Part shown: positions 1 to 8,598 of the stretch, in pieces | How positions within the stretch are numbered: position 1 is the stretch's first letter | Layout of the letters: every line of letters begins with the position of its first letter | Virus record (IMG/VR): IMGVR_UViG_2671180828_000009 | Origin: a virus | Taxonomy: Duplodnaviria; Heunggongvirae; Uroviricota; Caudoviricetes | Direction: 5' to 3' (one strand) | Length of the DNA stretch: 8,598 nucleotides | The notes under the pieces: generated by a model | What the model was told of the DNA's origin: nothing | The model's input: the letters and a program-made list of their open reading frames with translations, nothing else | The model's database searches: none | Translations under genes and position numbers: made by a program

Positions 1-51
1 CCATATGAAATCATAAGAAGAATCATGTTGATAATCATCACAACTTTTCAT
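1..51 (-). CDS. Tail fiber assembly chaperone, N-terminal fragment only (gene runs off the left edge)
   Basis: ATG at 51..49 on the minus strand, 5 nt after the H stop (TAA at 56..54), opens a frame (MKSCDDYQHDSSYDFIW...) that stays open to the window edge. Position matches P2 gene G downstream of H. AT-rich like the H 3' end. Only 17 codons visible. Confidence 0.35.
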   Translation of the reverse strand, partial: MKSCDDYQHDSSYDFIW

Positions 52-53
52 AT

Positions 54-1493
54 TTAATATCCAAATGCAATAAATACAGCGCCTGAAACTTTTGAATCAC
101 TGCTGGTTCCTGATGTCAAACAAGTTACAGCAGTAAACCCATCATTATATATACTTTCGCACGACGTAACGACTTGTGCATATGTCATTTTTGTGACAAA
201 CACACCCCATACTCCGTTAGGGAATGGCGTTGGATATGTAATAGGAAGCTGTTGTGGAATACCAATAGTTGTACTATTAGGAAGATTTCTTCGAAATATT
301 TGTATAATTAAACCATTCGGACCTTTAACCAACAAATTATCGCTTCCTTTTCCTGTTAGCTGAAAATAGCTCATGTCAGGGATTTCATAACTATTAGCAT
401 TACCAACATTTCTACCTGCCGCATTTCCCAAATGCCCTAAACCAAGATAAGTAAGAATTCCTTCTATATCCTTTCCACTCAAATTAGTCAGCGTATTATC
501 CAGCGGTTGTTTGCCTGCCAGCGCATTAAGCATTGTCGTGGCAAAGTTCGGGTCATTCCCCAGCGCCGCCGCCAGTTCGTTCAGTGTATCCAGTGCCGCA
601 GGTGCAGACCCCACCATTGCTGCAATTGCCGATTTCACAAAAGCTGTAGTGGCAATCTGTGTATTGTTGACCGACTGCGCCGCCGTGGGGGCTGTTGGCG
701 TTCCGGTGAGTGCCGGACTCGACAACGGTGCTTTTAGTGCCAGCACATTGTTAATGGTGGTACTGAAATTCGGATCATTGTTAATGGCTGCGGCTATTTC
801 TTTCAGCGTGTCCAGCGTGGCTGGCGCACCATTAATAAGGGCCGTCAGTGCCGCCTGAACAAACGCAGTGGTCGCAACCTGCGTGGTATTATTCCCCGCC
901 GCTGGCGTTGGCGCTTTGGGGGTTCCGGTAAACGTCGGACTTTCTTTGGGTGCATACTGTGAATGTGGGTCCTGTGCGGCAAGGTGTTTTGCCATCAGGT
1001 CATCCACATACACCTTCAGCTCCAGTACCTTGTCATCCACATACTTGCGGGTTGCCAGCACTACAGCAGGATCGATTTTCAGGGTGATATTTTCCGTGCT
1101 GCTGGTAATCAGCACCATGCGCACGGTCTGGGTGCGCCCGCTGCCTTCAGCCAGTTGCGGCTTATAGCTTTCCGGGCAGTTGCCCACGGCAATCAATGCC
1201 CCGGACTCATCAAACAGGCCCACTTCACGTATCCACCAACCTCCCTCGTTTTCAGGGATCACCTGTTCGGCAATAATCTGGCTGCTGTTCTGCGGGTCGA
1301 TATAGAGCATATTCAGCGCAGCCCGGCGTTTCTCATTTACCAGTGCCGTCTGCTTTGCGTCCGGCGTTGGCAATGTTCCGCCGCCATCGCCGACCGCCAT
1401 ATGGGTAATTTTTAAAGGCACACCGAGCGCGGCGGCGCTGGCAAGTTTCGCCGCGCCAATATCCGTCAGCAGGGTATAAAATTTTGTGCTCAT
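54..1493 (-). CDS. H: Tail fiber protein (P2 gpH-like), 479 aa, with a divergent C-terminal receptor-binding region
   Basis: N-terminus MSTKFYTLLTDIGAAKLASAAALGVPLKITHMAVGDGGG... resembles the recalled P2 gpH N-terminal domain. Internal motif ...NNTQIATTAFV...ALDTLNELAAALGNDPNFATTM.NALAGKQP is the conserved tail-fibre repeat seen in P2 H and lambda Stf. Position immediately after I in the late operon. Confidence 0.9.
   Translation of the reverse strand: MSTKFYTLLTDIGAAKLASAAALGVPLKITHMAVGDGGGTLPTPDAKQTALVNEKRRAALNMLYIDPQNSSQIIAEQVIPENEGGWWIREVGLFDESGALIAVGNCPESYKPQLAEGSGRTQTVRMVLITSSTENITLKIDPAVVLATRKYVDDKVLELKVYVDDLMAKHLAAQDPHSQYAPKESPTFTGTPKAPTPAAGNNTTQVATTAFVQAALTALINGAPATLDTLKEIAAAINNDPNFSTTINNVLALKAPLSSPALTGTPTAPTAAQSVNNTQIATTAFVKSAIAAMVGSAPAALDTLNELAAALGNDPNFATTMLNALAGKQPLDNTLTNLSGKDIEGILTYLGLGHLGNAAGRNVGNANSYEIPDMSYFQLTGKGSDNLLVKGPNGLIIQIFRRNLPNSTTIGIPQQLPITYPTPFPNGVWGVFVTKMTYAQVVTSCESIYNDGFTAVTCLTSGTSSDSKVSGAVFIAFGY
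501..941 (-). repeat. Two tandem copies of a ~73-codon tail-fibre repeat inside H (about nt 723..941 and 501..719)
   Basis: Residues 185-257 (SPTFTGTPKAPTPAAGNNTTQVATTAFVQAALTALINGAPATLDTLKEIAAAINNDPNFSTTINNVLALKAPL) and 259-331 (SPALTGTPTAPTAAQSVNNTQIATTAFVKSAIAAMVGSAPAALDTLNELAAALGNDPNFATTMLNALAGKQPL) align along their length with roughly 60% identity. Also visible as paired antisense ORF segments. Confidence 0.7.
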
Positions 1494-2095
1494 GGATTCA
1501 CTCTCATTGTGTCAATAACATGGACCGCCCCGCCTTCATGCGCGGTGCCGCCGGAAATAATTGTTTCGTTGATATACGGATAGATCGTGATTTCTTCACC
1601 AAGATAGCTGGCGGCTCCCACCCAATGCGGGCCGCTGGTCTGCAGATTGATGGACATGCCGATCATGTGACGGCTACATGGTTTGGCATCGCTTATCAGC
1701 CGCTCAAGCTCCAGATAGGTATCTTCAGTGATGCCCTGGTCCTGCACACCAATGTCCAGGCGAAACGTACCCGGTGTTTCTCCGGTCTGCCACCACTCAA
1801 TAATGCGGATCAGGAAGCCGAACGGCTCCACCACCCGCCGCACGGCACTGGTGGTTCCTTTATGCTGATGAATATAAAAAGCATCCTTCACCACCTGTCG
1901 TTTGACGCTTTCCGTCCAGCCCTCGTCCCAGCAATCCACAGAGAACGCCCAGGCGAGATAAGGCAGGAAACTGATCGGACAGGTCGTTGGATTCCACAAG
2001 TCACGCAGCGGCACCTGCAGATCAGAAATCCCGCTGCAGGTTTGCGCCAGTCGGCGCTCCAGTGGCGTTGAACCCGGTGGCAGCAGACTATTCAT
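1490..2095 (-). CDS. I: Baseplate assembly protein I (P2 gpI-like), 201 aa
   Basis: Motifs LPPGSTPLE, LWNPTTCP, LPYLAWAFSVDCWDEGW, GTFRLDIGV are characteristic of P2 gpI-family proteins. 4-nt ATGA overlap with the H start. Position between J and H. Confidence 0.85.
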   Translation of the reverse strand: MNSLLPPGSTPLERRLAQTCSGISDLQVPLRDLWNPTTCPISFLPYLAWAFSVDCWDEGWTESVKRQVVKDAFYIHQHKGTTSAVRRVVEPFGFLIRIIEWWQTGETPGTFRLDIGVQDQGITEDTYLELERLISDAKPCSRHMIGMSINLQTSGPHWVGAASYLGEEITIYPYINETIISGGTAHEGGAVHVIDTMRVNP

Positions 2096-2996
2096 CCGTT
2101 CCTCCGTTGGTTACGCTCCACTGCGTACATGATGCCGCCTGTGTTTTGTTCAGGACCACATCCGCCAGAGGAGAAGCCAGCTCCACACGCTGCACACCCT
2201 CAACATGCAGGGCGGCAAAGATGGCGCTACGGCGAATATCCCGACCAAGACGCGTCTGACTGGCGATGTACTTCTGCAGGCTGGCTTTTGCCGCTGCCAT
2301 TACCGGCTCTGCTTCCGGTCCCGGATAGAGAAAAATGGTGGCTTCCACGCGATACGGGATGATTTCTGCGCTGCGAACCGTCAGACGGTCAGCCACCGGG
2401 CGGACGTTCTCACTGTTCAGAGCTTTTTCCACCACGTCCAGCAGGTCTTTTTCTGCAGTTCCATCGCCTTCGCGGCTAAGGACAGTCAGCACCACCTCTG
2501 CAGGTGCCGGGCTGGTTGCACTGGCATCCGCCACCCGACCGTCGGCGCTTCGGGCATGAAATTCATAAGCTGCAGTTGGCCCCGCAACTGAAAGCCCTTC
2601 AAAGGCTGCAGGCACACGCAGGCGTAACGATTCATCGCTTTCCATCACAGCTGCAACGGGCGGCACAGCGTCATTATCAGCAGGCGTCACCGTCAGGCGT
2701 TTCACGTTGTAGTTGGCAGCGATTTGGTCCAGATCGCCGCCCATCGCATAAGCCACCATCACCGCCTGCGCGGCTTCGTTAATGCGCTGGCGCAGAAGCA
2801 ACTCACGGTAAGCGTTCTCCTGCAACAATTTGGTGACGGGTTCAGATTCCAGTTCCAGCGTGCGGATCACTGCTTCCTGCTCATCTTTCGGATGAAGCGC
2901 CACAAATTCGGCCTTGCGTTCGGCAAGCAGCGTCTCAAAGTCCGGCACATCCACAATCTGCGGCGCAGGCAACTGCGAAAGGTCAATCACTGCCAT
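2088..2996 (-). CDS. J: Baseplate assembly protein J (P2 gpJ-like), about 302 aa
   Basis: The ORF track opens at 3035, but the likely start is the ATG at 2996 (MAVIDLSQLPAPQIV...), giving the expected gpJ length. Position between W and I. Overlaps the W 3' end by 14 nt and the I start by 8 nt. Confidence 0.85.
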   Translation of the reverse strand: MAVIDLSQLPAPQIVDVPDFETLLAERKAEFVALHPKDEQEAVIRTLELESEPVTKLLQENAYRELLLRQRINEAAQAVMVAYAMGGDLDQIAANYNVKRLTVTPADNDAVPPVAAVMESDESLRLRVPAAFEGLSVAGPTAAYEFHARSADGRVADASATSPAPAEVVLTVLSREGDGTAEKDLLDVVEKALNSENVRPVADRLTVRSAEIIPYRVEATIFLYPGPEAEPVMAAAKASLQKYIASQTRLGRDIRRSAIFAALHVEGVQRVELASPLADVVLNKTQAASCTQWSVTNGGTDE

Positions 2997-3342
2997 TCTC
3001 TGCTCCTGTTGATACGGAAAGGGAAACAGGCACACCGCTATTACGCCGCCCGGTCAGCTCCACCACCATTGAACCGTCAAAATTACTGTTGATGGTGATG
3101 GAATCCAGCGTCAGCCGTGGCTCCCAGCGACTCAGCGCCACATACACTGCCGACATGACCTGCAGGCGTAACGCCGGATTTTGTGGCTGGTCTATCAGTG
3201 CCGACAGCAGGGAACCATATTCCCGGCGAGCAATGCGGCTACCCTGCGGCGTCAGCAAAATGTCCCGCACCGACTGGCGCAGATGGTCAATATCAGTAAT
3301 GGCTTTACCGCTGATATTGTTCATCCCGCTATAAAGCGTCAT
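2983..3342 (-). CDS. W: Baseplate wedge protein W (gp25-like), 119 aa
   Basis: Size and sequence (MTLYSGMN..., ...REYGSLL..IDQPQNPALRLQ...WEPR...) are consistent with P2 gpW. Start ATG overlaps the upstream stop as ATGA. Confidence 0.85.
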   Translation of the reverse strand: MTLYSGMNNISGKAITDIDHLRQSVRDILLTPQGSRIARREYGSLLSALIDQPQNPALRLQVMSAVYVALSRWEPRLTLDSITINSNFDGSMVVELTGRRNSGVPVSLSVSTGAENGSD

Positions 3343-3938
3343 ACCGGGCCTCCGGTTGTATCGCCGCCTTTCAGGACGCCAGTATGCTGATGCGCATCAA
3401 CCACGATCCCGTTAGAACTCATAGCTCCGCCGCCCTGGGTAAGGCACCAGGCCATCTCCCGCGCACGGCGGTTATCCAGCCCCTGATTAAAAACACCTTT
3501 CACATAAACCCAGCGCGGCAACTGTCGGCACGCATCCGCCCAGCGCCGCTGATTGAGCAATTTCACCAGCGTGGAGCTGCAGGCATTGCCTGTCCCCACG
3601 TTGAAGGCAAATGACACCACCGCGTCATACACTTTCTGCGGCGGCTGTTGCTTCACACACCTTTCCAGCGCCCGCTCCACACGCAGCACGTTGGAGATCA
3701 GCCCTTCCGCTGCCTGTCGTTCCGTAATGGTTTTGCCTGGAATGACACCAGATGTATTACCAATGCCGTCTGTCCAGACACCCGCGCTGCACTGATACGG
3801 CTGCAGACGACAGCCTTCGTAATCGGCAATCAGTTTCAGCCCCTCCACGGAGGTGTGAAGCTGCTGAAAACCCGGCAGCGTGGCAGCAATAGCCAGCACG
3901 GCTCCGACAAGGCAGCGTTTAACGATTGATGGATTCAT
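3339..3938 (-). CDS. SAR endolysin, T4-lysozyme (GH24) family, P1 Lyz-like, with a ~30 aa C-terminal extension
   Basis: Weakly hydrophobic Gly/Ala-rich N-terminus MNPSIVKRCLVGAVLAIAATLPG followed by ...YEGCRLQPYQCSAGVWTDGIGNT..., which closely matches the recalled P1 Lyz catalytic region (EGCRRDPYMCPAGVWTDGIGNT). Start chosen at the in-frame ATG 3938 because GGGAGGA sits immediately upstream; the ORF track opens at 3965. Confidence 0.8.
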   Translation of the reverse strand: MNPSIVKRCLVGAVLAIAATLPGFQQLHTSVEGLKLIADYEGCRLQPYQCSAGVWTDGIGNTSGVIPGKTITERQAAEGLISNVLRVERALERCVKQQPPQKVYDAVVSFAFNVGTGNACSSTLVKLLNQRRWADACRQLPRWVYVKGVFNQGLDNRRAREMAWCLTQGGGAMSSNGIVVDAHQHTGVLKGGDTTGGPV

Positions 3939-4134
3939 AGTCCTCCCGCGAGATCTGCCCGTCACGCAGAAGCTGGTAGGCTTTGTGTTTGTAGTACCAG
4001 TTGATAGCCAGCATCAGCACACCAATCATCAGGCCGCCCAGCGTTGAGGCATCCTTGATGGACAAATCGCCCAGCCAGGCCAGCACGACGGCGATGCAAT
4101 ACGTGATAAAGGCGCTGATTCGCTCAAGCGTCAT
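3919..4134 (-). CDS. Class II holin (possible pinholin), 71 aa
   Basis: Two predicted transmembrane helices (ISAFITYCIAVVLAWLG and LGGLMIGVLMLAINWYY) followed by a charged C-terminal tail. Sits immediately upstream of, and overlapping, the SAR endolysin gene. Confidence 0.6.
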   Translation of the reverse strand: MTLERISAFITYCIAVVLAWLGDLSIKDASTLGGLMIGVLMLAINWYYKHKAYQLLRDGQISREDYESINR

Positions 4135-4137
4135 AAT

Positions 4138-4341
4138 TCAGTCCCATAGCTGGACGGTCTGCACGGTGGTGGTTGTCGGTATGTCCGGCAGCTCCACCTG
4201 CAACCCGTGAGGTAAAAAGGGGCCGTATTCGGCAAGCCCCGGATTTGCCTTCAGTACCTGCTCCGTGACACCCTGCGTGCGCCCGTAATGACGCCAGCAA
4301 AGCGCGTCCACCGTGTCATACTGATGCGCACGCACTTTCAT
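4138..4341 (-). CDS. X: Tail protein X (P2 gpX-like), 67 aa
   Basis: MKVRAHQYDTVDALCWRHYGRTQGVTEQVLKANPGLAEYGPFLPHGLQVELPD closely resembles recalled P2 gpX. Exact expected size and position after L. Confidence 0.85.
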   Translation of the reverse strand: MKVRAHQYDTVDALCWRHYGRTQGVTEQVLKANPGLAEYGPFLPHGLQVELPDIPTTTTVQTVQLWD

Positions 4342-4805
4342 CAGATAAGCTCCACTGTGCAGTGCGGCGCATCCTGTACCCGGCTGATGGCCCAGCGGGC
4401 GTCACGCCACAAATCACCGCTGGCTTCTGCCAGTTCCTCGCCTCGCTTCACACCCGATGCCGTGGCGTCATAGTCCTGGTATCGTTCGTTGAGCATGGCG
4501 CGTGCCCAACAATAAACCGCGTTGAAATAGTGCTGAATGCGCTCACTTTTGCCGTCCAGCTGTTCCGCCGGGACTTCTGCCAGCGACACATACCCCAGCA
4601 TCTGCTGACGTCTGCGAAACTCATACAGCTCTGCGTTGACCTCCGAAATTGCCGACAGAGCAACCTGCTTTAAACGCGGCTGCGTCACCGTGCCGTCAGT
4701 GCGCATGACACTGCGAAACTCCGACAGGTCCACATCAGGCCAGAACGGCGTATTTCTGATGATTTCCGCCTGTTCCGGTGCCTGTTCTGGCGCAACAAAC
4801 TTCAT
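4341..4805 (-). CDS. L: Head completion/stabilisation protein L (P2 gpL-like), about 154 aa
   Basis: Start assigned to ATG 4805 (MKFVAPEQ...) preceded by AGGAGA; the ORF track opens further upstream at 4868 inside a GC-rich hairpin. Position immediately before X. Confidence 0.8.
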   Translation of the reverse strand: MKFVAPEQAPEQAEIIRNTPFWPDVDLSEFRSVMRTDGTVTQPRLKQVALSAISEVNAELYEFRRRQQMLGYVSLAEVPAEQLDGKSERIQHYFNAVYCWARAMLNERYQDYDATASGVKRGEELAEASGDLWRDARWAISRVQDAPHCTVELI

Positions 4806-4818
4806 GCTGCTTTCTCCT

Positions 4819-4880
4819 GAAATAAAGGGCGGTGGACGGGGTTTTGATGTGGCAGTGCCTTTCGCCACCCCGTGCCGCCC
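4819..4880 (-). terminator. Candidate intrinsic terminator or structured element between the N remnant and L
   Basis: GC-rich imperfect stem (gggcgg..acgggg at 4828-4842 pairing with ccccgt.ccgccc at 4868-4880, ~25-nt loop) followed on the transcribed strand by CTTTATTTC just upstream of the L ribosome-binding site. Confidence 0.3.
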
Positions 4881-4900
4881 GTGCGCGGGGGCACGTTCTG

Positions 4901-5614
4901 TCAGCGGCTGTCATTGCGCAGTCTGCGCTCCAGCTGCTGTTTGTCTTTTTTCACGCCACAGCGGGGATCGAGCTGTAACGCATGGTTGAGATGATTAAGG
5001 GCAGACGCCGGATTCCCGACTTTCACTGCGCCCGGTGTGGTTTCACCGCCCGTGGTGGTGCTGCCCATGACGTGATCCGGTGCATCCTCACGGATTTTCT
5101 GCAGCCAGCCTTTGTTCACATCCTGCAGCAGCGGGTTTTCGCTACGGTTGGAGGTTTTCGCACGCTTCACGCCGTTAAAGCCGATCATGATGCGGTCCAG
5201 TGCCTGACGTTTCACGATGGCGTTACGGATACGCACCTGGAAATCCTGAAACTTCGCCCACAGGTCCAGCTTCGCGTAGGTCAGCACCGTGTCAAAGTTG
5301 GTCTGCTCGCATTTGTATTCCACATCGACCATCAGCGTCGGATCGACAGGCTCACGCTCTTTCGCGGTGGTGTCAGTGGTTCCGGCAATGGTGCTGCCAA
5401 CACCCAGCCCCAGCAACTGACCAGACTGCTCAGTCACTGGCGTGACGTTAATCAGCGTCAGGAATGCGGCGGACTGCTGGATCTGGTCTTCCAGCGTCTG
5501 CTGTACAGACGGCTCCACGGTGAACTTGCTGGACAGTTCTTCAACTGCCACACCGTTCAGACGCGCCAGCTGCTGCAGGTAAGCGTTAAAAGCAAAGCGG
5601 GTATTCTTCTTCAT
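4901..5614 (-). pseudogene. N: Major capsid protein N, 3'-truncated (237 codons versus about 350 expected)
   Basis: N-terminal ~205 aa (MKKNTRFAFNAYL...KFTVEPSV...LDLWAKFQDFQVRIRNAIVKRQALDRIMIGFNGVKRA...) look like a P2 N-family capsid protein. It follows O as expected, but the ORF is about 120 codons short, has a basic non-capsid-like tail (KKDKQQLERRLRNDSR), and no M gene lies between it and L. Confidence 0.7.
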
Positions 5615-5630
5615 CAGGTTTTGTGCTCCA

Positions 5631-6464
5631 TCAGCAATTGGTCAGAGTGTCAGCGGGGGCGTTACCGCCTGTTGCACGCTGGCGGTAGTCCTGGCGGCTG
5701 TCTTCATGGCTCAGCTTGTCCACCAGTTCGTTAAAGGCGGTCAGCTGTGCCTGCAGGGCTGTCTCCAGCTCAGACAGGCGTTCTTCCTGTTCAGACAGGG
5801 ATTTTTCGGTGCGCGCACTCAGGTTTTGCTGCTCAGTGGCGACCAGCTCCACGGCCTTATGCACATCAGAGAACCGGGCATCGTCGGACTGCTCTTTTTT
5901 GGTAAACAGCGCCGTGACACGGGCAAACAGGGACGGCTTGTCCTCCTGGATTTCTTCCAGTTCGATCACTGTTTCCTCTGCGGCGGTAAAGAGATTGGCG
6001 GGATTCTGCTTGCGGTTTGCCAGTGGGTTATGGGCTGCACTGGCGCTGAATGTCAGCATTTCAGTGCCCAGACTGGCAGGGTCATCAGTGGCAGCCAGGC
6101 CGACCAGGTAGGCTTTGCCCGTATCAGCGAACTTCGGGCTGACTTCCATAGAGGTGAATAATTTCTGGCCTTTTTTCACCAGTTCCACCAGGGACTCCGT
6201 TGGCTCAACGTCGGCATACAGCGCCATCTTGCCTGCCAGCGGACCTTCCGTGATTTCTTCAGCAAACAGCGCCGTCACCTTGCCGTAGCGGTTAAAGGTG
6301 CTGTCCGGCAGATAAGACTTGATGTGCTCAAGGTTAATCAGCGCGGTATACACCGCCGGGTTGTAGCTGGCTGCCATCTGTTCCAGCCATTCTCGCTGGA
6401 TTTCGCGTCCGTCGGTGGTGGCACCTTCCACCCCGATGCGAAAACGCTTTGCTTTCACTGTCAT
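5631..6464 (-). CDS. O: Capsid scaffolding protein O (P2 gpO-like), 277 aa
   Basis: ...FRIGVEG..DGR...INLEH...YG.V..L.AE...; ...AYLVGLAATDDPASLGTE... and C-terminal ...ATGG....D.LTNC match recalled gpO. GGAG 8 nt upstream of the ATG. Divergent from P. Confidence 0.85.
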   Translation of the reverse strand: MTVKAKRFRIGVEGATTDGREIQREWLEQMAASYNPAVYTALINLEHIKSYLPDSTFNRYGKVTALFAEEITEGPLAGKMALYADVEPTESLVELVKKGQKLFTSMEVSPKFADTGKAYLVGLAATDDPASLGTEMLTFSASAAHNPLANRKQNPANLFTAAEETVIELEEIQEDKPSLFARVTALFTKKEQSDDARFSDVHKAVELVATEQQNLSARTEKSLSEQEERLSELETALQAQLTAFNELVDKLSHEDSRQDYRQRATGGNAPADTLTNC

Positions 6465-6542
6465 GAGCCGTGCTCCGTTAGAAAAAACTTACTGGAGCCT
6501 TATGGTTGCGGTGATGGGGGCAGTGAAACAATGCGCGGTATT

Positions 6543-6560
6543 TGTACCGACAACCACACA
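6543..6560. promoter_or_regulatory. TGT-N12-ACA dyad, candidate Ogr/Delta-type late-promoter activator site (most plausibly for the O operon)
   Basis: TGTaccgacaaccacACA at 6543..6560 in the 142-bp O/P divergent intergenic region. P2-family late promoters carry this dyad centred near -55. The spacing puts a minus-strand transcription start about 30 nt upstream of the O ATG. Confidence 0.4.
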
Positions 6561-6606
6561 AACCGCAGGCGGGGAAAGCCTTCATTCAAGGCTGTAGGTT
6601 TGTGCC

Positions 6607-7578
6607 ATGAACACCACACTGACACCCGCAGATCTCGATCCCCGTCGGCAGGCCATGCTGCTGTACTTTCAGGGATACCGCGTAGCCCGCATTGCTGAAA
6701 TGCTGGGCGAGAAAGTTGCAACCGTTCACAGCTGGAAAAAACGCGACAAGTGGGGTGACTATGGGCCGCTGGATCAGATGCAGCTCACCACCGCCGCACG
6801 CTACTGCCAGCTCATCATGAAGGAGCACAAAGAAGGGAAAGATTTCAAAGAGATTGACCTGCTGGCGCGCCAGTCTGAGCGCCACGCGCGGATCGGCAAG
6901 TTTAACAATGGCGGCAACGAATCCGACTTAAACCCTAACGTCGCCAACCGCAACAAAGGCCCACGCCGTCAGCCGGAAAAGAATGTTTTCACCGATGAGC
7001 AGATTGAGAAGCTGGAAGAAATCTTCCATTCCTCCATGTTCAACTACCAGCGCCACTGGTGGGAAGCCGGAAAAACCAACCGCATCCGCAACCTGCTGAA
7101 GTCACGCCAGATCGGCGCGACCTTTTACTTTGCCCGTGAAGCCCTGATTGACGCCCTGCTGACCGGACGTAACCAGATTTTCCTTTCCGCCAGCAAGGCA
7201 CAGGCCCACGTCTTTAAGCAGTACATCATCGACTTCGCCAAAGAAGTGGAGGTGGAGTTGAAAGGCGATCCGATGGTGCTTCCTAACGGGGCCACGCTTT
7301 ACTTCCTCGGCACCAATGCCCGCACTGCCCAGAGTTATCACGGCAACCTGTATCTGGATGAATATTTCTGGATACCGAAATTCCAGGAGCTGCGCAAAGT
7401 GGCTTCCGGTATGGCTATTCACAAGAAATGGCGACAAACCTATTTTTCCACGCCATCCAGCCTGACACACAGTGCTTATCCGTTCTGGTCCGGTGCGCTA
7501 TTCAACCGTGGGCGCAACAAAGCCGATACCGCACCTGCAGCAACACGCCCGATCTCTGCGGTTGCACTCATGACGTAA
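6607..7578 (+). pseudogene. P: Terminase large subunit P, truncated (323 codons versus about 590 expected)
   Basis: N-terminal region (...[17 protein letters not shown]...[10 protein letters not shown]..., ...[17 protein letters not shown]...) is consistent with the P2 gpP N-terminal and ATPase region. The frame ends in a non-terminase-like tail overlapping the convergent cII-like gene. No portal gene Q follows. Confidence 0.75.
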
Positions 7579-7868
7579 TGTGGCAGTTTCTCTTTTGCCA
7601 CCTCATTAATTGGTACGCATGGCAGGCAGTGAATCTGTGCCAGAAAACCATCTACCAACGTTGAATCTTCAGTCAGATCGGTAAGCAGCCAGATTTCTGG
7701 TGCGGTTAATAAATGAGGTTGAGCTGGGTTCAGCTTGTTCCGCAGAATCTGCACATTCATGCCCGCACGTTCTGCCAGTTGCACCAGATTGTGGCGCAGT
7801 GCGAATGCACGACAGGCTTCATCAAAATGTGGATGTTTGGAAACTTGGTAATCAAACATGGTTTTCAA
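7476..7868 (-). CDS. cII: Phage CII-like regulatory protein (186 CII / CP76 family), probably 3'-truncated
   Basis: [45 protein letters not shown]...[25 protein letters not shown] matches the recalled CP76/CII family N-terminal region. The real start may be M4 at 7859. 130 aa versus about 165-170 for family members. Confidence 0.65.
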
Positions 7869-7873
7869 CTCCG

Positions 7874-7915
7874 AACTTATCGCAAAATCGAACTCAGCGT
7901 CTTATTGCGAAAATA
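7874..7915. promoter_or_regulatory. Paired repeats in the apl-cII intergenic region
   Basis: CTTATCGCAAAAT (7875-7887) and CTTATTGCGAAAAT (7901-7914) form a direct repeat about 26 bp apart; they contain the inverted hexamers TCGCAA / TTGCGA. Confidence 0.25.
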
Positions 7916-7923
7916 GACGTCTA

Positions 7924-8127
7924 TTAAGCAGACAAAGCATCAACAGTCAGAGCAGCCAGGTTAATCATTACCTTTTCACGTTTTTTGTCTTTACGAAGAC
8001 GATGACGAGGTAGTCGGCCATCAGCCAACATGTCGTTAATCGTATCAATAGAAAGGCCAGTCAGTTCGCTATAACGTTCGATTGTGACATGTGGTGTATT
8101 CAGAGTAATTGAAATGTTAGGTGTCAT
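7924..8127 (-). CDS. Small helix-turn-helix DNA-binding protein, Apl/Cox-like excisionase-regulator, 67 aa
   Basis: ...[27 protein letters not shown]... is an excisionase-type HTH. First gene of the leftward operon, divergent from cI and upstream of cII, as apl is in 186. Confidence 0.5.
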
Positions 8128-8272
8128 AAGGCAACATTCCTTCTAGATATGGCTTGTGGCGAGCCGTTGTTTGTCGTGATTAGTAGTGAAGGCTCCAAAA
8201 GAACACTTCTGGTTCAACTTTAAGATCGCTTTTGGAATCTGTCAACGAATTTTGGATTTCTTTGGAGGACTT
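8128..8272. promoter_or_regulatory. Immunity switch region between the divergent apl-like and cI genes
   Basis: 145-bp intergenic region. Perfect 8-bp inverted repeat TCCAAAAG (8194-8201) / CTTTTGGA (8229-8236) with further TTTGGA copies at 8251 and 8261. GGAGG at 8264-8268 ahead of the cI GTG. No promoter hexamers could be placed confidently. Confidence 0.4.
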
Positions 8273-8598
8273 GTGGATTTCAATAGCGGCGGTAAGAAAG
8301 CCATAGAACGTTTAGTTGAAGCATATGGGTTCGGTACCCGTCAGGCTCTCTGTGATCATTTAGGTGTTTCTAAGAGCACCATGGCAACGCGCTATATGCG
8401 TGATATTTTTCCAGCAGATTGGGTAATCCAGTGCGCCCTTGAAACGGGCACCTCGCTTAATTGGCTAACAACAGGGCATGGTTCAAAGCAAGCATCAGCA
8501 AATACAAATACTATAGAAGTAGAAAAATATTTATTGTCTGATGGAGCATTGCAGAAAGACGGTTTTTATATTTTTGATAAGGGATTTCTACCCTCTAC
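8273..8598 (+). CDS. cI: CI-family repressor (186 CI-like N-terminal HTH domain), 5' part only
   Basis: Open frame from GTG 8273 to the window edge: VDFNSGGKKAIERLVEAYGFGTRQALCDHLGVSKSTMATRYMRDIFPADWVIQCALETGTSLNWLTTGHG..., matching the 186 CI-type HTH pattern. Not in the ORF track because it has a non-ATG start and no stop within the window. Confidence 0.7.
   Translation, partial: MDFNSGGKKAIERLVEAYGFGTRQALCDHLGVSKSTMATRYMRDIFPADWVIQCALETGTSLNWLTTGHGSKQASANTNTIEVEKYLLSDGALQKDGFYIFDKGFLPS

Follow-up and report, generated by a model that had tools for sequence, protein, structure and literature searches.

The 3′ end of the tail fibre gene H in this prophage, together with the start of the adjacent chaperone gene tfa, is much more AT-rich than the rest of the operon, which raises the question of whether the distal part of the fibre was exchanged as a host-range cassette and where such a cassette came from. 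We analyzed the window, that is, the whole 8,598-nt stretch of DNA, with the following features.

54..1493, minus strand: H, the tail fibre gene of a P2/186-like prophage; ORF of 479 aa, ending in ...AVFIAFGY
501..1493, minus strand: conserved P2-type part of H, residues 1-331; GC 0.556
435..500, minus strand: AT-rich linker, H residues 332-353, DNTLTNLSGKDIEGILTYLGLG; GC 0.35; putative recombination joint
57..434, minus strand: tip-specific segment, H residues 354-479; GC 0.373, GC3 0.222
57-377, minus strand: gp53-like jellyroll (lectin-like "foot"), residues ~373-479; presumed receptor-binding part
1..51, minus strand: 5′ end of tfa, 17 codons, MKSCDDYQHDSSYDFIW, truncated where the window ends
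432..457, no strand assigned: putative decayed crossover site of a Din-family (Gin/Cin/Pin-type) invertase, ATGCCCTAAACCAAGATAAGTAAGAA on the plus strand, over codons I346-H354

The explanation that we consider quite probable is that a swapped, AT-rich tip and tfa form the edge of an island of about 2.1 kb, which would have been placed on a P2-type shaft and joined to it at the linker. A cassette exchange as such is well supported by the sequence comparisons described below.

The tail fibre H and the assembly protein G of phage P2 were reportedly described by Haggard-Ljungquist et al. in 1992. In the window, J (PF04865), I (PF09684), H, and tfa lie consecutively on the minus strand, which is the gene order of the P2 late tail operon. 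H residues 1-331 consist of a baseplate-proximal collar domain and two shaft repeats of about 76 aa (residues 182-257 and 256-335); PF12571, the N-terminal tail-collar fibre domain, was found on residues 1-150 with an E value of 2.1e-65, and the second repeat was 60.5% identical to the first over 76 aa (E 2e-26). P2 H (reference record NC_001895) was aligned by BLASTP with residues 1-332 at 54% identity (E 4e-91); the alignment was colinear and ended at ...NALAGKQP[L/K]D, and nothing significant was found past residue 332, that is, to P2 H 330-669. Since the alignment stops at this residue, H is a P2-type fibre in its proximal two thirds only. The original prediction that distal H does not resemble P2 H was upheld by this result, and a C-terminal match over the full length of P2 H was not seen. 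The conserved part was 95-97% identical in about 1200 E. coli genomes. Furthermore, a PDB sequence search with full-length H gave matches only in the shaft repeats (9d93 and 9k09) and none for the tip.

The locus resembles P2 H/G in its operon position (I-H-tfa-moron site-sheath), in the N-terminal collar domain, in a fall of GC toward the tip, and in the classic mosaicism of tip and tfa. In contrast, neither the tip nor Tfa is related by sequence to P2 H(330-669) or G, H has 190 aa less than its P2 counterpart, and the GC fall is much deeper (0.37 versus about 0.42).

The GC content of nt 1-503 was 0.358 (0.264 for nt 1-53 and 0.367 for nt 54-500), compared with 0.556 for the remaining part of H (504-1493) and 0.567 for 1494-7578. 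The segments of 447 nt within 504-7578 had a mean GC of 0.566 with a standard deviation of 0.016 and a minimum of 0.521; nt 54-500 were located at z = -12.3 with respect to all of these segments. When the entire 8.6 kb was scanned, the segments with the lowest GC began at nt 3-13. A two-segment maximum-likelihood fit placed the change point at nt 499 (H residue 331/332) and improved the log-likelihood by 37 nats. It had been predicted that GC falls across nt 54-500 into the tfa start and that the break follows the second repeat; both points agreed with the calculation, as GC was 0.36 there versus 0.57 elsewhere and the repeat spans residues 256-335. The composition was clearly not uniform, with GC3 showing a still larger difference (0.22 versus 0.59).

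The GC drop in H is mainly synonymous: GC3 was 0.592 for residues 1-331, 0.227 for residues 332-353, and 0.222 for residues 354-479. First and second codon positions also shifted (GC1 0.44 and GC2 0.46 in the tip, versus 0.60 and 0.48 in the rest), as would be expected if the low GC came from an Asn/Ile/Thr-rich composition of the beta-rich tip or from chance. However, the biggest shift was at third positions, the deviation was as large as the z value given above, and the bias held where the residue is shared with higher-GC homologues. When codons were paired at identical amino acids, the G/C-ending fraction was 0.18-0.19 in the window tip versus 0.47-0.55 in its nearest relatives (sign tests against the two nearest relatives, p = 4e-5 and 6e-7). 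The explanation by amino-acid composition or chance, which we rate as extremely improbable, was refuted by the GC3 values and the paired-codon tests. GC3 at conserved residues was also depressed in the relatives (0.34-0.55 for the tip and 0.24-0.36 for Tfa), which makes the window allele the end point of a continuum rather than an isolated case. All P2-like H genes have an AT-rich linker, and for this reason the GC fall starts about 11 codons ahead of the unique sequence.

Promoter and terminator scans of nt 1-700 gave nothing better than shuffled sequences, and an Rfam search gave no match. An antisense ORF at 193-363 on the plus strand was discarded as being without support.

The tip itself was assigned to a family by profile and by predicted structure. 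PF21882 matched H residues 392-479 with 29.4 bits (Pfam gathering cut-off, 24.9 bits) over profile positions 3-84 of 84, and most of the tip homologues carry a precomputed PF21882 assignment. The AlphaFold2 model of the tip, calculated as a monomer, was all-beta with a pLDDT of 76, the first 14 residues being disordered. Foldseek matched this model to 6cxb, 6cl5, 6cl6, 6ct8, and 4mtm. The matches to the R1/R2 pyocin fibre foot had E values of 1.7e-5 to 6e-4 and TM scores of 0.54-0.63, with 6cxb at E 1.7e-5, TM 0.63, and rmsd 2.7, and that to gp53 of Acinetobacter phage AP22 (4mtm) had an E value of 1.3e-3, a TM score of 0.59, and an rmsd of 7.8 A. The H tip is thus predicted to share the jellyroll fold of AP22 gp53 and the R-pyocin foot.

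These two systems are also alike in arrangement. The R-pyocin fibres PA0620 and PALES_06171 with the chaperone PA0621 (6cl5, 6cl6, 6cxb, and 6ct8) and AP22 gp53 (4mtm; PF21882) likewise have a C-terminal jellyroll foot that ends a P2-type fibre and depends on a downstream chaperone. The sequence identity to both was only 17-22%, and the pyocin head and shaft domains located upstream of the foot are absent in H. The R-pyocin foot was described as a lectin jellyroll of the discoidin-like type, dependent on co-expression of a chaperone, and was proposed to bind LPS sugars (PMC6363177). By analogy, a surface carbohydrate such as LPS is the probable ligand of the H tip, which would form a trimeric distal carbohydrate-binding domain like that of the pyocin foot (PMC6363177).

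The chaperone gene was then placed with respect to the tip. The ATG of tfa is at nt 51, not at 50 or 53, leaving a 2-nt gap after the H stop codon. LR-64-2 was 100% identical to the window over nt 1-1600, with tfa annotated at the matching position; the full gene encodes 158 aa in identical loci and is named "yfdK"/c0969 in CFT073. Full-length Tfa of LR-64-2, the 158-aa product whose first 17 codons correspond to window nt 51-1, matched PF02413 Caudo_TAP with 81.7 bits (cut-off, 22.1 bits) and also phrog_188, and P2 G gave no match with Tfa. Among the loci with listed genes, a Caudo_TAP gene came next after the tip relative in the three off-scaffold loci (L006, L008, and L010) and in the second P2-like allele (L026). 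Across these four contexts, the N-terminal 85 residues were 45-54% identical to those of the present Tfa, and the identity of the C-terminal part ranged from 15% to 62%. That tfa travels with the tip, as had been predicted, is supported by this N-domain-matched synteny. In the model of PMC9608196, a variable N-domain of Tfa binds the fibre and a conserved C-domain trimerises; the identity pattern appears to fit this model. Hence we infer from the synteny and the matched N-domains that Tfa is cognate to the H tip, in which case its N-domain would grip the tip and its C-domain would drive trimerisation.

Next to be considered is the junction at which the tip module begins. The sequence of nt 468-503 was near-identical to other E. 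coli P2-like H genes (97% in some), nt 436-503 were 80-87% identical in about 1265 genomes, and all nucleotide homology with other P2-like H genes ended at nt 435, after G353. In the alignment with these genes, the linker was identical through codon 342 and divergent at codons 343-349, followed by a conserved core at codons 350-353. The boundary had been expected at about residue 331; this holds for the GC break but not for the exchange boundary, which is at codons 343-353, 11-22 codons downstream.

Invertible segments are reportedly known from the work of Sandmeier, Iida and Arber in 1992/1994 as Mu G (S/U and S'/U'), P1 C, e14 P, and p15B Min. In the invertible relatives, the NLGLG/YLGLG codons carry AAACC-NN-GGTTT with 0-1 mismatch. 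The site at 432-457 matched that of L002 at 21 of 26 positions (counted by hand), with three mismatches in the core. An inverted partner site was found in L002, L008, and L020, and an adjacent resolvase gene in L002, L006, L008, and L010. As in the Mu G and P1 C segments, where each arm consists of a tip and its own Tfa, the junction of constant and variable parts lies at a conserved peptide, here encoded by the putative crossover site; unlike them, the window locus has no invertase, second arm, or partner site, and its putative crossover site is decayed. In both LR-64-2 and CFT073, the acyltransferase gene is all that separates tfa from the sheath gene; no invertase, second tfa, or partner site was found there. 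An active invertible switch was rejected for lack of an invertase and a partner site in these two genomes.

These results suggest how the module may have been joined. The tip is joined to a standard P2-type shaft within the conserved linker (residues 332-353), whose YLGLG codons appear to carry a now-decayed invertase crossover site. Where Mu-like and other myovirus prophages carry tip relatives in invertible segments for host range, these relatives start at the same junction. Since the junction is shared with the invertible relatives, recombination between the linker and the conserved sheath-promoter side is the most likely route, by which the cassette may have been installed and later passed among P2-like lineages. 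Such an exchange would have altered the host specificity.

A more specific history, compatible with the exchange described above and refining it, is that the cassette represents one arm, now frozen, of an earlier host-range switch of the Mu G / P1 C type; our judgement on this falls only slightly short of an even balance. The ancestor would have carried H-constant, tip-tfa, tfa'-tip', and an invertase, with the second arm and the invertase later replaced by the acyltransferase gene neaT, which indeed occupies their expected place. Such a layout, with the site at the same YLGLG codons, was present in WL7562 (L002), a P2-like prophage about 96% identical upstream, and it is still kept in many E. 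coli P2-like prophages; the tip relatives also lie inside invertible segments. Retention of 21 of the 26 site positions with a decayed left half-site is what is expected after inversion stops. On the other hand, in LR-64-2 and CFT073 no remnant of an invertase, second tfa, or partner site was seen in the interval from tfa to the sheath gene, and the conserved core might persist simply for encoding the LGLG peptide.

The exchanged segment, to return to the preferred explanation, extends past the window edge. In LR-64-2 and CFT073, the AT-rich island of about 2.1 kb runs through tfa and neaT up to the sheath promoter, with a GC content of 0.37 for the H tip, 0.36 for tfa, and 0.30 for neaT, and of 0.56-0.57 for the flanks. 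The gene neaT is located outside the window, next to tfa on the opposite strand, in the P2 moron site between G and FI, and encodes a 343-aa Acyl_transf_3 membrane protein (PF01757 and phrog_3333). In order, the island comprises the last ~126-137 codons of H with the gp53-like jellyroll foot, the gene of the presumably cognate Tfa, and then neaT.

The same cassette is present in prophage phi-b0847 of CFT073 (c0969 "yfdK" as tfa, c0970 as neaT, and H upstream), at the same chromosomal site near ybjL/rcdA; the tip was 99.0% and the tfa and neaT tract 99.1% identical to the window lineage. Unlike the complete phi-b0847, the window prophage is without about 13 kb owing to three internal deletions, and the window is a phi-b0847-like, defective, P2/186-like prophage of E. 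coli. Because of these deletions, the cassette is a relic that no longer works as a determinant of host range; the window prophage cannot make virions, and we therefore ascribe no current role in host range to this copy.

Between LR-64-2 (the window lineage) and CFT073, the island differed at 26 of 2104 nt and the flanks at 112 of 2818 nt (Fisher p = 2.4e-9). This roughly 3-fold lower divergence of the island suggests a recent exchange. In addition, other E. coli P2-like prophages were found to carry at this position a second, diverged allele of all three genes, with identities of 75-78% for the tip, 58% for Tfa, and 75% for the acyltransferase, and this allele is also AT-rich. Wiles et al. 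2013 (PMC3573123) described neaT as an acquired gene and listed neaT (29.8% GC) and c0969 (35.4% GC) as outliers; the H tip is not placed in the island in their text and supplementary files.

We also attempted to find the source of the cassette. Whereas the upstream part of H was present in about 1200 complete E. coli genomes, nt 1-435 were present in only 9 of 5426. Tip relatives with 58-78% amino acid identity sit on unrelated scaffolds, including Mu-like baseplates and other myovirus prophages. Outside the phi-b0847 lineage, no tip relative above 78% was found in 5.8 billion proteins, species-representative genomes, IMG/VR, JGI metagenomes, 50,697 phage records, or 72,556 plasmids. A tblastn search of the tip against the phage and plasmid records gave no match, and the sole match in the species-representative genomes was from Xenorhabdus (42-46% identity). 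The nearest non-self relatives of Tfa (58%) and NeaT (76%) were from E. coli and Citrobacter. Apart from the Xenorhabdus match, the tip relatives found were enterobacterial; every relative was surrounded by DNA of 0.48-0.58 GC, and a relative in a low-GC genome or phage context was found in none of the collections searched. The original prediction of a host-range cassette taken with its cognate chaperone from a lower-GC donor is consequently supported in part: the tip and tfa form a separate exchangeable module, but no donor was found, and the relatives, all at 78% or below, lie in DNA of 0.48-0.58 GC. Acquisition of the island from a lower-GC donor is unproven.

The AT-richness may instead be a maintained property of accessory modules (fibre tips, Tfa, and surface-modifying morons) and not a fingerprint of the donor, the cassette having long circulated in the enterobacterial phage pool; selection or biased mutation would keep it AT-rich, with H-NS silencing or fast evolution as one possible reason. 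We hold this only tentatively. Both of the diverged three-gene alleles are AT-rich in E. coli prophages, the Citrobacter, Salmonella, and E. coli relatives have a GC3 of 0.24-0.47 at conserved residues, and none of the relatives resides in a low-GC genome. In P2 itself, GC falls within H from 0.55 to about 0.42 at the tip and is 0.44 in G (range of tip and G, 0.39-0.47); fibre tips of this family generally show a moderate dip in GC. It was argued explicitly that the AT-richness of neaT need not mirror the donor genome, and the neaT homologues are more AT-rich than their host genomes even in low-GC Firmicutes (PMC3573123). Against this, the paired codons of the window tip (0.18-0.19 G/C-ending versus 0.47-0.55 in the nearest relatives) show a bias that residence in a low-GC genome predicts and for which no selective reason is known; moreover, phages from low-GC relatives of E. 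coli are thinly sampled.

Finally, the swapped tip was considered together with its neighbor. NeaT is similar to the phage O-acetyltransferase morons (Sf6 Oac; PF01757 and phrog_3333) in being the product of an Acyl_transf_3 gene in a moron site, although Wiles et al. (PMC3573123) described surface, aggregation, and virulence phenotypes and found no defined modification. The H tip, Tfa, and NeaT could be a co-inherited functional triad in which NeaT acylates the surface glycan (LPS or a different envelope polysaccharide) bound by the tip, so that the prophage masks its own receptor; we consider this unlikely as matters stand. The H-tfa-neaT block is intact in both degraded copies (the window and LR-64-2), and a Citrobacter remnant keeps neaT. 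The retained block, its low divergence, and the two alleles that differ in all three genes are compatible with such a triad.

The swapped tip is an ordinary example of well-known phage mosaicism, and intact phi-b0847 has already been published. Tail-fibre tips set the host range of phages and tailocins, and cassettes of a tip and its chaperone are units for retargeting phages and R-pyocins. The tip family described here is uncharacterised and without a counterpart among 50,697 deposited phage genomes; its rarity is seen from the 9 of 5426 complete E. coli genomes that carry it. In addition, the tip is physically linked to neaT, for which a role in bacteraemia has been published; phenotypes were also published for deletion of "yfdK" (tfa) in CFT073. 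The combination of tip, chaperone, and neaT in a single AT-rich block provides a concrete hypothesis for what NeaT modifies. If the three genes do act as a triad, the virulence and aggregation phenotypes of neaT and "yfdK" in CFT073 would be by-products of phage receptor biology.

Base composition changes sharply within the tail fibre gene H. Nucleotides 1-503 had a GC content of 0.358, whereas the remainder of H reached 0.556 and nt 1494-7578 reached 0.567. The best two-segment change point fell at nt 499 (gain 37 nats). When all 447-nt windows across the late operon were compared (mean GC 0.566, sd 0.016, minimum 0.521), nt 54-500 stood at z = -12.3. GC3 went from 0.59 before residue 331 to 0.22 after it. 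The genes concerned are as follows.

nt 51-1, minus strand: tfa, tail fibre assembly (chaperone) gene, 17 codons, interrupted by the window edge
nt 54-1493, minus strand: H, tail fibre gene, 479 aa (linker, residues 332-353; tip, residues 354-479)

The two shaft repeats proved real (residues 256-335 vs 182-257, 60.5% identity, E 2e-26), and the GC break follows directly on the second, as had been predicted. The distal part of H was also correctly described as unlike P2 H, whose alignment to the window's H extended up to residue 332 (E 4e-91) with none past that residue; P2 G did not match the chaperone. The low-GC feature is real, and the original prediction of an exchanged receptor-binding tip with its chaperone is right at its core, but its boundary, extent, present-day function and donor need correction.

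Three boundaries have to be separated: the GC change point (nt ~499), the end of near-identity (codon 342) and the end of nucleotide homology (nt 435). Nucleotides 468-503 (codons 332-342) were near-identical in other P2-like H genes of E. coli and AT-rich there too, and the nearest of these, that of the P2-like locus WL7562 (L002), diverged from codon 343 onward. A 12-nt core, CTTGGTTTAGGG (L350-G353), is common to the window and WL7562; below nt 435, nucleotide homology was gone. Only 9 of 5426 complete genomes contained nt 1-435, against ~1265 for the linker and ~1200 for the rest of H. The module boundary placed at about residue 331 thus holds for composition, but sequence divergence starts later.

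In relatives with an adjacent resolvase gene, the NLGLG/YLGLG codons form the Din-family core AAACC-NN-GGTTT, and three of these relatives carry an inverted partner site.

L008 (other E. coli myovirus prophage): site at 4333, partner at 6236
L002 (WL7562): site at 4008, partner at 2358
L020: two sites
L006, L016, L017: one site each

At 21 of 26 positions, by our own count, the window's copy (nt 432-457) agreed with the site of L002; three mismatches fell in its core. No invertase, second arm or partner site was present in the loci of LR-64-2 and CFT073, which over nt 1-1600 were 100% and 96.9% identical to the window, respectively. Judged by sequence, the fibre junction is probably an invertase crossover site, and these absences together with the core mismatches mark it as now a relic. 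An active invertible switch was rejected on the same absences.

PF21882 (Gp53-like_C) matched H residues 392-479 above threshold, and PHROGs assigned residues 331-479 to tail-fibre families. Residues 354-479, modelled with AlphaFold2 (pLDDT 76), came out all-beta with the first 14 residues disordered, and the model matched the C-terminal foot of R1/R2 pyocin fibres (6cxb, E 1.7e-5, TM 0.63; 6cl5, 6cl6 and 6ct8) as well as AP22 gp53 (4mtm, E 1.3e-3). LPS sugar binding via variable distal loops has been proposed for the pyocin foot, which is soluble only with its co-expressed chaperone (PMC6363177). From this likeness of the modelled fold, we infer on good grounds that the tip would bind a receptor. 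An antisense ORF of 56 aa (193-363, plus strand) within the tip-coding region had no promoter signal above shuffled background and is probably spurious.

In LR-64-2 and CFT073, where tfa is complete, it encodes a Caudo_TAP protein of 158 aa. Relatives of the tip were found in a Citrobacter Mu-like baseplate (L006), the other E. coli myovirus prophage (L008) and a Salmonella P2-like invertible segment (L010), and Tfa is the next gene in all three. The N-terminal 85 residues of these Tfas were 45-46% identical to the window-lineage Tfa, while the C-terminal halves were either related (53%) or unrelated (15-18%). In the modular Tfa model, a variable N-domain grips the fibre and a conserved C-domain trimerises (PMC9608196). 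The apparent tracking of the tip by the N-domain agrees with this model and supports the predicted "cognate" chaperone.

Although nt 1-503 are indeed AT-rich, the tract extends past the window edge to ~2.1 kb in LR-64-2 and CFT073, on through tfa and an acyltransferase gene (GC: linker 0.35, tip 0.37, tfa 0.36, acyltransferase 0.30), and returns to 0.57 in the sheath gene.

LR-64-2 locus (L001) 7560-8591, ~1.0-1.5 kb beyond window nt 1, opposite strand to tfa: neaT, 343-aa Acyl_transf_3 membrane protein, 30% GC

In prophage phi-b0847 this gene carries the name neaT (c0970), and tfa corresponds to "yfdK" (c0969). neaT aids CFT073 fitness in bacteraemia (Wiles et al. 2013, PMC3573123), deletion of "yfdK" is likewise attenuating in zebrafish, and both were reported there as GC outliers (neaT 29.8%, c0969 35.4%). 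In three Citrobacter freundii contigs (L028-L030, ~2300-5300), a heavily decayed P2-like prophage beside ybjL retains an intact neaT-like gene (76% identical) next to sheath, tube and tfa fragments; the acyltransferase may therefore be kept after phage death.

A second allele of the three-gene block occupies the same position in further P2-like prophages of E. coli (L026, L027), with the tip 75-78%, Tfa 58% and acyltransferase 75% identical to the window lineage, and is likewise AT-rich (0.40, 0.37 and 0.31 GC). Between the window lineage and CFT073, 1.2% of sites differed in the island vs 4.0% in the flanks (Fisher p = 2.4e-9). The low-divergence block (L001 6974-9573 vs 3974-6573 of the CFT073 locus) runs from the linker into the sheath gene, of which it takes in the first ~400 nt; bins of 200 nt held 0-6 differences inside it and mostly 6-19 on either side. 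The pattern suggests a recent recombination tract, and the three-gene block has accordingly passed from one prophage lineage to another since the flanks diverged. Such mosaic divergence and the Tfa beside tip relatives bear out the exchange of the tip with its chaperone.

A lower-GC donor had also been proposed. At residues identical to the nearest relatives, G/C-ending codons made up 0.18-0.19 in the window tip vs 0.47-0.55 (sign tests 4e-5, 6e-7); in comparisons with other relatives, and in Tfa, the contrast was smaller or not significant. Tip GC in relatives is 0.40-0.52. An unproven low-GC source would account most simply for this synonymous bias. No relative more than 78% identical was found outside the phi-b0847 lineage anywhere searched, and the only match among 185,579 species-representative genomes was Xenorhabdus kozodoii (42-46% identity). 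Alternatively, AT-richness was maintained inside the enterobacterial phage pool without such a donor, a reading with real support: every relative sits in DNA of 0.48-0.58 GC, and Wiles et al. 2013 argued that the donor genome need not share such AT-richness (PMC3573123).

The DNA of the window is E. coli. Its late genes all run on the minus strand, in the order given (tfa, H, I, J, W, a lysozyme ORF with gpV apex motif, holin, X, L, truncated N (capsid) and O (scaffold)); the plus strand carries a truncated terminase P, then CII-like and Apl/Cox-like genes. Relative to the complete CFT073 prophage, there are three internal deletions.

~2.3 kb, junction near 3445-3449 (5-nt overlap): lysA to most of V, including lysB/C, R and S
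~1 kb, junction near 5013-5027 (15-nt overlap): end of N and most of M
~9.6 kb, junction 7525-7528: rest of P, portal gene, replication/early genes

The prophage is therefore defective, and the region cannot be called a present-day host-range cassette. The lysozyme ORF (3339-3965, minus) is a deletion fusion of PF00959 lysozyme (residues 48-170) into the gpV apex motif (residues 186-208); the PF05125 match of N (4901-5614, minus) covers only positions 1-189 of 327, and P (6607-7578, plus) ends after 323 codons, fused to the CII-like region. LR-64-2 has a separate, larger deletion fusing J to O. The J ORF as listed (2088-3035, minus) has a GTG start 13 codons upstream of the ATG of CFT073's 302-aa baseplate J, and the extra codons are probably an ORF-listing artefact. 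A second lower-GC stretch (7800-8598, 0.40-0.48) lies at the immunity/early end, with the CII-like gene and the Apl/Cox-like ORF of 67 aa; it was only 87% identical to CFT073, vs 96-98% for late genes.

Exchange of tip and chaperone is a textbook phenomenon for the fibres of P2, Mu and P1, and the phi-b0847 prophage itself is already in the literature. The novelty is modest: the gp53-like family gains an uncharacterised tip variant, the fibre junction falls on a putative decayed crossover site, and the tip belongs to the same AT-rich block as neaT.

Follow-up and report, generated by a model that had tools for sequence, protein, structure and literature searches.

The window, by which we mean the whole stretch of 8,598 bp analyzed here, is a complete draft contig (CDQN01000172.1) and covers the center of a P2-family prophage remnant of approximately 14.7 kb that occupies the rcdA-ybjL interval of E. 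coli. The order of the full remnant is given by a longer contig (L003) as int-ydcA-cI-apl-cII'-P'-O-N::M-L-X-holin-lys::V-W-J-I-H-tfa-acyltransferase-FI-FII::D-ogr-ybjL. Every real gene in the window has a phage assignment by Pfam or PHROG, and the genes, regulatory regions, and deletion junctions are arranged as follows.

1 to 51, minus strand: tail-fiber assembly gene, first 17 codons (from the translation), running off the left contig end; L003 carries the full 158-aa Caudo_TAP gene.
54 to 1493, minus strand: H, gpH-like tail fiber of 479 aa, intact (PF12571, E=2e-65, and Gp53-like_C; 97% aa identity to CFT073).
1490 to 2095, minus strand: I, gpI-like baseplate protein, intact (PF09684, E=1e-53).
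2088 to 2996, minus strand: J, gpJ-like baseplate protein, intact (PF04865; gene call in L003 and L004).
2983 to 3342, minus strand: W, gpW/gp25-like baseplate wedge, intact (PF04965).
3339 to 3938, minus strand: lysozyme::gpV in-frame fusion, in which residues 1-166 of the 170-aa lysozyme precede the C-terminal 34 aa of gpV with the apex motif (PF00959 and PF18946; two CFT073 segments by tblastn).
3445 to 3449, no strand: junction of deletion D1, 2,329 bp missing, with the 5-bp microhomology CACCA.
3919 to 4134, minus strand: HP1-family holin, intact (PF16080).
4138 to 4341, minus strand: tail protein X, intact (PF05489).
4341 to 4805, minus strand: L, head completion protein gpL, intact (PF05926; phrog_71).
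4901 to 5614, minus strand: N::M in-frame fusion, joining residues 1 to about 200 of the major capsid protein gpN to the last 37 aa of the small terminase gpM (PF05125 positions 1-189 of 327; phrog_70 and phrog_74).
5013 to 5014, no strand: junction of deletion D2, about 1.0 kb (999-1,003 bp) missing, with 2-bp microhomology.
5631 to 6464, minus strand: O, capsid scaffold/protease gpO, intact (PF05929, E=5e-113).
6465 to 6606, no strand: divergent late-promoter region separating O from P; at 6543-6560 it has a TGT-N12-ACA dyad, the Ogr/B activator-site type, one of two such matches in the window, and its position fits the P2/186 annotation.
6607 to 7578, plus strand: P, large terminase gpP, truncated to residues 1-307 of 588 followed by 16 read-through codons (PF06056 and PF03237).
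7476 to 7859, minus strand: cII, truncated to about 113 of 169 residues, then reading through into antisense P (PF06892 positions 1-111 of 146; 73% aa identity to 186 CII).
7525 to 7528, no strand: junction of deletion D3, at which 9,582 bp of the CFT073 sequence are missing, with the microhomology GATA.
7924 to 8127, minus strand: Apl/Cox-like excisionase-repressor of 67 aa, intact (phrog_575, E=1e-29).
8128 to 8272, no strand: apl-cI lysogeny switch region, laid out as in the 186 annotation, with a pR-like promoter (TTGACA-17-TAAAGT, 8245 to 8217, minus strand) proposed from a consensus match only.
8273 to 8598, plus strand: cI, 186-type CI repressor, first 108 of 189 codons (PF07022, E=7.5e-32), running off the right contig end; complete in L003.

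This content agrees with the original prediction, made from the sequence of the window, that each sizeable ORF has a phage structural, lysis, or immunity function. The Pfam families GPO, Phage_cap_P2, GPL, Tail_X, GPW_gp25, Baseplate_J, Tail_P2_I, Phage_tail_fib, and Terminase_5/6N occur in the canonical late-gene order, with approximately 96-98% nucleotide identity to peduoviruses. Outside the window, the ends of the prophage in L003 encode a tyrosine integrase (int, PF00589) and an Ogr/Delta-type activator (ogr, PF04606 and NF007241, the latter scoring 98.5, under its 116-bit cut-off). The window very probably represents the middle of a P2-family (Peduoviridae) prophage that is decaying at the rcdA-ybjL site of an E. 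coli chromosome and is no longer viable. The remnant has N, M, P, and V only in truncated or fused form and lacks Q, A, R, S, T, U, and E; it is incapable of replication, DNA packaging, and particle assembly. An R-type tailocin can be rejected as well: the tube is joined to D, the genes T, U, E, R, and S are missing, V is down to its last 34 aa, and O and L, which are head genes, remain. The remnant could plausibly still confer immunity to homoimmune phages through CI and, by a gene outside the window, supply an acyltransferase of the O-antigen type; excision may also persist, since int and apl are intact.

The closest reference for the ancestral arrangement is the intact prophage of CFT073 (NC_004431.1, 909,332-942,273), which is complete at about 33 kb, occupies the same rcdA-ybjL site with the same gene order, and shares with the remnant about 96-98% nucleotide identity over the structural genes, the same tail-fiber tip, the same acyltransferase, and, at 97% aa identity, cII and apl. 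Its cI allele is a different one, of 289 aa against 189 aa in the window lineage and about 60% identical at the aa level, and the A-Q hotspot of CFT073 holds a TIGR02391/PD-Lambda-3-like gene. A second intact relative, the complete Klebsiella phage 4LV2017 (Elveevirus, Peduoviridae; NC_047818.1), has an identical late-gene order and 95.6-97.7% nucleotide identity over window positions 429-7528. It differs in its tail-fiber tip, leaving positions 1-428 unmatched, has no apl or cI match within the 22-kb stretch compared, and by annotation carries a retron in its A-Q hotspot.

By BLAST against 4LV2017 and the CFT073 prophage, we mapped three deletions in the window (2.3, 1.0, and 9.6 kb relative to CFT073), joined at microhomologies of 2-5 bp (1-5 bp over the deletion map as a whole), and a fourth of 4.4 kb outside it, which joins the tube gene to that of gpD (FII::D); the remnant is multiply deleted, as had been proposed. 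D1 removed most of V, together with S, R, lysC, lysB, a lysA-like gene, and the lysozyme end, and D2 removed the N-terminus of gpM and the C-terminus of gpN. D3 took the C-terminus of P, the portal gene Q, the A-Q cargo hotspot, DinI, A, dam, the early genes, fil, and the C-terminus of cII. The junctions show no insertion sequence ends and no repeats beyond short ones expected by chance, and the window contains no Chi site. The surviving genes are full length and show no frameshift or stop relative to CFT073.

The same three junctions recur at 100% identity in a 56.9-kb contig from SRR12495213, in GCA_000939695.1, and in ERR738832 and ERR738837. Among 5,426 complete E. coli genomes, none holds an exact copy of the whole window in one piece; only sister states occur there. 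Two sister remnants at the same site, LR-64-2 (NZ_AP027595.1) and E423 (NZ_CM173464.1), exceed 99.9% nucleotide identity in the shared parts and have an FII::D junction identical to that of the window lineage. In LR-64-2, the cII'/P' junction is displaced by 2 bp and 111 bp, and a single large deletion runs from O to J, out of frame. E423 retains its early region in full, along with DarTG and an AbiU-like gene and has lost everything from P to I.

The remnant had been called a P2/186 hybrid, and this label is apt only in a loose sense: a P2-type morphogenesis region is combined with a 186-type switch. The late-gene order is shared with coliphage P2 (Peduovirus; Q P / O N M L X Y K ... V W J I H G / FI FII E T U D ogr), whose accessory positions, A-Q and Z/fun, are the same as in the window lineage (PMC9122126). 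With coliphage 186 (Eganvirus), the window shares a cI gene with a Phage_CI_repr domain (PF07022) divergent from apl (phrog_575) and cII (PF06892), the last cut short here by D3. A strict mosaic of the two phages can, however, be rejected, as the structural proteins are moderately and about equally similar to both (41-66% identity overall; 41-66% for window proteins against P2 and 44-64% for structural proteins against 186), and no segment is close to either. Neither phage has a match to the holin or the lysozyme, and the P2 lysis genes belong to a different family; there is also no homolog of P2 C or Cox. Only the truncated CII approaches 186, at 73%, whereas the N-terminal part of CI is just 33% identical and Apl has no tblastn match to 186. 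P2-type morphogenesis and a 186-type CI/Apl/CII switch already occur together in intact relatives, the CFT073 prophage among them. The hybrid make-up is a property of the phage lineage and did not arise within this remnant.

The history that best accommodates these observations starts from an ancestor resembling the intact CFT073 prophage at rcdA-ybjL, whose head, tail, and lysis modules are of P2 type and whose CI/Apl/CII switch is of 186 type, with an acyltransferase at Z/fun and a defense hotspot at A-Q. Illegitimate, microhomology-mediated deletions very probably eroded it stepwise: the deletion from FII to D cost the tail core; D3 the portal, the terminase C-terminus, the replication genes, and the defense hotspot; D1 the baseplate spike, the tail completion proteins, and the spanins; and D2 the small terminase together with the greater part of the capsid gene. 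The sister strains bring the total to at least eight deletions within one clone, in which shared DNA is less than 0.1% different. That LR-64-2 and E423 have FII::D in common despite their other deletion sets indicates stepwise decay within this clone. Exact-protein counts fit such an order too, with FII::D on 130 contigs and N::M, lys::V, and P' on only four to six. We propose that FII::D (D0) came first, followed by a Q/P deletion, by a deletion from cII to that junction through a CGGT(T)ATC microhomology, and lastly by D1 and D2.

One feature speaks against neutral decay: all three same-strand deletions of the window lineage are in-frame fusions, an outcome with a chance of about 1 in 27. 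Together with the intact ORFs, this could hint at selection over pure decay. On this basis, and given at least eight independent internal deletions in the clone, the prophage could have been actively purged or reshaped by selection and not simply have drifted, which we consider unlikely. In one such scenario, losing the tail core as the first step would have left a prophage that was still inducible, lethal but sterile; survivors would be enriched for deletions of replication, packaging, and lysis functions, and in-frame joins might have been favored by avoiding polarity or toxic truncated products. However, two further same-strand deletions in the sister strains are out of frame, so that in-frame joins number three of five and do not amount to significant evidence of selection. 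The strains hardly diverge at all, moreover, which implies that the deletions are very recent, and intact ORFs are then to be expected.

We regard it as highly unlikely that selection has instead kept the remnant as a domesticated element, with the in-frame fusions serving to keep translation continuous along the O operon; the holin-lysozyme, baseplate, tail-fiber, and perhaps tail-fiber assembly genes would in that case still be expressed from the Ogr-dependent late promoter to the benefit of the host. Such a role would suit the in-frame joins and undamaged reading frames described above, the complete catalytic domain of the lysozyme (PF00959 positions 2-125 of 125), the intact holin, the retention of ogr, and the intact O/P promoter region with its TGT-N12-ACA dyad. 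Against it, the three-of-five count gives a binomial p of about 0.2, remnants of the window type are few, on 4-11 contigs, whereas the ancestral FII::D state is on 130, and the genes expected to be conserved are deleted in the sisters, from O to J in LR-64-2 and from P to I in E423. All copies of the remnant are also 100% identical, and hence no signal of purifying selection can be read from them.

Returning to stepwise decay as the preferred account, we found nothing in the window that would set this remnant apart. PADLOC returned nothing credible for all 99 window ORFs of at least 30 aa, the one match (mad1, E=0.006) being at chance level among 99 queries, and was negative for the flanking remnant genes, while in E423, the positive control, it detected DarT, DarG, and AbiU. 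Pfam searches of the same 99 ORFs returned phage families only, and neither Rfam (E<=1) nor ARAGORN reported a noncoding RNA or a tRNA in the window. No window ORF thus has a credible defense or toxin profile match, in line with the original prediction that no stand-alone system of either kind is present; the profile searches that it had proposed assign no non-phage function to any ORF.

Both accessory positions are accounted for as it had foreseen. The one between the replication gene and Q lies within D3, which extends from the C-terminal part of P to that of cII, and it is here that the near-identical E423 remnant retains DarT/DarG and an AbiU-like AIPR gene. The Z/fun position, after the tail-fiber assembly gene, lies about 1 kb left of the window and is occupied in L003 by an acyltransferase gene (Acyl_transf_3). 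Extension in both directions along L003, also suggested in the original prediction, adds this acyltransferase on the left and the complete cI, ydcA, and int on the right, all negative by PADLOC. The window shows that informative cargo can sit just past the ends of a short draft contig, out of view.

There is a very slim chance that a small or unrecognized cargo gene is hidden in the window itself, for example as an unannotated small ORF within the switch region or at one of the junctions, given that several ORFs of 20-250 aa that overlap genes or junctions have no family assignment (e.g., 4982-5734 and 7858-8013, both on the plus strand). All of these are, however, antisense to or overlapping well-supported phage genes, lie in DNA of 55-60% GC, where spurious ORFs are frequent, and lack any Pfam or PADLOC match. 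Outside the junctions, the sequence is collinear with intact phages and hence contains no inserted DNA, and the intergenic stretches at 6465-6606, 7869-7923, and 8128-8272 are the usual late-promoter and switch regions.

That the deletions are artefacts of a chimeric or collapsed contig from an intact prophage has next to no probability: the source assembly is a fragmented draft in which the window forms one whole short contig and positions 1382-6997 are duplicated on a second, but the three junctions, being 100% identical in independent assemblies and read sets, are not misassemblies, and related junctions occur in two finished chromosomes.

Of this explanation, the map of deletions, the set of genes, and the lack of defense or toxin genes are the established parts. 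Because the window contains only phage structural, lysis, and immunity genes, without a defense or toxin gene, it represents prophage decay of an ordinary kind. Taken alone, it is of little importance beyond a clean negative, the contig holding no defense or toxin candidate, but it provides a worked example of the rapid erosion of a P2-like prophage within one E. coli clone. Whether defective P2 elements stabilize defense genes is a published question (PMC13586616), on which the contrast between the two remnants bears: the window sub-lineage lost the A-Q defense hotspot, whereas E423 kept DarTG and the AbiU-like gene and lost structural genes.

The window corresponds end to end to the whole draft contig CDQN01000172.1 (assembly GCA_000938575.1), read on the reverse strand, and recurs at 100% identity in the interior of L003, a 56.9-kb contig from SRR12495213, and on contigs from three further samples. 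The names attached to identical proteins suggest Escherichia coli as the host, and so do the near-identical finished genomes. A second contig of the source assembly (CDQN01000811.1, 5.6 kb) matches window 1382-6997 at 100% identity; this points either to redundancy or fragmentation in the assembly, which runs to more than 800 contigs, or to a duplication of the element.

A six-frame ORF listing with Pfam and PHROG assignments shows a 186-type switch joined to a continuous late region of the P2 family, arranged from left to right as follows:

Left end: tail-fibre assembly gene, beginning only
Next: H, I, J and W
3339-3938: lysozyme fused to the gpV apex
Next: HP1-type holin, intact
Next: X and L
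4901-5614: gpN::gpM fusion
Next: O
Between O and P: divergent late-promoter region
Next: large terminase P, truncated
Next: cII, truncated, convergent with P
Between cII and cI: Apl/Cox-like gene
Right end: 186-type CI, N-terminal 108 codons

Nothing remarkable emerged among ORFs of at least 20 aa at the junctions and between genes, all of them short and overlapping. Window 1-434, comprising the tail-fibre tip and the beginning of the assembly gene, has a low GC content (35-40%, versus about 56% elsewhere) and matches CFT073-type prophages but not Klebsiella phage 4LV2017, as expected if this segment is an exchangeable receptor-binding module.

Apart from three breaks, the window is collinear with 4LV2017 (NC_047818.1) and with the intact CFT073 prophage (NC_004431.1 909,332-942,273), at about 96-98% identity. 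These breaks map three deletions:

D1: junction 3445-3449; 2,329 bp lost; microhomology CACCA; removes most of V, together with S, R, lysC, lysB, a lysA-like gene and the last 4 lysozyme codons
D2: junction 5013-5014; ~1.0 kb lost; microhomology of 2 bp; removes the N-terminal 5/6 of gpM and the C-terminal 2/5 of gpN
D3: junction 7525-7528; 9,582 bp lost relative to CFT073; microhomology GATA; removes the P C-terminus, portal Q, the A-Q accessory locus, DinI, A, dam, small early genes, fil and the cII C-terminus

Both D1 and D2 leave in-frame fusion ORFs. The original prediction of a multiply deleted P2/186 hybrid remnant is correct as to the remnant and its deletions, and only loosely so as to the hybrid. 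Proteins of the window are 41-66% identical to those of both P2 and 186, only cII comes near 186 (73% identity), and the holin and lysozyme have a match in neither phage. The same modules are already combined in intact relatives such as the CFT073 prophage. We rejected a strict P2 x 186 mosaic, identity to both phages being equal and moderate; the element is best regarded as a peduovirus of the CFT073-prophage/Elveevirus-like kind that has a 186-type switch.

Profile searches bear out the expectation that the window holds only phage structural, lysis, and immunity genes and no stand-alone defence or toxin gene. Pfam returned phage families alone for all 99 window ORFs of at least 30 aa, and the single PADLOC match to the same ORFs (E=0.006) is no better than expected by chance among 99 queries. 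No noncoding RNA or tRNA gene was found in the window (Rfam at E<=1; ARAGORN). The two accessory positions lie as predicted, with the one between the replication gene and Q deleted by D3 and the one after the tail-fibre assembly gene outside the window, and past cI, a 63-aa YdcA-family gene stands alone before int in L003. The window is an ordinary defective prophage, already annotatable, with no cargo inside.

The complete remnant in L003, with int at one end and ogr at the other, is about 14.7 kb long and lies between rcdA (ybjK) and ybjL, exactly the site occupied by the intact ~33-kb relative in CFT073. Outside the window, a further deletion of 4,387 bp (D0) takes out E, E', T, and U and fuses the tail tube gene FII in frame to gpD (L003:18451-19719). 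At the P2 Z/fun position, flanked by the tail-fibre assembly gene and FI (sheath), lies a 343-aa Acyl_transf_3 gene that is shared with the CFT073 prophage; it is on the opposite strand, at L003:16024-17055, about 1 kb beyond the left end of the window. It has no PADLOC or NCBIfam match, and none of the flanking remnant genes in L003 has a PADLOC match. This is probably a lysogenic-conversion gene of the O-antigen acetylation type, and its product may modify surface polysaccharide.

The remnant has no capacity for replication, packaging, or particle formation. Still intact are apl, int, ogr, the holin, and the catalytic domain of the lysozyme; cI is complete in L003, and the O/P control region keeps a TGT-N12-ACA dyad. 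CI could still make the host immune to homoimmune phages. The lysozyme N-terminus (window 3866-3938) carries a hydrophobic stretch, MNPSIVKRCLVGAVLAIAATLPGF, and adjoins the HP1-type holin, a pairing that could fit a putative signal-anchor-release endolysin and its pinholin.

The gpA-gpQ locus lost through D3 is a documented P2 defence hotspot (PMC9122126). Sister remnants occupy the same site in two finished E. coli chromosomes, E423 (NZ_CM173464.1; L013) and LR-64-2 (NZ_AP027595.1; L012), with >99.9% identity in shared DNA and an identical D0 junction. E423 has kept the whole early region and lost everything from P to I. Its hotspot (L013:11130-15127), with DinI on one side and a truncated portal gene on the other, contains DarT and DarG, an AbiU-like AIPR gene, and a fragment of IS5 (PADLOC E=2e-36, 2e-64, and 6e-25 for DarT, DarG, and the AIPR gene, respectively). 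Judging from this sister strain, DarTG/AbiU-type cargo was very probably lost by the window lineage via D3; the two are opposite outcomes of the decay of one prophage. In LR-64-2, the cII'/P' junction is offset from that of the window, by 2 bp in cII and 111 bp in P, and a single large O-to-J deletion is out of frame.

By exact-sequence counts, the FII::D fusion is present on 130 contigs, but only 4-6 contigs have the N::M, lys::V, or P' product. We infer that D0 is old and that D1-D3 arose recently and only in one sub-lineage. The P-side breakpoint of D3 falls within 1-3 bp of that at the E423 portal'|P' junction, with breakpoints clustering at window 7525-7528, L013:15677-15735, and L012:13705-13715 (E423 junction, CCGGTTATCGGCTTTG; cII site, GCGGTATCTGG; window D3 junction, GCGGTATCGGCTTTG). 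This clustering can be explained by serial deletions reusing a CGGT(T)ATC microhomology made by an earlier junction. The simplest history would start with D0 and then a 1.3-kb Q/P deletion, followed by deletion between cII and the new Q/P junction through this microhomology; later steps would be D1 and D2 on the branch leading to the window and, in LR-64-2, the O-to-J and 111-bp deletions. This adds up to at least eight deletions within one clone, across which shared DNA differs by about 0.01-0.07%. In the window lineage, each of the three same-strand deletions (D0, D1, and D2) curiously yields an in-frame fusion (p about 0.04), but two same-strand deletions in the sister strains are out of frame, and the overall tally (3/5, p about 0.2) is therefore not significant.

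A different E. coli lineage, EC556 (NZ_AP027440.1), also has a P2-like remnant at rcdA-ybjL, eroded independently and in a different way, so such decay is commonplace at this site. In that remnant, a truncated A abuts S, V is separated from S by an FRG-domain gene, I has a frameshift, tube'-E'-D' fragments are left, and a different acyltransferase occupies the Z/fun position. A related prophage in E. coli CE10 (NC_017646.1), located elsewhere in the chromosome near marC/ydeA, shares its cI/apl/cII' immunity region with the window; an IS3 element separates its portal gene from the truncated cII, and ISEc53 and a ClbS/DfsB-family gene lie between cI and int.

What the first reader, a model, noticed from the sequence alone, without database searches (positions are those of the whole stretch)
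501..941. Tandem duplication of the conserved tail-fibre repeat
Two adjacent ~73-aa units are clearly related at both protein and nucleotide level. Such repeats are recombination-prone and sit at the boundary where shaft and tip domains are exchanged; the composition breakpoint lies at the end of the second unit.
Basis: seen in the sequence. Interest (0 to 1): 0.35.

Follow-up and report, generated by a model that had tools for sequence, protein, structure and literature searches.

The report
Old two-copy tail-fibre shaft repeat
A decayed P2-type prophage of E. coli has a tail-fibre gene with two old, diverged copies of a very common 74-residue fibre-shaft module, which is ordinary, although close relatives show the array gaining and losing copies by unequal recombination.

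Summary
In tail-fibre gene H (54-1493, minus strand), unit 1 is 723-941 and unit 2 is 501-719, joined by one Ser codon. They align without gaps, 45/73 residues identical (z=28.7 against shuffles).

The duplication is old. In-register nucleotide identity is 63%, third-codon-position identity 38%, dS about 1.7, and the longest in-register exact match is 8 nt. The DNA similarity is no more than the protein similarity implies, and DNA repeat finders miss it.

The unit is a widespread fibre module with no Pfam model. It occurs in 25,395 clusters of a 1.84-billion-protein library, including P2, lambda-like, P1-like, mycobacterial and cyanobacterial phages. It usually forms head-to-tail arrays of period 74 residues.

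Close relatives carry 1, 2, 3 or 4 in-register units. Some are clean hybrid units and some are perfect 222-bp duplications, so the array does change by unequal recombination. The two-unit form dominates in E. coli.

The GC break is at the end of unit 2 (maximum likelihood 499). Homology with relatives ends 33-66 nt further on, in a conserved 22-codon linker. That linker carries a decayed DNA-invertase crossover site.

Verdict: real, already known in kind, low interest.

The parts
54..1493 (-). Tail-fibre gene H of a P2-like (Peduoviridae) prophage, 479 aa, intact
   Evidence: ORF. PF12571 at aa 1-150 (E=2e-65) and PF21882 at aa 392-479. It is 100% identical to the annotated 'phage tail protein' of E. 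coli LR-64-2 and 96.7% to that of CFT073, lying between phage tail protein I and the tail fibre assembly gene.
1044..1493 (-). N-terminal baseplate-attachment domain (aa 1-150)
   Evidence: Pfam Phage_tail_fib PF12571, full-length match 1-150/150. 59% identical to P2 gpH aa 1-150.
723..941 (-). Repeat unit 1 (alpha type), aa 185-257: SPTFTGTPKAPTPAAGNNTTQVATTAFVQAALTALINGAPATLDTLKEIAAAINNDPNFSTTINNVLALKAPL
   Evidence: Self-alignment. Orthologous alpha units in relatives are 82-100% identical.
720..722 (-). Single Ser codon linking the two units, which sets the period at 74 codons
   Evidence: The same 74-residue spacing is the commonest between consecutive full units in 150 diverse proteins (57 pairs).
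501..719 (-). Repeat unit 2 (beta type, always the last unit of the array), aa 259-331: SPALTGTPTAPTAAQSVNNTQIATTAFVKSAIAAMVGSAPAALDTLNELAAALGNDPNFATTMLNALAGKQPL
   Evidence: 82% identical to the single unit of P2 gpH at aa 212-283.
435..500 (-). Conserved 22-codon post-repeat linker (aa 332-353, DNTLTNLSGKDIEGILTYLGLG). This is the zone where homology with relatives ends. GC is 0.35.
   Evidence: Alignment with phage 500465-1. The linker follows the last unit in all relatives examined. Homology breaks at 435, or at 464-468. GC values.
432..457 (-). Decayed relic of a Din-type (Gin/Cin/Pin-like) invertase crossover site. Window: TTCTTACTTATCTTGGTTTAGGGCAT. Relatives: TTCTCACATACCTTGGTTTGGGAGAA (19/26 match).
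   Evidence: Inverted repeat in phage 500465-1 flanking an invertible segment next to a DNA invertase gene. Site comparison. No match within 3 mismatches and no partner site in the window.
57..434 (-). Low-GC (0.37) exchangeable tip, aa 354-479. aa 375-479 is a confidently predicted lectin-like 'foot' domain.
   Evidence: GC. AF2 pLDDT about 90 for aa 375-479. Foldseek matches the R1 pyocin fibre foot 6cxb (E=7e-6, TM 0.65 normalised by target length, rmsd 2.6) and AP22 gp53 4mtm. PF21882. Only 9 E. coli records share this tip.
1..51 (-). Start of the tail-fibre assembly (chaperone) gene, cut by the window edge
   Evidence: ATG at 49-51. Annotated as tail fiber assembly protein in the identical LR-64-2 locus. 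Sequence.

Best explanation
Window 501-941 encodes two head-to-tail copies (alpha then beta) of a 73-residue tail-fibre shaft module, with one linker residue between them. The module sits between the baseplate-attachment domain (aa 1-150) and an exchangeable receptor-binding tip. The duplication is ancient, and both copies are kept by purifying selection.

Inferred function: each unit adds a fixed length of trimeric stem to the fibre. The stem would consist of a Pro/Thr-rich extended stretch followed by short helices (..TQIATTAFV.., ..LDTLxELAxAL.., ..FxTTxxNxLA..). The number of units would then set how far the tip is held from the baseplate.

Shown by comparison: the array changes copy number in evolution by unequal or short-homology recombination between units. 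Alleles with 1, 2, 3 and 4 units exist in close relatives. The diverged alpha-beta pair in this window is the stable common form.

Tip exchange happens just downstream of the array, not in it. It occurs in a conserved 22-codon linker that, in related phages, holds the crossover site of a DNA invertase that flips alternative tips. In this lineage that site has decayed and the tip is fixed.
For: Repeat and its age:
- Ungapped 62% aa identity, z=28.7.
- pS 0.67, dS about 1.67, dN 0.32, dN/dS about 0.19.
- Third-codon-position identity is 38%.

Module identity and spread:
- It matches the central regions of more than 30 PHROG tail-fibre families.
- 25,395 clusters reach E<=1e-3 in 1.84 billion representatives, with 2 to 23 matched stretches among the best 150 listed.
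- tblastn finds it in P2, lambda-like HK630 Stf, P1-like D6, and Pseudomonas, Mycobacterium, Gordonia, Caulobacter and Nostoc phages.
- Period 74 is the commonest spacing between consecutive units.

Copy-number change:
- Among the 120 closest clusters, about 100 have units at 185-257/259-331, 8 have a third in-register unit and 1 has four.
- L003 middle unit: 55 beta-type informative sites, then 30 alpha-type, with 0 exceptions. The switch lies in the 8 nt ACACTGAA.
- L004 middle unit: beta to alpha switch at ATTAFV.
- L005 has u1=u2 at 222/222 nt, and L006 at 220/222.
- E. coli 17MR471 has one alpha/beta hybrid unit, the reciprocal deletion product.
- 930 of 1148 matching E. coli records are colinear over at least 80% of the array query; the colinear rows in the 60-row spread sample span the query length, i.e. 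two units.

Boundary.

Tip.

Stem structure (weak):
- The AF2 monomer places helices at matching positions in both units, but pLDDT is below 50.
- Part of the unit matches cyanophage A4 gp24 at residues 158-224. Its authors describe that fibre as having a long alpha-helical stem between the head-binding and cell-binding domains (PMC12002296).
Against: - No confident structure of the unit was obtained. The AF2 monomer model has pLDDT below 50 over aa 1-339.
- In the 80alpha structure 6v8i the matching part of FibU was not modelled.
- The role as a length-setting spacer is therefore inference from position and composition, not shown.
- The invariant motifs are conserved from enterobacterial to actinobacterial and cyanobacterial phages. 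That is tighter than a passive spacer would seem to need, so an added role is not excluded. Candidates are a trimerisation or registration nucleus, or a docking site for another virion part.
- The hybrid units show that exchanges happened. They do not show by which pathway, nor whether within one genome or between co-resident prophages.
Confidence: 0.85

Rival explanations
1. The pair is a recent duplication and an active recombination hotspot in this genome. It would be prone to expand or collapse by RecA-dependent recombination, and would itself be the shaft/tip exchange point.
For: - Perfect or near-perfect 222-bp alpha-alpha duplications exist in relatives (L005 222/222, L006 220/222). Those would be such hotspots.
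- The GC break coincides with the end of unit 2.
Against: - In this window the units are 63% identical in DNA, with dS about 1.67 and longest exact runs of 8-9 nt. That is far below the roughly 25-30 nt of perfect identity that efficient RecA-dependent recombination in E. coli needs (established knowledge, not tested here).
- The two-unit allele is the dominant, conserved form.
- Homology with relatives continues 33-66 nt past unit 2.
Confidence: 0.04
2. The units are not mainly a spacer. They would be a functional interaction module, for example the nucleus that sets the trimer register during folding, or a docking surface for the tail-fibre assembly protein or a secondary, reversible host-surface contact.
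For: - Very strong conservation of motifs (31 of 73 columns invariant in 10 diverse units) across phages of distant hosts.
- dN/dS is about 0.19.
- The beta-type unit is always the last one, next to the linker.
Against: - The module occurs with many unrelated tips and with different assembly-protein types (Caudo_TAP with or without Caudo_TAP_N), so it cannot be tip- or chaperone-specific.
- Copy number varies from 1 to 4 among close relatives and up to 11 full units elsewhere. That suits an additive structural element better than a single binding site.
Confidence: 0.1
3. The similarity is a compositional artefact of an Ala/Thr/Pro-rich low-complexity region, not a true repeat.
For: - The region is rich in A, T, P and N.
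- BLAST's low-complexity filter masked the first 14 residues of the unit.
- DNA repeat finders saw nothing.
Against: - The full-length ungapped alignment scores 232 against a shuffle maximum of 74, with composition preserved.
- The same 73-column pattern recurs in thousands of proteins with 31 invariant columns.
Confidence: 0.01

Closest known systems
Tail fibre gpH of phage P2 (Peduovirus P2)
   Same: - Same gene position.
- Same N-terminal PF12571 domain (59% identity over aa 1-150).
- One copy of the same unit at aa 212-283, 82% identical to window unit 2 and 57% to unit 1.
- The unit is followed by a D(A/N)TLT..YLGL linker.
   Different: - P2 has one unit and the window has two.
- P2 has a longer linker (about 60 residues between the unit and YLGL).
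- The P2 tip is unrelated and much larger (673 aa in total); the window tip gives no BLAST hit.
H proteins of Wadgaonvirus-type P2-like phages and prophages (Escherichia phage 500465-1, Cartapus, Klebsiella phage 4LV2017, E. coli CFT073 prophage)
   Same: - 94-97% DNA identity from the start of H through both units and the linker.
- Same two-unit array at aa 185-257/259-331.
- CFT073 also shares the same tip and assembly gene (96.7% over window 1-1500).
   Different: - 500465-1 and several prophages carry an intact crossover site, alternative tips and a DNA invertase.
- The window lineage has a decayed site (19/26). In the identical LR-64-2 locus and in CFT073, an acyltransferase gene stands where the invertase would be.
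Conserved tail-fibre segments shared by P2 H, Mu S, P1 S and lambda Stf. I recall these as described by Haggard-Ljungquist et al. 1992 (J Bacteriol 174:1462) and Sandmeier 1994 (Mol Microbiol 12:343); the 1992 paper is not held here and neither was read.
   Same: The unit is found by tblastn in lambda-like HK630 Stf (72%), P1-like D6 (83%, two copies) and P2 (81%). This is the classic picture of fibre genes as mosaics of shared motifs.
   Different: Nothing essential differs. The window is one more mosaic, with two copies. Mu itself was not among the listed rows and was not tested.
R-type pyocin fibres and Acinetobacter phage AP22 gp53 (tip domain only)
   Same: The predicted C-terminal domain (aa 375-479) superposes on the pyocin R1 fibre foot 6cxb (TM 0.65 normalised by target length, rmsd 2.6 A) and matches AP22 gp53 4mtm. 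Pfam Gp53-like_C also hits.
   Different: Sequence identity is only 14-22%. This concerns the tip and not the repeat.
Solved fibres that contain parts of the unit: cyanopodophage A4 gp24 (9K09), 'tail collar fibers gp4' (9D93), 80alpha FibU gp68 (6V8I)
   Same: - The first half of the unit (SPxLTGxP...NxTxIATTAxV) matches A4 gp24 twice, at residues 158-188 and 194-224.
- The second half (APxxLDTLNELAAALGxDPNFATT) matches 9D93 gp4 at residues 198-244 (E=3e-13) and FibU at 267-297.
   Different: - Only half-units are present, not the 73-residue unit or a tandem pair.
- In 80alpha that part was not modelled.
- The paper behind 9D93 could not be found.

Membership tests
P2 gpH-type tail fibre | N-terminal Phage_tail_fib (PF12571) baseplate-attachment domain | tested here: met
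   E=2.1e-65, 1-150/150. 59% identical to P2 gpH.
P2 gpH-type tail fibre | Gene order J - I - H - tail-fibre assembly gene in a P2-like late operon | tested here: met
   ORFs. Annotations of the identical or near-identical loci in LR-64-2 and CFT073.
P2 gpH-type tail fibre | C-terminal receptor-binding domain | tested here: met
   PF21882 E=1.2e-6. Confident AF2 domain matching pyocin and AP22 fibre feet. Binding itself was not tested.
P2 gpH-type tail fibre | Homotrimer attached to the baseplate of a virion | not testable with these tools
   Only monomer prediction was available. The prophage in the window is defective.
74-residue tail-fibre shaft repeat (no Pfam or NCBIfam model; central region of PHROGs 454, 2631, 7032, 8713 and others) | Signature SPxLTGxPxAPT..N.TQ.A.TAFV....P..LDTL.E.A.A...D.NF..T....LA.K.PL | tested here: met
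   Both units carry all 31 invariant columns of a 10-unit alignment.
74-residue tail-fibre shaft repeat (no Pfam or NCBIfam model; central region of PHROGs 454, 2631, 7032, 8713 and others) | Head-to-tail arrays with a period of 74 residues | tested here: met
   Window period is 74. It is the commonest spacing in 150 diverse proteins.
74-residue tail-fibre shaft repeat (no Pfam or NCBIfam model; central region of PHROGs 454, 2631, 7032, 8713 and others) | Occurs in tail-fibre proteins of unrelated phages | tested here: met
74-residue tail-fibre shaft repeat (no Pfam or NCBIfam model; central region of PHROGs 454, 2631, 7032, 8713 and others) | Forms an axial trimeric stem | tested here: inconclusive
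   AF2 monomer pLDDT is below 50, though helix positions agree in both units. A4 gp24 has an alpha-helical stem, but the mapping of residues is not given in the text.
Din-family (Gin/Cin/Pin) invertible tail-fibre tip system | 26-bp crossover site at the constant/variable junction of the fibre gene | tested here: not met
   Only 19/26 positions match the relatives' site. No match within 3 mismatches.
Din-family (Gin/Cin/Pin) invertible tail-fibre tip system | Inverted partner site and alternative tip segment | tested here: not met
   None in the window. The identical LR-64-2 locus has only the assembly gene and an acyltransferase before the sheath gene.
Din-family (Gin/Cin/Pin) invertible tail-fibre tip system | Adjacent serine invertase gene | tested here: not met
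   Absent in LR-64-2 and CFT073. Present in relatives 500465-1 and L003.
Curated fibre repeats of Pfam (e.g. Phage_fiber_2 PF03406, Collar PF07484) | Significant match of the unit to a curated repeat model | tested here: not met
   No fibre-related Pfam hit for either unit, or for aa 178-354, even at E<=10. No relevant NCBIfam hit.

The most novel reading that the evidence does not exclude
The number of units would be a selectable 'length dial' of the fibre. Short-homology recombination between units would generate 1-4-unit alleles in prophage populations. Selection would then match fibre reach to the thickness of the host's O-antigen or capsule layer. The strong synonymous divergence of the alpha and beta units would be what keeps the favoured two-unit length stable. 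The evidence here shows the alleles exist. It shows neither a phenotype nor any association with host surface type.
Probability: 0.12. Interest if true: 0.45.

Novelty: already known. Interest (0 to 1): 0.17.

Why it matters
Mostly it does not: this is a standard piece of a P2-type tail fibre. The array region (window 435-1100) matches DNA in 1131 of 5426 complete E. coli genomes, and in 924 of them the match covers at least 80% of it.

Three practical points follow.

1. People who engineer P2-type fibres or tailocins should place fusion points in the 22-codon linker after the last (beta) unit. That is where nature exchanges tips. The end of the repeat is not the junction.

2. Natural alleles with 1 to 4 units offer a ready-made series for testing whether fibre length affects host range.

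3. A module present in more than 25,000 protein clusters has no Pfam or NCBIfam model. Building one would improve annotation of 'phage tail protein' genes.

Tried and rejected
- Tandem Repeats Finder and the seed-based repeat finder did not detect the pair in DNA. I wrote a direct in-register comparison instead.
- Pfam and NCBIfam have no model for the unit. The weak hits (Acyl-CoA_ox_N, HTH_3, DprA_N, L-lactate oxidase) are all below their cut-offs, and I treat them as chance matches to the helical LDTLxELA stretch.
- AF2 monomer prediction with a shallow alignment of 26 close homologues failed for everything except the tip: mean pLDDT 45, and below 50 for aa 1-339. I therefore used the Foldseek result only for the tip.
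- The 80alpha paper does not model the matching part of FibU.
- The Bas63 paper concerns podophage GP4, not 9D93 gp4.
- Searches for the motif string, for 9D93 and for 'tail collar fibers' found nothing useful.
- Haggard-Ljungquist 1992 is not held.
- I considered concerted evolution between the two units and rejected it. Alpha and beta types stay distinct across relatives: about 60% identity between types, against 82-100% within a type.
- I considered selection for extra synonymous divergence and rejected it. Observed DNA identity (62.6%) is not below the back-translation expectation (60.4%).
- The three plus-strand ORFs overlapping the region (507-737, 511-858, 868-1167) have no Pfam match and lie antisense to a strongly supported gene, so I treat them as spurious.
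- Rfam finds nothing in the window.
- My first global-alignment estimate of protein breakpoints was confounded by homologous tips and inserted units. I replaced it with unit mapping and DNA comparison.
Full report
CONTEXT

The window is the late-gene region of a P2-like (Peduoviridae) prophage of E. coli, read on the minus strand. Running from the right end towards the left, it holds:
- the start of a CI-type repressor gene and small early genes;
- a truncated large terminase gene;
- scaffold, capsid, head-completion, holin, lysozyme, W, J and I genes;
- the tail-fibre gene H (54-1493);
- the first codons of the fibre-assembly gene.

Window 1-1500 is 100% identical to E. coli LR-64-2 and E423 and 96.7% identical to the CFT073 prophage. 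There the ORF is annotated 'phage tail protein', between 'phage tail protein I' and 'tail fiber assembly protein'. Pfam finds Phage_tail_fib (PF12571) at aa 1-150 and Gp53-like_C (PF21882) at aa 392-479, with nothing in between.

THE OBSERVATION

The best internal self-alignment of H is ungapped: aa 185-257 against aa 259-331.
- Identity is 45/73 with 55/73 positives. The score is 232 against 36 +/- 7 for composition-preserving shuffles, z=28.7.
- In DNA the two units are 137/219 identical in register. By codon position the identity is 67%, 82% and 38%.
- Back-translating the two protein sequences with the local codon usage gives 60.4 +/- 1.8% identity. The observed 62.6% is what the protein similarity alone predicts.
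- Nei-Gojobori estimates are pS=0.67 (dS about 1.67, saturated) and dN=0.32. The longest exact shared run is 8 nt in register and 9 nt out of register.
- Neither TRF nor the seed-based repeat finder reports the pair.

The repeat is real and far beyond chance. The duplication is old, and both copies are under purifying selection.

WHAT THE UNIT IS

The 147-residue pair matches the central parts of more than 30 PHROG tail-fibre families. In phrog_454 both units align as one stretch.

A search of 1.84 billion representative proteins with unit 2 finds 25,395 clusters at E<=1e-3 and 7,459 at E<=1e-10. The best 150 listed have 2 to 23 matched stretches per protein.

tblastn against 50,697 phage records finds it in 720 records. 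These include P2 (81%, one copy), lambda-like HK630 Stf (72%) and P1-like D6 (83%, two copies). They also include Pseudomonas, Burkholderia, Caulobacter and Nostoc phages, and hundreds of Mycobacterium and Gordonia phages.

In the 150 best representatives the commonest start-to-start spacing of consecutive full units is 74 residues (57 pairs). Full copies per protein range up to 11. The first half of the unit (SPxLTGxPTAPT..NxTQIATTAFV) also occurs alone, in runs of up to 22. The 73-residue unit is thus itself made of two sub-motifs that can travel separately.

No Pfam or NCBIfam model covers it.

Among the 120 closest protein clusters:
- about 100 have exactly two units at aa 185-257/259-331;
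- eight have a third in-register unit at 333-405;
- one (Enterobacter roggenkampii, P0155) has four.

Two unit types are stable across relatives. The alpha type resembles window unit 1. The beta type resembles window unit 2 and is always the last unit, ending AGKQPL. Identity is 82-100% within a type and about 60% between types.

DNA of four three-unit alleles was fetched and each middle unit was classified site by site:
- L003: 55 beta-type informative sites, then 30 alpha-type sites, with no exception. The switch lies inside the 8-nt stretch ACACTGAA (codons LDTL).
- L004: the switch from beta to alpha lies at ATTAFV (23 then 54 sites, 7 exceptions).
- L005 (Citrobacter freundii): units 1 and 2 are identical at 222/222 nt.
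- L006: units 1 and 2 are identical at 220/222 nt.

A spread sample of the E. coli matches turned up strain 17MR471. Its H (438 aa) has a single unit that is alpha for the first 60 nt and beta from nt 64 onward. This is the reciprocal deletion product.

These alleles are what unequal exchange between misaligned units predicts (alpha-[beta/alpha]-beta, and a lone [alpha/beta]). They arose at least five times, with different junctions. The junctions sit in microhomologies of 2-8 nt. I therefore infer short-homology recombination or template switching rather than classical RecA-dependent exchange, but this is not shown. Once a perfect alpha-alpha duplicate exists, it would be a good RecA substrate.

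The two-unit form is the common one. 930 of 1148 matching E. coli records are colinear over at least 80% of the array query, in 924 of 5426 complete genomes. The colinear rows of the 60-row spread sample span the query length, as a two-unit allele would.

WHERE SHAFT AND TIP ARE EXCHANGED

A two-segment likelihood scan puts the GC change-point at 499, with a support interval of 474-516. GC is 0.35 to the left and 0.56 to the right.

Homology with relatives does not stop there. It runs to window 435 in most E. coli and phage relatives, and to about 464-468 in others such as phage Cartapus. The intervening 66 nt encode a conserved linker, D(N/A)TLTxLSGKxxxxLLxYLGLG, which follows the last unit in every relative examined.

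In phage 500465-1 the end of this linker is one arm of a 27-nt inverted repeat. The other arm lies 1.8 kb away, beside alternative tip and assembly genes and a DNA invertase gene. The shared site in relatives is TTCTCACATACCTTGGTTTGGGAGAA, and their sequences diverge immediately after it. Programmed inversions of this kind in fibre genes next to 'phage tail protein I' and assembly genes are well documented (PMC9881135).

The window has TTCTTACTTATCTTGGTTTAGGGCAT at 432-457, a 19/26 match. It has no site within three mismatches and no partner site. The identical LR-64-2 locus and CFT073 have an acyltransferase gene where the invertase would be.

The exchange zone is therefore the linker after the array. 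In this lineage the inversion system is gone and a low-GC tip is fixed. The window's linker is itself AT-enriched relative to relatives (GC 0.35 against 0.42-0.53), which pulls the composition break up to the end of unit 2.

THE TIP

AF2 gives a confident model only for aa 375-479 (pLDDT about 90). Foldseek matches it to the foot domains of R1 and R2 pyocin fibres (6cxb: E=7e-6, TM 0.65 normalised by target length, rmsd 2.6 A) and to AP22 gp53. This fits a lectin-like receptor-binding tip. Only nine complete E. coli records share it.

HOW THE REPEAT PROBABLY WORKS

Shown:
- its position between the attachment domain and the tip;
- purifying selection on both copies;
- additive, in-register copy-number variation;
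- co-occurrence with many different tips and with different assembly-protein types.

Inferred: each unit is a segment of trimeric stem that adds a fixed length. The structural evidence for this is weak.
- The low-confidence AF2 model places three helices at the same relative positions in both units: about residues 16-36, 41-55 and 59-68 of the unit.
- The LDTLxELAxAL stretch has hydrophobic residues at a 3-4 spacing.
- The first half of the unit matches cyanophage A4 gp24 (9K09) between its head-binding and cell-binding domains. The authors describe a long alpha-helical stem there.
- The second half matches 9D93 gp4 'tail collar fibers' (E=3e-13) and 80alpha FibU, whose matching part was not modelled.

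A role beyond spacing, such as setting the trimer register or docking, is not excluded.

COMPARISON WITH WHAT IS KNOWN

P2 gpH, fetched and tested here, has the same N-terminal domain (59% identity). It has a single beta-type unit at aa 212-283 (82% to unit 2, 57% to unit 1), a longer linker ending in YLGL, and an unrelated tip.

From my own knowledge, mosaicism of fibre genes through shared motifs among P2, Mu, P1 and lambda has been described since the early 1990s (Haggard-Ljungquist 1992; Sandmeier 1994). The 1992 paper is not held here and I read neither.

The window's gene is a member of the gpH family. It is not a member of the invertible-tip systems, whose three defining features all fail here. 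The feature is therefore already known in kind.

The explicit series of 1-4-unit alleles with hybrid junctions is a tidy illustration. I could not establish whether that series has been described before, and it is not surprising.

VERDICT

- Observation: confirmed.
- Interpretation: right in outline, with three corrections. The duplication is old, so this pair is not a hot substrate. The exchange point lies in the linker or invertase-site relic, 33-66 nt beyond the repeat. The DNA similarity is secondary to the protein similarity.
- Interest: 0.17.

Noticed in passing
window 432-457 (minus strand): Decayed relic of a Gin/Cin/Pin-type invertase crossover site at the constant/variable junction of H. 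It matches 19/26 positions of the site used by phage 500465-1 and several prophages. There is no partner site in the window, and no invertase gene in the identical LR-64-2 locus.
   Followed up: yes
window about 3445-3449; ORF 3339-3965 (minus): A deletion of about 2.3 kb relative to the CFT073 prophage. It removes most of V, plus S, R, lysC, lysB and the gene after the lysozyme gene. It fuses the nearly complete lysozyme gene to the last roughly 37 codons of the spike gene V. The two BLAST segments overlap by 5 nt at the junction.
   Followed up: partly
window about 5013-5014; ORF 4901-5614 (minus): A deletion of about 1 kb relative to CFT073 joins the 5' part of the major capsid gene to the 3' part of the small terminase (M) gene. 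The prophage therefore cannot make heads.
   Followed up: partly
window 6607-7578 (plus) and 7476-7868 (minus): Similarity of the large terminase gene to CFT073 ends at 7528, and its ORF stops after 323 codons. It abuts a truncated CII-like regulator gene on the other strand. The portal gene, which follows the terminase gene in CFT073, is not seen in the window. LR-64-2 annotates a similar pair of truncated pseudogenes.
   Followed up: partly
window 999-1011 and 1032-1044 (inside H, aa 151-165): An exact 13-nt direct repeat, GTCATCCACATAC, spaced 33 nt apart and in frame. It gives YVDD twice (KYVDDKVLELKVYVDDL), whereas P2 gpH has a single YVDD here. It may be a small 11-codon internal duplication at the end of the N-terminal domain.
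   Followed up: no
window 1-434; L001 10560-12051 and L007 1560-3051 (outside the window): The low-GC tip (0.37) continues into a low-GC assembly gene (0.26 in the 53 nt seen). In LR-64-2 and CFT073 this is followed by an acyltransferase gene on the opposite strand, between the fibre module and the sheath gene. It looks like a cargo ('moron') gene, perhaps for surface modification.
   Followed up: partly
L005 3553-3996 (Citrobacter freundii prophage H gene): A perfect 222-bp tandem duplication of the alpha unit (222/222 nt). This is a very recent expansion and would be an unstable direct repeat.
   Followed up: yes
proteins P0001-P0150, e.g. P0007, P0017, P0096: Metagenomic proteins of 1,000-6,500 residues carry up to 18-23 matches to the unit. 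Many match only its first half, so the two sub-motifs form separate long arrays. No curated family (Pfam or NCBIfam) covers this very abundant module.
   Followed up: partly

Follow-up and report, generated by a model that had tools for sequence, protein, structure and literature searches.

An in-frame fusion of a SAR lysozyme to the apex of the gpV spike, very probably a deletion scar in a defective P2-like prophage of Escherichia coli

P1 Lyz is the prototype SAR endolysin and is activated by disulfide isomerization. Studies of spanin mutants show that lysis without a spanin is inefficient unless shear is applied, and in P2-type baseplates the apex of the spike protein gpV normally forms the tip of a trimeric β-helix. 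In phage KP12, a cassette with a P1 Lyz-like SAR endolysin and overlapped i- and o-spanins has been described in a P2-type arrangement (PMC9902359). A SAR endolysin cassette of a P2-type phage is already known from that work, and the locus described here presents no new lysis system. The closest intact phage among the matches listed for this locus is Escherichia phage Cartapus (NC_070909, Peduoviridae, Elveevirus), which carries, in order, X, holin, endolysin (171 aa), LysB, R, S, an orphan ORF on the other strand, V and W.

The window, by which we mean the whole 8598-bp stretch of DNA that was analysed, is the entire draft contig CDQN01000172.1 of E. coli assembly GCA_000938575.1. According to its ORF list, all of its structural genes lie on the minus strand; along the direction of transcription they run O, truncated N, L, X, holin, endolysin ORF, W, J, I and H, and these assignments were confirmed one by one by Pfam profile search. 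The features that bear on the argument are the following:

7525-7528, no strand assigned: cII/P junction (blastn of the remnant contig L002 against full Cartapus)
5631-6464, minus strand: scaffold gene O (Pfam)
4901-5614, minus strand: capsid gene N, truncated (Pfam)
5012-5014, minus strand: N::M junction (blastn, junction alignment, translations)
4341-4868, minus strand: head-completion gene L (Pfam)
4138-4341, minus strand: tail gene X, intact, 67 aa (PF05489, E 2.2e-34)
3919-4134, minus strand: holin gene, 71 aa (PF16080 Phage_holin_2_3, HP1 family, E 4.3e-9)
3339-3965, minus strand: ORF of the endolysin::V' fusion, 199 aa from the ATG at 3938
3441-3938, minus strand: endolysin-derived part, residues 1-166 (PF00959)
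3440-3442, minus strand: endolysin/V deletion junction, TTA common to both parents (blastn and three-way alignment)
3339-3440, minus strand: V-derived part, the last 33 V codons and the stop (PF18946)
2983-3342, minus strand: baseplate wedge gene W, intact, 119 aa (PF04965)

X lies directly upstream of the holin gene, an adjacency shared by synteny with P2 and Cartapus, and W differs from its Cartapus counterpart at two residues. The original prediction, made from the DNA alone, had described this interval as a two-gene lysis cassette placed before W with R, S, V and any spanin missing. The search between X and W agrees: it returned no R, S, spanin, V N-terminal domain or complete V, and the last 33 codons of V are all that is left of these genes.

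The holin is the 71-aa, two-helix protein that had been predicted. It scores 36.7 bits against PF16080 (curated cut-off 28.8) and stays below threshold for the phage 21 S family (PF04971, 23.2 bits against a cut-off of 26). Hydropathy places its two hydrophobic helices at about residues 6-24 and 31-48 (windows ~1-28 and ~24-48), and its charged C-terminus reads KHKAYQLLRDGQISREDYESINR, so that it has all the marks of the HP1-family class II holin profile: small, two-helix, charged at the C-terminus and encoded just upstream of an adjoining endolysin. The 3' end of the gene overlaps the endolysin start by 20 nt, as it does in intact relatives, including the Cartapus counterpart at positions 7141-7356 of the Cartapus sequence L011. 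Its pairing with a SAR endolysin suggests that this holin may form small pinholes, as opposed to large holes.

The endolysin starts at the ATG at 3938, which is preceded by GGGAGGACT, and the product is 199 aa long. A GTG start at 3965, giving 208 aa, was rejected on Shine-Dalgarno grounds and on the annotation of relatives; this longer reading is absent from the records, whereas the exact 199-aa protein is recorded. The enzyme contains a complete GH24 domain (PF00959 Phage_lysozyme, E 4.4e-40, 125/125 profile positions covered), its best PDB match is P1 Lyz (1XJT, E 1.8e-26), and tblastn aligns it with P1 Lyz at 37% identity over 93% of the query. Residues 41-56, EGCRLQPYQCSAGVWT, align column by column with EGCRRDPYMCPAGVWT of P1 Lyz and spell the motif E41-x-C43-x6-C50-x5-T56, within which the Glu-x8-Cys/Asp-x5-Thr triad is present. 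We take this E-x-C-x6-C-x5-T motif to be equivalent to E42/C44/C51/T57 of P1 Lyz (numbering of Xu et al. 2005). Residues ~1-28 are hydrophobic (~3867-3926; Kyte-Doolittle 19-residue means 1.2-1.64) and include Cys9, while the SAR-like segment CLVGAVLAIAATLPGFQ is 41% Gly/Ala/Ser/Thr. Cys9, Cys43 and Cys50 are invariant across 13 aligned relatives, and we infer for them, after P1 Lyz, a regulatory role. The domain match, the 1XJT match, the motif and Cys9 together support, at the level of sequence, the P1 Lyz-like SAR endolysin of the original prediction.

Where the window enzyme departs from its relatives is the C-terminus. Twelve aligned related lysozymes are 169-171 aa long, end in ...AWCLKGAGL or ...AWCLQGAN and have no tail. 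The window enzyme is the same as these through ...REMAWCL166, then continues for 33 more residues; the fusion retains endolysin residues 1-166 of a protein normally 170-171 aa long, with the last 5 residues lost. The added stretch after L166 is TQGGGAMSSNGIVVDAHQHTGVLKGGDTTGGPV, followed directly by the stop codon, and its V-derived part starts at T167 (TQGGGAMSS...). An extra C-terminal piece had been noticed beforehand and is real, although the count of about 30 given for it was slightly short, and the accompanying suggestion that it remains from the 3' end of a gene otherwise deleted holds, that gene being V. Residues 167-199 are the C-terminal 33 residues of gpV, the baseplate spike protein: the final 23 (186-208 of the 208-aa reading) match Pfam PF18946 GpV Apex at 27.6 bits against a curated cut-off of 20.8 (E 3e-6), which by this measure appears far beyond chance, and the whole tail is identical at 32/33 positions to the C-terminus of Cartapus gpV and at 33/33 to V of another E. 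coli prophage (L009). It likewise aligns with the P2 gpV C-terminus GGELSSNGKVLHTHKHPGDSGGTTGSPL at residues ~181-210 (solved structure 3QR8; BLASTP E 7e-6). The tail contains the HxH apex motif of gpV-type spikes. This stretch corresponds to the iron-binding HxH apex of P2 gpV (Browning et al. 2012). Pfam found no match to the V OB-fold, PF04717, in any window ORF scanned; in Cartapus V this domain covers residues 17-84. Because only the last 33 V codons are left, no spike protein is encoded.

Nothing is missing from the catalytic domain, the SAR-like segment or the putative regulatory cysteines, and for this reason the fusion probably keeps muralytic activity, with the 33-residue apex fragment most likely an inert passenger. 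An AlphaFold2 single-sequence model of the fusion has a mean pLDDT of 40.5, too poor to judge whether the apex tail is disordered.

The TGA of the fusion gene and the start of W overlap as ATGA at 3342-3339, the coupling that had been read from the sequence beforehand. The overlap sequence GGTATGACG is the same in the window and in Cartapus, where it joins V to W; W thus owes its ATGA coupling to V, again as had been proposed. W would now be translationally coupled to the endolysin::V' fusion rather than to V.

Comparison of the window with Cartapus by blastn gave three collinear blocks of about 96-97% identity:

window 7528-5013 corresponds to Cartapus (L001) 2374-4889
window 5027-3440 corresponds to Cartapus (L001) 5878-7461
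window 3449-436 corresponds to Cartapus (L001) 9974-12988

Adjoining in the window, the endolysin and V-W blocks are separated by 2.5 kb in Cartapus. Written on the minus strand with a slash at the breakpoint, the sequences are ...GGCCTGGTGCCTTA/CCCAGGGCGGCGGAGC... in the window, ...TGGTGCCTTA/AAGGAGC in the endolysin parent and ...TGGTGGCGTTA/CCCAGGGC in the V parent. The TTA microhomology (3440-3442) sits in an imperfect 10-11-nt repeat, TGGTGCCTTA at the endolysin 3' end and TGGTGGCGTTA in V; its length is read from intact references ~97% identical to the window, no direct ancestor with identical flanks having been recovered. A TTA placed in this way within an imperfect repeat reads as the signature of illegitimate deletion, whether slippage or microhomology-mediated.

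In Cartapus the deleted interval (L011 7836-10347, about 2.5 kb) runs from the final 5 codons of the endolysin gene through LysB, LysC, R, S, the orphan ORF and the V promoter region, and takes in codons 1-159 of V. LysB is annotated there as an Rz-like i-spanin and is overlapped by a LysC-like lipoprotein ORF with the lipobox LLTLSGC (L011 8120-8410); gpR (PF06891), gpS (PF05069), the OB-fold part of V and, on the other strand, the orphan ORF (gp14) are encoded in the same interval. The two-component arrangement of an i-spanin ORF and a lipobox ORF after the endolysin is not present in the window, where W follows directly. A six-frame lipobox scan covering both strands of the window yielded no credible spanin, consistent with the absence noted in the original prediction: the only hits were antisense ORFs inside known genes with no plausible signal peptide, and they were rejected on both counts.

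The interval also holds regulatory sequence. An Ogr-type dyad, TGT-N12-ACA, occurs at Cartapus L011 9817, and the equivalent P2 interval is annotated with the O-operon terminator, an activator site and the pV promoter. The window still has an Ogr-type dyad between P and O (6543-6560). From these positions, W-J-I-H would be left without a late promoter of their own and be fused to the O operon.

The endolysin::V' junction is not the only lesion. A 56.9-kb Logan contig (L002) carries the full remnant, about 14.7 kb from int to ogr, flanked by TetR-family, MFS and HAD-hydrolase genes on one side and by Asp-Al_Ex and YbjM-family genes on the other. From this Pfam content and the K-12 map, we take the flanks to be the E. 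coli rcdA (ybjK) and ybjL loci. No Q, M, R, S, V, E/E', T or U and none of the replication genes occur between int and ogr in the remnant; ogr, cI and int are kept, and truncation or fusion has affected P, N, FII, D and cII. Three further deletions account for junctions at cII/P, N::M and FII::D. At N::M, N residues 1-206 continue in frame into the last 31 M codons with about 1 kb lost, and the Pfam capsid profile of N is covered at 1-189 of 327 positions. At cII/P, a truncated cII-like gene on the minus strand is joined to the interior of the terminase gene P on the plus strand (profile coverage 1-111 of 146 for cII and 1-166 of 215 for Terminase_6N); between the corresponding points a Cartapus-type genome has the replication genes, cos and the portal gene. 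At FII(1-159)::D, which lies outside the window (L002 16775-18043), E, E', T and U are lost. Those retained genes that were compared equal their Cartapus counterparts in length and have no frameshifts. The gene order is P2-like, but the complete essential gene set of a functional P2-like prophage is not present, and judged by its gene content the element is a defective remnant that would be unable to form particles. The absence of R, S, V and spanin, on the same reading, is one of four deletions in a defective prophage and not the architecture of a lineage.

We consider it very probable, from these comparisons, that the region is a deletion scar left by ordinary decay of a defective P2-like (Peduoviridae, Elveevirus-like) E. 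coli prophage. The ancestor would have had the order X, holin, SAR endolysin, LysB/LysC spanin, R, S, orphan ORF, P_V late promoter, V and W, with the holin and endolysin as the lineage's own lysis genes. One illegitimate recombination between the short imperfect repeats, near the endolysin gene end and 33 codons before the V end, would have removed about 2.5 kb. It happened to be in frame. The 199-aa product would combine a complete SAR lysozyme of the P1 Lyz type, short of 5 residues at its end, with the 33-residue spike apex, and the event would have retained the native ATGA overlap of V with W. With the O-operon end and the V promoter region lost, transcripts of W-J-I-H would come solely from the O promoter, by read-through. 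Should the late operon ever be activated, the holin and the fusion enzyme would still degrade the wall, and any disruption of the outer membrane would have to be spanin-independent.

One feature is not predicted by neutral decay, namely that all the fusions are in frame, and it invites the thought that the host keeps an Ogr-inducible holin and SAR-endolysin operon for some use. Such a module could serve in suicide lysis as abortive infection upon trans-activation by a P2-like phage or P4, or in the release of cell contents, and the tail might give the enzyme some additional property; if this were true, the holin and SAR endolysin would be trans-activated by incoming P2-like phages or P4-type satellites. 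The same-strand deletions are in frame in 3/3 cases (N::M, endolysin::V' and FII::D) where chance would give this about once in 27, but the tally of 3 or 4 is small and was made post hoc. Strain 01G17CRGN001 has a lysozyme::V' fusion of independent origin, likewise in frame and with its ATGA to W preserved; the retained genes are of Cartapus length without frameshifts, and ogr, cI and int persist, together with an Ogr-type dyad in the promoter region of P/O (6543-6560). Against this, the fusion is limited to a few contigs of 100% identity, resembling one recent clone, and a lysozyme-V deletion is seen in 5/1043 complete E. coli genomes that carry this lysozyme, one of these lineages not being a fusion. 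We regard a domesticated module as very improbable on this evidence, and likewise the narrower form of the idea, a remnant under selection in which in-frame deletions that preserve translational coupling keep an Ogr/delta-inducible late operon translatable as a spanin-less suicide module. The in-frame fusions leave our verdict of ordinary decay unchanged.

The distribution of the fusion bears on this. The exact 199-aa protein is recorded on 6 contigs in a cluster look-up and on 12 in a contig look-up, and its protein cluster has 1753 members, those listed being mostly 169-171 aa long. Seven loci were retrieved, from GCA_000938575.1, GCA_000939695.1 and four Logan assemblies of separate sequencing runs; they are 100% identical to the window, with one at 99.98%, which indicates that the carriers may be taken as a single recent clone. 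The window junction occurs in 0/5426 complete E. coli genomes, and no exact match to the junction 33-mer was found across the GTDB species-representative genomes, a result consistent with what would be expected of a rare strain-level variant. The lysozyme and V halves are adjacent in 5/1043 complete E. coli genomes that carry this lysozyme, and three different breakpoints, the window's included, are seen in the lysozyme-V interval. We considered whether this interval is a deletion hot spot; with 5/1043 genomes and three breakpoints, the case is unconvincing.

A native architecture, in which holin and endolysin stand directly before W, R, S, V and spanin are encoded elsewhere and the endolysin tail is normal, would have accommodated the in-frame fusion and the otherwise intact retained genes, and has no other support. 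The 25 top-listed phage records, Cartapus, 500465-1, 4LV2017 and KP12 among them, match the query only to base 1456-1461, plus a second, separate matching place, and no record has ≥80% of the query in one place. In two intact relatives, Cartapus and the prophage of CE10, the annotation has the endolysin followed by LysB, R, S and V; the 12 aligned lysozymes of 169-171 aa lack the tail; and on L002 no R, S or V occurs anywhere from int to ogr, with P, N, FII and D truncated. Together with the junction's absence from all 5426 complete genomes, these observations leave this reading effectively refuted, with hardly any probability. An assembly artefact, a collapse or chimera joining endolysin and V reads, could be imagined for a short contig of a draft assembly in which the sequence occurs on another contig too (L003 and L006), but it is excluded for practical purposes by the recurrence of the same junctions at 100% (99.98% at one locus) in GCA_000939695.1 and four separately sequenced Logan assemblies, one carrier being the 56.9-kb contig with chromosomal flanks, while the 3 nt of exact homology at the junction are too little for repeat collapse.

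With the deletion scar as the preferred reading, the appropriate annotation for the protein is that of a lysozyme::gpV' fusion belonging to a defective prophage; its annotation as a new endolysin architecture, or of the region as a new P2-family genome plan, is unwarranted. The remnant offers a clean case of decay by a few large microhomology-mediated deletions without frameshift or nonsense lesions. Its significance beyond annotation is little, the in-frame fusions being a small curiosity.

One claim of the original prediction did not survive comparison with relatives: that the cassette is foreign to a P2 backbone. The X-holin-endolysin-LysB position is occupied by the same cassette in at least 33 phage records at 95-99% DNA identity, the phages listed including Escherichia and Klebsiella P2-like phages, and it is found in E. 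coli prophages as well. GC across 3000-4600 is flat at 0.56-0.59, and on these two grounds a foreign insertion was rejected for this Peduoviridae lineage. The shared position, the flat GC and the description of KP12 together point to the holin and endolysin as the native lysis module of the Elveevirus-like lineage, with no recent insertion.

Cartapus, Escherichia phage 500465-1 and the Klebsiella phages 4LV2017 and KP12 share ~96-97% DNA identity with the window over O, N, L, X, holin, endolysin, W, J, I and most of H, and Cartapus and its relatives have the same gene order, holin/endolysin overlap and V/W ATGA. Cartapus differs in possessing L011 7836-10347, some 1 kb of N/M sequence and the whole stretch from cII to mid-P. 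Deletions in other E. coli strains resemble that of the window in kind: in N73, N137, N169 and N196 an independent event has left an intact lysozyme followed by a 5'-truncated V, which is not a fusion, while 01G17CRGN001 carries an independent in-frame fusion of lysozyme(1-155) to the last 6 aa of V with the ATGA to W kept. The CE10 prophage has the same immunity region and a truncated cII beside an IS3 element. All of these differ from the window in their breakpoints and chromosomal sites, and none has its junction.

P2 itself (NC_001895) is alike in backbone synteny, with L, X and lysis genes followed by W, J and I. Its full order is X-Y-K-lysA-lysB-lysC-R-S-orf30-V-W, whereas the window is without lysA/B/C, R, S, orf30 and V. 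P2 K showed no significant similarity to the window endolysin, and P2 Y, at 93 aa, is only weakly similar to the holin (28% over 54 aa); by these comparisons the cassette is non-orthologous to P2 Y/K. P1 Lyz (PDB 1XJT/1XJU) shares with the window enzyme the GH24 fold family, an N-terminal hydrophobic segment with a Cys and the catalytic/Cys motif, while it differs in being about 37% identical and in lacking the 33-residue gpV apex fragment that the window enzyme carries.

Besides the endolysin-to-V deletion, the remnant carries gene fusions and other features of note at the following positions, in window coordinates or, where stated, in those of L002, a 56.9-kb Logan contig that holds the whole remnant from int to ogr:

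4901-5614, minus strand: in-frame N::M fusion, the capsid gene N joined to the last 31 codons of the terminase small-subunit gene M, with its junction at 5012-5014
L002 16775-18043, outside the window: in-frame FII::D fusion, in which tail tube FII(1-159) continues into D to give 422 aa; the fourth deletion of the remnant
7476-7578: cII-like gene (minus strand, truncated) joined to the interior of the terminase gene P (plus strand), with the junction at 7525-7528
7600-8598: immunity region, with the cII-like gene, a 67-aa ORF and the start of the CI repressor at the contig end
54-1493, minus strand: tail fibre gene H, its 3' part within 1-600
L002 14348-15379, opposite strand: Acyl_transf_3 (PF01757) gene between the tail-fibre assembly gene and the sheath gene FI
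6543-6560: Ogr-type dyad TGTACCGACAACCACACA (TGT-N12-ACA) in the divergent P/O promoter region, kept in the remnant

The N::M deletion removed about 1 kb, and its junction is marked by AA, adjoining an imperfect AGTGAAAGT repeat. Through the FII::D deletion E, E', T and U are gone; because this fusion is in frame as well, all three same-strand deletions of the remnant preserve the reading frame (chance about 1/27).

The cII/P junction joins genes of opposite strands: the two ORFs each extend into the antisense of the other, giving an overlap of about 100 nt. The two points joined here are separated, in a genome of the type of Escherichia phage Cartapus, an intact relative, by the replication genes, cos and the portal gene. 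The adjoining immunity region has a lower GC content (0.42-0.45), and its 67-aa ORF (7924-8127) has no Pfam match.

At the other end of the window, GC drops to 0.35-0.43 in the 3' part of H, and similarity to Cartapus ends at position 436. At its C-terminal tip the tail fibre has a different, low-GC module, which suggests that the tip has been swapped. The Acyl_transf_3 gene is likely a cargo gene; Cartapus has, in that position, a tail-fibre segment that can invert, together with a DNA invertase.

Two contigs of GCA_000938575.1 (CDQN01000172.1 and CDQN01000811.1) contain copies of the region that are 100% identical, which suggests redundant draft-assembly contigs rather than two prophage copies.

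The Cartapus equivalent of the Ogr-type dyad, upstream of V (position 9817 of the Cartapus locus), falls within the segment deleted from the window. The prophage of E. coli CE10 has an immunity region (L012 24512-25922) about 97% identical to that of the window, with cII truncated there too; this prophage is integrated differently and disrupted by IS3. Other E. coli prophages, too, have lost DNA from the lysozyme-to-V interval, through independent deletions. Strain 01G17CRGN001 (L010 8663-9148) has an in-frame fusion of lysozyme(1-155) to the last 6 aa of V, with the ATGA to W kept. In N196 and its sister strains (L009 8663-9664), V is 5'-truncated and the lysozyme is whole. The J gene of the N196 prophage is also cut short, adjoining the truncated gene for an arginine-binding protein that lies upstream of artM.

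Follow-up and report, generated by a model that had tools for sequence, protein, structure and literature searches.

A probable P1 Lyz-class SAR endolysin joined in frame to a gpV apex in a defective P2-like Escherichia coli prophage

RESULTS

A lysozyme::gpV chimera in a prophage remnant

The open reading frame at 3339-3938 of the window (the whole 8598-nt stretch of DNA analyzed here) probably encodes a signal-anchor-release (SAR) endolysin of the P1 Lyz class, belonging to a P2-like (Peduoviridae) E. coli prophage. The window is part of a multiply deleted, defective copy of such a prophage, and a microhomology-mediated, in-frame deletion of 2.3 kb has swapped the last four residues of the endolysin for the 33-residue apex of the tail spike protein gpV. 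The product is thus a lysozyme::gpV chimera, for which the plain annotation ‘endolysin’ is unsuitable. Disulfide-controlled SAR endolysins of the P1 Lyz type have been recognized since 2004-2005, and the endolysin biology encountered here is of this already described kind; the ortholog group of the window endolysin is found in far more than a thousand genomes of E. coli and Klebsiella. The survey of the family described below yields a cleaner diagnostic rule, consisting of a triple cysteine pattern plus a C-terminal cysteine pair (Cys137/Cys165) specific to exported members, and the window documents the stepwise decay of a P2-like prophage through microhomology deletions.

Both the list of open reading frames and direct reading of the sequence give a minus-strand frame of 199 amino acids plus a stop codon (Table 1). 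An alternative GTG start at 3965 was rejected, as homologs start at MNPS and the ATG is preceded by GGGAGG. Residues 39-161 match the Pfam family Phage_lysozyme (PF00959; E = 4e-40, profile positions 2-125 of 125), and only the last four residues (QGAN) of the intact 170-aa protein are missing from the endolysin-derived part. Residues 177-199 match the Pfam family GpV Apex (PF18946; E = 3.2e-6). The 33-residue tail matches the C-terminus of CFT073 gpV at every position and can be aligned with the last residues of P2 gpV (3QR8). Residues 167-199 correspond exactly to the C-terminal end of the gpV of this prophage, H-x-H included. In contrast to the apex of P2 gpV, only the last 33 of 192 gpV residues are present; they are off the trimeric beta-helix, appended to a lysozyme and predicted to be disordered. 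The preliminary description of this DNA had assigned the entire interval to an endolysin; the frame is real, but its last 33 codons (3342-3440) belong to the gpV C-terminus. Neither the gpV fusion nor the decay of the prophage was part of that earlier reading.

Table 1. Features of the chimeric gene and its surroundings in the window
Feature	Position	Strand	Details
Whole open reading frame	3339-3938	minus	Endolysin (1-166) joined to gpV (159-192); BLASTP against the intact proteins
Start codon	3936-3938	minus	ATG; sequence reading
Stop codon	3339-3341	minus	TGA; overlaps the ATG of gpW
Shine-Dalgarno sequence	3942-3947	minus	GGGAGG, 3 nt 5' of the endolysin ATG; sequence reading
Endolysin-derived part, residues 1-166	3441-3938	minus	GH24/T4-lysozyme-type muramidase
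Putative SAR segment, residues 9-24	3867-3914	minus	CLVGAVLAIAATLPGF; preceded by K7 R8, begins with Cys9
Cys9 codon	3912-3914	minus
Catalytic motif	3771-3818	minus	E41-G-C43-RLQPYQ-C50-SAGVW-T56; aligned without gaps to P1 Lyz E42/C44/C51/T57
Glu41 codon	3816-3818	minus
Cys43 codon	3810-3812	minus	E+2 position
Cys50 codon	3789-3791	minus	E+9 position; itself a member of the catalytic triad
Cys137/Cys165 pair	3444-3530	minus	Cys137 3528-3530, Cys165 3444-3446; alignment and homolog counts
gpV-derived tail, residues 167-199 and stop	3339-3440	minus	TQGGGAMSSNGIVVDAHQHTGVLKGGDTTGGPV; spike apex, H-x-H at H183/H185
Deletion junction	3445-3449		5-nt microhomology, TGGTG on the gene strand
Holin gene	3919-4134	minus	71 aa, two hydrophobic segments (two TMDs); 20-nt overlap with the endolysin start

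The deletion junction

By blastn against the CFT073 prophage (L002), window positions 1-3449 correspond to 1501-4950 of that prophage and window positions 3445-5014 to 7275-8844. Intact orthologs of the endolysin are 170 aa long and end in ...AWCLQGAN, compared with 199 aa for the window frame, and downstream of them lie a gene for a lysA-like membrane protein, lysB, lysC, R, S and V, all lost in the window. The approximately 2.3 kb absent at the junction comprise the lysA-like gene, lysB, lysC, R, S and most of V, so the deletion that created the fusion also removed the spanin and tail genes. The identical 199-aa protein occurs on 12 public contigs (NCBI and Logan assemblies), from which we conclude that the junction is real. 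The exact 46-nt junction was absent from the GTDB species-representative genomes, and a junction-spanning megablast found no match among 5426 complete E. coli genomes, four of which (N73, N137, N169 and N196) carry a different lysozyme/V-proximal deletion.

Relationship to P1 Lyz in sequence and fold

P1 Lyz is the best match of the window protein in both sequence and fold. A phmmer search of the PDB ranked the active form of P1 Lyz first (1XJT, E = 1.8e-26), followed by the inactive form (1XJU, E = 4.3e-25), and BLASTP gave 37% identity (2e-33) to P1 Lyz, using a query that is 100% identical to lyz of NC_005856. The motif EGCRLQPYQC (residues 41-50) aligns gap-free to EGCRRDPYMC of P1. Given this ranking and the absence of gaps, the sequence comparison indicates that the cysteines common to the two proteins reflect homology and not chance. 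They are alike in their GH24/T4-lysozyme fold, in a triad centered on Cys, in a Cys at E+2 and in an N-terminal SAR-like Cys. They differ in that P1 Lyz has 12 residues inserted after the NxG motif where the window protein has none, lacks the 33 gpV residues at the C-terminus, and is partnered by the holin LydA, whereas an HP1-family holin is found here.

Structural modeling, which the preliminary description had proposed, agrees with this placement. The AF2 model (mean pLDDT 85) scores above 90 for residues 4-169, N-terminal segment included, and below 50 for residues 170-199. Among PDB structures, the model comes closest to active P1 Lyz (1XJT; TM 0.82, rmsd 2.9), with inactive 1XJU at TM 0.61, and its residues 4-30 are packed on the catalytic body (pLDDT 96-97) as in 1XJT. 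The fused enzyme probably retains its catalytic activity and carries a disordered tail.

Catalytic motif and cysteines

Phage muramidases of the GH24 family are defined by the triad Glu-8X-Asp/Cys-5X-Thr, and the catalytic Cys of P1 Lyz is blocked by a disulfide (PMC3556154). The window protein belongs to this family, with E41/C50/T56 forming a Glu-8X-Cys-5X-Thr triad in which Cys replaces Asp. Its seven cysteines (9/43/50/94/120/137/165) provide a counterpart for every one of the seven in P1 Lyz (13/44/51/91/118/150/178).

The preliminary description had put forward a P1 Lyz-type cysteine pattern, and all the sequence features of that class open to testing proved to be present. Translation places the Cys of the reported KRCLVGAV helix at Cys9 (residues 7-14), and the distance given there from the start holds, with 40 residues ahead of the Glu here and 41 in P1 Lyz. 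Two cysteines said to flank this Glu are both present in EGCRLQPYQC, but both are C-terminal to it, at E+2 and E+9. When the suggested alignments were made, Cys43 and Cys50 shared columns with cysteines of P1 Lyz, but Cys9 fell outside the column of P1 Cys13; the window protein grouped with P1 Lyz, and R21/RrrD were without these cysteines.

The MAFFT alignment of the window protein with P1 Lyz, Lyz103 and R21/RrrD shows E-G-C...C to be common to the window protein and P1 only, while the Cys137/Cys165 pair is invariant across all of them. Erwinia phage ERA103 Lyz103 is likewise a SAR-type GH24 enzyme with a Cys in the SAR segment, a Cys at E+2 and an equivalent of the C137/C165 pair. However, Lyz103, of the disulfide-caging class, has cysteines at E-1 and E+2 that bracket the Glu and an Asp at E+9 (D-C-E-G-C...K-D), whereas the window protein has Tyr40 at E-1 and Cys50 at E+9, which sets it outside that subclass. 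Phage 21 R21 and DLP12 RrrD (3HDE, 4ZPU) share the SAR-type GH24 architecture, a small-holin partner and the C-terminal cysteine pair. In contrast to the window protein with its C9, C43 and C50, they have a catalytic Asp and no Cys either within the SAR domain or close to the Glu, are activated by SAR refolding alone, and form a subclass with no cysteine control to which the window protein does not belong.

Much closer relatives have the same SAR segment and cysteines: the CFT073 prophage lysozyme WP_001069913.1 and the endolysin of Klebsiella phage 4LV2017, with 98% and 97% protein identity, respectively, across the lysozyme residues that align. In the annotated records of CFT073 and 4LV2017, holin and lysozyme are arranged as in the window. 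At the DNA level, 96-97% identity to the window is found for the CFT073 prophage, Klebsiella phages KP12 (96.8%) and 4LV2017, and Escherichia phages Cartapus and 500465-1. The KP12 endolysin (KP12.peg.319) has been expressed and purified; the paper, which does not treat the cysteines, describes it as a P1-like SAR endolysin that keeps its SAR domain and gives a TM-align score of 0.83 against 1XJT (PMC9902359).

The N-terminal segment

A weakly hydrophobic, putative transmembrane segment follows a basic n-region in the window protein, as in SAR proteins, though at 16 residues it is shorter than those with proven function. The uncharged run has a mean Kyte-Doolittle value of 2.11 and a G+A+S+T fraction of 0.44, compared with 1.6-1.9 and 0.55-0.65 over 20-23 residues in proven SAR domains (run length and fraction are 20 and 0.55 in P1 Lyz, 23 and 0.65 in R21, and 21 and 0.57 in Lyz103). 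Cys9 supplies the Cys within the SAR segment that marks the P1 Lyz class; it stands directly after KR, at a distance of 34 residues from the E+2 Cys, compared with 31 in P1. A lipoprotein signal was rejected, since V-K-R ahead of Cys9 is no lipobox. The segment holds A16-I-A18 and ends in the helix-breaking P22-G23; R21/RrrD have a comparable A-I-A-I-A-S within the SAR domain. Judged by its sequence alone, a 16-residue run with A-I-A is about as similar to a short signal peptide as it is to a membrane anchor.

The neighboring holin also fits an SAR endolysin, which is expected to have such a gene adjacent to it. It matches the HP1-family holins (Pfam PF16080, E = 4.3e-9) and, below the threshold, the phage 21 holin S family; 70 of its 71 residues are identical to those of the CFT073 holin.

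Conservation of the cysteines among homologs

Family counts were taken over 50%-identity cluster representatives, after loosening the motif regular expression so as to catch SAR-type representatives. The E+2 Cys is present in 19/19 homologs that have an N-terminal TMD and a catalytic Cys versus 18/39 soluble catalytic-Cys homologs (Fisher p = 2e-5), although the representatives are phylogenetically related and the counts overstate their independence. A Cys in the TMD lies 32-34 residues upstream of the E+2 Cys in 17/19 of the SAR-type catalytic-Cys representatives, 34 being the commonest spacing. Both a TMD Cys and an E+2 Cys are missing from the two SAR-type representatives whose catalytic residue is Asp. 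Such co-occurrence of the TMD Cys and the E+2 Cys with a catalytic Cys is a prediction of the isomerization model. Among SAR-type homologs of the window protein, the SAR Cys is kept in 24/24 close and 11/11 divergent ones, Cys43 and Cys50 in 11/11 divergent ones, and the three-cysteine combination down to ∼36% identity.

The EGC..C pair has no diagnostic value by itself, being carried also by 18/39 soluble homologs with a catalytic Cys (18/60 soluble homologs overall); the informative sequence marker is the triple cysteine pattern. Since the pair occurs in soluble homologs that are unable to use an SAR thiol, two of the three cysteines may be retained for other reasons. Of the divergent SAR-type homologs, 10/11 have Cys137 and 11/11 have Cys165, and the pair occurs in 0/25 soluble homologs.

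DISCUSSION

Proposed activation and competing readings

By homology to P1 Lyz, we infer export, membrane tethering, specific disulfide partners and thiol-disulfide isomerization for the endolysin. K7 R8 and the C9-F24 segment would drive Sec export and keep the enzyme attached to the inner membrane on its periplasmic side. In this tethered form, Cys50 of the catalytic triad would be locked in a disulfide with Cys43, and Cys9 would lie buried where the membrane borders the cytoplasm. Once the adjacent small holin depolarizes the membrane, the N-terminal segment would slip out and the Cys9 thiol could attack the Cys43-Cys50 disulfide, giving Cys9-Cys43 and freeing Cys50. The released segment would then pack onto the catalytic body, and the active muramidase would cut peptidoglycan. 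Cys137-Cys165 is probably a structural disulfide typical of exported members. The same three positions reportedly form the switch in P1 Lyz, a finding attributed to Xu et al. in 2005 (Science 307:113).

The N-terminal segment might instead be an ordinary cleavable Sec signal peptide, yielding a soluble periplasmic lysozyme from which Cys9 is discarded with no regulatory role. The short uncharged run, the KR n-region, A16-I-A18 and the terminal P22-G23 would all suit a signal peptide, and T4 RI, long taken for an SAR protein, is actually cleaved (PMC8385771). However, the conservation of Cys9 in all close and divergent SAR-type homologs, at a spacing of 32-34 residues, would be odd for a residue that is removed, and the AF2 model packs the segment on the enzyme body as in active P1 Lyz. 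A freely secreted active muramidase would also kill the cell before the holin fires. The SAR domains of P1 Lyz and R21 remain uncleaved, and the A-I-A-I-A-S of R21/RrrD lies inside such a proven domain (PMC8385771). We therefore regard cleavage as very unlikely. An SAR endolysin whose cysteines are no switch is a somewhat stronger contender, though still an unlikely one. Activation would then proceed by SAR refolding alone, as in R21, which functions without cysteines at these positions; EGC..C would be ancestral, in keeping with its presence in soluble relatives that have no N-terminal segment, and the SAR Cys, which is not positionally homologous to P1 Cys13, would be incidental or would only stabilize the active form. 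Against this stand the enrichment of the E+2 Cys in SAR-type catalytic-Cys homologs, the TMD Cys in nearly all of them, the absence of both from the pair with a catalytic Asp, and the switch that P1 Lyz is said to build on the same three positions.

A separate question is whether the gene still serves any purpose, and here it is quite possible, if short of an even chance, that it is a functionless relic: an accidental deletion chimera in a dead prophage, never usefully expressed, with the cysteine pattern as a fossil. This would be compatible with the identity of the protein as a P1-type endolysin. Replication, portal and capsid functions have gone from the remnant, as have several tail genes: it lacks the replication genes, the portal, half of the terminase, an intact capsid gene, the spanins, R, S, V, E, T and U. 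Its junction is a plain 5-nt microhomology, the gpV tail is predicted to be disordered, and databases hold many other random fusion and frameshift alleles of the endolysin gene. On the other hand, the holin (70/71 identical) and lysozyme residues 1-166 (98%) are intact, the three same-strand deletions in the remnant are all in-frame fusions, and the allele recurs on the 12 public contigs, which come from several different samples. In addition, ogr is retained along with two TGT-N12-ACA dyads in the O/P intergenic region, so that transactivation could still occur; two dyads in the whole window are not above the 2.5 expected by chance, and it is the location of both in this region that is suggestive.

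A possible use of the remaining lysis genes

The lysis cassette of the remnant can no longer serve phage release. It is conceivable, but highly improbable in our view, that the holin and the lysozyme-gpV apex fusion have been retained as a lysis module usable by the host within a domesticated prophage remnant. Several features prompt the idea: the in-frame deletions keep downstream translation, ogr and the late-promoter dyads are still there, neither the holin nor the catalytic domain is damaged, and several E. coli samples share the allele. A P2-like phage or P4 residing in the same cell could set off this module, or it could be put to use in autolysis, and the appended H-x-H peptide of the apex might even give the lysozyme a new property, for example metal binding or oligomerization.

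Relationship to P1 Lyz

The endolysin ORF is preceded by GGGAGG 3 nt 5' of its ATG (read on the minus strand), its start shares 20 nt with the preceding gene, and its TGA overlaps the ATG of the following gene. In Pfam, residues 39-161 form a full-length Phage_lysozyme domain (E 4e-40) and, unexpectedly, residues 177-199 match the GpV Apex motif (E 3.2e-6). The two strings quoted in the preliminary description, KRCLVGAV and EGCRLQPYQC, are both present, at residues 7-14, where a 16-residue uncharged run (C9-F24) begins within K7-R8-C9-LVGAV, and at residues 41-50, where E41-G-C43-RLQPYQ-C50 opens the catalytic region.

That description had assigned the protein the regulatory cysteine pattern of P1 Lyz, a signal-anchor-release (SAR) endolysin. 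When all PDB chains are searched with phmmer, the P1 Lyz structures rank first (1XJT, 1.8e-26; 1XJU, 4.3e-25), ahead of R21 (3HDE) and RrrD (4ZPU) at ~1e-17. The same search aligns EGCRLQPYQCSAGVWTDGIGNT with EGCRRDPYMCPAGVWTDGIGNT of P1 Lyz without gaps, and BLASTP gives 37% identity (2e-33); the P1 Lyz sequence used matches lyz of NC_005856 at 100% identity across 185 aa (tblastn). The catalytic triad E41/C50/T56 corresponds to E42/C51/T57. In a five-way alignment, P1 Lyz is the sole match for the E-G-C...C arrangement, whereas Lyz103 of Erwinia phage ERA103 reads D-C-E-G-C...K-D, with cysteines on both sides of the Glu and a catalytic Asp (the 'caging' subclass), and R21 and RrrD have Asp and no cysteine in this region. 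The P1-, Lyz103- and R21-type subclasses were reportedly defined by Xu et al. in 2004 and 2005, Sun et al. in 2009 and Kuty et al. in 2010.

Both proteins have seven cysteines (9/43/50/94/120/137/165 here and 13/44/51/91/118/150/178 in P1 Lyz), all pairwise equivalent or near-equivalent. The SAR cysteine is the one real exception: it directly follows KR and lies 34 residues before the cysteine two positions past the catalytic Glu (E+2 Cys), compared with 31 in P1 Lyz. Cys43 and Cys50 align with P1 Cys44 and Cys51; Cys9 falls outside the P1 Cys13 column.

Cysteine pattern across the family

Using residues 1-166 as query against 1.84 billion cluster representatives, we classified the best 150, leaving out copies of the window protein. 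The E+2 Cys occurs in all 19 representatives in which an N-terminal hydrophobic segment is combined with a catalytic Cys; 17 of these also carry a segment Cys, 32-34 residues before it (most commonly 34), while the other two have short N-termini and starts that may be miscalled. The two SAR-type representatives whose catalytic residue is Asp lack both cysteines. The triple combination therefore behaves as a unit, as the isomerisation model would predict. Among soluble homologs with a catalytic Cys (soluble meaning Glu at position 24 or earlier, with no space for a transmembrane domain), just 18 of 39 have the E+2 Cys, against 19/19 for the SAR type (p = 2e-5, Fisher), although the representatives are kin to one another and the counts are not independent events. 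The EGC..C pair is widespread among enzymes unable to use a SAR thiol and so is not diagnostic alone. About 30% of soluble GH24 homologs without an N-terminal segment (homologs P0164-P0261) have both E+2 and catalytic Cys, and seven more pair the E+2 Cys with Asp as the catalytic residue.

By alignment columns, all 11 divergent homologs of the SAR type (36-55% identity) retain Cys9, Cys43 and Cys50. Cys165 is likewise present in 11/11 and Cys137 in 10/11, compared with 0/25 soluble homologs for both, and P1 Lyz, Lyz103 and R21/RrrD all have the pair. These counts, too, come from related sequences and are not independent events. Cys137-Cys165 is probably a structural disulfide marking the exported branch of GH24 endolysins. 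As a sequence feature, the pair is independent evidence that the window protein belongs to this periplasm-oxidised branch.

Putative SAR domain and predicted fold

The uncharged run of 16 residues is shorter than those of proven SAR domains (20, 23 and 21) and somewhat poorer in Gly/Ala/Ser/Thr (0.44 versus 0.55-0.65), with a similar mean hydrophobicity. On sequence alone, the segment could instead be a short cleavable signal peptide, given its A16-I-A18 motif and its P-G end. However, the R21 SAR domain has a comparable AIAIAS and remains uncleaved in experiment (PMC8385771), and Cys9 is conserved at a fixed spacing. In the AlphaFold2 model (mean pLDDT 85, pTM 0.79; built from 61 aligned sequences), residues 4-30 pack against the catalytic body at pLDDT 96-97, which also argues against cleavage. 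The best Foldseek match of the model is active full-length P1 Lyz 1XJT (target-normalised TM 0.82, rmsd 2.9 Å, 172 columns), while secreted inactive 1XJU reaches a TM of just 0.61. Sequence, family statistics and predicted fold thus support the P1 Lyz-type assignment, and by homology the thiol-disulfide chemistry would be as in P1 Lyz.

The endolysin is a member of an already known kind. Phage KP12 DNA matches the window at 96.8%, and its endolysin KP12.peg.319 has been cloned, purified and modelled (TM-align 0.83 to 1XJT), with the SAR domain described as conserved (PMC9902359). In Klebsiella phage 4LV2017 (NC_047818.1 gp20, gp21), RefSeq annotates the lysozyme from Met13, so that the SAR segment loses its KRC start, and also labels the downstream lysA-like membrane protein (DNZ54_00345/PF28015 family elsewhere) 'endolysin'; each is likely to be an annotation error. 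Two further facts deserve note, the decay of the prophage and a lysozyme::gpV chimera.

Prophage decay

The window corresponds to contig CDQN01000172.1 (assembly GCA_000938575.1). Its host is E. coli: flanking sequence in the full locus (L003) matches ybjJ-rcdA at 100% identity. The window DNA is 96-97% identical to P2-like Peduoviridae phages, among them Klebsiella 4LV2017 and KP12, Escherichia Cartapus and 500465-1, and the CFT073 prophage. Against an intact relative, blastn yields three collinear blocks and two internal gaps in the window, and the full remnant is ~15 kb versus 33.5 kb for an intact phage. A 997-bp deletion fused gpN(1-200) in frame to gpM(180-216), giving a 237-aa 'capsid' ORF; no functional major capsid protein and no small terminase are encoded as a result. 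FII(1-164)::gpD(103-366) is a further fusion outside the window. A ~10-kb deletion removed replication, defence (a retron effector in 4LV2017) and portal genes and truncated a CII-like gene and terminase P (291/572 residues), which now overlap convergently. The prophage is unable to make virions. All three same-strand internal deletions are in frame, which by chance has a probability of (1/3)^3 = 0.037; the pattern may point to selection against polar effects on the genes downstream, or it may be coincidence.

The lysis cassette of the remnant lacks spanins, and its holin is identical to the intact holin at 70/71 residues. The window has only two TGT-N12-ACA dyads, both located between the divergent O and P genes in the O/P intergenic region, and ogr is kept in the remnant, so that expression upon transactivation is conceivable. 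This intergenic region is the expected place of P2-type Ogr-dependent late promoters. W-J-I-H appear to have been fused into the O operon, since the region 5' of V was lost.

Coordinates of features in the window and related loci
Feature	Sequence	Position	Strand	Remarks
Endolysin ORF	window	3339-3938	-	ATG 3936-3938, TGA 3339-3341, product 199 aa
gpV apex tail and junction	window	3339-3449	-	last 33 codons of endolysin ORF; TGGTG at 3445-3449
Cys165 codon	window	3444-3446	-	
Cys137 codon	window	3528-3530	-	
gpN::gpM ORF	window	4901-5614		junction ~5013
TGT-N12-ACA dyads	window	6543-6560, 6601-6618		
CII-like/terminase P overlap	window	~7476-7578	-/+	~10-kb deletion junction, ~7528
N::M	L003 (full locus)	6325-7038		
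Lys::V	L003	8001-8600		
FII::D	L003	14775-16043		
Lysozyme and membrane protein labels	L001 (4LV2017)	6443-7295		
Left-breakpoint alleles	L011; L013, L014, L016; L015 (E. coli assemblies)	~6444-6470; ~3444-3470; ~3069-3095		equivalent to window ~3474-3478

Lysozyme::gpV fusion

In annotated intact CFT073 and 4LV2017, the genes run X, holin (HP1 family), lysozyme (170 aa), lysA-like membrane protein, lysB, lysC, R, S, V, W. At the first of the two blastn gaps, lysozyme codon 166 of the window is joined to gpV codon 159 through the 5-nt microhomology TGGTG, with ~2.3 kb deleted (the lysA-like gene, lysB, lysC, R, S and most of V). The in-frame product is Lys(1-166)::gpV(159-192), in which the lysozyme loses QGAN alone. 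The appended 33 residues are the C-terminal apex of the baseplate spike gpV (PF18946) with its H-x-H motif; they align to the end of P2 gpV 3QR8 and are predicted to be disordered (pLDDT < 50, AlphaFold2).

Five independent lysozyme deletion alleles in other E. coli assemblies share a left breakpoint, equal within 1-2 nt, after codon 155, reading GGGCTGGAT(A)|. Their right-hand partners differ (gpT, gpU, the lysB/C region, gpE and non-phage DNA), and codon 155 is a deletion hot spot. Just downstream of this breakpoint is the mini-palindrome CCGCCGTGCGCGG.

Follow-up and report, generated by a model that had tools for sequence, protein, structure and literature searches.

The closest described relatives of the element analysed here are the Klebsiella phage 4LV2017 (Peduoviridae, Elveevirus; NC_047818.1) and the P2-like prophages of E. 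coli CFT073 and E. coli strain 1283. In 4LV2017 the annotation lists O, N (352 aa), M (216 aa) and L. The capsid protein gpN of P2 (PDB 7jw1) has the HK97 fold, and its residues 183–224 form the "sir loop", which starts where helix α4 of the P-domain ends and leads into the A-domain (PMC7552001). Defective enterobacterial prophages, also referred to as "grounded" or cryptic, decay by deletion (PMC6379469).

We analysed a stretch of 8,598 nucleotides (IMG/VR record IMGVR_UViG_2671180828_000009), in the following called the window, which is the whole contig CDQN01000172.1 of assembly GCA_000938575.1. The element to which it belongs has the gene order O-N-M-L-X-Y-K in common with the three relatives named above, shows 96–98% DNA identity to them and shares with them a spacer of 95 bp between M and L. 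In the window N and M are joined to a single ORF. With a probability of about 0.9 we regard this ORF as an ordinary result of the decay of a P2-like (Peduoviridae) E. coli prophage by microhomology-mediated deletions.

Anatomy of the chimeric ORF

On its minus strand the window carries H (54–1493), I, J, W, a lysozyme ORF with a gpV "Apex" tail, Y, X, L, the chimeric ORF and O. A truncated gene P for the large terminase (6607–7578) is located on the plus strand, followed by a truncated CII gene (7476–7868, minus strand), a 67-aa gene and the start of cI. The original prediction had described a capsid-like ORF of 237 codons behind O, then 95 bp and then L, and both the ORF list and the Pfam matches agree with this arrangement. 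The intact scaffold/protease gene O (5631–6464, minus strand; 277 aa, matching positions 2–268 of 268 of PF05929) lies immediately upstream of the ORF (4901–5614, minus strand). The intact head completion gene L (4341–4805, minus strand; 154 aa, matching PF05926 over its full length and as long as in annotated relatives) comes after it, beyond the 95-bp gap.

The ORF list, the match to PF05125, protein comparison and tblastn together define two parts of the ORF, designated N'::'M. Residues 1–200 (codons at 5015–5614, minus strand) correspond to residues 1–200 of the major capsid protein gpN, and all 200 are identical to those of 4LV2017. Residues 201–237 (NPASALNHLNHALQLDPRCGVKKDKQQLERRLRNDSR) correspond to residues 180–216 of the small terminase gpM, encoded together with the stop codon at 4901–5014 on the minus strand, and are identical to M of 4LV2017 and of CFT073 in 37 of 37 positions. 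This tail is read in the frame of M, and the stop codon at 4901–4903 is M's own. N is thus cut after codon 200 of 352 and codons 1–179 of M are gone, just as a truncated N and a missing M had been proposed, and the basic C-terminus had rightly been suspected to come from a fusion to the 3′ end of M. M has 216 aa in this phage lineage and not about 250 aa.

The P2-family capsid profile PF05125 recognizes the chimera with 264.5 bits (cut-off 27; E = 1.7e-78), but the match covers only model positions 1–189 of 327. The chimera therefore belongs to the family by its profile score and falls short of a full-length capsid fold (about 327 model positions; 352–357 aa). An alignment to P2 gpN (chain 7jw1_A) likewise does not run from end to end but covers residues 1 to about 202–204 of 357 (E = 2.2e-68). 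According to this comparison the N part is a capsid fragment and not a functional member of the P2-family capsid proteins. From full-length gpM the chimera holds residues 180–216 only, and no Pfam small-terminase match was obtained on it. A tblastn search with N and M of CFT073 revealed no further pieces of N and no M homolog elsewhere, neither in the window nor in the whole 20.7-kb element described below.

A strong match to a capsid family would also be expected for a naturally short capsid variant or a satellite-type capsid gene that never underwent a deletion. However, the match is restricted to the first 189 model positions, the DNA to either side of the clean 999-bp gap is collinear with intact phages at 97–98% identity, and the tail is the C-terminus of M and no novel domain. 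We consider the probability of a naturally short gene to be practically negligible. Judged from its sequence, the ORF at 4901–5614 is an in-frame capsid/small-terminase chimera left by a deletion in a decaying P2-like prophage. The appropriate label is capsid/small-terminase fusion pseudogene instead of "major capsid protein", and the element should be annotated as a defective prophage. Beyond annotation the fusion is of little consequence.

Deletion breakpoints and junction

The window aligns to 4LV2017 (L001) in three collinear blocks, which join window positions 429–3449 to phage positions 300–3321, 3445–5014 to 5646–7215, and 5013–7528 to 8213–10728. Between the second and the third block phage positions 7216–8212 are missing, which together with the 2-nt overlap of the blocks gives a loss of exactly 999 bp, in line with the roughly 1 kb that had been estimated. 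The deletion removed N codons 201–352, the 3-bp gap between N and M, and M codons 1–179, all of which are kept in the intact relatives. A megablast search of phage records yielded intact relatives of about 97.7% identity, in which 3300 bases correspond to 2301 bases of the window. As 999 is divisible by three, the 5′ part of N continues in frame into the 3′ end of M.

The junction was located at 5013–5014 by the overlap of the blastn pieces and by a three-way sequence comparison. The N side and the M side have only two nucleotides in common there, TT on the plus strand and AA on the minus (coding) strand. E. coli Z1323PEC0014 shows 100% identity to the N side from 5013 upward, and NZ_CP019257.1 shows the same identity to the M side as far as 5014. 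GTGAAAG, a direct repeat of 7 nt, is present near both breakpoints and was considered as the site of crossover. It was rejected, since the product retains the N sequence TCGGG past the repeat, so that the crossover lies outside the repeat, at the AA dinucleotide. The 15-nt overlap of the BLAST pieces seen with CFT073 is due to gapped extension through GTGAAAG. We propose that one spontaneous event of illegitimate recombination with 2-nt microhomology deleted the 999 bp; it would have resulted in a 237-aa chimera, in which the 5′ part of N runs into M and ends at the stop codon of M.

An artefact of assembly or amplification would produce a similar picture, the genome having intact N and M genes and the contig representing a mis-join. 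Indeed, the source is a fragmented short-read draft, and two contigs of GCA_000938575.1 (8598 and 5616 bp) are identical over the region, which indicates some redundancy in this assembly. Nevertheless, the two sides of the junction share only 2 nt, far below any assembler k-mer, so that a mis-join driven by a repeat is not possible. Moreover, the identical fusion gene occurs in independent assemblies, including a contig of 56.9 kb seen in 4 samples, and no contig with the missing N/M segment was found from the carrier assemblies. An artefact is thus highly improbable, and a genuine deletion in the prophage is the reading with which we continue.

The complete element and its insertion site

The full element is contained in a 20.7-kb locus (L005) from the 56.9-kb contig of SRR12495213. 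The left flank consists of ybjG-mdfA-ybjH-ybjI-ybjJ-rcdA. The element begins with int, a ydcA-like gene, cI, the 67-aa gene, CII', P', O, N'::'M, L, X and Y, continues with K'::'V, W, J, I, H, G, an acyltransferase gene, FI, FII'::'D and ogr, and is followed by ybjL. Intact prophages are integrated at the same site, between rcdA and ybjL, in CFT073 and in E. coli strain 1283. Positions 1–8090 of the locus, comprising the chromosomal flank and the region from int over cI to CII', are 100% identical to strain 1283 (L012), which identifies the host as E. coli.

The identity to strain 1283 changes in a step exactly at the P/CII junction. Over the late genes (8087–14395) it is 97–98%, and no other intact relative that was found comes closer than this. 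This suggests that the late region stems from a different P2-like phage, by mosaicism or by a deletion across tandem lysogens, and not from simple decay of a prophage of the strain 1283 type.

The locus represents phage DNA at a chromosomal att site that has an integrase and has lost essential genes, and thus has the properties of a defective (cryptic) prophage. An intact P2-like prophage would have a complete Q-P-O-N-M-L region; here the portal gene Q is missing, P is truncated, and N is fused to M. Altogether the element has lost A/B, Q and cos along with lysA/B/C, R, S, E, T and U; half of P and of N is missing, most of M and of V, and a third of D. The losses include most of the tail genes. 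From these gene losses we infer that the element produces no virions. The remaining genes contain neither frameshifts nor stop codons.

Location at a phage att site, retention of int and cI, internal deletions with microhomologies of 1–5 nt, loss of genes for replication, packaging and the head, and further erosion in a sister strain are features shared with cryptic enterobacterial prophages. The element does not differ from these qualitatively and is very young. A literature search for this specific remnant yielded nothing beyond general references.

The acyltransferase gene (Acyl_transf_3; 16024–17055) lies on the opposite strand between G (tail-fibre assembly) and FI (sheath), as it does in CFT073 (L011; 17560–18591). 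It is probably a moron for the modification of surface polysaccharides, if its domain is a guide to its function, and was kept in the remnant.

Further deletions in the element

Mapping of the full element against CFT073 revealed four deletions, one of them that at N::M, which keeps N(1–200) and M(180–216). The three others account together for about 16–17 kb, and about half of the phage of approximately 33 kb is missing from the element.

The endolysin fusion K::V (3339–3938, minus strand, junction at 3445–3449; identified by Pfam and alignment to 4LV2017) keeps K(1–166), out of 170 residues, and V(159–192), joined in frame at a 5-nt microhomology (CACCA). Here 2329 bp were lost, with lysA, lysB/C, R, S and most of V. 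The fusion gene retains a complete lysozyme Pfam domain, and the holin gene upstream of it (3919–4134) is intact. On the basis of these domains, the holin and endolysin may still work as a pair even without spanins.

At the P/CII joint (7525–7528) the large terminase gene P (6607–7578, plus strand) is cut after codon 307 of 588 and the CII gene (7476–7868, minus strand) after residue 112 of 169. P(1–307) and CII(1–112) are joined tail to tail, so that a reading frame across the joint is not applicable, and each of the two ORFs continues for 16–17 codons into the antisense of the other. This deletion, with a 4-nt microhomology, comprised about 9.6–10.3 kb and removed Q, cos, the cargo genes and the replication genes. 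The fourth deletion (about 4.4 kb, 1-nt microhomology, in frame) generated a fusion of the tail tube gene FII to gene D at 18451–19719 of the 20.7-kb locus. It encodes 422 aa with FII(1–159), out of 171 residues, and gpD(103–366); E, E', the tape measure gene T and U were lost.

All three joins between genes of the same strand in the 20.7-kb locus are in frame. A role of selection in this pattern was considered and rejected. If the out-of-frame O/J joint of the further eroded relative described below is counted as well, three of four are in frame, which is expected by chance with p of about 0.11, so that the pattern carries no weight.

Distribution and age

A 231-nt probe spanning the N::M junction was matched contiguously in none of 5,426 complete E. 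coli genomes and in no plasmid or phage record; its matches were split between intact N and intact M only. An exact 28-mer across the junction gave 0 matches in GTDB, which holds one genome per species and is blind to strain-level variation within E. coli. An exact-protein look-up placed the same fusion protein on 11 contigs, which belong to two NCBI assemblies and to several assemblies of Logan runs, the sources of the gene being GCA_000938575.1 (two contigs), GCA_000939695.1 and the Logan assemblies of ERR738832, ERR738837 and SRR12495213. In addition, two IMG/VR entries encode it and match parts of the window with 100% identity. All copies of the chimera that were found are identical. The junction is absent from the complete genomes and present on contigs of several assemblies; it is thus real and specific for a lineage, and its absence from complete E. 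coli genomes, plasmids, phages and GTDB representatives marks it as a young allele restricted to that lineage.

The two contigs of GCA_000938575.1, CDQN01000172.1 and CDQN01000811.1 (L009, equivalent to window 1382–6997), are 100% identical over 5.6 kb including two deletion junctions. They reflect either redundancy of the assembly or a remnant that is present twice in one genome.

Compared to 4LV2017 the chimera has 10 nucleotide differences, 8 in the N part and 2 in the M part, all of which are synonymous. The M part differs in 2–3 nt from M of 4LV2017 and CFT073, again by synonymous changes only. These differences arose in functional phages. It follows that the deletion is recent and that no decay took place afterwards.

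A search with the FII::D junction led to a second remnant, IMGVR_UViG_2541047837_000006 (L013), which is 99.9–100% identical to the 20.7-kb locus and carries two extra deletions. The first one (10035–10036), a loss of 3.8 kb, begins inside J and ends inside O; the resulting joint is out of frame, with O ending in FADRKQSR and a stop codon. Removed by it are L, X, Y, W, K::V and the N::M chimera. The second one (11317–11322) shortens the P/CII joint by 111 bp and occurred between the imperfect repeats CCGGTA and CCGATA. Since this remnant is more eroded, erosion is an ongoing and stepwise process, and the chimera is dispensable. The remnants provide a clean and datable example of the stepwise deletional erosion of a P2-like prophage, from the intact form (strain 1283, same site) over the form with four deletions (window) to the form with six deletions. 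The series could serve for studies of decay rates of prophages and of microhomology-mediated deletion.

Predicted structure and function of the chimera

According to the domain map of P2 gpN (PMC7552001) the N part of the chimera ends within the sir loop, ahead of the A-domain. By alignment to 7jw1 the chimera retains the N-arm, the E-loop and the region of the spine helix and is without the A-domain and the C-terminal strands of the P-domain. About 150 residues of gpN are thus gone, and 37 residues of another protein stand in their place. With these parts and nearly all of the small terminase lost, the chimera is not expected to build capsids or to package DNA. Most likely it is a recent, non-functional relic and one step in a serial deletional decay.

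The chimera could still be transcribed and translated, as its ORF is intact and located downstream of an apparently intact O gene and P–O intergenic region, and as ogr is kept in the full element. Expression of this kind would be a prerequisite for a domesticated interference module, in which the Ogr protein of a superinfecting P2-like phage induces the late operon of the remnant. The chimera would then poison capsid assembly through the N-arm, E-loop and spine helix, which make contacts between subunits, and the holin together with K::V would cause premature lysis. The uninterrupted ORFs of the chimera, O, L, X and Y, the complete lysozyme domain of K::V, the conservation of the P–O intergenic region (about 97.7% identity to intact phages), the retention of ogr and the three in-frame deletions of the element are all compatible with such a module. 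Nevertheless, the chimera, L, X, Y and K::V are all gone from the second remnant, which so gives no sign of selective retention, the in-frame count becomes three of four with its O/J joint (p about 0.11), and the junction does not occur in 5,426 complete E. coli genomes. The intact frames are accounted for by recency, with synonymous differences only and a flank that is 100% identical to strain 1283. Domestication is thus very unlikely. This also applies to the specific form in which the chimera, holin and K::V would be expressed from a retained Ogr-dependent late promoter upon P2-like superinfection and would serve as an abortive-infection module or a dominant-negative poison of the capsid; if true, the module would protect the lineage that carries the remnant. 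The relic of a decaying prophage therefore remains the preferred reading of the chimera.

The M–L spacer and neighbouring regions

The 95 bp between the chimera and L (4806–4900, minus strand) had been described as a GC-rich, structured spacer. The first attribute holds, with a G+C content of 64% versus 54% for the window. The second does not: the minimum free energy of −34.8 kcal/mol is reached by 12 of 200 shuffled sequences and corresponds to z = −1.59, which is not significant. The predicted fold comprises a hairpin, followed by UUUAUUU and by the ribosome-binding site AGGAG of L. The ATG of L at 4805 is located 8 nt past AGGAG, and L comprises 465 nt in annotated relatives. No Rfam family was detected in the whole window at the gathering threshold, and the spacer is therefore not a known RNA. 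A terminator scan did not flag the spacer, the loop being too large for the pattern.

A gap of 95 bp between M and L is also present in 4LV2017, CE10, CFT073 and strain 1283, and 112 of the 115 columns of the alignment do not vary. The spacer is the native M–L intergenic region and unrelated to the deletion. It is more conserved among the relatives than the flanking coding DNA (96–98%), and a role as a conserved attenuator or as a processing site in P2-like late operons is conceivable.

The 67-aa ORF at 7924–8127 (minus strand) occupies the position of Cox/Apl between CII and cI and has no Pfam match. At the opposite end of the window, over positions 1–450, the G+C content drops to 35–38% in the 3′ end of the tail-fibre gene H, which encodes a gp53-like C-terminal domain. 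This segment differs from 4LV2017, to which homology begins at 429, but matches CFT073. By this pattern of similarity the 3′ end of H is a typical swapped receptor-binding tip.

Follow-up and report, generated by a model that had tools for sequence, protein, structure and literature searches.

A probable Ogr-type activator site between O and P of a decayed Fels-2-like prophage, and a likely cognate activator gene beyond the contig end

Activation in trans by Ogr or Delta is an established behaviour of P2-type late promoters. In phage P2 (NC_001895), a single activator site (3057-3087), a partial dyad lying between the divergent genes P and O, serves both pO and pP, whose transcription starts (3016 and 3127) are each 55.5 nt from its centre. 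Together with pV and pF, these promoters form a late class that depends on Ogr, with a TGT-N12-ACA consensus and a poor -35 region; the consensus and the Ogr dependence are summarized in a passage of PMC3931495 that cites Christie and Calendar 1985 and Julien and Calendar 1995. The class is activated by a 72-aa CX2CX22CX4C zinc-finger protein, whose gene adjoins att at the late region's far end. Phage 186 (NC_001317) has the same bidirectional layout, with one B-protein site (3798-3817) for pV and p12. In the P4 system (delta, and also Psid/PLL), promoters of this class respond to Ogr-family proteins provided in trans, with no need for helper replication, and a passage of PMC12239096, citing Halling and Calendar 1990, describes transactivation of P2 prophage late genes by P4 delta without replication.

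The DNA analysed here (the window, 8,598 nt at its full length) is a piece of a decayed Fels-2/P2-like (Peduoviridae) prophage and makes up the entire draft contig CDQN01000172.1 of assembly GCA_000938575.1. Across positions 6300-6800, the window is 93% identical to Fels-2 and 98.6-99.8% identical to several Klebsiella and E. coli P2-like phages (93-99.8% for the group formed by Fels-2, KP12, vB_EcoM-813R9, and ST437-OXA245phi4.2), and judged by this identity the lineage is Fels-2-like. Fels-2 and KP12 are gene-complete or nearly so, whereas the remnant is without M, lysABC, R, S, V, pV, Q, and the replication genes and has truncated copies of N, P, and cII (Table 1). Its cI, apl-like, and cII immunity genes are a further likeness to 186.

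Comparison with the relative vB_EcoM-813R9 located three deletion junctions, at approximately 3445, 5013, and 7528. The first joins V to the last codons of K, with loss of lysA/B/C, R, S, two cargo genes, most of V, and pV; the second removed the C-terminus of N through most of M; and the third took out the C-terminus of P, Q, the replication genes, and the C-terminus of cII, so that P' is joined to cII'. The N-terminus of P' is collinear with P of P2 and 186, and its homology to 813R9 stops at 7528. No convincing terminator was found on the minus strand of the window. Because pV is deleted and such a terminator is missing, pO would be the sole remaining late promoter ahead of O, N', L, X, the holin gene, the endolysin fusion, W, J, I, and H. 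Within the pO unit, the K'-'V deletion also places W-J-I-H immediately after the lysis genes.

Table 1. Coordinates of features in the 8,598-nt window.
Feature	Coordinates	Strand	Basis or remark
Tail fibre H, 479 aa	54-1493	-	gene calls, Pfam
gpI	1490-2095	-	gene calls, Pfam
gpJ	2088-2996	-	gene calls, Pfam
gpW	2983-3342	-	gene calls, Pfam
Endolysin'-'V in-frame fusion	3339-3938	-	Phage_lysozyme residues 48-170 of 208-aa ORF, plus C-terminal GpV Apex motif
Holin	3919-4134	-	gene calls, Pfam
gpX	4138-4341	-	gene calls, Pfam
gpL	4341-4805	-	gene calls, Pfam
N', truncated major capsid protein	4901-5614	-	Pfam profile positions 1-189 of 327
O, capsid scaffolding protein, 277 aa, intact; first gene of pO unit	5631-6464	-	PF05929 E=5e-113, full length
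O-P intergenic region with two predicted back-to-back late promoters	6465-6606	both	flanking ORFs; conserved blocks either side of dyad
Predicted pO core	6492-6507	-	P2 geometry
Putative Ogr/B-type activator site common to pO and pP	6543-6560	both	dyad sequence, alignment, conservation
Predicted pP core	6595-6607	+	relatives' spacing and P2 V
Second perfect TGT-N12-ACA, TGTGCCATGAACACCACA	6601-6618		overlaps P start codon
P', terminase ATPase subunit, truncated at about residue 307	6607-7578	+	PF06056/PF03237; Terminase_5 and Terminase_6N positions 1-166 of 215
Immunity region	7476-8598		PF06892 positions 1-111 of 146; PF07022
cII', truncated	7476-7859	-	immunity region
apl/cox-like gene	7924-8127	-	immunity region
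pR-like promoter	8245-8217	-	TTGACA-17-TAAAGT
cI, 5' part, cut by contig end	8273-8598	+	immunity region

A sequence-only reading of this DNA had placed a TGT-N12-ACA dyad where an Ogr-dependent promoter for the O operon would be expected, and a scan of the window located a perfect dyad there, TGTACCGACAACCACACA on the plus strand and TGTGTGGTTGTCGGTACA on the minus strand. It lies inside the 142-bp gap that separates the divergent O and truncated P genes, bounded by the O start codon at 6464 (minus strand) and the P start codon at 6607 (plus strand), and it aligns with the activator or B-protein sites annotated in the P2 (pO/pP) and 186 (pV/p12) records. Written in the P2 orientation, the window reads TGT GTGGTTGTCGGT ACA, compared to TGT GTGGGCGGTTGT CCA in 186 and TGT GTCAGTGATAAG CCA in P2, and the left half TGTGTGG is common to the window and 186. 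The dyad centre is 87.5 nt from the O ATG, the same distance as to the scaffold-gene ATG in 186 and as in PSP3, while the corresponding distance in P2 is 95.5 nt; on the other side it is 55.5 nt from the P ATG, versus 78.5 nt in P2, 186, and PSP3. The gap itself measures 173 bp in P2, and the P proteins of P2 and the remnant are 53% identical over their first 100 residues. Gap length and both dyad spacings (55.5 and 87.5 nt) are the same in Fels-2 (Salmonella LT2, Felsduovirus; the STM2721/STM2722 gap), and among the relatives checked the gap is likewise 142 bp in KP12 and 813R9. The O-side placement in the earlier reading was thus right, but the site would not belong to pO alone: on the P2 and 186 layout it is bidirectional and serves pP as well.

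The motif is not rare enough to identify the site by itself. The window holds 2 perfect TGT-N12-ACA matches against 2.24 expected from shuffled sequences, which is chance level, and 35 matches with one mismatch against 42 expected; by our own arithmetic, approximately 0.03 perfect matches would be expected within the 142-bp gap. Support for the dyad therefore comes from its position and conservation and not from the motif count. The earlier reading would have been undermined had the dyad been missing from homologous O-P gaps; instead, both half-sites, TGT and ACA, are invariant in 80 of 80 close relatives from IMG/VR, with spacer substitutions in 6 contigs. These relatives comprise 22 distinct intergenic variants, the commonest of which is that of the window. 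A perfect dyad also occupies the same place in Fels-2, Yersinia MLG42, ST15-OXA48phi14.1 (Gegavirus), and ST437-OXA245phi4.1 (Gegevirus), whose spacers and flanks differ (80-94% identity). P2, 186, and PSP3 carry TGT-N12-CCA at this position, one mismatch away, and ENT90 has no match there within one mismatch; TGT-N12-ACA is therefore best regarded as a loose consensus.

The same motif recurs at other late promoters of this lineage. Perfect dyads lie at matching offsets upstream of V and FI in Fels-2 and KP12, and upstream of V only in 813R9, from which FI is deleted. Of the 7 perfect matches in the 33.7 kb of Fels-2, 3 fall within the approximately 312 nt upstream of the late operons, for which we estimate a binomial probability of about 3e-5. 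The remnant itself has a perfect dyad upstream of FI (pF), at positions 17176-17193 of the longer contig L003 described below. In every feature that can be read from sequence, the window dyad is that of a P2-family Ogr-dependent late promoter. A sigma-70 consensus scan found no canonical sigma-70 promoter in 6465-6606, as expected for activator-dependent promoters with a weak core and no consensus -35.

When the P2 geometry is applied to the O side, pO is predicted to start at approximately 6492-6496, 55-59 nt from the dyad centre, and two overlapping -10-like candidates are available, AACCAT (6507-6502) and CATAAG (6504-6499). A GGAG ribosome-binding site lies 8 nt ahead of the O ATG. The block GCAA(A/C)CATAAGGC at pO is conserved across genera, and a similar GAACATAGG is found at the same offset in the remnant's pF.

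On the P side, the -10-like sequence TAGGTT (6595-6600) ends 6 nt ahead of the P ATG; it is TAGGTT in KP12 also and TATGTT in Fels-2, MLG42, and two other Klebsiella genera. Every Fels-2-like relative (Fels-2, L097 19683-19749; KP12, L100 14817) has exactly 55.5 nt between the dyad centre and the A of the P ATG, and the dyad-to-ATG spacing for V is likewise 55.5 nt in Fels-2, 813R9, and KP12. The P2 record provides a precedent for such spacing at V, where transcription starts at the first base of the coding sequence and the activator site is centred 55.5 nt upstream. No Shine-Dalgarno sequence was found ahead of Fels-2 P, whereas P2, 186, and PSP3 have GAGG; in these three phages the P-side spacing is 23 nt longer, and 23 nt is the length of the P2 P leader. 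Taken together, these comparisons suggest that pP starts at the A of the P ATG (6607) and yields a leaderless mRNA for the terminase large subunit (P), as for P2 V. The shorter spacing between dyad and P ATG would mean either a leaderless P or a pP that works differently here.

Three other readings of the gap were considered and set aside. The second perfect match, at 6601-6618, is kept in 79 of 80 close relatives, but Fels-2 has TGG and hence no dyad there; situated at about +3 of the predicted pP start, it is in the wrong place for an activator site. It is probably fortuitous, and we rejected it as a separate pP site for its overlap with the ATG and its absence from Fels-2. A weak 5-bp hairpin (6549-6536, minus strand) overlaps the ACA half of the 6543-6560 dyad; it was rejected as a functional element, since Fels-2 has CCGTACAAATACAG and the hairpin is not kept. 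Terminator-like matches in the window number 14 versus 8.8 (sd 3.0) in shuffled sequences, not above expectation. Finally, AAGCCT (the reverse complement of 6576-6581) was rejected as a P2-like -10 for pP because the dyad would then fall at approximately -35, unlike mapped P2 late promoters.

The interest of the earlier reading lay in its supposition that the remnant lacks an ogr/B-type activator of its own, and it had proposed searching the flanking genome for one. The window itself contains no Ogr homologue (tblastn best E=0.26). However, all 8,598 nt of the window recur at 100% identity within L003, a 56.9-kb contig obtained from another sample, which extends beyond them on both sides, and the same search against this contig returned 2e-47. 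Here the remnant sits between the host genes rcdA and ybjL, in the order int, cI, apl-like gene, cII', P', dyad, O, N', L, X, holin gene, K'-'V, W, J, I, H, and G, followed by an acyltransferase gene, a sheath gene, a tube-D fusion, and then an intact gene for a 72-aa Ogr_Delta protein (L003 19810-20028; PF04606 E=5e-22), approximately 4.2 kb past the left end of the window. All four cysteines of the CX2CX22CX4C motif are kept in the predicted protein, which is 51% identical to P2 Ogr and 68% identical to Fels-2 Ogr, and it is identical to Ogr of the gene-complete Klebsiella phage KP12, whose O-P dyad is in turn identical to that of the window. The complete genome of E. coli LR-64-2 holds a further-deleted sister remnant, also between rcdA and ybjL, which shares the P'-cII' junction region and carries the same Ogr protein, its gene adjoining ybjL. 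The apparent lack of a late activator is thus an artefact of the contig end, as read from identical DNA of another sample and from the sister remnant. With ogr in the flanking sequence of this identical DNA, the supposition of an orphan site falls away; since the activator is encoded nearby in the same element there, the dyad is very probably not an orphan.

These and other relatives of the remnant bear on its history. The P'-cII' join of the window, at approximately 7523-7528, and the LR-64-2 remnant, which further lacks 7412-7522 and 2321-6123, represent nested decay in one lineage; the extra deletion in LR-64-2 created a J'-O' fusion (L002 12027-12037), and the remnant there is otherwise 99.9-100% identical to the window. 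Few contigs (11) carry an exact copy of the N' fusion, the protein by which the source contig of the window was recognized; a 38-mer across the K'/W junction had no exact match among the genome contigs scanned. The whole window was not found in any complete E. coli RefSeq genome, the best match having 97.3% identity in 4 pieces. Assembly GCA_000938575.1 holds two contigs of the remnant at 100% identity, that of 8,598 nt and one of 5,616 nt (CDQN01000811.1), which points to redundancy or a mixture in the assembly. On one side the window breaks off 53 nt beyond the tail-fibre stop codon and on the other within cI, and repeat-induced contig breaks are likely. A CFT073-type relative is widespread, with 783 E. 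coli genomes covering at least 80% of the window. At this locus (813R9, L001 5185-6261 and flanks), the tail-fibre gene is truncated against the host gene ybjT and the end of the prophage from G and FI to ogr is missing; the CFT073-type records each show a second matching place, consistent with a rearrangement that split the prophage. The CFT073-type lineage may be one where the O-P dyad and ogr are truly apart.

The sequences upstream of the remnant's ogr offer some indication of how it might be controlled. A sigma-70-like promoter, TTTGCA-16-TATCAT, lies ahead of the gene (L003 19745-19810), and an inverted repeat, ATAATG-N6-CATTAT, spans its -10 element, with nearly the same sequence upstream of Fels-2 ogr. 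By analogy with 186, whose record describes pB as repressed by CI at two sites, this repeat may be a repressor operator, and cI is among the genes retained by the remnant. We found no convincing operator-like motif common to window positions 8128-8272 (pR/pL) and the ogr upstream region, nor did the remnant's pR/pL and ogr-upstream regions resemble the CI sites of 186 pB and pR. Without such operator similarity, CI control of the remnant's ogr is only an analogy with 186. Separately, a strong host palindrome, TGTGTACA-N2-TGTACACA, upstream of the TetR-family gene rcdA (L003 4645-4662; L001 31264-31281) also matches TGT-N12-ACA; it is presumably rcdA's own operator and unrelated to the phage dyad.

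We consider it very probable that the dyad is the cognate site of a Fels-2-like C4 zinc-finger activator of the Ogr/B/Pag type, that the gene for this activator is intact just outside the contig, and that the site is consequently not an orphan. In the mechanism that we propose, a single site between the divergent O and P genes would have its centre some 55 bp ahead of either start point. An Ogr-type activator would bind the dyad and recruit RNA polymerase to two weak promoters without a usable -35, pO directing transcription leftward and pP rightward. Both the binding and the start sites we infer from the sequence, position, and conservation of the dyad and from the presence of ogr in identical DNA. 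Cognate site and cognate activator would both have persisted unchanged in a decayed prophage that also appears to have kept cI, int, and a second dyad-bearing promoter, pF, and the internal deletion that took pV would leave pO heading the genes from O through H.

The strongest competing explanation is that the remnant is inert: site and ogr would be intact only through the recency of the decay, the site would never have fired, and its retention would reflect lack of time and not function. We regard this as a real possibility, though the less probable one. The causes proposed for such silence are an ogr that is kept off, the deletion of the replication genes and the SOS antirepressor, and the presence of cI, together with the CI repression of pB in 186. 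At least three large deletions (N-M, K to V, and P to cII) and the tube-D fusion leave no particle possible, the rarity of exact N' fusion copies is in keeping with this view, and a gap that is simply the commonest variant among relatives speaks neither for erosion nor for special constraint. However, O, L, X, the holin gene, W, J, I, H, G, the sheath gene, and ogr are still open reading frames, the sigma-70-like promoter still stands ahead of ogr, and the site could respond to other Ogr-family proteins present in the cell. Moreover, inertness concerns the use of the site and not its identity.

That the activator has been lost, leaving the dyad usable only through Ogr or Delta supplied by a superinfecting P2-like phage or a P4-like satellite, is very unlikely. 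The failed search for an Ogr homologue in the window and the delta transactivation described in PMC12239096 are in its favour, but the window is a complete short contig, the identical longer DNA reaches an intact Ogr_Delta gene 4.2 kb away, and the sister remnant in the complete LR-64-2 genome keeps ogr too. Activation of the cognate site by other P2-like phages or by P4 delta is plausible but neither needed nor new; here, unlike in the P4 case, the remnant encodes an activator itself, and there is no sign of a satellite or of a second phage. Least credible of all is a chance match, a small hairpin or terminator, or a site for a different protein, as the chance-level motif count, the fortuitous-looking match at 6601-6618, and the weak hairpin over the ACA half would have it, for the dyad keeps its place relative to the two start codons from genus to genus, its triplets do not vary whereas spacer and flanks do, the motif recurs at V and FI, the hairpin is not kept in Fels-2, and terminator-like matches do not exceed those of shuffled sequences.

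The site is already known, being the usual late-gene switch of P2-family phages handed down without change, and beyond correct annotation its importance is small. It is very improbable that the remnant is a compact, self-contained switchable module in which one bidirectional Ogr site heads a single transcription unit, produced by the K'-'V deletion that took pV, with holin, endolysin, baseplate wedge, and tail-fibre genes. If it were, the module would be switched by its own cI and ogr or by incoming Ogr or Delta, and co-resident P2-like phages or P4-like satellites could obtain lysis functions or alternative tail fibres from it. The absence of a partner gene from a short draft contig says nothing about the element, as illustrated by a window that stops 4.2 kb short of ogr. 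For the Fels-2-like phages, the late promoters, all with perfect TGT-N12-ACA dyads, should be easy to annotate, and the 55.5-bp spacing to the start codons of both P and V predicts leaderless mRNAs for the two genes, which would extend the single precedent of P2 V.

What the first reader, a model, noticed from the sequence alone, without database searches (positions are those of the whole stretch)
7476..8598. 186-type immunity module kept intact next to the deletions
The cI/apl/cII switch survives while the replication and packaging genes are gone. A retained repressor could still give superinfection immunity against homoimmune phages, a plausible reason for the remnant to persist. The cII-like gene looks 3'-truncated, so establishment control may be lost while maintenance remains.
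Basis: partly seen in the sequence, partly recalled or inferred. Interest (0 to 1): 0.45.

Follow-up and report, generated by a model that had tools for sequence, protein, structure and literature searches.

The report
Repressor switch in a decayed prophage
This is the lysogeny control region (repressor, small excision/regulator gene, cut-off activator gene) of a recently decayed P2/186-like prophage of E. coli. It is an ordinary, already annotated kind of remnant that probably still makes a working repressor, with no sign that it is kept by selection.

Summary
Window 7476-8598 holds a 186-architecture switch. It has a two-domain CI repressor gene (+ strand, from 8273). Divergent from it are a 67-aa Cox/Apl-like gene (7924-8127) and a CII gene cut after residue 112 of 169 and fused to antisense terminase DNA. 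The junction is a 4-bp microhomology, GATA, at 7525-7528. The lost piece is about 10.3 kb in an intact relative. It carries the terminase 3' half, portal, cargo genes, replication gene A, dam, fil and the cII 3' end.

The window is a whole draft contig, so cI stops at an assembly break. A 56.9-kb contig identical to the window over all 8598 bases carries the complete 189-aa cI, then int, next to rcdA.

"186-type" holds for the architecture and CII (73% identity), but not for immunity specificity (CI 33% identical to 186 CI).

By analogy with 186, where CII1-135 is inactive, the truncated CII is predicted dead. Maintenance does not need CII, so immunity is probably kept.

The switch is 100% identical to that of an intact prophage, and the exact junction is in none of 5,426 complete E. 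coli genomes. Recent decay explains retention, and selection is not shown.

The parts
6607..7528 (+). Truncated terminase ATPase gene (P2 gpP homologue). It keeps 307 native codons of 588. The ORF then reads 16 alien codons to a stop at 7578.
   Evidence: Pfam Terminase_5 plus Terminase_6N. blastn homology to the intact P gene of L004 ends at window 7528.
7525..7528 (.). Deletion junction: the 4-bp microhomology GATA shared by the P and cII parental sequences.
   Evidence: Three-way alignment of the window with intact P (L004) and intact cII (L002).
7476..7859 (-). Truncated cII (cII'). It encodes 127 aa: residues 1-112 are native (of 169) and 15 are alien ([15 protein letters not shown]). It is predicted inactive.
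   Evidence: 73% identity to 186 CII. Residues 1-112 are identical to the strain 1283 CII. Phage_CP76 profile positions 1-111 of 146. 186 CII1-135 is inactive and CII145 is active (PMC7708051).
7833..7859 (.). CII binding site of the establishment promoter pE: ATGTTTG-N13-CAAACAT, starting at the cII ATG.
   Evidence: Same half-sites, same spacing and same position as the annotated 186 CII site 23435-23462. It occurs once in the window.
7912..7925 (.). Perfect 14-bp palindrome AATAGACGTCTATT overlapping the stop codon of the apl-like gene. It is a candidate flanking CI operator by position only.
   Evidence: It sits where 186 FR (23404-23420) sits relative to the apl stop. No second copy was found in the element, so the assignment is unproven.
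7924..8127 (-). 67-aa helix-turn-helix protein in the apl/cox position, first gene of the pR operon. It is a remote Cox/Apl-family member.
   Evidence: hhalign of the family profile A1 against 186 Apl gives probability 90.6% (E 1.3e-6), and against P2 Cox 93.8% (E 1.7e-7). Eight of 35 family members match Pfam Phage_Cox and 15 match HTH_17. The protein alone is sub-threshold. It is identical to the one in the intact prophage.
8109..8137 (+). Candidate pL, the maintenance promoter for cI: TTGAAA, 17 bp, CAACAT. It is weak, with 8 of 12 consensus matches.
   Evidence: Relaxed consensus scan. The -10 lies 5-10 bp beyond the apl ATG, exactly as the annotated 186 pL does. Position-based inference only.
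8217..8245 (-). Candidate pR, the early lytic promoter: TTGACA, 17 bp, TAAAGT, with 10 of 12 matches. It faces pL, and the predicted start sites are about 65 bp apart.
   Evidence: Promoter scan. The TTGACA is conserved in related heteroimmune phages. The 186 pR lies in the same position next to the cI start.
8191..8279 (.). Cluster of five TCCA(A/C)AA(G)-type repeats over and around pR. Four are direct, spaced 11, 11 and 21 bp apart, and one is inverted. They are candidate CI operators.
   Evidence: Five of the ten copies in the 11-kb element fall within these 90 bp. The block is replaced together with cI in Klebsiella and E. coli phages that keep the same apl-like gene. Binding has not been tested.
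8273..8598 (+). cI repressor gene, first 108 codons: the N-terminal HTH domain and the start of the linker and C-terminal domain. It is cut by the end of the contig, not by mutation.
   Evidence: PF07022. L005, L009 and L010 are 100% identical to the window and continue through cI, to 189 aa in L005 and L010.

Best explanation
The region is the lysis-lysogeny switch of a young, decaying P2/186-like prophage of E. coli, integrated between ybjL and rcdA.

One illegitimate recombination at a 4-bp microhomology removed about 10 kb. The lost piece runs from terminase gene codon 307 to cII codon 112. It takes out the portal gene, cargo genes, the replication genes, fil and the last third of cII.

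What remains is a complete maintenance circuit.
- cI encodes a two-domain, 186-family repressor.
- cI is transcribed from a weak pL that faces a strong pR.
- pR drives a Cox/Apl-like gene and the dead cII'.

Inferred mechanism, by analogy with 186: CI binds repeats over pR and shuts it off. That relieves interference on pL and so sustains its own synthesis. CI would equally repress pR on incoming phages with the same operators, giving superinfection immunity.

CII' is shorter than the inactive 186 CII1-135. It should not activate pE, but pE is needed only for establishment.

The switch is retained because the deletion is recent. cI also had to be functional for as long as lethal lytic genes were present. 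No selection for immunity needs to be invoked.
For: Shown directly:
- Gene content and order.
- The junction and its microhomology.
- Size and content of the deletion against the intact strain 1283 prophage.
- cI is complete in a 56.9-kb contig that is 100% identical to the window. Its CI and Int are identical to those of the intact prophage.
- CI matches 186 CI structures 2FJR and 2FKD.
- The CII site is identical in form and position to the 186 site.
- pR and pL candidates lie at the 186 positions.
- The switch is 100% identical to the intact prophage over 7525-8598.
- The exact junction is in 0 of 5,426 complete genomes, while 118 carry this cI with its operator region.

From the literature:
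- 186 CII1-135 is inactive and CII145 is active. cII- lysogens have normal CI levels (PMC7708051).
- CI represses pR and activates pL by relieving interference (PMC3675496, and the NC_001317 annotation).
Against: - No expression or binding data exist for this CI. Its operators are only guessed from repeats.
- pL is a weak consensus match (8 of 12).
- The activity limits of CII come from a 73%-identical protein, not this one.
- The window's own assembly stops inside cI. Completeness of cI is shown only in identical elements from other samples.
- E. coli LR-64-2 has lost still more structural DNA yet keeps cI, the apl-like gene and int perfectly. That is also what selection on the switch would produce.
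Confidence: 0.78

Rival explanations
1. The switch is kept by positive selection because CI protects the host from homoimmune P2/186-like phages. On this reading it is a domesticated immunity gene.
For: - 118 of 5,426 complete E. coli genomes carry prophages with this cI and operator region, so homoimmune phages circulate.
- LR-64-2, a more decayed relative, has three or more extra deletions in structural genes. Its cI, apl-like gene, orf63 and int remain intact.
Against: - The switch is 100% identical to that of an intact prophage. There are no substitutions on which selection could be tested.
- The remnant is rare. There are 17 contigs, all 100% identical, and the exact junction is in no complete genome.
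- Only two related remnants are known.
- Immunity against about 2% of strains' prophages is a narrow benefit.
Confidence: 0.15
2. cI is kept because losing it is harmful or removes the element. This would be survivorship, not host benefit.

Derepression of pR would express the Cox/Apl-like excision factor alongside an intact int. A non-replicating element would then excise and be lost.

If the ogr/B-type late activator is under CI control as in 186, derepression would also switch on the remaining holin and near-complete endolysin.
For: - int (350 aa) and the apl-like gene are intact.
- The holin is intact. The endolysin keeps all but about 6 codons.
- ogr is intact in L001.
- In 186, CI represses pB, and B activates the late promoters (annotation of NC_001317).
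Against: - No convincing CI-operator-like motif lies upstream of ogr. Three 10-mers shared with the pR region were found where about 1.3 are expected by chance.
- P2-type late transcription may also need replication, which is deleted here (own knowledge).
- The excision activity of the 67-aa protein is untested.
Confidence: 0.2
3. The switch is already silent or non-functional. The CI gene would then be a neutral leftover that gives no immunity.
For: - pL is only an 8-of-12 consensus match.
- No expression data exist.
- pE, the strong CII-dependent route to CI synthesis, is disabled by the cII truncation.
Against: - The DNA from the junction to the end of int is identical to an intact, widespread prophage type. 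That prophage must maintain lysogeny from the same pL.
- 186 cII- lysogens keep normal CI levels.
Confidence: 0.1

Closest known systems
Coliphage 186 (Eganvirus ev186) lysis-lysogeny switch: CI / Apl / CII with pR, pL and pE
   Same: - Same gene order and orientation.
- Two-domain CI (PF07022 plus PF16452; matches 2FJR and 2FKD).
- CII 73% identical to 186 CII.
- Identical CII half-sites ATGTTTG/CAAACAT, 20 bp centre to centre, at the cII ATG.
- pR beside the cI start.
- pL -10 lies 5-10 bp beyond the apl ATG.
- Promoters face each other about 62-65 bp apart.
   Different: - CI is only 33% identical to 186 CI, and there is no DNA similarity to 186 across cI and pR. Operators and immunity specificity therefore differ.
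- The Apl-slot protein is 67 aa against 87 aa and is only remotely related.
- cII is cut at residue 112.
- fil, dhr, A and any tum-like gene are deleted.
- The structural genes are P2-like (about 97% to E. coli P2-like prophages such as those of VE-F10 and CFT073; 65-69% to 186).
Intact P2-like prophage at ybjL/rcdA in E. coli strain 1283 (NZ_CP023371.1) and about 118 other complete genomes
   Same: 100% DNA identity over window 7525-8598. CI, the 67-aa protein and Int are identical, and the integration site is the same.
   Different: That prophage has full-length cII (169 aa), fil, replication gene A, dam, portal, complete terminase and all head, tail and lysis genes.
E. coli LR-64-2 remnant (NZ_AP027595.1)
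   Same: Same site and 99.9-100% identity. cI, the 67-aa gene, orf63 and int are intact. The cII breakpoint is the same.
   Different: It is further decayed. An extra 117 bp is lost at the junction between CCGGTA and CCGATA. The baseplate J gene is fused to the scaffold O gene, so window 2321-6123 is absent. The tail tube and D genes are truncated.
P2 switch (C repressor / Cox, Pe and Pc)
   Same: Convergent early and lysogenic promoters. A Cox-type small HTH protein is the first early gene. The structural genes are P2-like.
   Different: P2 has a 99-aa single-domain C repressor and no CII or pE. This element has the 186-type repressor and CII.
Retron Ec67-carrying P2/186-like prophage
   Same: The 67-aa protein is 97% identical to UniProt 'Protein ORFa in retron Ec67'.
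   Different: No retron is present in the window. The relationship was seen only through this one protein.

Membership tests
186-type (Eganvirus-type) CI/Apl/CII switch | Two-domain CI repressor (N-terminal HTH plus C-terminal oligomerisation domain) transcribed divergently from the early lytic operon | tested here: met
   PF07022 (E 2.5e-31) and PF16452 (E 3.4e-29) on the 189-aa CI. PDB 2FJR at E 1.5e-31 and the 14-mer CTD 2FKD at E 1.1e-14. Only the first 108 codons lie in the window. The rest comes from contigs 100% identical to it.
186-type (Eganvirus-type) CI/Apl/CII switch | CII activator (Phage_CP76 family) as the second gene of the pR operon | tested here: met
   PF06892 at E 2.9e-38 and 73% identity to 186 CII. 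The gene is present but truncated at residue 112 of 169.
186-type (Eganvirus-type) CI/Apl/CII switch | CII operator: inverted 7-bp half-sites ATGTTTG two helical turns apart at the start of cII (pE) | tested here: met
   ATGTTTG at 7833 and CAAACAT at 7853. It aligns with the 186 site 23435-23462.
186-type (Eganvirus-type) CI/Apl/CII switch | Apl/Cox-type small HTH protein (excisionase and repressor) as the first gene of the pR operon | tested here: inconclusive
   Position and size fit. Profile comparison gives 90.6% probability to Apl and 93.8% to Cox. Pfam Phage_Cox is sub-threshold for this protein (14.6 bits against 27.5), but 8 of 35 relatives match it. Binding sites and excision activity were not tested.
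186-type (Eganvirus-type) CI/Apl/CII switch | Face-to-face pR and pL with start sites about 62 bp apart | tested here: inconclusive
   Consensus matches lie at the expected positions: pR 10 of 12 and pL 8 of 12, about 65 bp apart. The number of promoter-like hits in the region equals that in shuffled sequence, so position is the only argument.
186-type (Eganvirus-type) CI/Apl/CII switch | Three CI operators at pR spaced two turns apart, plus distal FL and FR sites about 300 bp away | tested here: inconclusive
   A repeat cluster at 8191-8279 has 11- and 21-bp spacing. A 14-bp palindrome lies at the FR-equivalent position. The two share no motif, and no FL candidate was found.
Homoimmune with phage 186 itself | Same repressor specificity and operators as 186 | tested here: not met
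   CI is 32.6% identical to 186 CI. blastn finds no similarity to 186 across window 7861-8598. The 186 operator sequences (ATTCAC-N5-GTGAAT) are absent. The closest CI in any isolated phage is 58% identical.
P2-type switch (C/Cox without CII) | Small single-domain C repressor of about 99 aa and no CII/pE | tested here: not met
   The repressor is 189 aa with two domains, and a CII gene with its site is present.
Domesticated prophage remnant kept by selection for immunity | Long persistence or purifying selection on cI relative to the neighbouring genes | tested here: inconclusive
   There are no substitutions relative to the intact prophage, so no test is possible. The exact junction is in 0 of 5,426 complete genomes. 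All 17 contigs are clonal. One further-decayed relative keeps the switch.

The most novel reading that the evidence does not exclude
The retained cI, apl-like gene and int are under selection in this lineage as a host-serving immunity cassette. On this reading, stepwise loss of structural genes (window type, then LR-64-2 type) with a perfectly kept switch records prophage domestication in progress. The switch belongs to an immunity type not represented by any isolated phage.
Probability: 0.12. Interest if true: 0.35.

Novelty: new member of a known kind. Interest (0 to 1): 0.15.

Why it matters
It matters little beyond annotation. Three points are of some use.
- A 186-architecture switch is combined with P2-like structural genes, under an immunity specificity with no cultured phage representative (closest CI 58% identical).
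- The deletion chain is cleanly resolvable and could serve as a small case study of prophage decay.
- If immunity were demonstrated, it would add one more example of the well-known repressor-mediated protection by defective prophages.

Tried and rejected
1. **Operator discovery.** Repeat and inverted-repeat searches over the switch gave only the TCCAAAAG-type cluster at pR, with no matching FL or FR sites.
   - The 14-bp palindrome at the apl stop has no second copy.
   - 10-mers shared between pR and the ogr upstream region are at chance level: 3 seen, about 1.3 expected.
2. **Apl/Cox-type sites at the int-proximal att arm.** The arm shares no 8-mer with the pR-pL region. An ACTTATYG motif recurs in the att arm and in the apl-cII spacer, but without helical phasing. 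I left it unexplained.
3. **PDB sequence search with the 67-aa protein.** It hit only a designed repeat protein (8VD6). I treat that as a generic helix-turn-helix resemblance, not homology.
4. **Rfam.** No RNA family was found in the window.
5. **Look-up with the TTG-start 130-aa cII ORF.** It found nothing. The ATG-start 127-aa product is the one on record.
6. **The primary paper on CII truncations** (Murchland 2014, J Biol Chem) is not held. The CII135 and CII145 facts are taken from its authors' 2020 paper.
7. **Structure prediction** was not run. It would not change the verdict.

Full report
**What the window is**

The 8598-base window is one complete contig of a draft assembly (CDQN01000172.1 of GCA_000938575.1), seen in reverse. 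It is a P2-like prophage remnant.

On the - strand it carries, in order:
- tail fibre H, then I, J and W;
- a fused endolysin, the holin, X and L;
- a truncated capsid gene N and the scaffold gene O.

On the + strand comes a truncated terminase ATPase gene P. The region of the finding follows it.

Longer contigs with the same element, and the complete genome of E. coli LR-64-2, place the element between ybjL and rcdA in E. coli.

**Check of the observation**

Three genes occupy 7476-8598.

*cI.* It starts at GTG 8273 on the + strand and reaches the window end after 108 codons.

*The 67-aa gene.* It lies at 7924-8127 on the - strand.

*cII.* The ORF lies at 7476-7859 on the - strand and encodes 127 aa.
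- It matches Pfam Phage_CP76 over profile positions 1-111 of 146 (E 2.9e-38).
- It is 73% identical to 186 CII.
- It is identical over residues 1-112 to the 169-aa CII of an intact prophage in E. coli strain 1283.
- After residue 112 come 15 unrelated residues.

*The junction.* I aligned the window to an intact terminase gene (L004) and to the intact cII (L002).
- Terminase-derived DNA ends at 7528.
- cII-derived DNA begins at 7525.
- The two parents share the 4 bases GATA.
- This is the signature of an illegitimate, microhomology-mediated deletion.

*What the deletion removed.* In the strain 1283 prophage the lost interval is about 10.3 kb. It holds:
- the 3' half of P and the portal gene;
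- three or four cargo genes;
- the replication endonuclease gene and a dam methylase gene;
- TraR-like, DUF2732 and DUF5347 genes;
- fil and the last third of cII.

Two more internal deletions lie further left in the window.
- One removes V, S, R, the spanin genes and a lysA-like gene.
- The other removes most of the small terminase gene M and the 3' part of N.

**Is cI complete?**

The window cannot say, but identical elements can.
- A 56.9-kb Logan contig (L005) matches the window at 100% over all 8598 bases.
- It continues through a 189-aa CI, a 63-aa YdcA-like ORF and a 350-aa integrase, up to rcdA.
- Its CI and Int are identical to those of the intact strain 1283 prophage.
- Two other contigs (L009, L010) also read through at 100% identity.
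- Three draft contigs from two assemblies stop at exactly the same base in cI. I read this as an assembly-graph break, not a biological lesion. This last step is inference.

The full CI has the Phage_CI_repr HTH domain and the Phage_CI_C domain. It aligns end to end with the crystal structure of 186 CI (2FJR, E 1.5e-31). It also matches the C-terminal domain that forms the 14-mer wheel (2FKD, E 1.1e-14).

**How '186-type' it is**

The architecture matches 186 closely. I used the annotated 186 genome as the ruler.

- *CII site.* ATGTTTG-N13-CAAACAT starts at the cII ATG in both elements.
- *pR.* A strong promoter match (TTGACA, 17 bp, TAAAGT; 8245-8217, - strand) lies 28 bp from the cI start.
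- *pL.* A weak promoter match (TTGAAA, 17 bp, CAACAT; 8109-8137, + strand) has its -10 lying 5-10 bp beyond the ATG of the first lytic gene, exactly as in 186.
- *Spacing.* The predicted start sites face each other about 65 bp apart, against 62 bp in 186 (own knowledge for the 186 figure).

The specificity is different.
- CI is only 32.6% identical to 186 CI.
- There is no detectable DNA similarity to 186 from the cII start to the window end.
- The closest CI in any isolated phage is 58% identical.

The element is therefore heteroimmune to 186.

The 67-aa protein is not recognisably Apl by pairwise comparison or by Pfam thresholds. A profile of 35 diverse relatives does link it to the family.
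- It aligns to 186 Apl with 90.6% probability and to P2 Cox with 93.8%.
- Eight of the 35 relatives match Pfam Phage_Cox.

I take it to be a short, remote Cox/Apl-family protein. Its dual role as excisionase and repressor is inferred from position only.

**Candidate operators**

Five TCCA(A/C)AA(G)-type repeats crowd into 8191-8279, over pR. Only five other copies occur in the remaining 11 kb of the element. Four of the five are direct repeats, spaced 11, 11 and 21 bp apart.

Klebsiella and E. coli phages that keep the same apl-like gene at about 87% DNA identity diverge abruptly from window position about 8179. They carry different cI genes. So this repeat block travels with cI, and I propose it as the CI operator set.

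A perfect 14-bp palindrome (7912-7925) sits where 186 has its FR operator. It has no second copy.

None of this is proven.

**How it most likely works**

*Shown:* the maintenance half of the circuit is physically whole and identical to that of a complete prophage type. That half comprises cI, the pR-pL region, the apl-like gene and int.

*Inferred from 186:*
- CI occupies pR. That blocks the lytic operon and relieves transcriptional interference on pL, so cI keeps itself on (annotation).
- The same CI would repress pR on an incoming phage with matching operators.

*CII'.* It keeps 112 of 169 residues.
- In 186, the natural breakdown product CII1-135 is inactive.
- CII1-145 is active and stabilised (PMC7708051).
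- A 112-residue version of a 73%-identical protein should therefore be dead.
- 186 cII- lysogens hold normal CI levels, so the loss should not affect maintenance.

**Why the switch is still there**

- The stretch 7525-8598 is 100% identical to the intact prophage.
- All 17 contigs that carry the junction protein are mutually identical wherever compared.
- No complete E. coli genome among 5,426 has the exact junction.

The remnant is thus young and confined to one lineage. With no substitutions, selection on cI cannot be measured.

A prophage also cannot lose cI before its lethal genes are lost. A freshly crippled prophage with cI intact is therefore the expected state.

Two observations keep the adaptive reading open.
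- 118 of 5,426 genomes carry this cI with its operator region, so homoimmune phages exist.
- E. coli LR-64-2 holds a further-decayed copy that keeps cI, the apl-like gene, orf63 and int perfectly. It has an extra 117-bp loss at the junction between CCGGTA and CCGATA and a J-to-O fusion.

A third possibility is survivorship. Loss of CI would express the excision factor beside an intact int, so a non-replicating element would be lost. It might also turn on the surviving holin and near-complete endolysin through the late activator. I found no CI-type motif at the ogr promoter to support that last step.

**Comparison with what is known, and verdict**

- This is a heteroimmune member of the 186-type switch family, sitting in a P2-like prophage that is decaying.
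- The proteins are already annotated in RefSeq as 'phage repressor protein CI' and 'phage regulatory CII family protein'.
- Nothing here departs from known biology.
- The adaptive explanation is possible but unsupported.
- Interest is low.

Noticed in passing
window 3445-3449 and 5013-5027: Two further internal deletions relative to an intact relative (L004).
- A 2.3-kb loss removes most of V, then S, R, lysC, lysB, a lysA-like gene and the last 19 nt of the lysozyme gene. It has a 5-bp overlap at the junction.
- A loss of about 1 kb fuses capsid gene N (about 200 codons kept) to the 3' end of the small terminase gene M. It has a 15-bp overlap.
   Followed up: partly
L001 (E. coli LR-64-2) 8524-9812, against window 2321-6123 and 7412-7528: LR-64-2 carries a more decayed copy of the same element.
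- The baseplate J gene is fused to the scaffold O gene.
- An extra 117 bp is lost exactly at the P'/cII' junction, between the imperfect repeats CCGGTA and CCGATA.
- The tail tube and D genes are truncated.
- cI, the 67-aa gene, orf63 and int are untouched.

It looks like a later step of the same decay series.
   Followed up: partly
window 3339-4134 (- strand): The holin gene (3919-4134, 71 aa) is intact. The endolysin ORF keeps all but about 6 codons and is fused to the tail of the V gene. The spanin genes are gone. These could still harm the cell if the late genes were switched on.
   Followed up: no
window end 8598; L006, L011 and L012: Three draft contigs from two assemblies end at exactly the same base inside cI. 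Two of them are from the same assembly as the window, so the assembly holds redundant contigs. Other assemblies read straight through. This suggests a repeat or graph branch at that point.
   Followed up: partly
window about 8179: A sharp mosaic boundary lies inside the cI-apl intergenic region. Klebsiella phage 4LV2017 and Escherichia phage vB_EcoM-813R9 share cII, the apl-like gene and about 50 bp of spacer at about 87% identity. They then switch to unrelated pR-operator and cI sequence. The Klebsiella CI is a 313-aa protein with a duplicated N-terminal domain.
   Followed up: partly
window 7924-8127: The 67-aa protein is 97% identical to UniProt 'Protein ORFa in retron Ec67'. This links the switch type to the retron-Ec67-carrying P2/186-like prophage. 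Most close relatives are 73 aa long. This variant ends 6 residues earlier, and it does so in the intact prophage too.
   Followed up: no
L001 12598-12675 and window 7872-7910: An ACTTATYG motif occurs three times in the arm between int and rcdA: twice as AACTTATTGTTTT 19 bp apart, and once as AACTTATC. It occurs twice in the apl-cII spacer. These could be protein binding sites (IHF or an excision factor) or chance.
   Followed up: no
L005 18269-19300 and 8811-9002 (outside the window): The remnant keeps two likely cargo genes. One is an Acyl_transf_3 acyltransferase between the tail-fibre assembly and sheath genes. The other is a 63-aa signal-peptide, cysteine-rich YdcA-like ORF between cI and int. 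Either could give the host a reason to keep the element that has nothing to do with immunity.
   Followed up: no
window 6607-7578 and 7476-7859: Each truncated gene reads into the other's antisense DNA. As a result the P' and cII' ORFs overlap by 103 bp on opposite strands. This is an artefact of the deletion, not a designed overlap.
   Followed up: yes

What the first reader, a model, noticed from the sequence alone, without database searches (positions are those of the whole stretch)
8128..8272. Candidate repressor operators in the cI/apl switch region
A perfect 8-bp inverted repeat (TCCAAAAG / CTTTTGGA, centres about 35 bp apart) plus two more TTTGGA copies lie just upstream of cI. These may be operator half-sites for the CI or Apl-like protein.
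Basis: seen in the sequence. Interest (0 to 1): 0.4.

Follow-up and report, generated by a model that had tools for sequence, protein, structure and literature searches.

The report
Repressor operators in 186-like prophage switch
The repeated TTTGGA/TCCAAA motifs are real and most likely mark the DNA sites where this defective E. coli prophage's CI repressor sits on its lytic promoter, which is an ordinary feature of a well-known kind of phage switch, though this immunity type has not been characterised.

Summary
TCCAAAAG (8194-8201) and CTTTTGGA (8229-8236) form a perfect inverted repeat, with further TTTGGA copies at 8251-56 and 8261-66. They lie between an apl/cox-like gene (7924-8127, -) and a 186-family cI gene (GTG 8273, +).

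The right arm fills the spacer of a strong leftward promoter (TTGACA-17-TAAAGT, 8245-8217), the pR equivalent. The left arm lies at about +5 to +20.

By chance alone the repeat is weak (14% of shuffles), so the case rests on comparison:
- In 40 distinct related switches the two arms are intact in 39 and 40 cases, inside a 96-bp non-coding block that is 86-100% identical. About half the synonymous codons of the adjoining cI have changed in the diverged relatives.
- In heteroimmune relatives both arms change together (8 of 16 positions).
- Phages with nearly the same Apl but another CI type have no TTTGGA.

I read the arms as the cores of two separate ~16-bp CI operators, O1 and O2, three helical turns apart. 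They are not half-sites of one operator and not Apl sites.

The copy at 8251-56 is a weak, poorly conserved candidate O3. The copy at 8261-66 overlaps the ribosome-binding site.

Candidate Apl sites are a separate 10-bp-periodic array at 8153-8188.

This is a new member of a known kind. No binding was tested.

The parts
8224..8239 (.). O2, candidate CI operator: GATCGCTTTTGGAATC. It fills 16 of the 17 bp of the pR spacer.
   Evidence: CTTTTGGA is invariant in 40 of 40 distinct related sequences. The promoter hexamers flank it. It changes together with O1 in other immunity types.
8191..8206 (.). O1, candidate CI operator: GGCTCCAAAAGAACAC, an inverted copy of O2 (10/16 identical to its reverse complement). 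Its centre is 33 bp (three turns) from the centre of O2, at about +5 to +20 of pR.
   Evidence: TCCAAAAG is intact in 39 of 40 sequences. The right part, 8202-8205, is variable (3, 1, 9 and 3 of 40 sequences differ). In types L279, L284 and L011 the O1 and O2 units are 12/14 inverted copies of each other 36-38 bp apart.
8244..8259 (.). O3, a weak candidate operator: AACGAATTTTGGATTT. It is a direct copy of the O2 core, 20 bp (two turns) upstream, just beyond the -35.
   Evidence: ATTTTGGA at 8249-56. TTTGGA is kept in only 17 of 40 relatives, and G8254 differs in 20 of 40. A comparable direct copy 20 bp from O2 can be read by eye in the L284 sequence printed.
8260..8266 (+). Fourth copy, CTTTGGA, overlapping the cI Shine-Dalgarno GGAGG (8264-68). 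Its conservation is explained at least partly by the ribosome-binding site.
   Evidence: TTTGGA kept in 31 of 40; GGAG is the conserved part.
8270..8277 (+). Fifth, imperfect copy, CTTGTGGA, containing the cI start codon GTG (8273-75). It lies 21 bp from the copy at 8249.
   Evidence: Ten of 40 relatives use a TTG start, which makes this a perfect CTTTTGGA. In 186 the annotated CI-binding stretch also begins at the cI start codon.
8217..8245 (-). pR-equivalent lytic promoter driving apl and cII: -35 TTGACA (8245-8240), 17-bp spacer, -10 TAAAGT (8222-8217). The start site is inferred near 8210.
   Evidence: 10 of 12 matches. The -10 is unchanged in 37 of 40 and the -35 in 35 of 40 relatives. 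The position is the same as pR in the annotated 186 record.
8109..8137 (+). pL-equivalent lysogenic promoter for cI, inferred: -35 TTGAAA (8109-14), 17-bp spacer, -10 CAACAT (8132-37). It faces pR. The start sites would be about 65 bp apart.
   Evidence: By eye the sequence lines up with the annotated 186 pL, TTGCGA-17-CATGAT (the two were not aligned with a tool). GCAACATTCC is conserved in relatives. It falls below the threshold of the promoter scan.
8153..8188 (+). Candidate Apl operator array: four direct repeats at an exact 10-bp period (CTTGTG, GCCGTT, GTCGTG, GTAGTG; core GTK) between pL and pR.
   Evidence: The periodicity score is reached by 17 of 2000 shuffles. The same test on the known 186 Apl array gives 2 of 2000. 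In 186, Apl binds direct repeats 10-11 bp apart between pR and pL (PMC7498355).
7924..8127 (-). apl/cox-like gene (67 aa), first gene of the lytic operon.
   Evidence: PHROG 575, E 1e-29.
8273..8598 (+). cI repressor gene, 186 family, cut by the end of the window. It is 189 aa in intact prophages.

Best explanation
The repeated motif marks the operators through which this prophage's own 186-family CI repressor shuts off the lytic promoter pR.

Two ~16-bp units carry the motif in opposite orientation:
- O2 (8224-8239) occupies the spacer between the -35 and -10 of pR.
- O1 (8191-8206) lies at about +5 to +20.
Their centres are 33 bp apart, about three helical turns. A weaker direct copy, O3 (about 8244-8259), lies two turns upstream of O2. 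Another imperfect copy covers the cI start codon.

By analogy with 186, neighbouring dimers of a CI multimer would bind these sites cooperatively. The C-terminal domain is homologous to the domain that forms the 14-mer wheel in 186. Binding would cover pR from about -50 to +20 and exclude RNA polymerase. Silencing pR would remove convergent interference on the facing cI promoter pL.

What is shown: the anatomy, strong purifying selection, specificity to one immunity type, and concerted change of O1 and O2 between types.

What is inferred: that CI is the binding protein, the multimer geometry, the effect on pL, and both transcription start sites.
For: 1. Position. pR is TTGACA-17-TAAAGT at 8245-8217. 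In the annotated 186 record the three CI sites run from the cI start codon across pR, and Apl sites fill the pR-pL gap.

2. The repressor belongs to the 186 CI family: PF07022 + PF16452, 2FJR at E 1.5e-31 and the wheel domain 2FKD at E 1.1e-14.

3. Selection. In the 24 relatives first compared, the non-coding block 8150-8245 is 83-96 of 96 identical. In the diverged ones, 25-33 of 52-60 same-amino-acid codons in the adjoining cI N-terminal domain differ. In the enlarged set of 40 distinct sequences (75 loci; Escherichia, Citrobacter, Enterobacter, Scandinavium, Silvania, Kosakonia, viral contigs and metagenomes), TCCAAAAG is kept in 39 of 40 and CTTTTGGA in 40 of 40.

4. Concerted change. In heteroimmune relatives the units at the same two positions are 12/14 inverted copies of each other but differ in sequence from the window's. 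L279 has TTCCCAAA/TTTGGGAA, which is A8197C together with T8233G. L284 has GATTGCAAAAGC and L011 has ACCCAATTTCG. Counted formally, 8 of 16 positions change on both arms, a value reached by 0 of 500 shuffles and by at most 5 positions in any slid register.

5. In L274 the same motif pair sits closer together. I calculate 22 bp between unit centres by hand (one search gives 20 bp between the best 14-mers), against 33 bp in L279. That is two turns rather than three, as expected for binding on one face of the helix.

6. The motif follows the cI type, not Apl. 813R9 (Apl 64/67 identical) and the L043 type (61/67) have no TTTGGA and carry their own repeats. L012 has a more diverged Apl (58/67) yet keeps the motif.

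7. Every other type differs from the window type at residue 29, 37 or 39 of the CI helix-turn-helix.

8. 186 CI is known to bind operators two turns apart at pR and 32 bp apart at pB (PMC3675496).
Against: - No binding data exist for this CI.
- In the window itself O1 and O2 share only 10 of 16 positions, and internal dyad symmetry is weak (4/6 for the O2 half-sites, 3/6 for O1). 186 CI is described as binding inverted repeats (PMC1904263).
- The right part of O1 (8202-8205) varies freely.
- The arms are not clearly more conserved than the rest of the 96-bp block, so conservation alone does not single them out.
- No distal copies comparable to 186 FL and FR were found.
- The overall identity of the CI N-terminal domain does not track operator type. 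L012 and the L043 type are both 52/65 identical to the window, so specificity must rest on a few residues.
- I chose the alignment registers for L011 and L274 by best match, which favours the covariation count. Only about four independent lineages contribute to it.
Confidence: 0.68

Rival explanations
1. The repeats are Apl/Cox operators. The excisionase-repressor would bind the TTTGGA copies to damp pR and pL, as 186 Apl does at its direct repeats.
For: The direct copies start at 8229, 8249, 8260 and 8270, so they are phased at whole helical turns (20, 11 and 10 bp). RDF-type proteins bind phased direct repeats with low specificity (PMC7498355). The apl-like gene is adjacent.
Against: Phages with Apl 61-64/67 identical to this one have no TTTGGA in their switches. 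Within the window type, Apl diverges to 58/67 without any change in the motif. The copies lie over and upstream of pR, not between pR and pL. No copy occurs in the int-proximal att arm, by my reading of the sequence. A separate 10-bp-periodic array at 8153-8188 fits the Apl pattern better.
Confidence: 0.07
2. The two arms pair in RNA. In the cI leader made from pL or pE, 8191-8206 would base-pair with 8224-8239, and CTCCAAA (8193-99) could alternatively mask the Shine-Dalgarno TTTGGAG (8261-67). This would control cI translation or mRNA stability.
For: Compensatory changes keep the arms complementary. The single variant in the left arm (A8197G in L012) would still form a G-U pair. CTCCAAA is complementary to TTTGGAG, a perfect 7-nt match (pair I11).
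Against: The predicted leader folds no better than shuffled sequence (z 0.12), and the minimum-energy fold does not pair the two arms. The pR leader shows the same (z 0.16). In sister types L285 and L287 the two units are direct repeats, 14/14 and 12/14, and cannot pair. Changes in the Shine-Dalgarno copy (TTAGGGA, ATTTAGA) are not compensated in the invariant left arm. There is no Rfam match.
Confidence: 0.08
3. There is no dedicated function. The repeat is a by-product of a T-rich, densely constrained promoter region, and the conservation comes from pR, pL and other overlapping signals.
For: 14% of shuffles contain an inverted repeat of at least 8 bp. The whole block 8150-8245 is conserved, not just the arms. 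The copy at 8261-66 is explained by the ribosome-binding site, and the TGGA of the copy at 8270-77 by the start codon plus an Asp codon.
Against: Promoter spacers and early transcribed regions are not normally invariant at every base. The two arms change together in at least three other lineages while keeping their positions, which by-product conservation does not predict.
Confidence: 0.1
4. The sites are bound by another factor, either a host nucleoid protein or another phage regulator such as CII.
For: A-tract-containing sites often bind or bend with host factors. GATC inside O2 could make binding depend on methylation (the prophage carries a dam gene).
Against: The motif differs between heteroimmune phages of the same hosts, so a host factor is unlikely. 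In the annotated 186 record CII acts at pE near the apl-cII boundary, not at pR.
Confidence: 0.05

Closest known systems
[quoted passage not shown]
   Same: - Same repressor family.
- Same divergent cI/apl gene layout with face-to-face promoters.
- The sites lie between the cI start codon and the early transcribed region of pR.
- Spacing is in whole helical turns; 186 uses two turns at pR and 32 bp at pB (PMC3675496).
- The unit is ~16 bp with a TCC(C/A)AA core, like the central 186 palindrome TCTCCCAATTGAGAGA.
   Different: - The sequence is different (TCCAAAAG).
- O1 and O2 are three turns apart, and O1 lies further downstream than in 186.
- Internal dyad symmetry is weak, and the units occur in opposite orientations.
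- No distal sites like FL and FR were found.
- The cI-apl spacer is 145 bp, against 129 bp in 186.
- Nothing has been tested biochemically.
Apl operators of 186 (seven 6-bp direct repeats, 10-11 bp apart, between pR and pL; five more at attP)
   Same: A 10-bp-periodic array of four direct repeats lies between the two promoters at 8153-8188. The adjacent gene is a Cox/Apl-type protein.
   Different: This array is not the TTTGGA motif of the finding. It has four copies rather than seven. No matching array was recognised in the att arm. The Apl here is 67 aa and only 19/59 identical to 186 Apl.
C-repressor operators of P2, P2 Hy dis and WPhi (two direct-repeat half-sites, two or three helical turns apart, around the early promoter Pe)
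   Same: The arrangement looks alike: 8-bp repeats two to three turns apart around the early promoter, with sequence and spacing differing between heteroimmune phages (PMC1904263 and PMC1904268).
   Different: The repressor family is different. P2 C is about 100 aa, whereas the repressor here is a two-domain 186-type CI. The two best-conserved copies here are inverted, not direct.

Membership tests
186-type CI operator set at pR | An adjacent repressor gene of the 186 CI family (helix-turn-helix N-terminal domain plus oligomerising C-terminal domain). | tested here: met
   PF07022 E 2.5e-31, PF16452 E 3.4e-29; 2FJR E 1.5e-31, 2FKD E 1.1e-14.
186-type CI operator set at pR | Sites overlap the lytic promoter between the cI start codon and the early transcribed region. 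| tested here: met
   O2 lies in the pR spacer, O1 at about +5 to +20, O3 and the fifth copy lie between the -35 and the cI start. The 186 layout is. The promoter is predicted, not mapped.
186-type CI operator set at pR | Three adjacent operators, each two helical turns apart. | tested here: inconclusive
   The 8-mer copies at 8229, 8249 and 8270 are 20 and 21 bp apart. However, the copies at 8249 and 8270 are poorly conserved or constrained by coding. The two well-conserved units are 33 bp apart.
186-type CI operator set at pR | Each operator is an inverted repeat. | tested here: inconclusive
   The O2 half-sites GATCGC and GATTCC match 4/6, those of O1 match 3/6 and those of O3 match 2/6 (read). 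Related types show clearer palindromes, such as GATTGC-N4-GCAATC in L284 and GTACCCAATTGGGTAC in 813R9.
186-type CI operator set at pR | Distal auxiliary sites about 300 bp to either side (FL, FR). | tested here: not met
   There is no further copy of the 8-mer (one mismatch allowed) within 600 bp. The only palindrome at the FR position, 7912-7925, has a different sequence, is not conserved in relatives, and has no FL partner.
186-type CI operator set at pR | CI protein binds the sites and represses pR. | not testable with these tools
   This needs gel shift, footprinting or reporter assays. The indirect support is the concerted change of O1 and O2 with immunity type.
Apl/Cox (RDF) operator array | At least three adjacent direct repeats 10-11 bp apart, between pR and pL. 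| tested here: not met
   The TTTGGA copies lie over and upstream of pR, and the two best-conserved are inverted and 35 bp apart. A different array at 8153-8188 does meet this feature.
Apl/Cox (RDF) operator array | The motif follows the Apl protein and recurs at the attachment site. | tested here: not met
   There are no TTTGGA copies in the switches of phages with 61-64/67 identical Apl. None is visible in the int-proximal att arm of the intact prophage. The other att arm was not examined.
P2 C-type operators | Bound by a small (~100 aa) P2 C-family repressor. | tested here: not met
   The repressor here is a 189-aa 186-type CI.

The most novel reading that the evidence does not exclude
In this branch of 186-like phages, CI may read asymmetric ~16-bp operators without regard to their orientation. 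The units are inverted in the window, L279, L284 and L011 types but direct in the L285 and L287 types. The spacing can shift by whole helical turns (two in L274, three in L279). Part of immunity specificity may lie in the central A-tract, read through DNA shape. That tract is invariant TTTT in 40 window-type sequences and covaries in L279, yet the equivalent positions are hypervariable in the sister L043 type. If so, natural variation would give a direct handle on how a 14-mer repressor wheel selects and phases its DNA sites, which the 186 literature still describes as partly unresolved.
Probability: 0.2. Interest if true: 0.5.

Novelty: new member of a known kind. Interest (0 to 1): 0.3.

Why it matters
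It assigns candidate operators, promoters and candidate Apl sites to a 186-like immunity type that is common in E. coli. Of 5426 complete genomes, 115 carry at least 80% of 7900-8598. No record in a collection of 50,697 phage genomes matches the operator part of the switch.

The set of heteroimmune relatives with co-varying operator pairs is a ready-made comparative resource. It can be used to study operator recognition and spacing rules of the CI wheel. It also points to residues 29, 37 and 39 as candidate determinants of specificity. For the source genome, it shows that a heavily deleted prophage keeps an apparently intact immunity module.

Tried and rejected
1. Scanning viral contigs for TCCAAAAG-N24-30-CTTTTGGA gave 120 hits (the cap). 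Twenty-seven were this switch type with exactly 27 nt between the arms. The other 93 were spread evenly over all spacings with no CI gene nearby, so they are chance matches. The scan shows only that the pair is specific to this switch.

2. I searched for FL/FR-like distal operators. No further motif copies turned up. The 14-bp palindrome at 7912-25 is not conserved and has no partner.

3. RNA explanations: the folds of the pL and pR leaders are no better than shuffles, and there is no Rfam family.

4. I tried reading each arm as half of a local dyad. TCCAAAAG-aaca-CTTCTGGT matches 6/8, but positions 8210-8211 differ in 26 and 23 of 40 relatives, so I rejected it.

5. A DNA search of phage records with 8080-8330 matched only the apl end, so no characterised phage shares this operator region.

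6. I could not obtain the original operator definitions for 186. PMC2941640 is not held, and two literature searches gave nothing more specific. I used the annotated record NC_001317 and secondary descriptions instead.

7. Overall identity of the CI N-terminal domain or of Apl did not predict operator type. Only specific residues did.

Full report
**What is in the window.** The window is part of a P2/186-like (Peduoviridae) prophage of E. coli. Tail fibre, baseplate, lysis and head genes fill 54-6464. A terminase fragment follows (6607-7578, +). Then come a CII-family gene (7476-7868, -), a 67-aa apl/cox-like gene (7924-8127, -) and, facing away from it, a cI gene that runs off the end of the window. 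In an intact copy of the same prophage (E. coli 1283, next to rcdA), RefSeq annotation starts cI at the GTG that corresponds to window 8273. The protein is 189 aa. It has both Pfam domains of the 186 CI family. It matches the 186 CI crystal structure 2FJR at E 1.5e-31 and the 14-mer 'wheel' domain 2FKD at E 1.1e-14.

**Check of the observation.** TCCAAAAG (8194-8201) and CTTTTGGA (8229-8236) are perfectly complementary, with centres 35 bp apart. TTTGGA also occurs at 8251-56 and 8261-66, and four of the six copies in the whole window fall within 73 bp. With one mismatch allowed, a further copy, CTTGTGGA at 8270-77, covers the cI start codon. The direct copies then begin at 8229, 8249 and 8270, spaced 20 and 21 bp. 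Taken alone this is not remarkable: 14% of dinucleotide shuffles of the region contain a perfect inverted repeat of at least 8 bp, and 4% have some hexamer four times.

**Promoters.**
- The only strong sigma-70-like site in 7800-8598 points leftward towards apl: TTGACA (8245-8240), 17 bp, TAAAGT (8222-8217). This is the position of pR in the fully annotated 186 record. There, three CI sites run from the cI start codon across pR, seven Apl sites fill the gap between pR and the facing promoter pL, and the -35 of pL lies inside apl.
- By eye, the 186 pL (TTGCGA-17-CATGAT) lines up with window TTGAAA (8109-14)-17-CAACAT (8132-37). This places the two inferred start sites about 65 bp apart, facing each other.
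- The right arm of the repeat therefore lies in the pR spacer, the left arm at about +10 to +17, and the other copies between the -35 and cI.

**Related sequences.** Searches with the CI N-terminal domain in genomes, viral contigs and metagenomes gave 75 loci with this switch type, 40 of them distinct. They come from Escherichia, Citrobacter, Enterobacter, Scandinavium, Silvania, Kosakonia and uncultured sources.
- In the 24 relatives first compared, the non-coding block 8150-8245 is 83-96 of 96 identical to the window. In the diverged ones, 25-33 of 52-60 same-amino-acid codons in the adjoining cI N-terminal domain carry synonymous changes. Almost every base of the block is therefore under purifying selection.
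- TCCAAAAG is intact in 39 of 40 sequences and CTTTTGGA in 40 of 40.
- The stretch 8246-8272 is much freer. TTTGGA at 8251-56 survives in only 17 of 40.
- The copy at 8261-66 overlaps the Shine-Dalgarno GGAGG.
- The copy at the start codon varies with the start codon used (GTG, TTG or ATG). TTG makes it a perfect CTTTTGGA.

**CI or Apl?** Natural swaps answer this.
- Phage vB_EcoM-813R9 has an Apl 64/67 identical to the window's. A large group typified by L043 has one 61/67 identical. Their switches contain no TTTGGA and carry other repeats instead (GTACCCAA and GTGAAC).
- Conversely, L012 has a more diverged Apl (58/67) but keeps the motif.

The motif therefore goes with the cI type, not with Apl. 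Every other operator type differs from the window type at residue 29, 37 or 39 of the CI helix-turn-helix. This is a correlation, not a test.

**Concerted change of the two arms.**
- Anchoring different immunity types on the -10 and -35 of pR shows that the segment just downstream of the -10 and the segment in the spacer are copies of one another in each type, but the sequence differs between types. In L279, L284 and L011 they are 12/14 inverted copies 36-38 bp apart.
- L279 differs from the window by exactly A8197C on one arm and T8233G on the other.
- Over a 16-bp unit, 8 of 16 positions change on both arms so that the arms stay matched. This is reached by 0 of 500 shuffles and by at most 5 positions in any slid register.
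- In L274 the same motif pair sits closer together. I calculate 22 bp between unit centres by hand (one search gives 20 bp between the best 14-mers), against 33 bp in L279. That is a difference of one helical turn.
- In L285 and L287 the two units are direct repeats 30 bp apart.
- Caveats: I chose the registers for L011 and L274 by best match, and only about four independent lineages contribute.

**Interpretation.** The arms are best read as the cores of two separate ~16-bp operators. O1 is 8191-8206 (GGCTCCAAAAGAACAC) and O2 is 8224-8239 (GATCGCTTTTGGAATC). They lie in opposite orientation with centres 33 bp apart.
- O2 fills 16 of the 17 bp of the pR spacer.
- Its outer parts form a modest dyad (GATCGC versus GATTCC). 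Related types show clearer 16-bp palindromes, such as GTACCCAATTGGGTAC in 813R9.
- The TCC(C/A)AA core resembles the central 186 pR palindrome TCTCCCAATTGAGAGA.
- 186 CI is reported to bind operators two turns apart at pR and 32 bp apart at pB (PMC3675496), so both spacings seen here have precedent.
- The copy at 8249-56 is a weak candidate O3, two turns upstream of O2.

The likely mechanism is inferred from 186. Cooperative binding of a CI multimer to O3, O2 and O1 would occlude pR. Silencing pR would relieve interference on pL.

**Rival explanations.**
- RNA pairing of the arms in the cI leader would also fit the compensatory changes. However, the leader folds no better than shuffled sequence and its best fold does not pair the arms. 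The direct-repeat arrangement in sister types cannot pair. No Rfam family matches.
- By-product conservation does not predict concerted change of the arms.
- A host factor does not fit a motif that differs between heteroimmune phages of the same hosts.

**Candidate Apl sites.** Between pL and pR there are four direct repeats at an exact 10-bp period (8153-8188: CTTGTG, GCCGTT, GTCGTG, GTAGTG). The periodicity score is reached by 17 of 2000 shuffles. The same test on the known 186 Apl array gives 2 of 2000. This fits the RDF pattern described for Apl (PMC7498355) but is only a lead.

**Verdict.** These are most likely CI operator elements, not Apl sites and not half-sites of a single operator. 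This is a new, uncharacterised member of a well-known kind of switch. No phage record in the collection searched shares the operator part, whereas 115 of 5426 complete E. coli genomes carry at least 80% of 7900-8598. All statements about binding are inferences.

Noticed in passing
window 7522-7528 (and 4868-5614): The prophage is a deletion remnant. A terminase-ATPase fragment (cut at Pfam profile position 166 of 215) is joined directly to a 3'-truncated cII. This removes fil, the replication genes, dam and the portal gene, all present in the intact copy. The capsid gene covers only profile positions 1-189 of 327 and abuts the head-completion gene, so the small terminase gene appears to be missing. 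Only 1 of 5426 complete E. coli genomes (LR-64-2, NZ_AP027595.1) has the terminase-cII junction. The immunity module is intact (the 699 bp from 7900 are 100% identical to several genomes, including E. coli 1283).
   Followed up: partly
window 7912-7925: A perfect 14-bp palindrome, AATAGACGTCTATT, overlaps the apl stop codon. In 186 the distal CI operator FR begins at the apl stop codon. The palindrome is unrelated to TTTGGA, is not conserved in relatives with the same CI N-terminal domain, and has no FL-like partner in cI. Most of the more diverged relatives instead have an inverted repeat, CTTATCGCA...TGCGATAAG, in the apl-cII spacer.
   Followed up: partly
L043-type loci (e.g. L043:860-864, positions -41 to -37 before the cI ATG): In the sister immunity type (77 loci), the five bases at the centre of the spacer operator GATCGC[ACAGT]GAAATC occur in 14 variants. 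Nearly all the other ~185 aligned positions are invariant or carry only rare variants. This is a mutational or diversifying hotspot next to a GATC. The equivalent TTTT in the window type (8230-33) is invariant in 40 distinct sequences.
   Followed up: partly
window 8151-8165 (hairpin call 8149-8167): GGCTTGTGGCGAGCC is almost invariant in the window type and is also present in the 813R9 and L279 types. The scan flags it as a terminator-like hairpin followed by a T-rich run on the + strand, at the 5' end of the inferred pL transcript. The two changes seen in L012 are not compensatory. It overlaps the first repeats of the candidate Apl array.
   Followed up: partly
window 8224-8227: A GATC (Dam site) sits inside O2, immediately upstream of the pR -10. 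GATC at this position is kept in most heteroimmune types (GATCGC, GATCAC, GATCCG, GATCTC). The intact prophage encodes a DNA adenine methylase. Methylation-sensitive repressor binding or promoter activity is possible.
   Followed up: no
window 8273-8275 and relatives: The cI start codon is GTG here, TTG in 13 of 40 and ATG in 6 of 40 related sequences. It lies inside a copy of the operator motif, and TTG usually gives a perfect CTTTTGGA (10 of 40). Overlap with a binding site may explain the frequent non-ATG starts.
   Followed up: partly
cI, window 8273-8598, compared with L005-L012: CI is modular in nature. L005 has the window's C-terminal domain (identical from about residue 117, and about 85% identical overall) joined to a different N-terminus and different operators. 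L006-L012 have the window's N-terminal domain and operators joined to C-terminal domains that bring whole-protein identity down to 42-62%. Recombination seems to occur between the DNA-binding and oligomerisation domains.
   Followed up: partly
L002 12415-12447 (int-proximal att arm of the intact prophage): Two direct repeats of AACTTATTGTTTT lie 20 bp apart, and ACCACC-type repeats lie just after int. These are probably recombination-protein binding sites. They are unrelated to TTTGGA.
   Followed up: no
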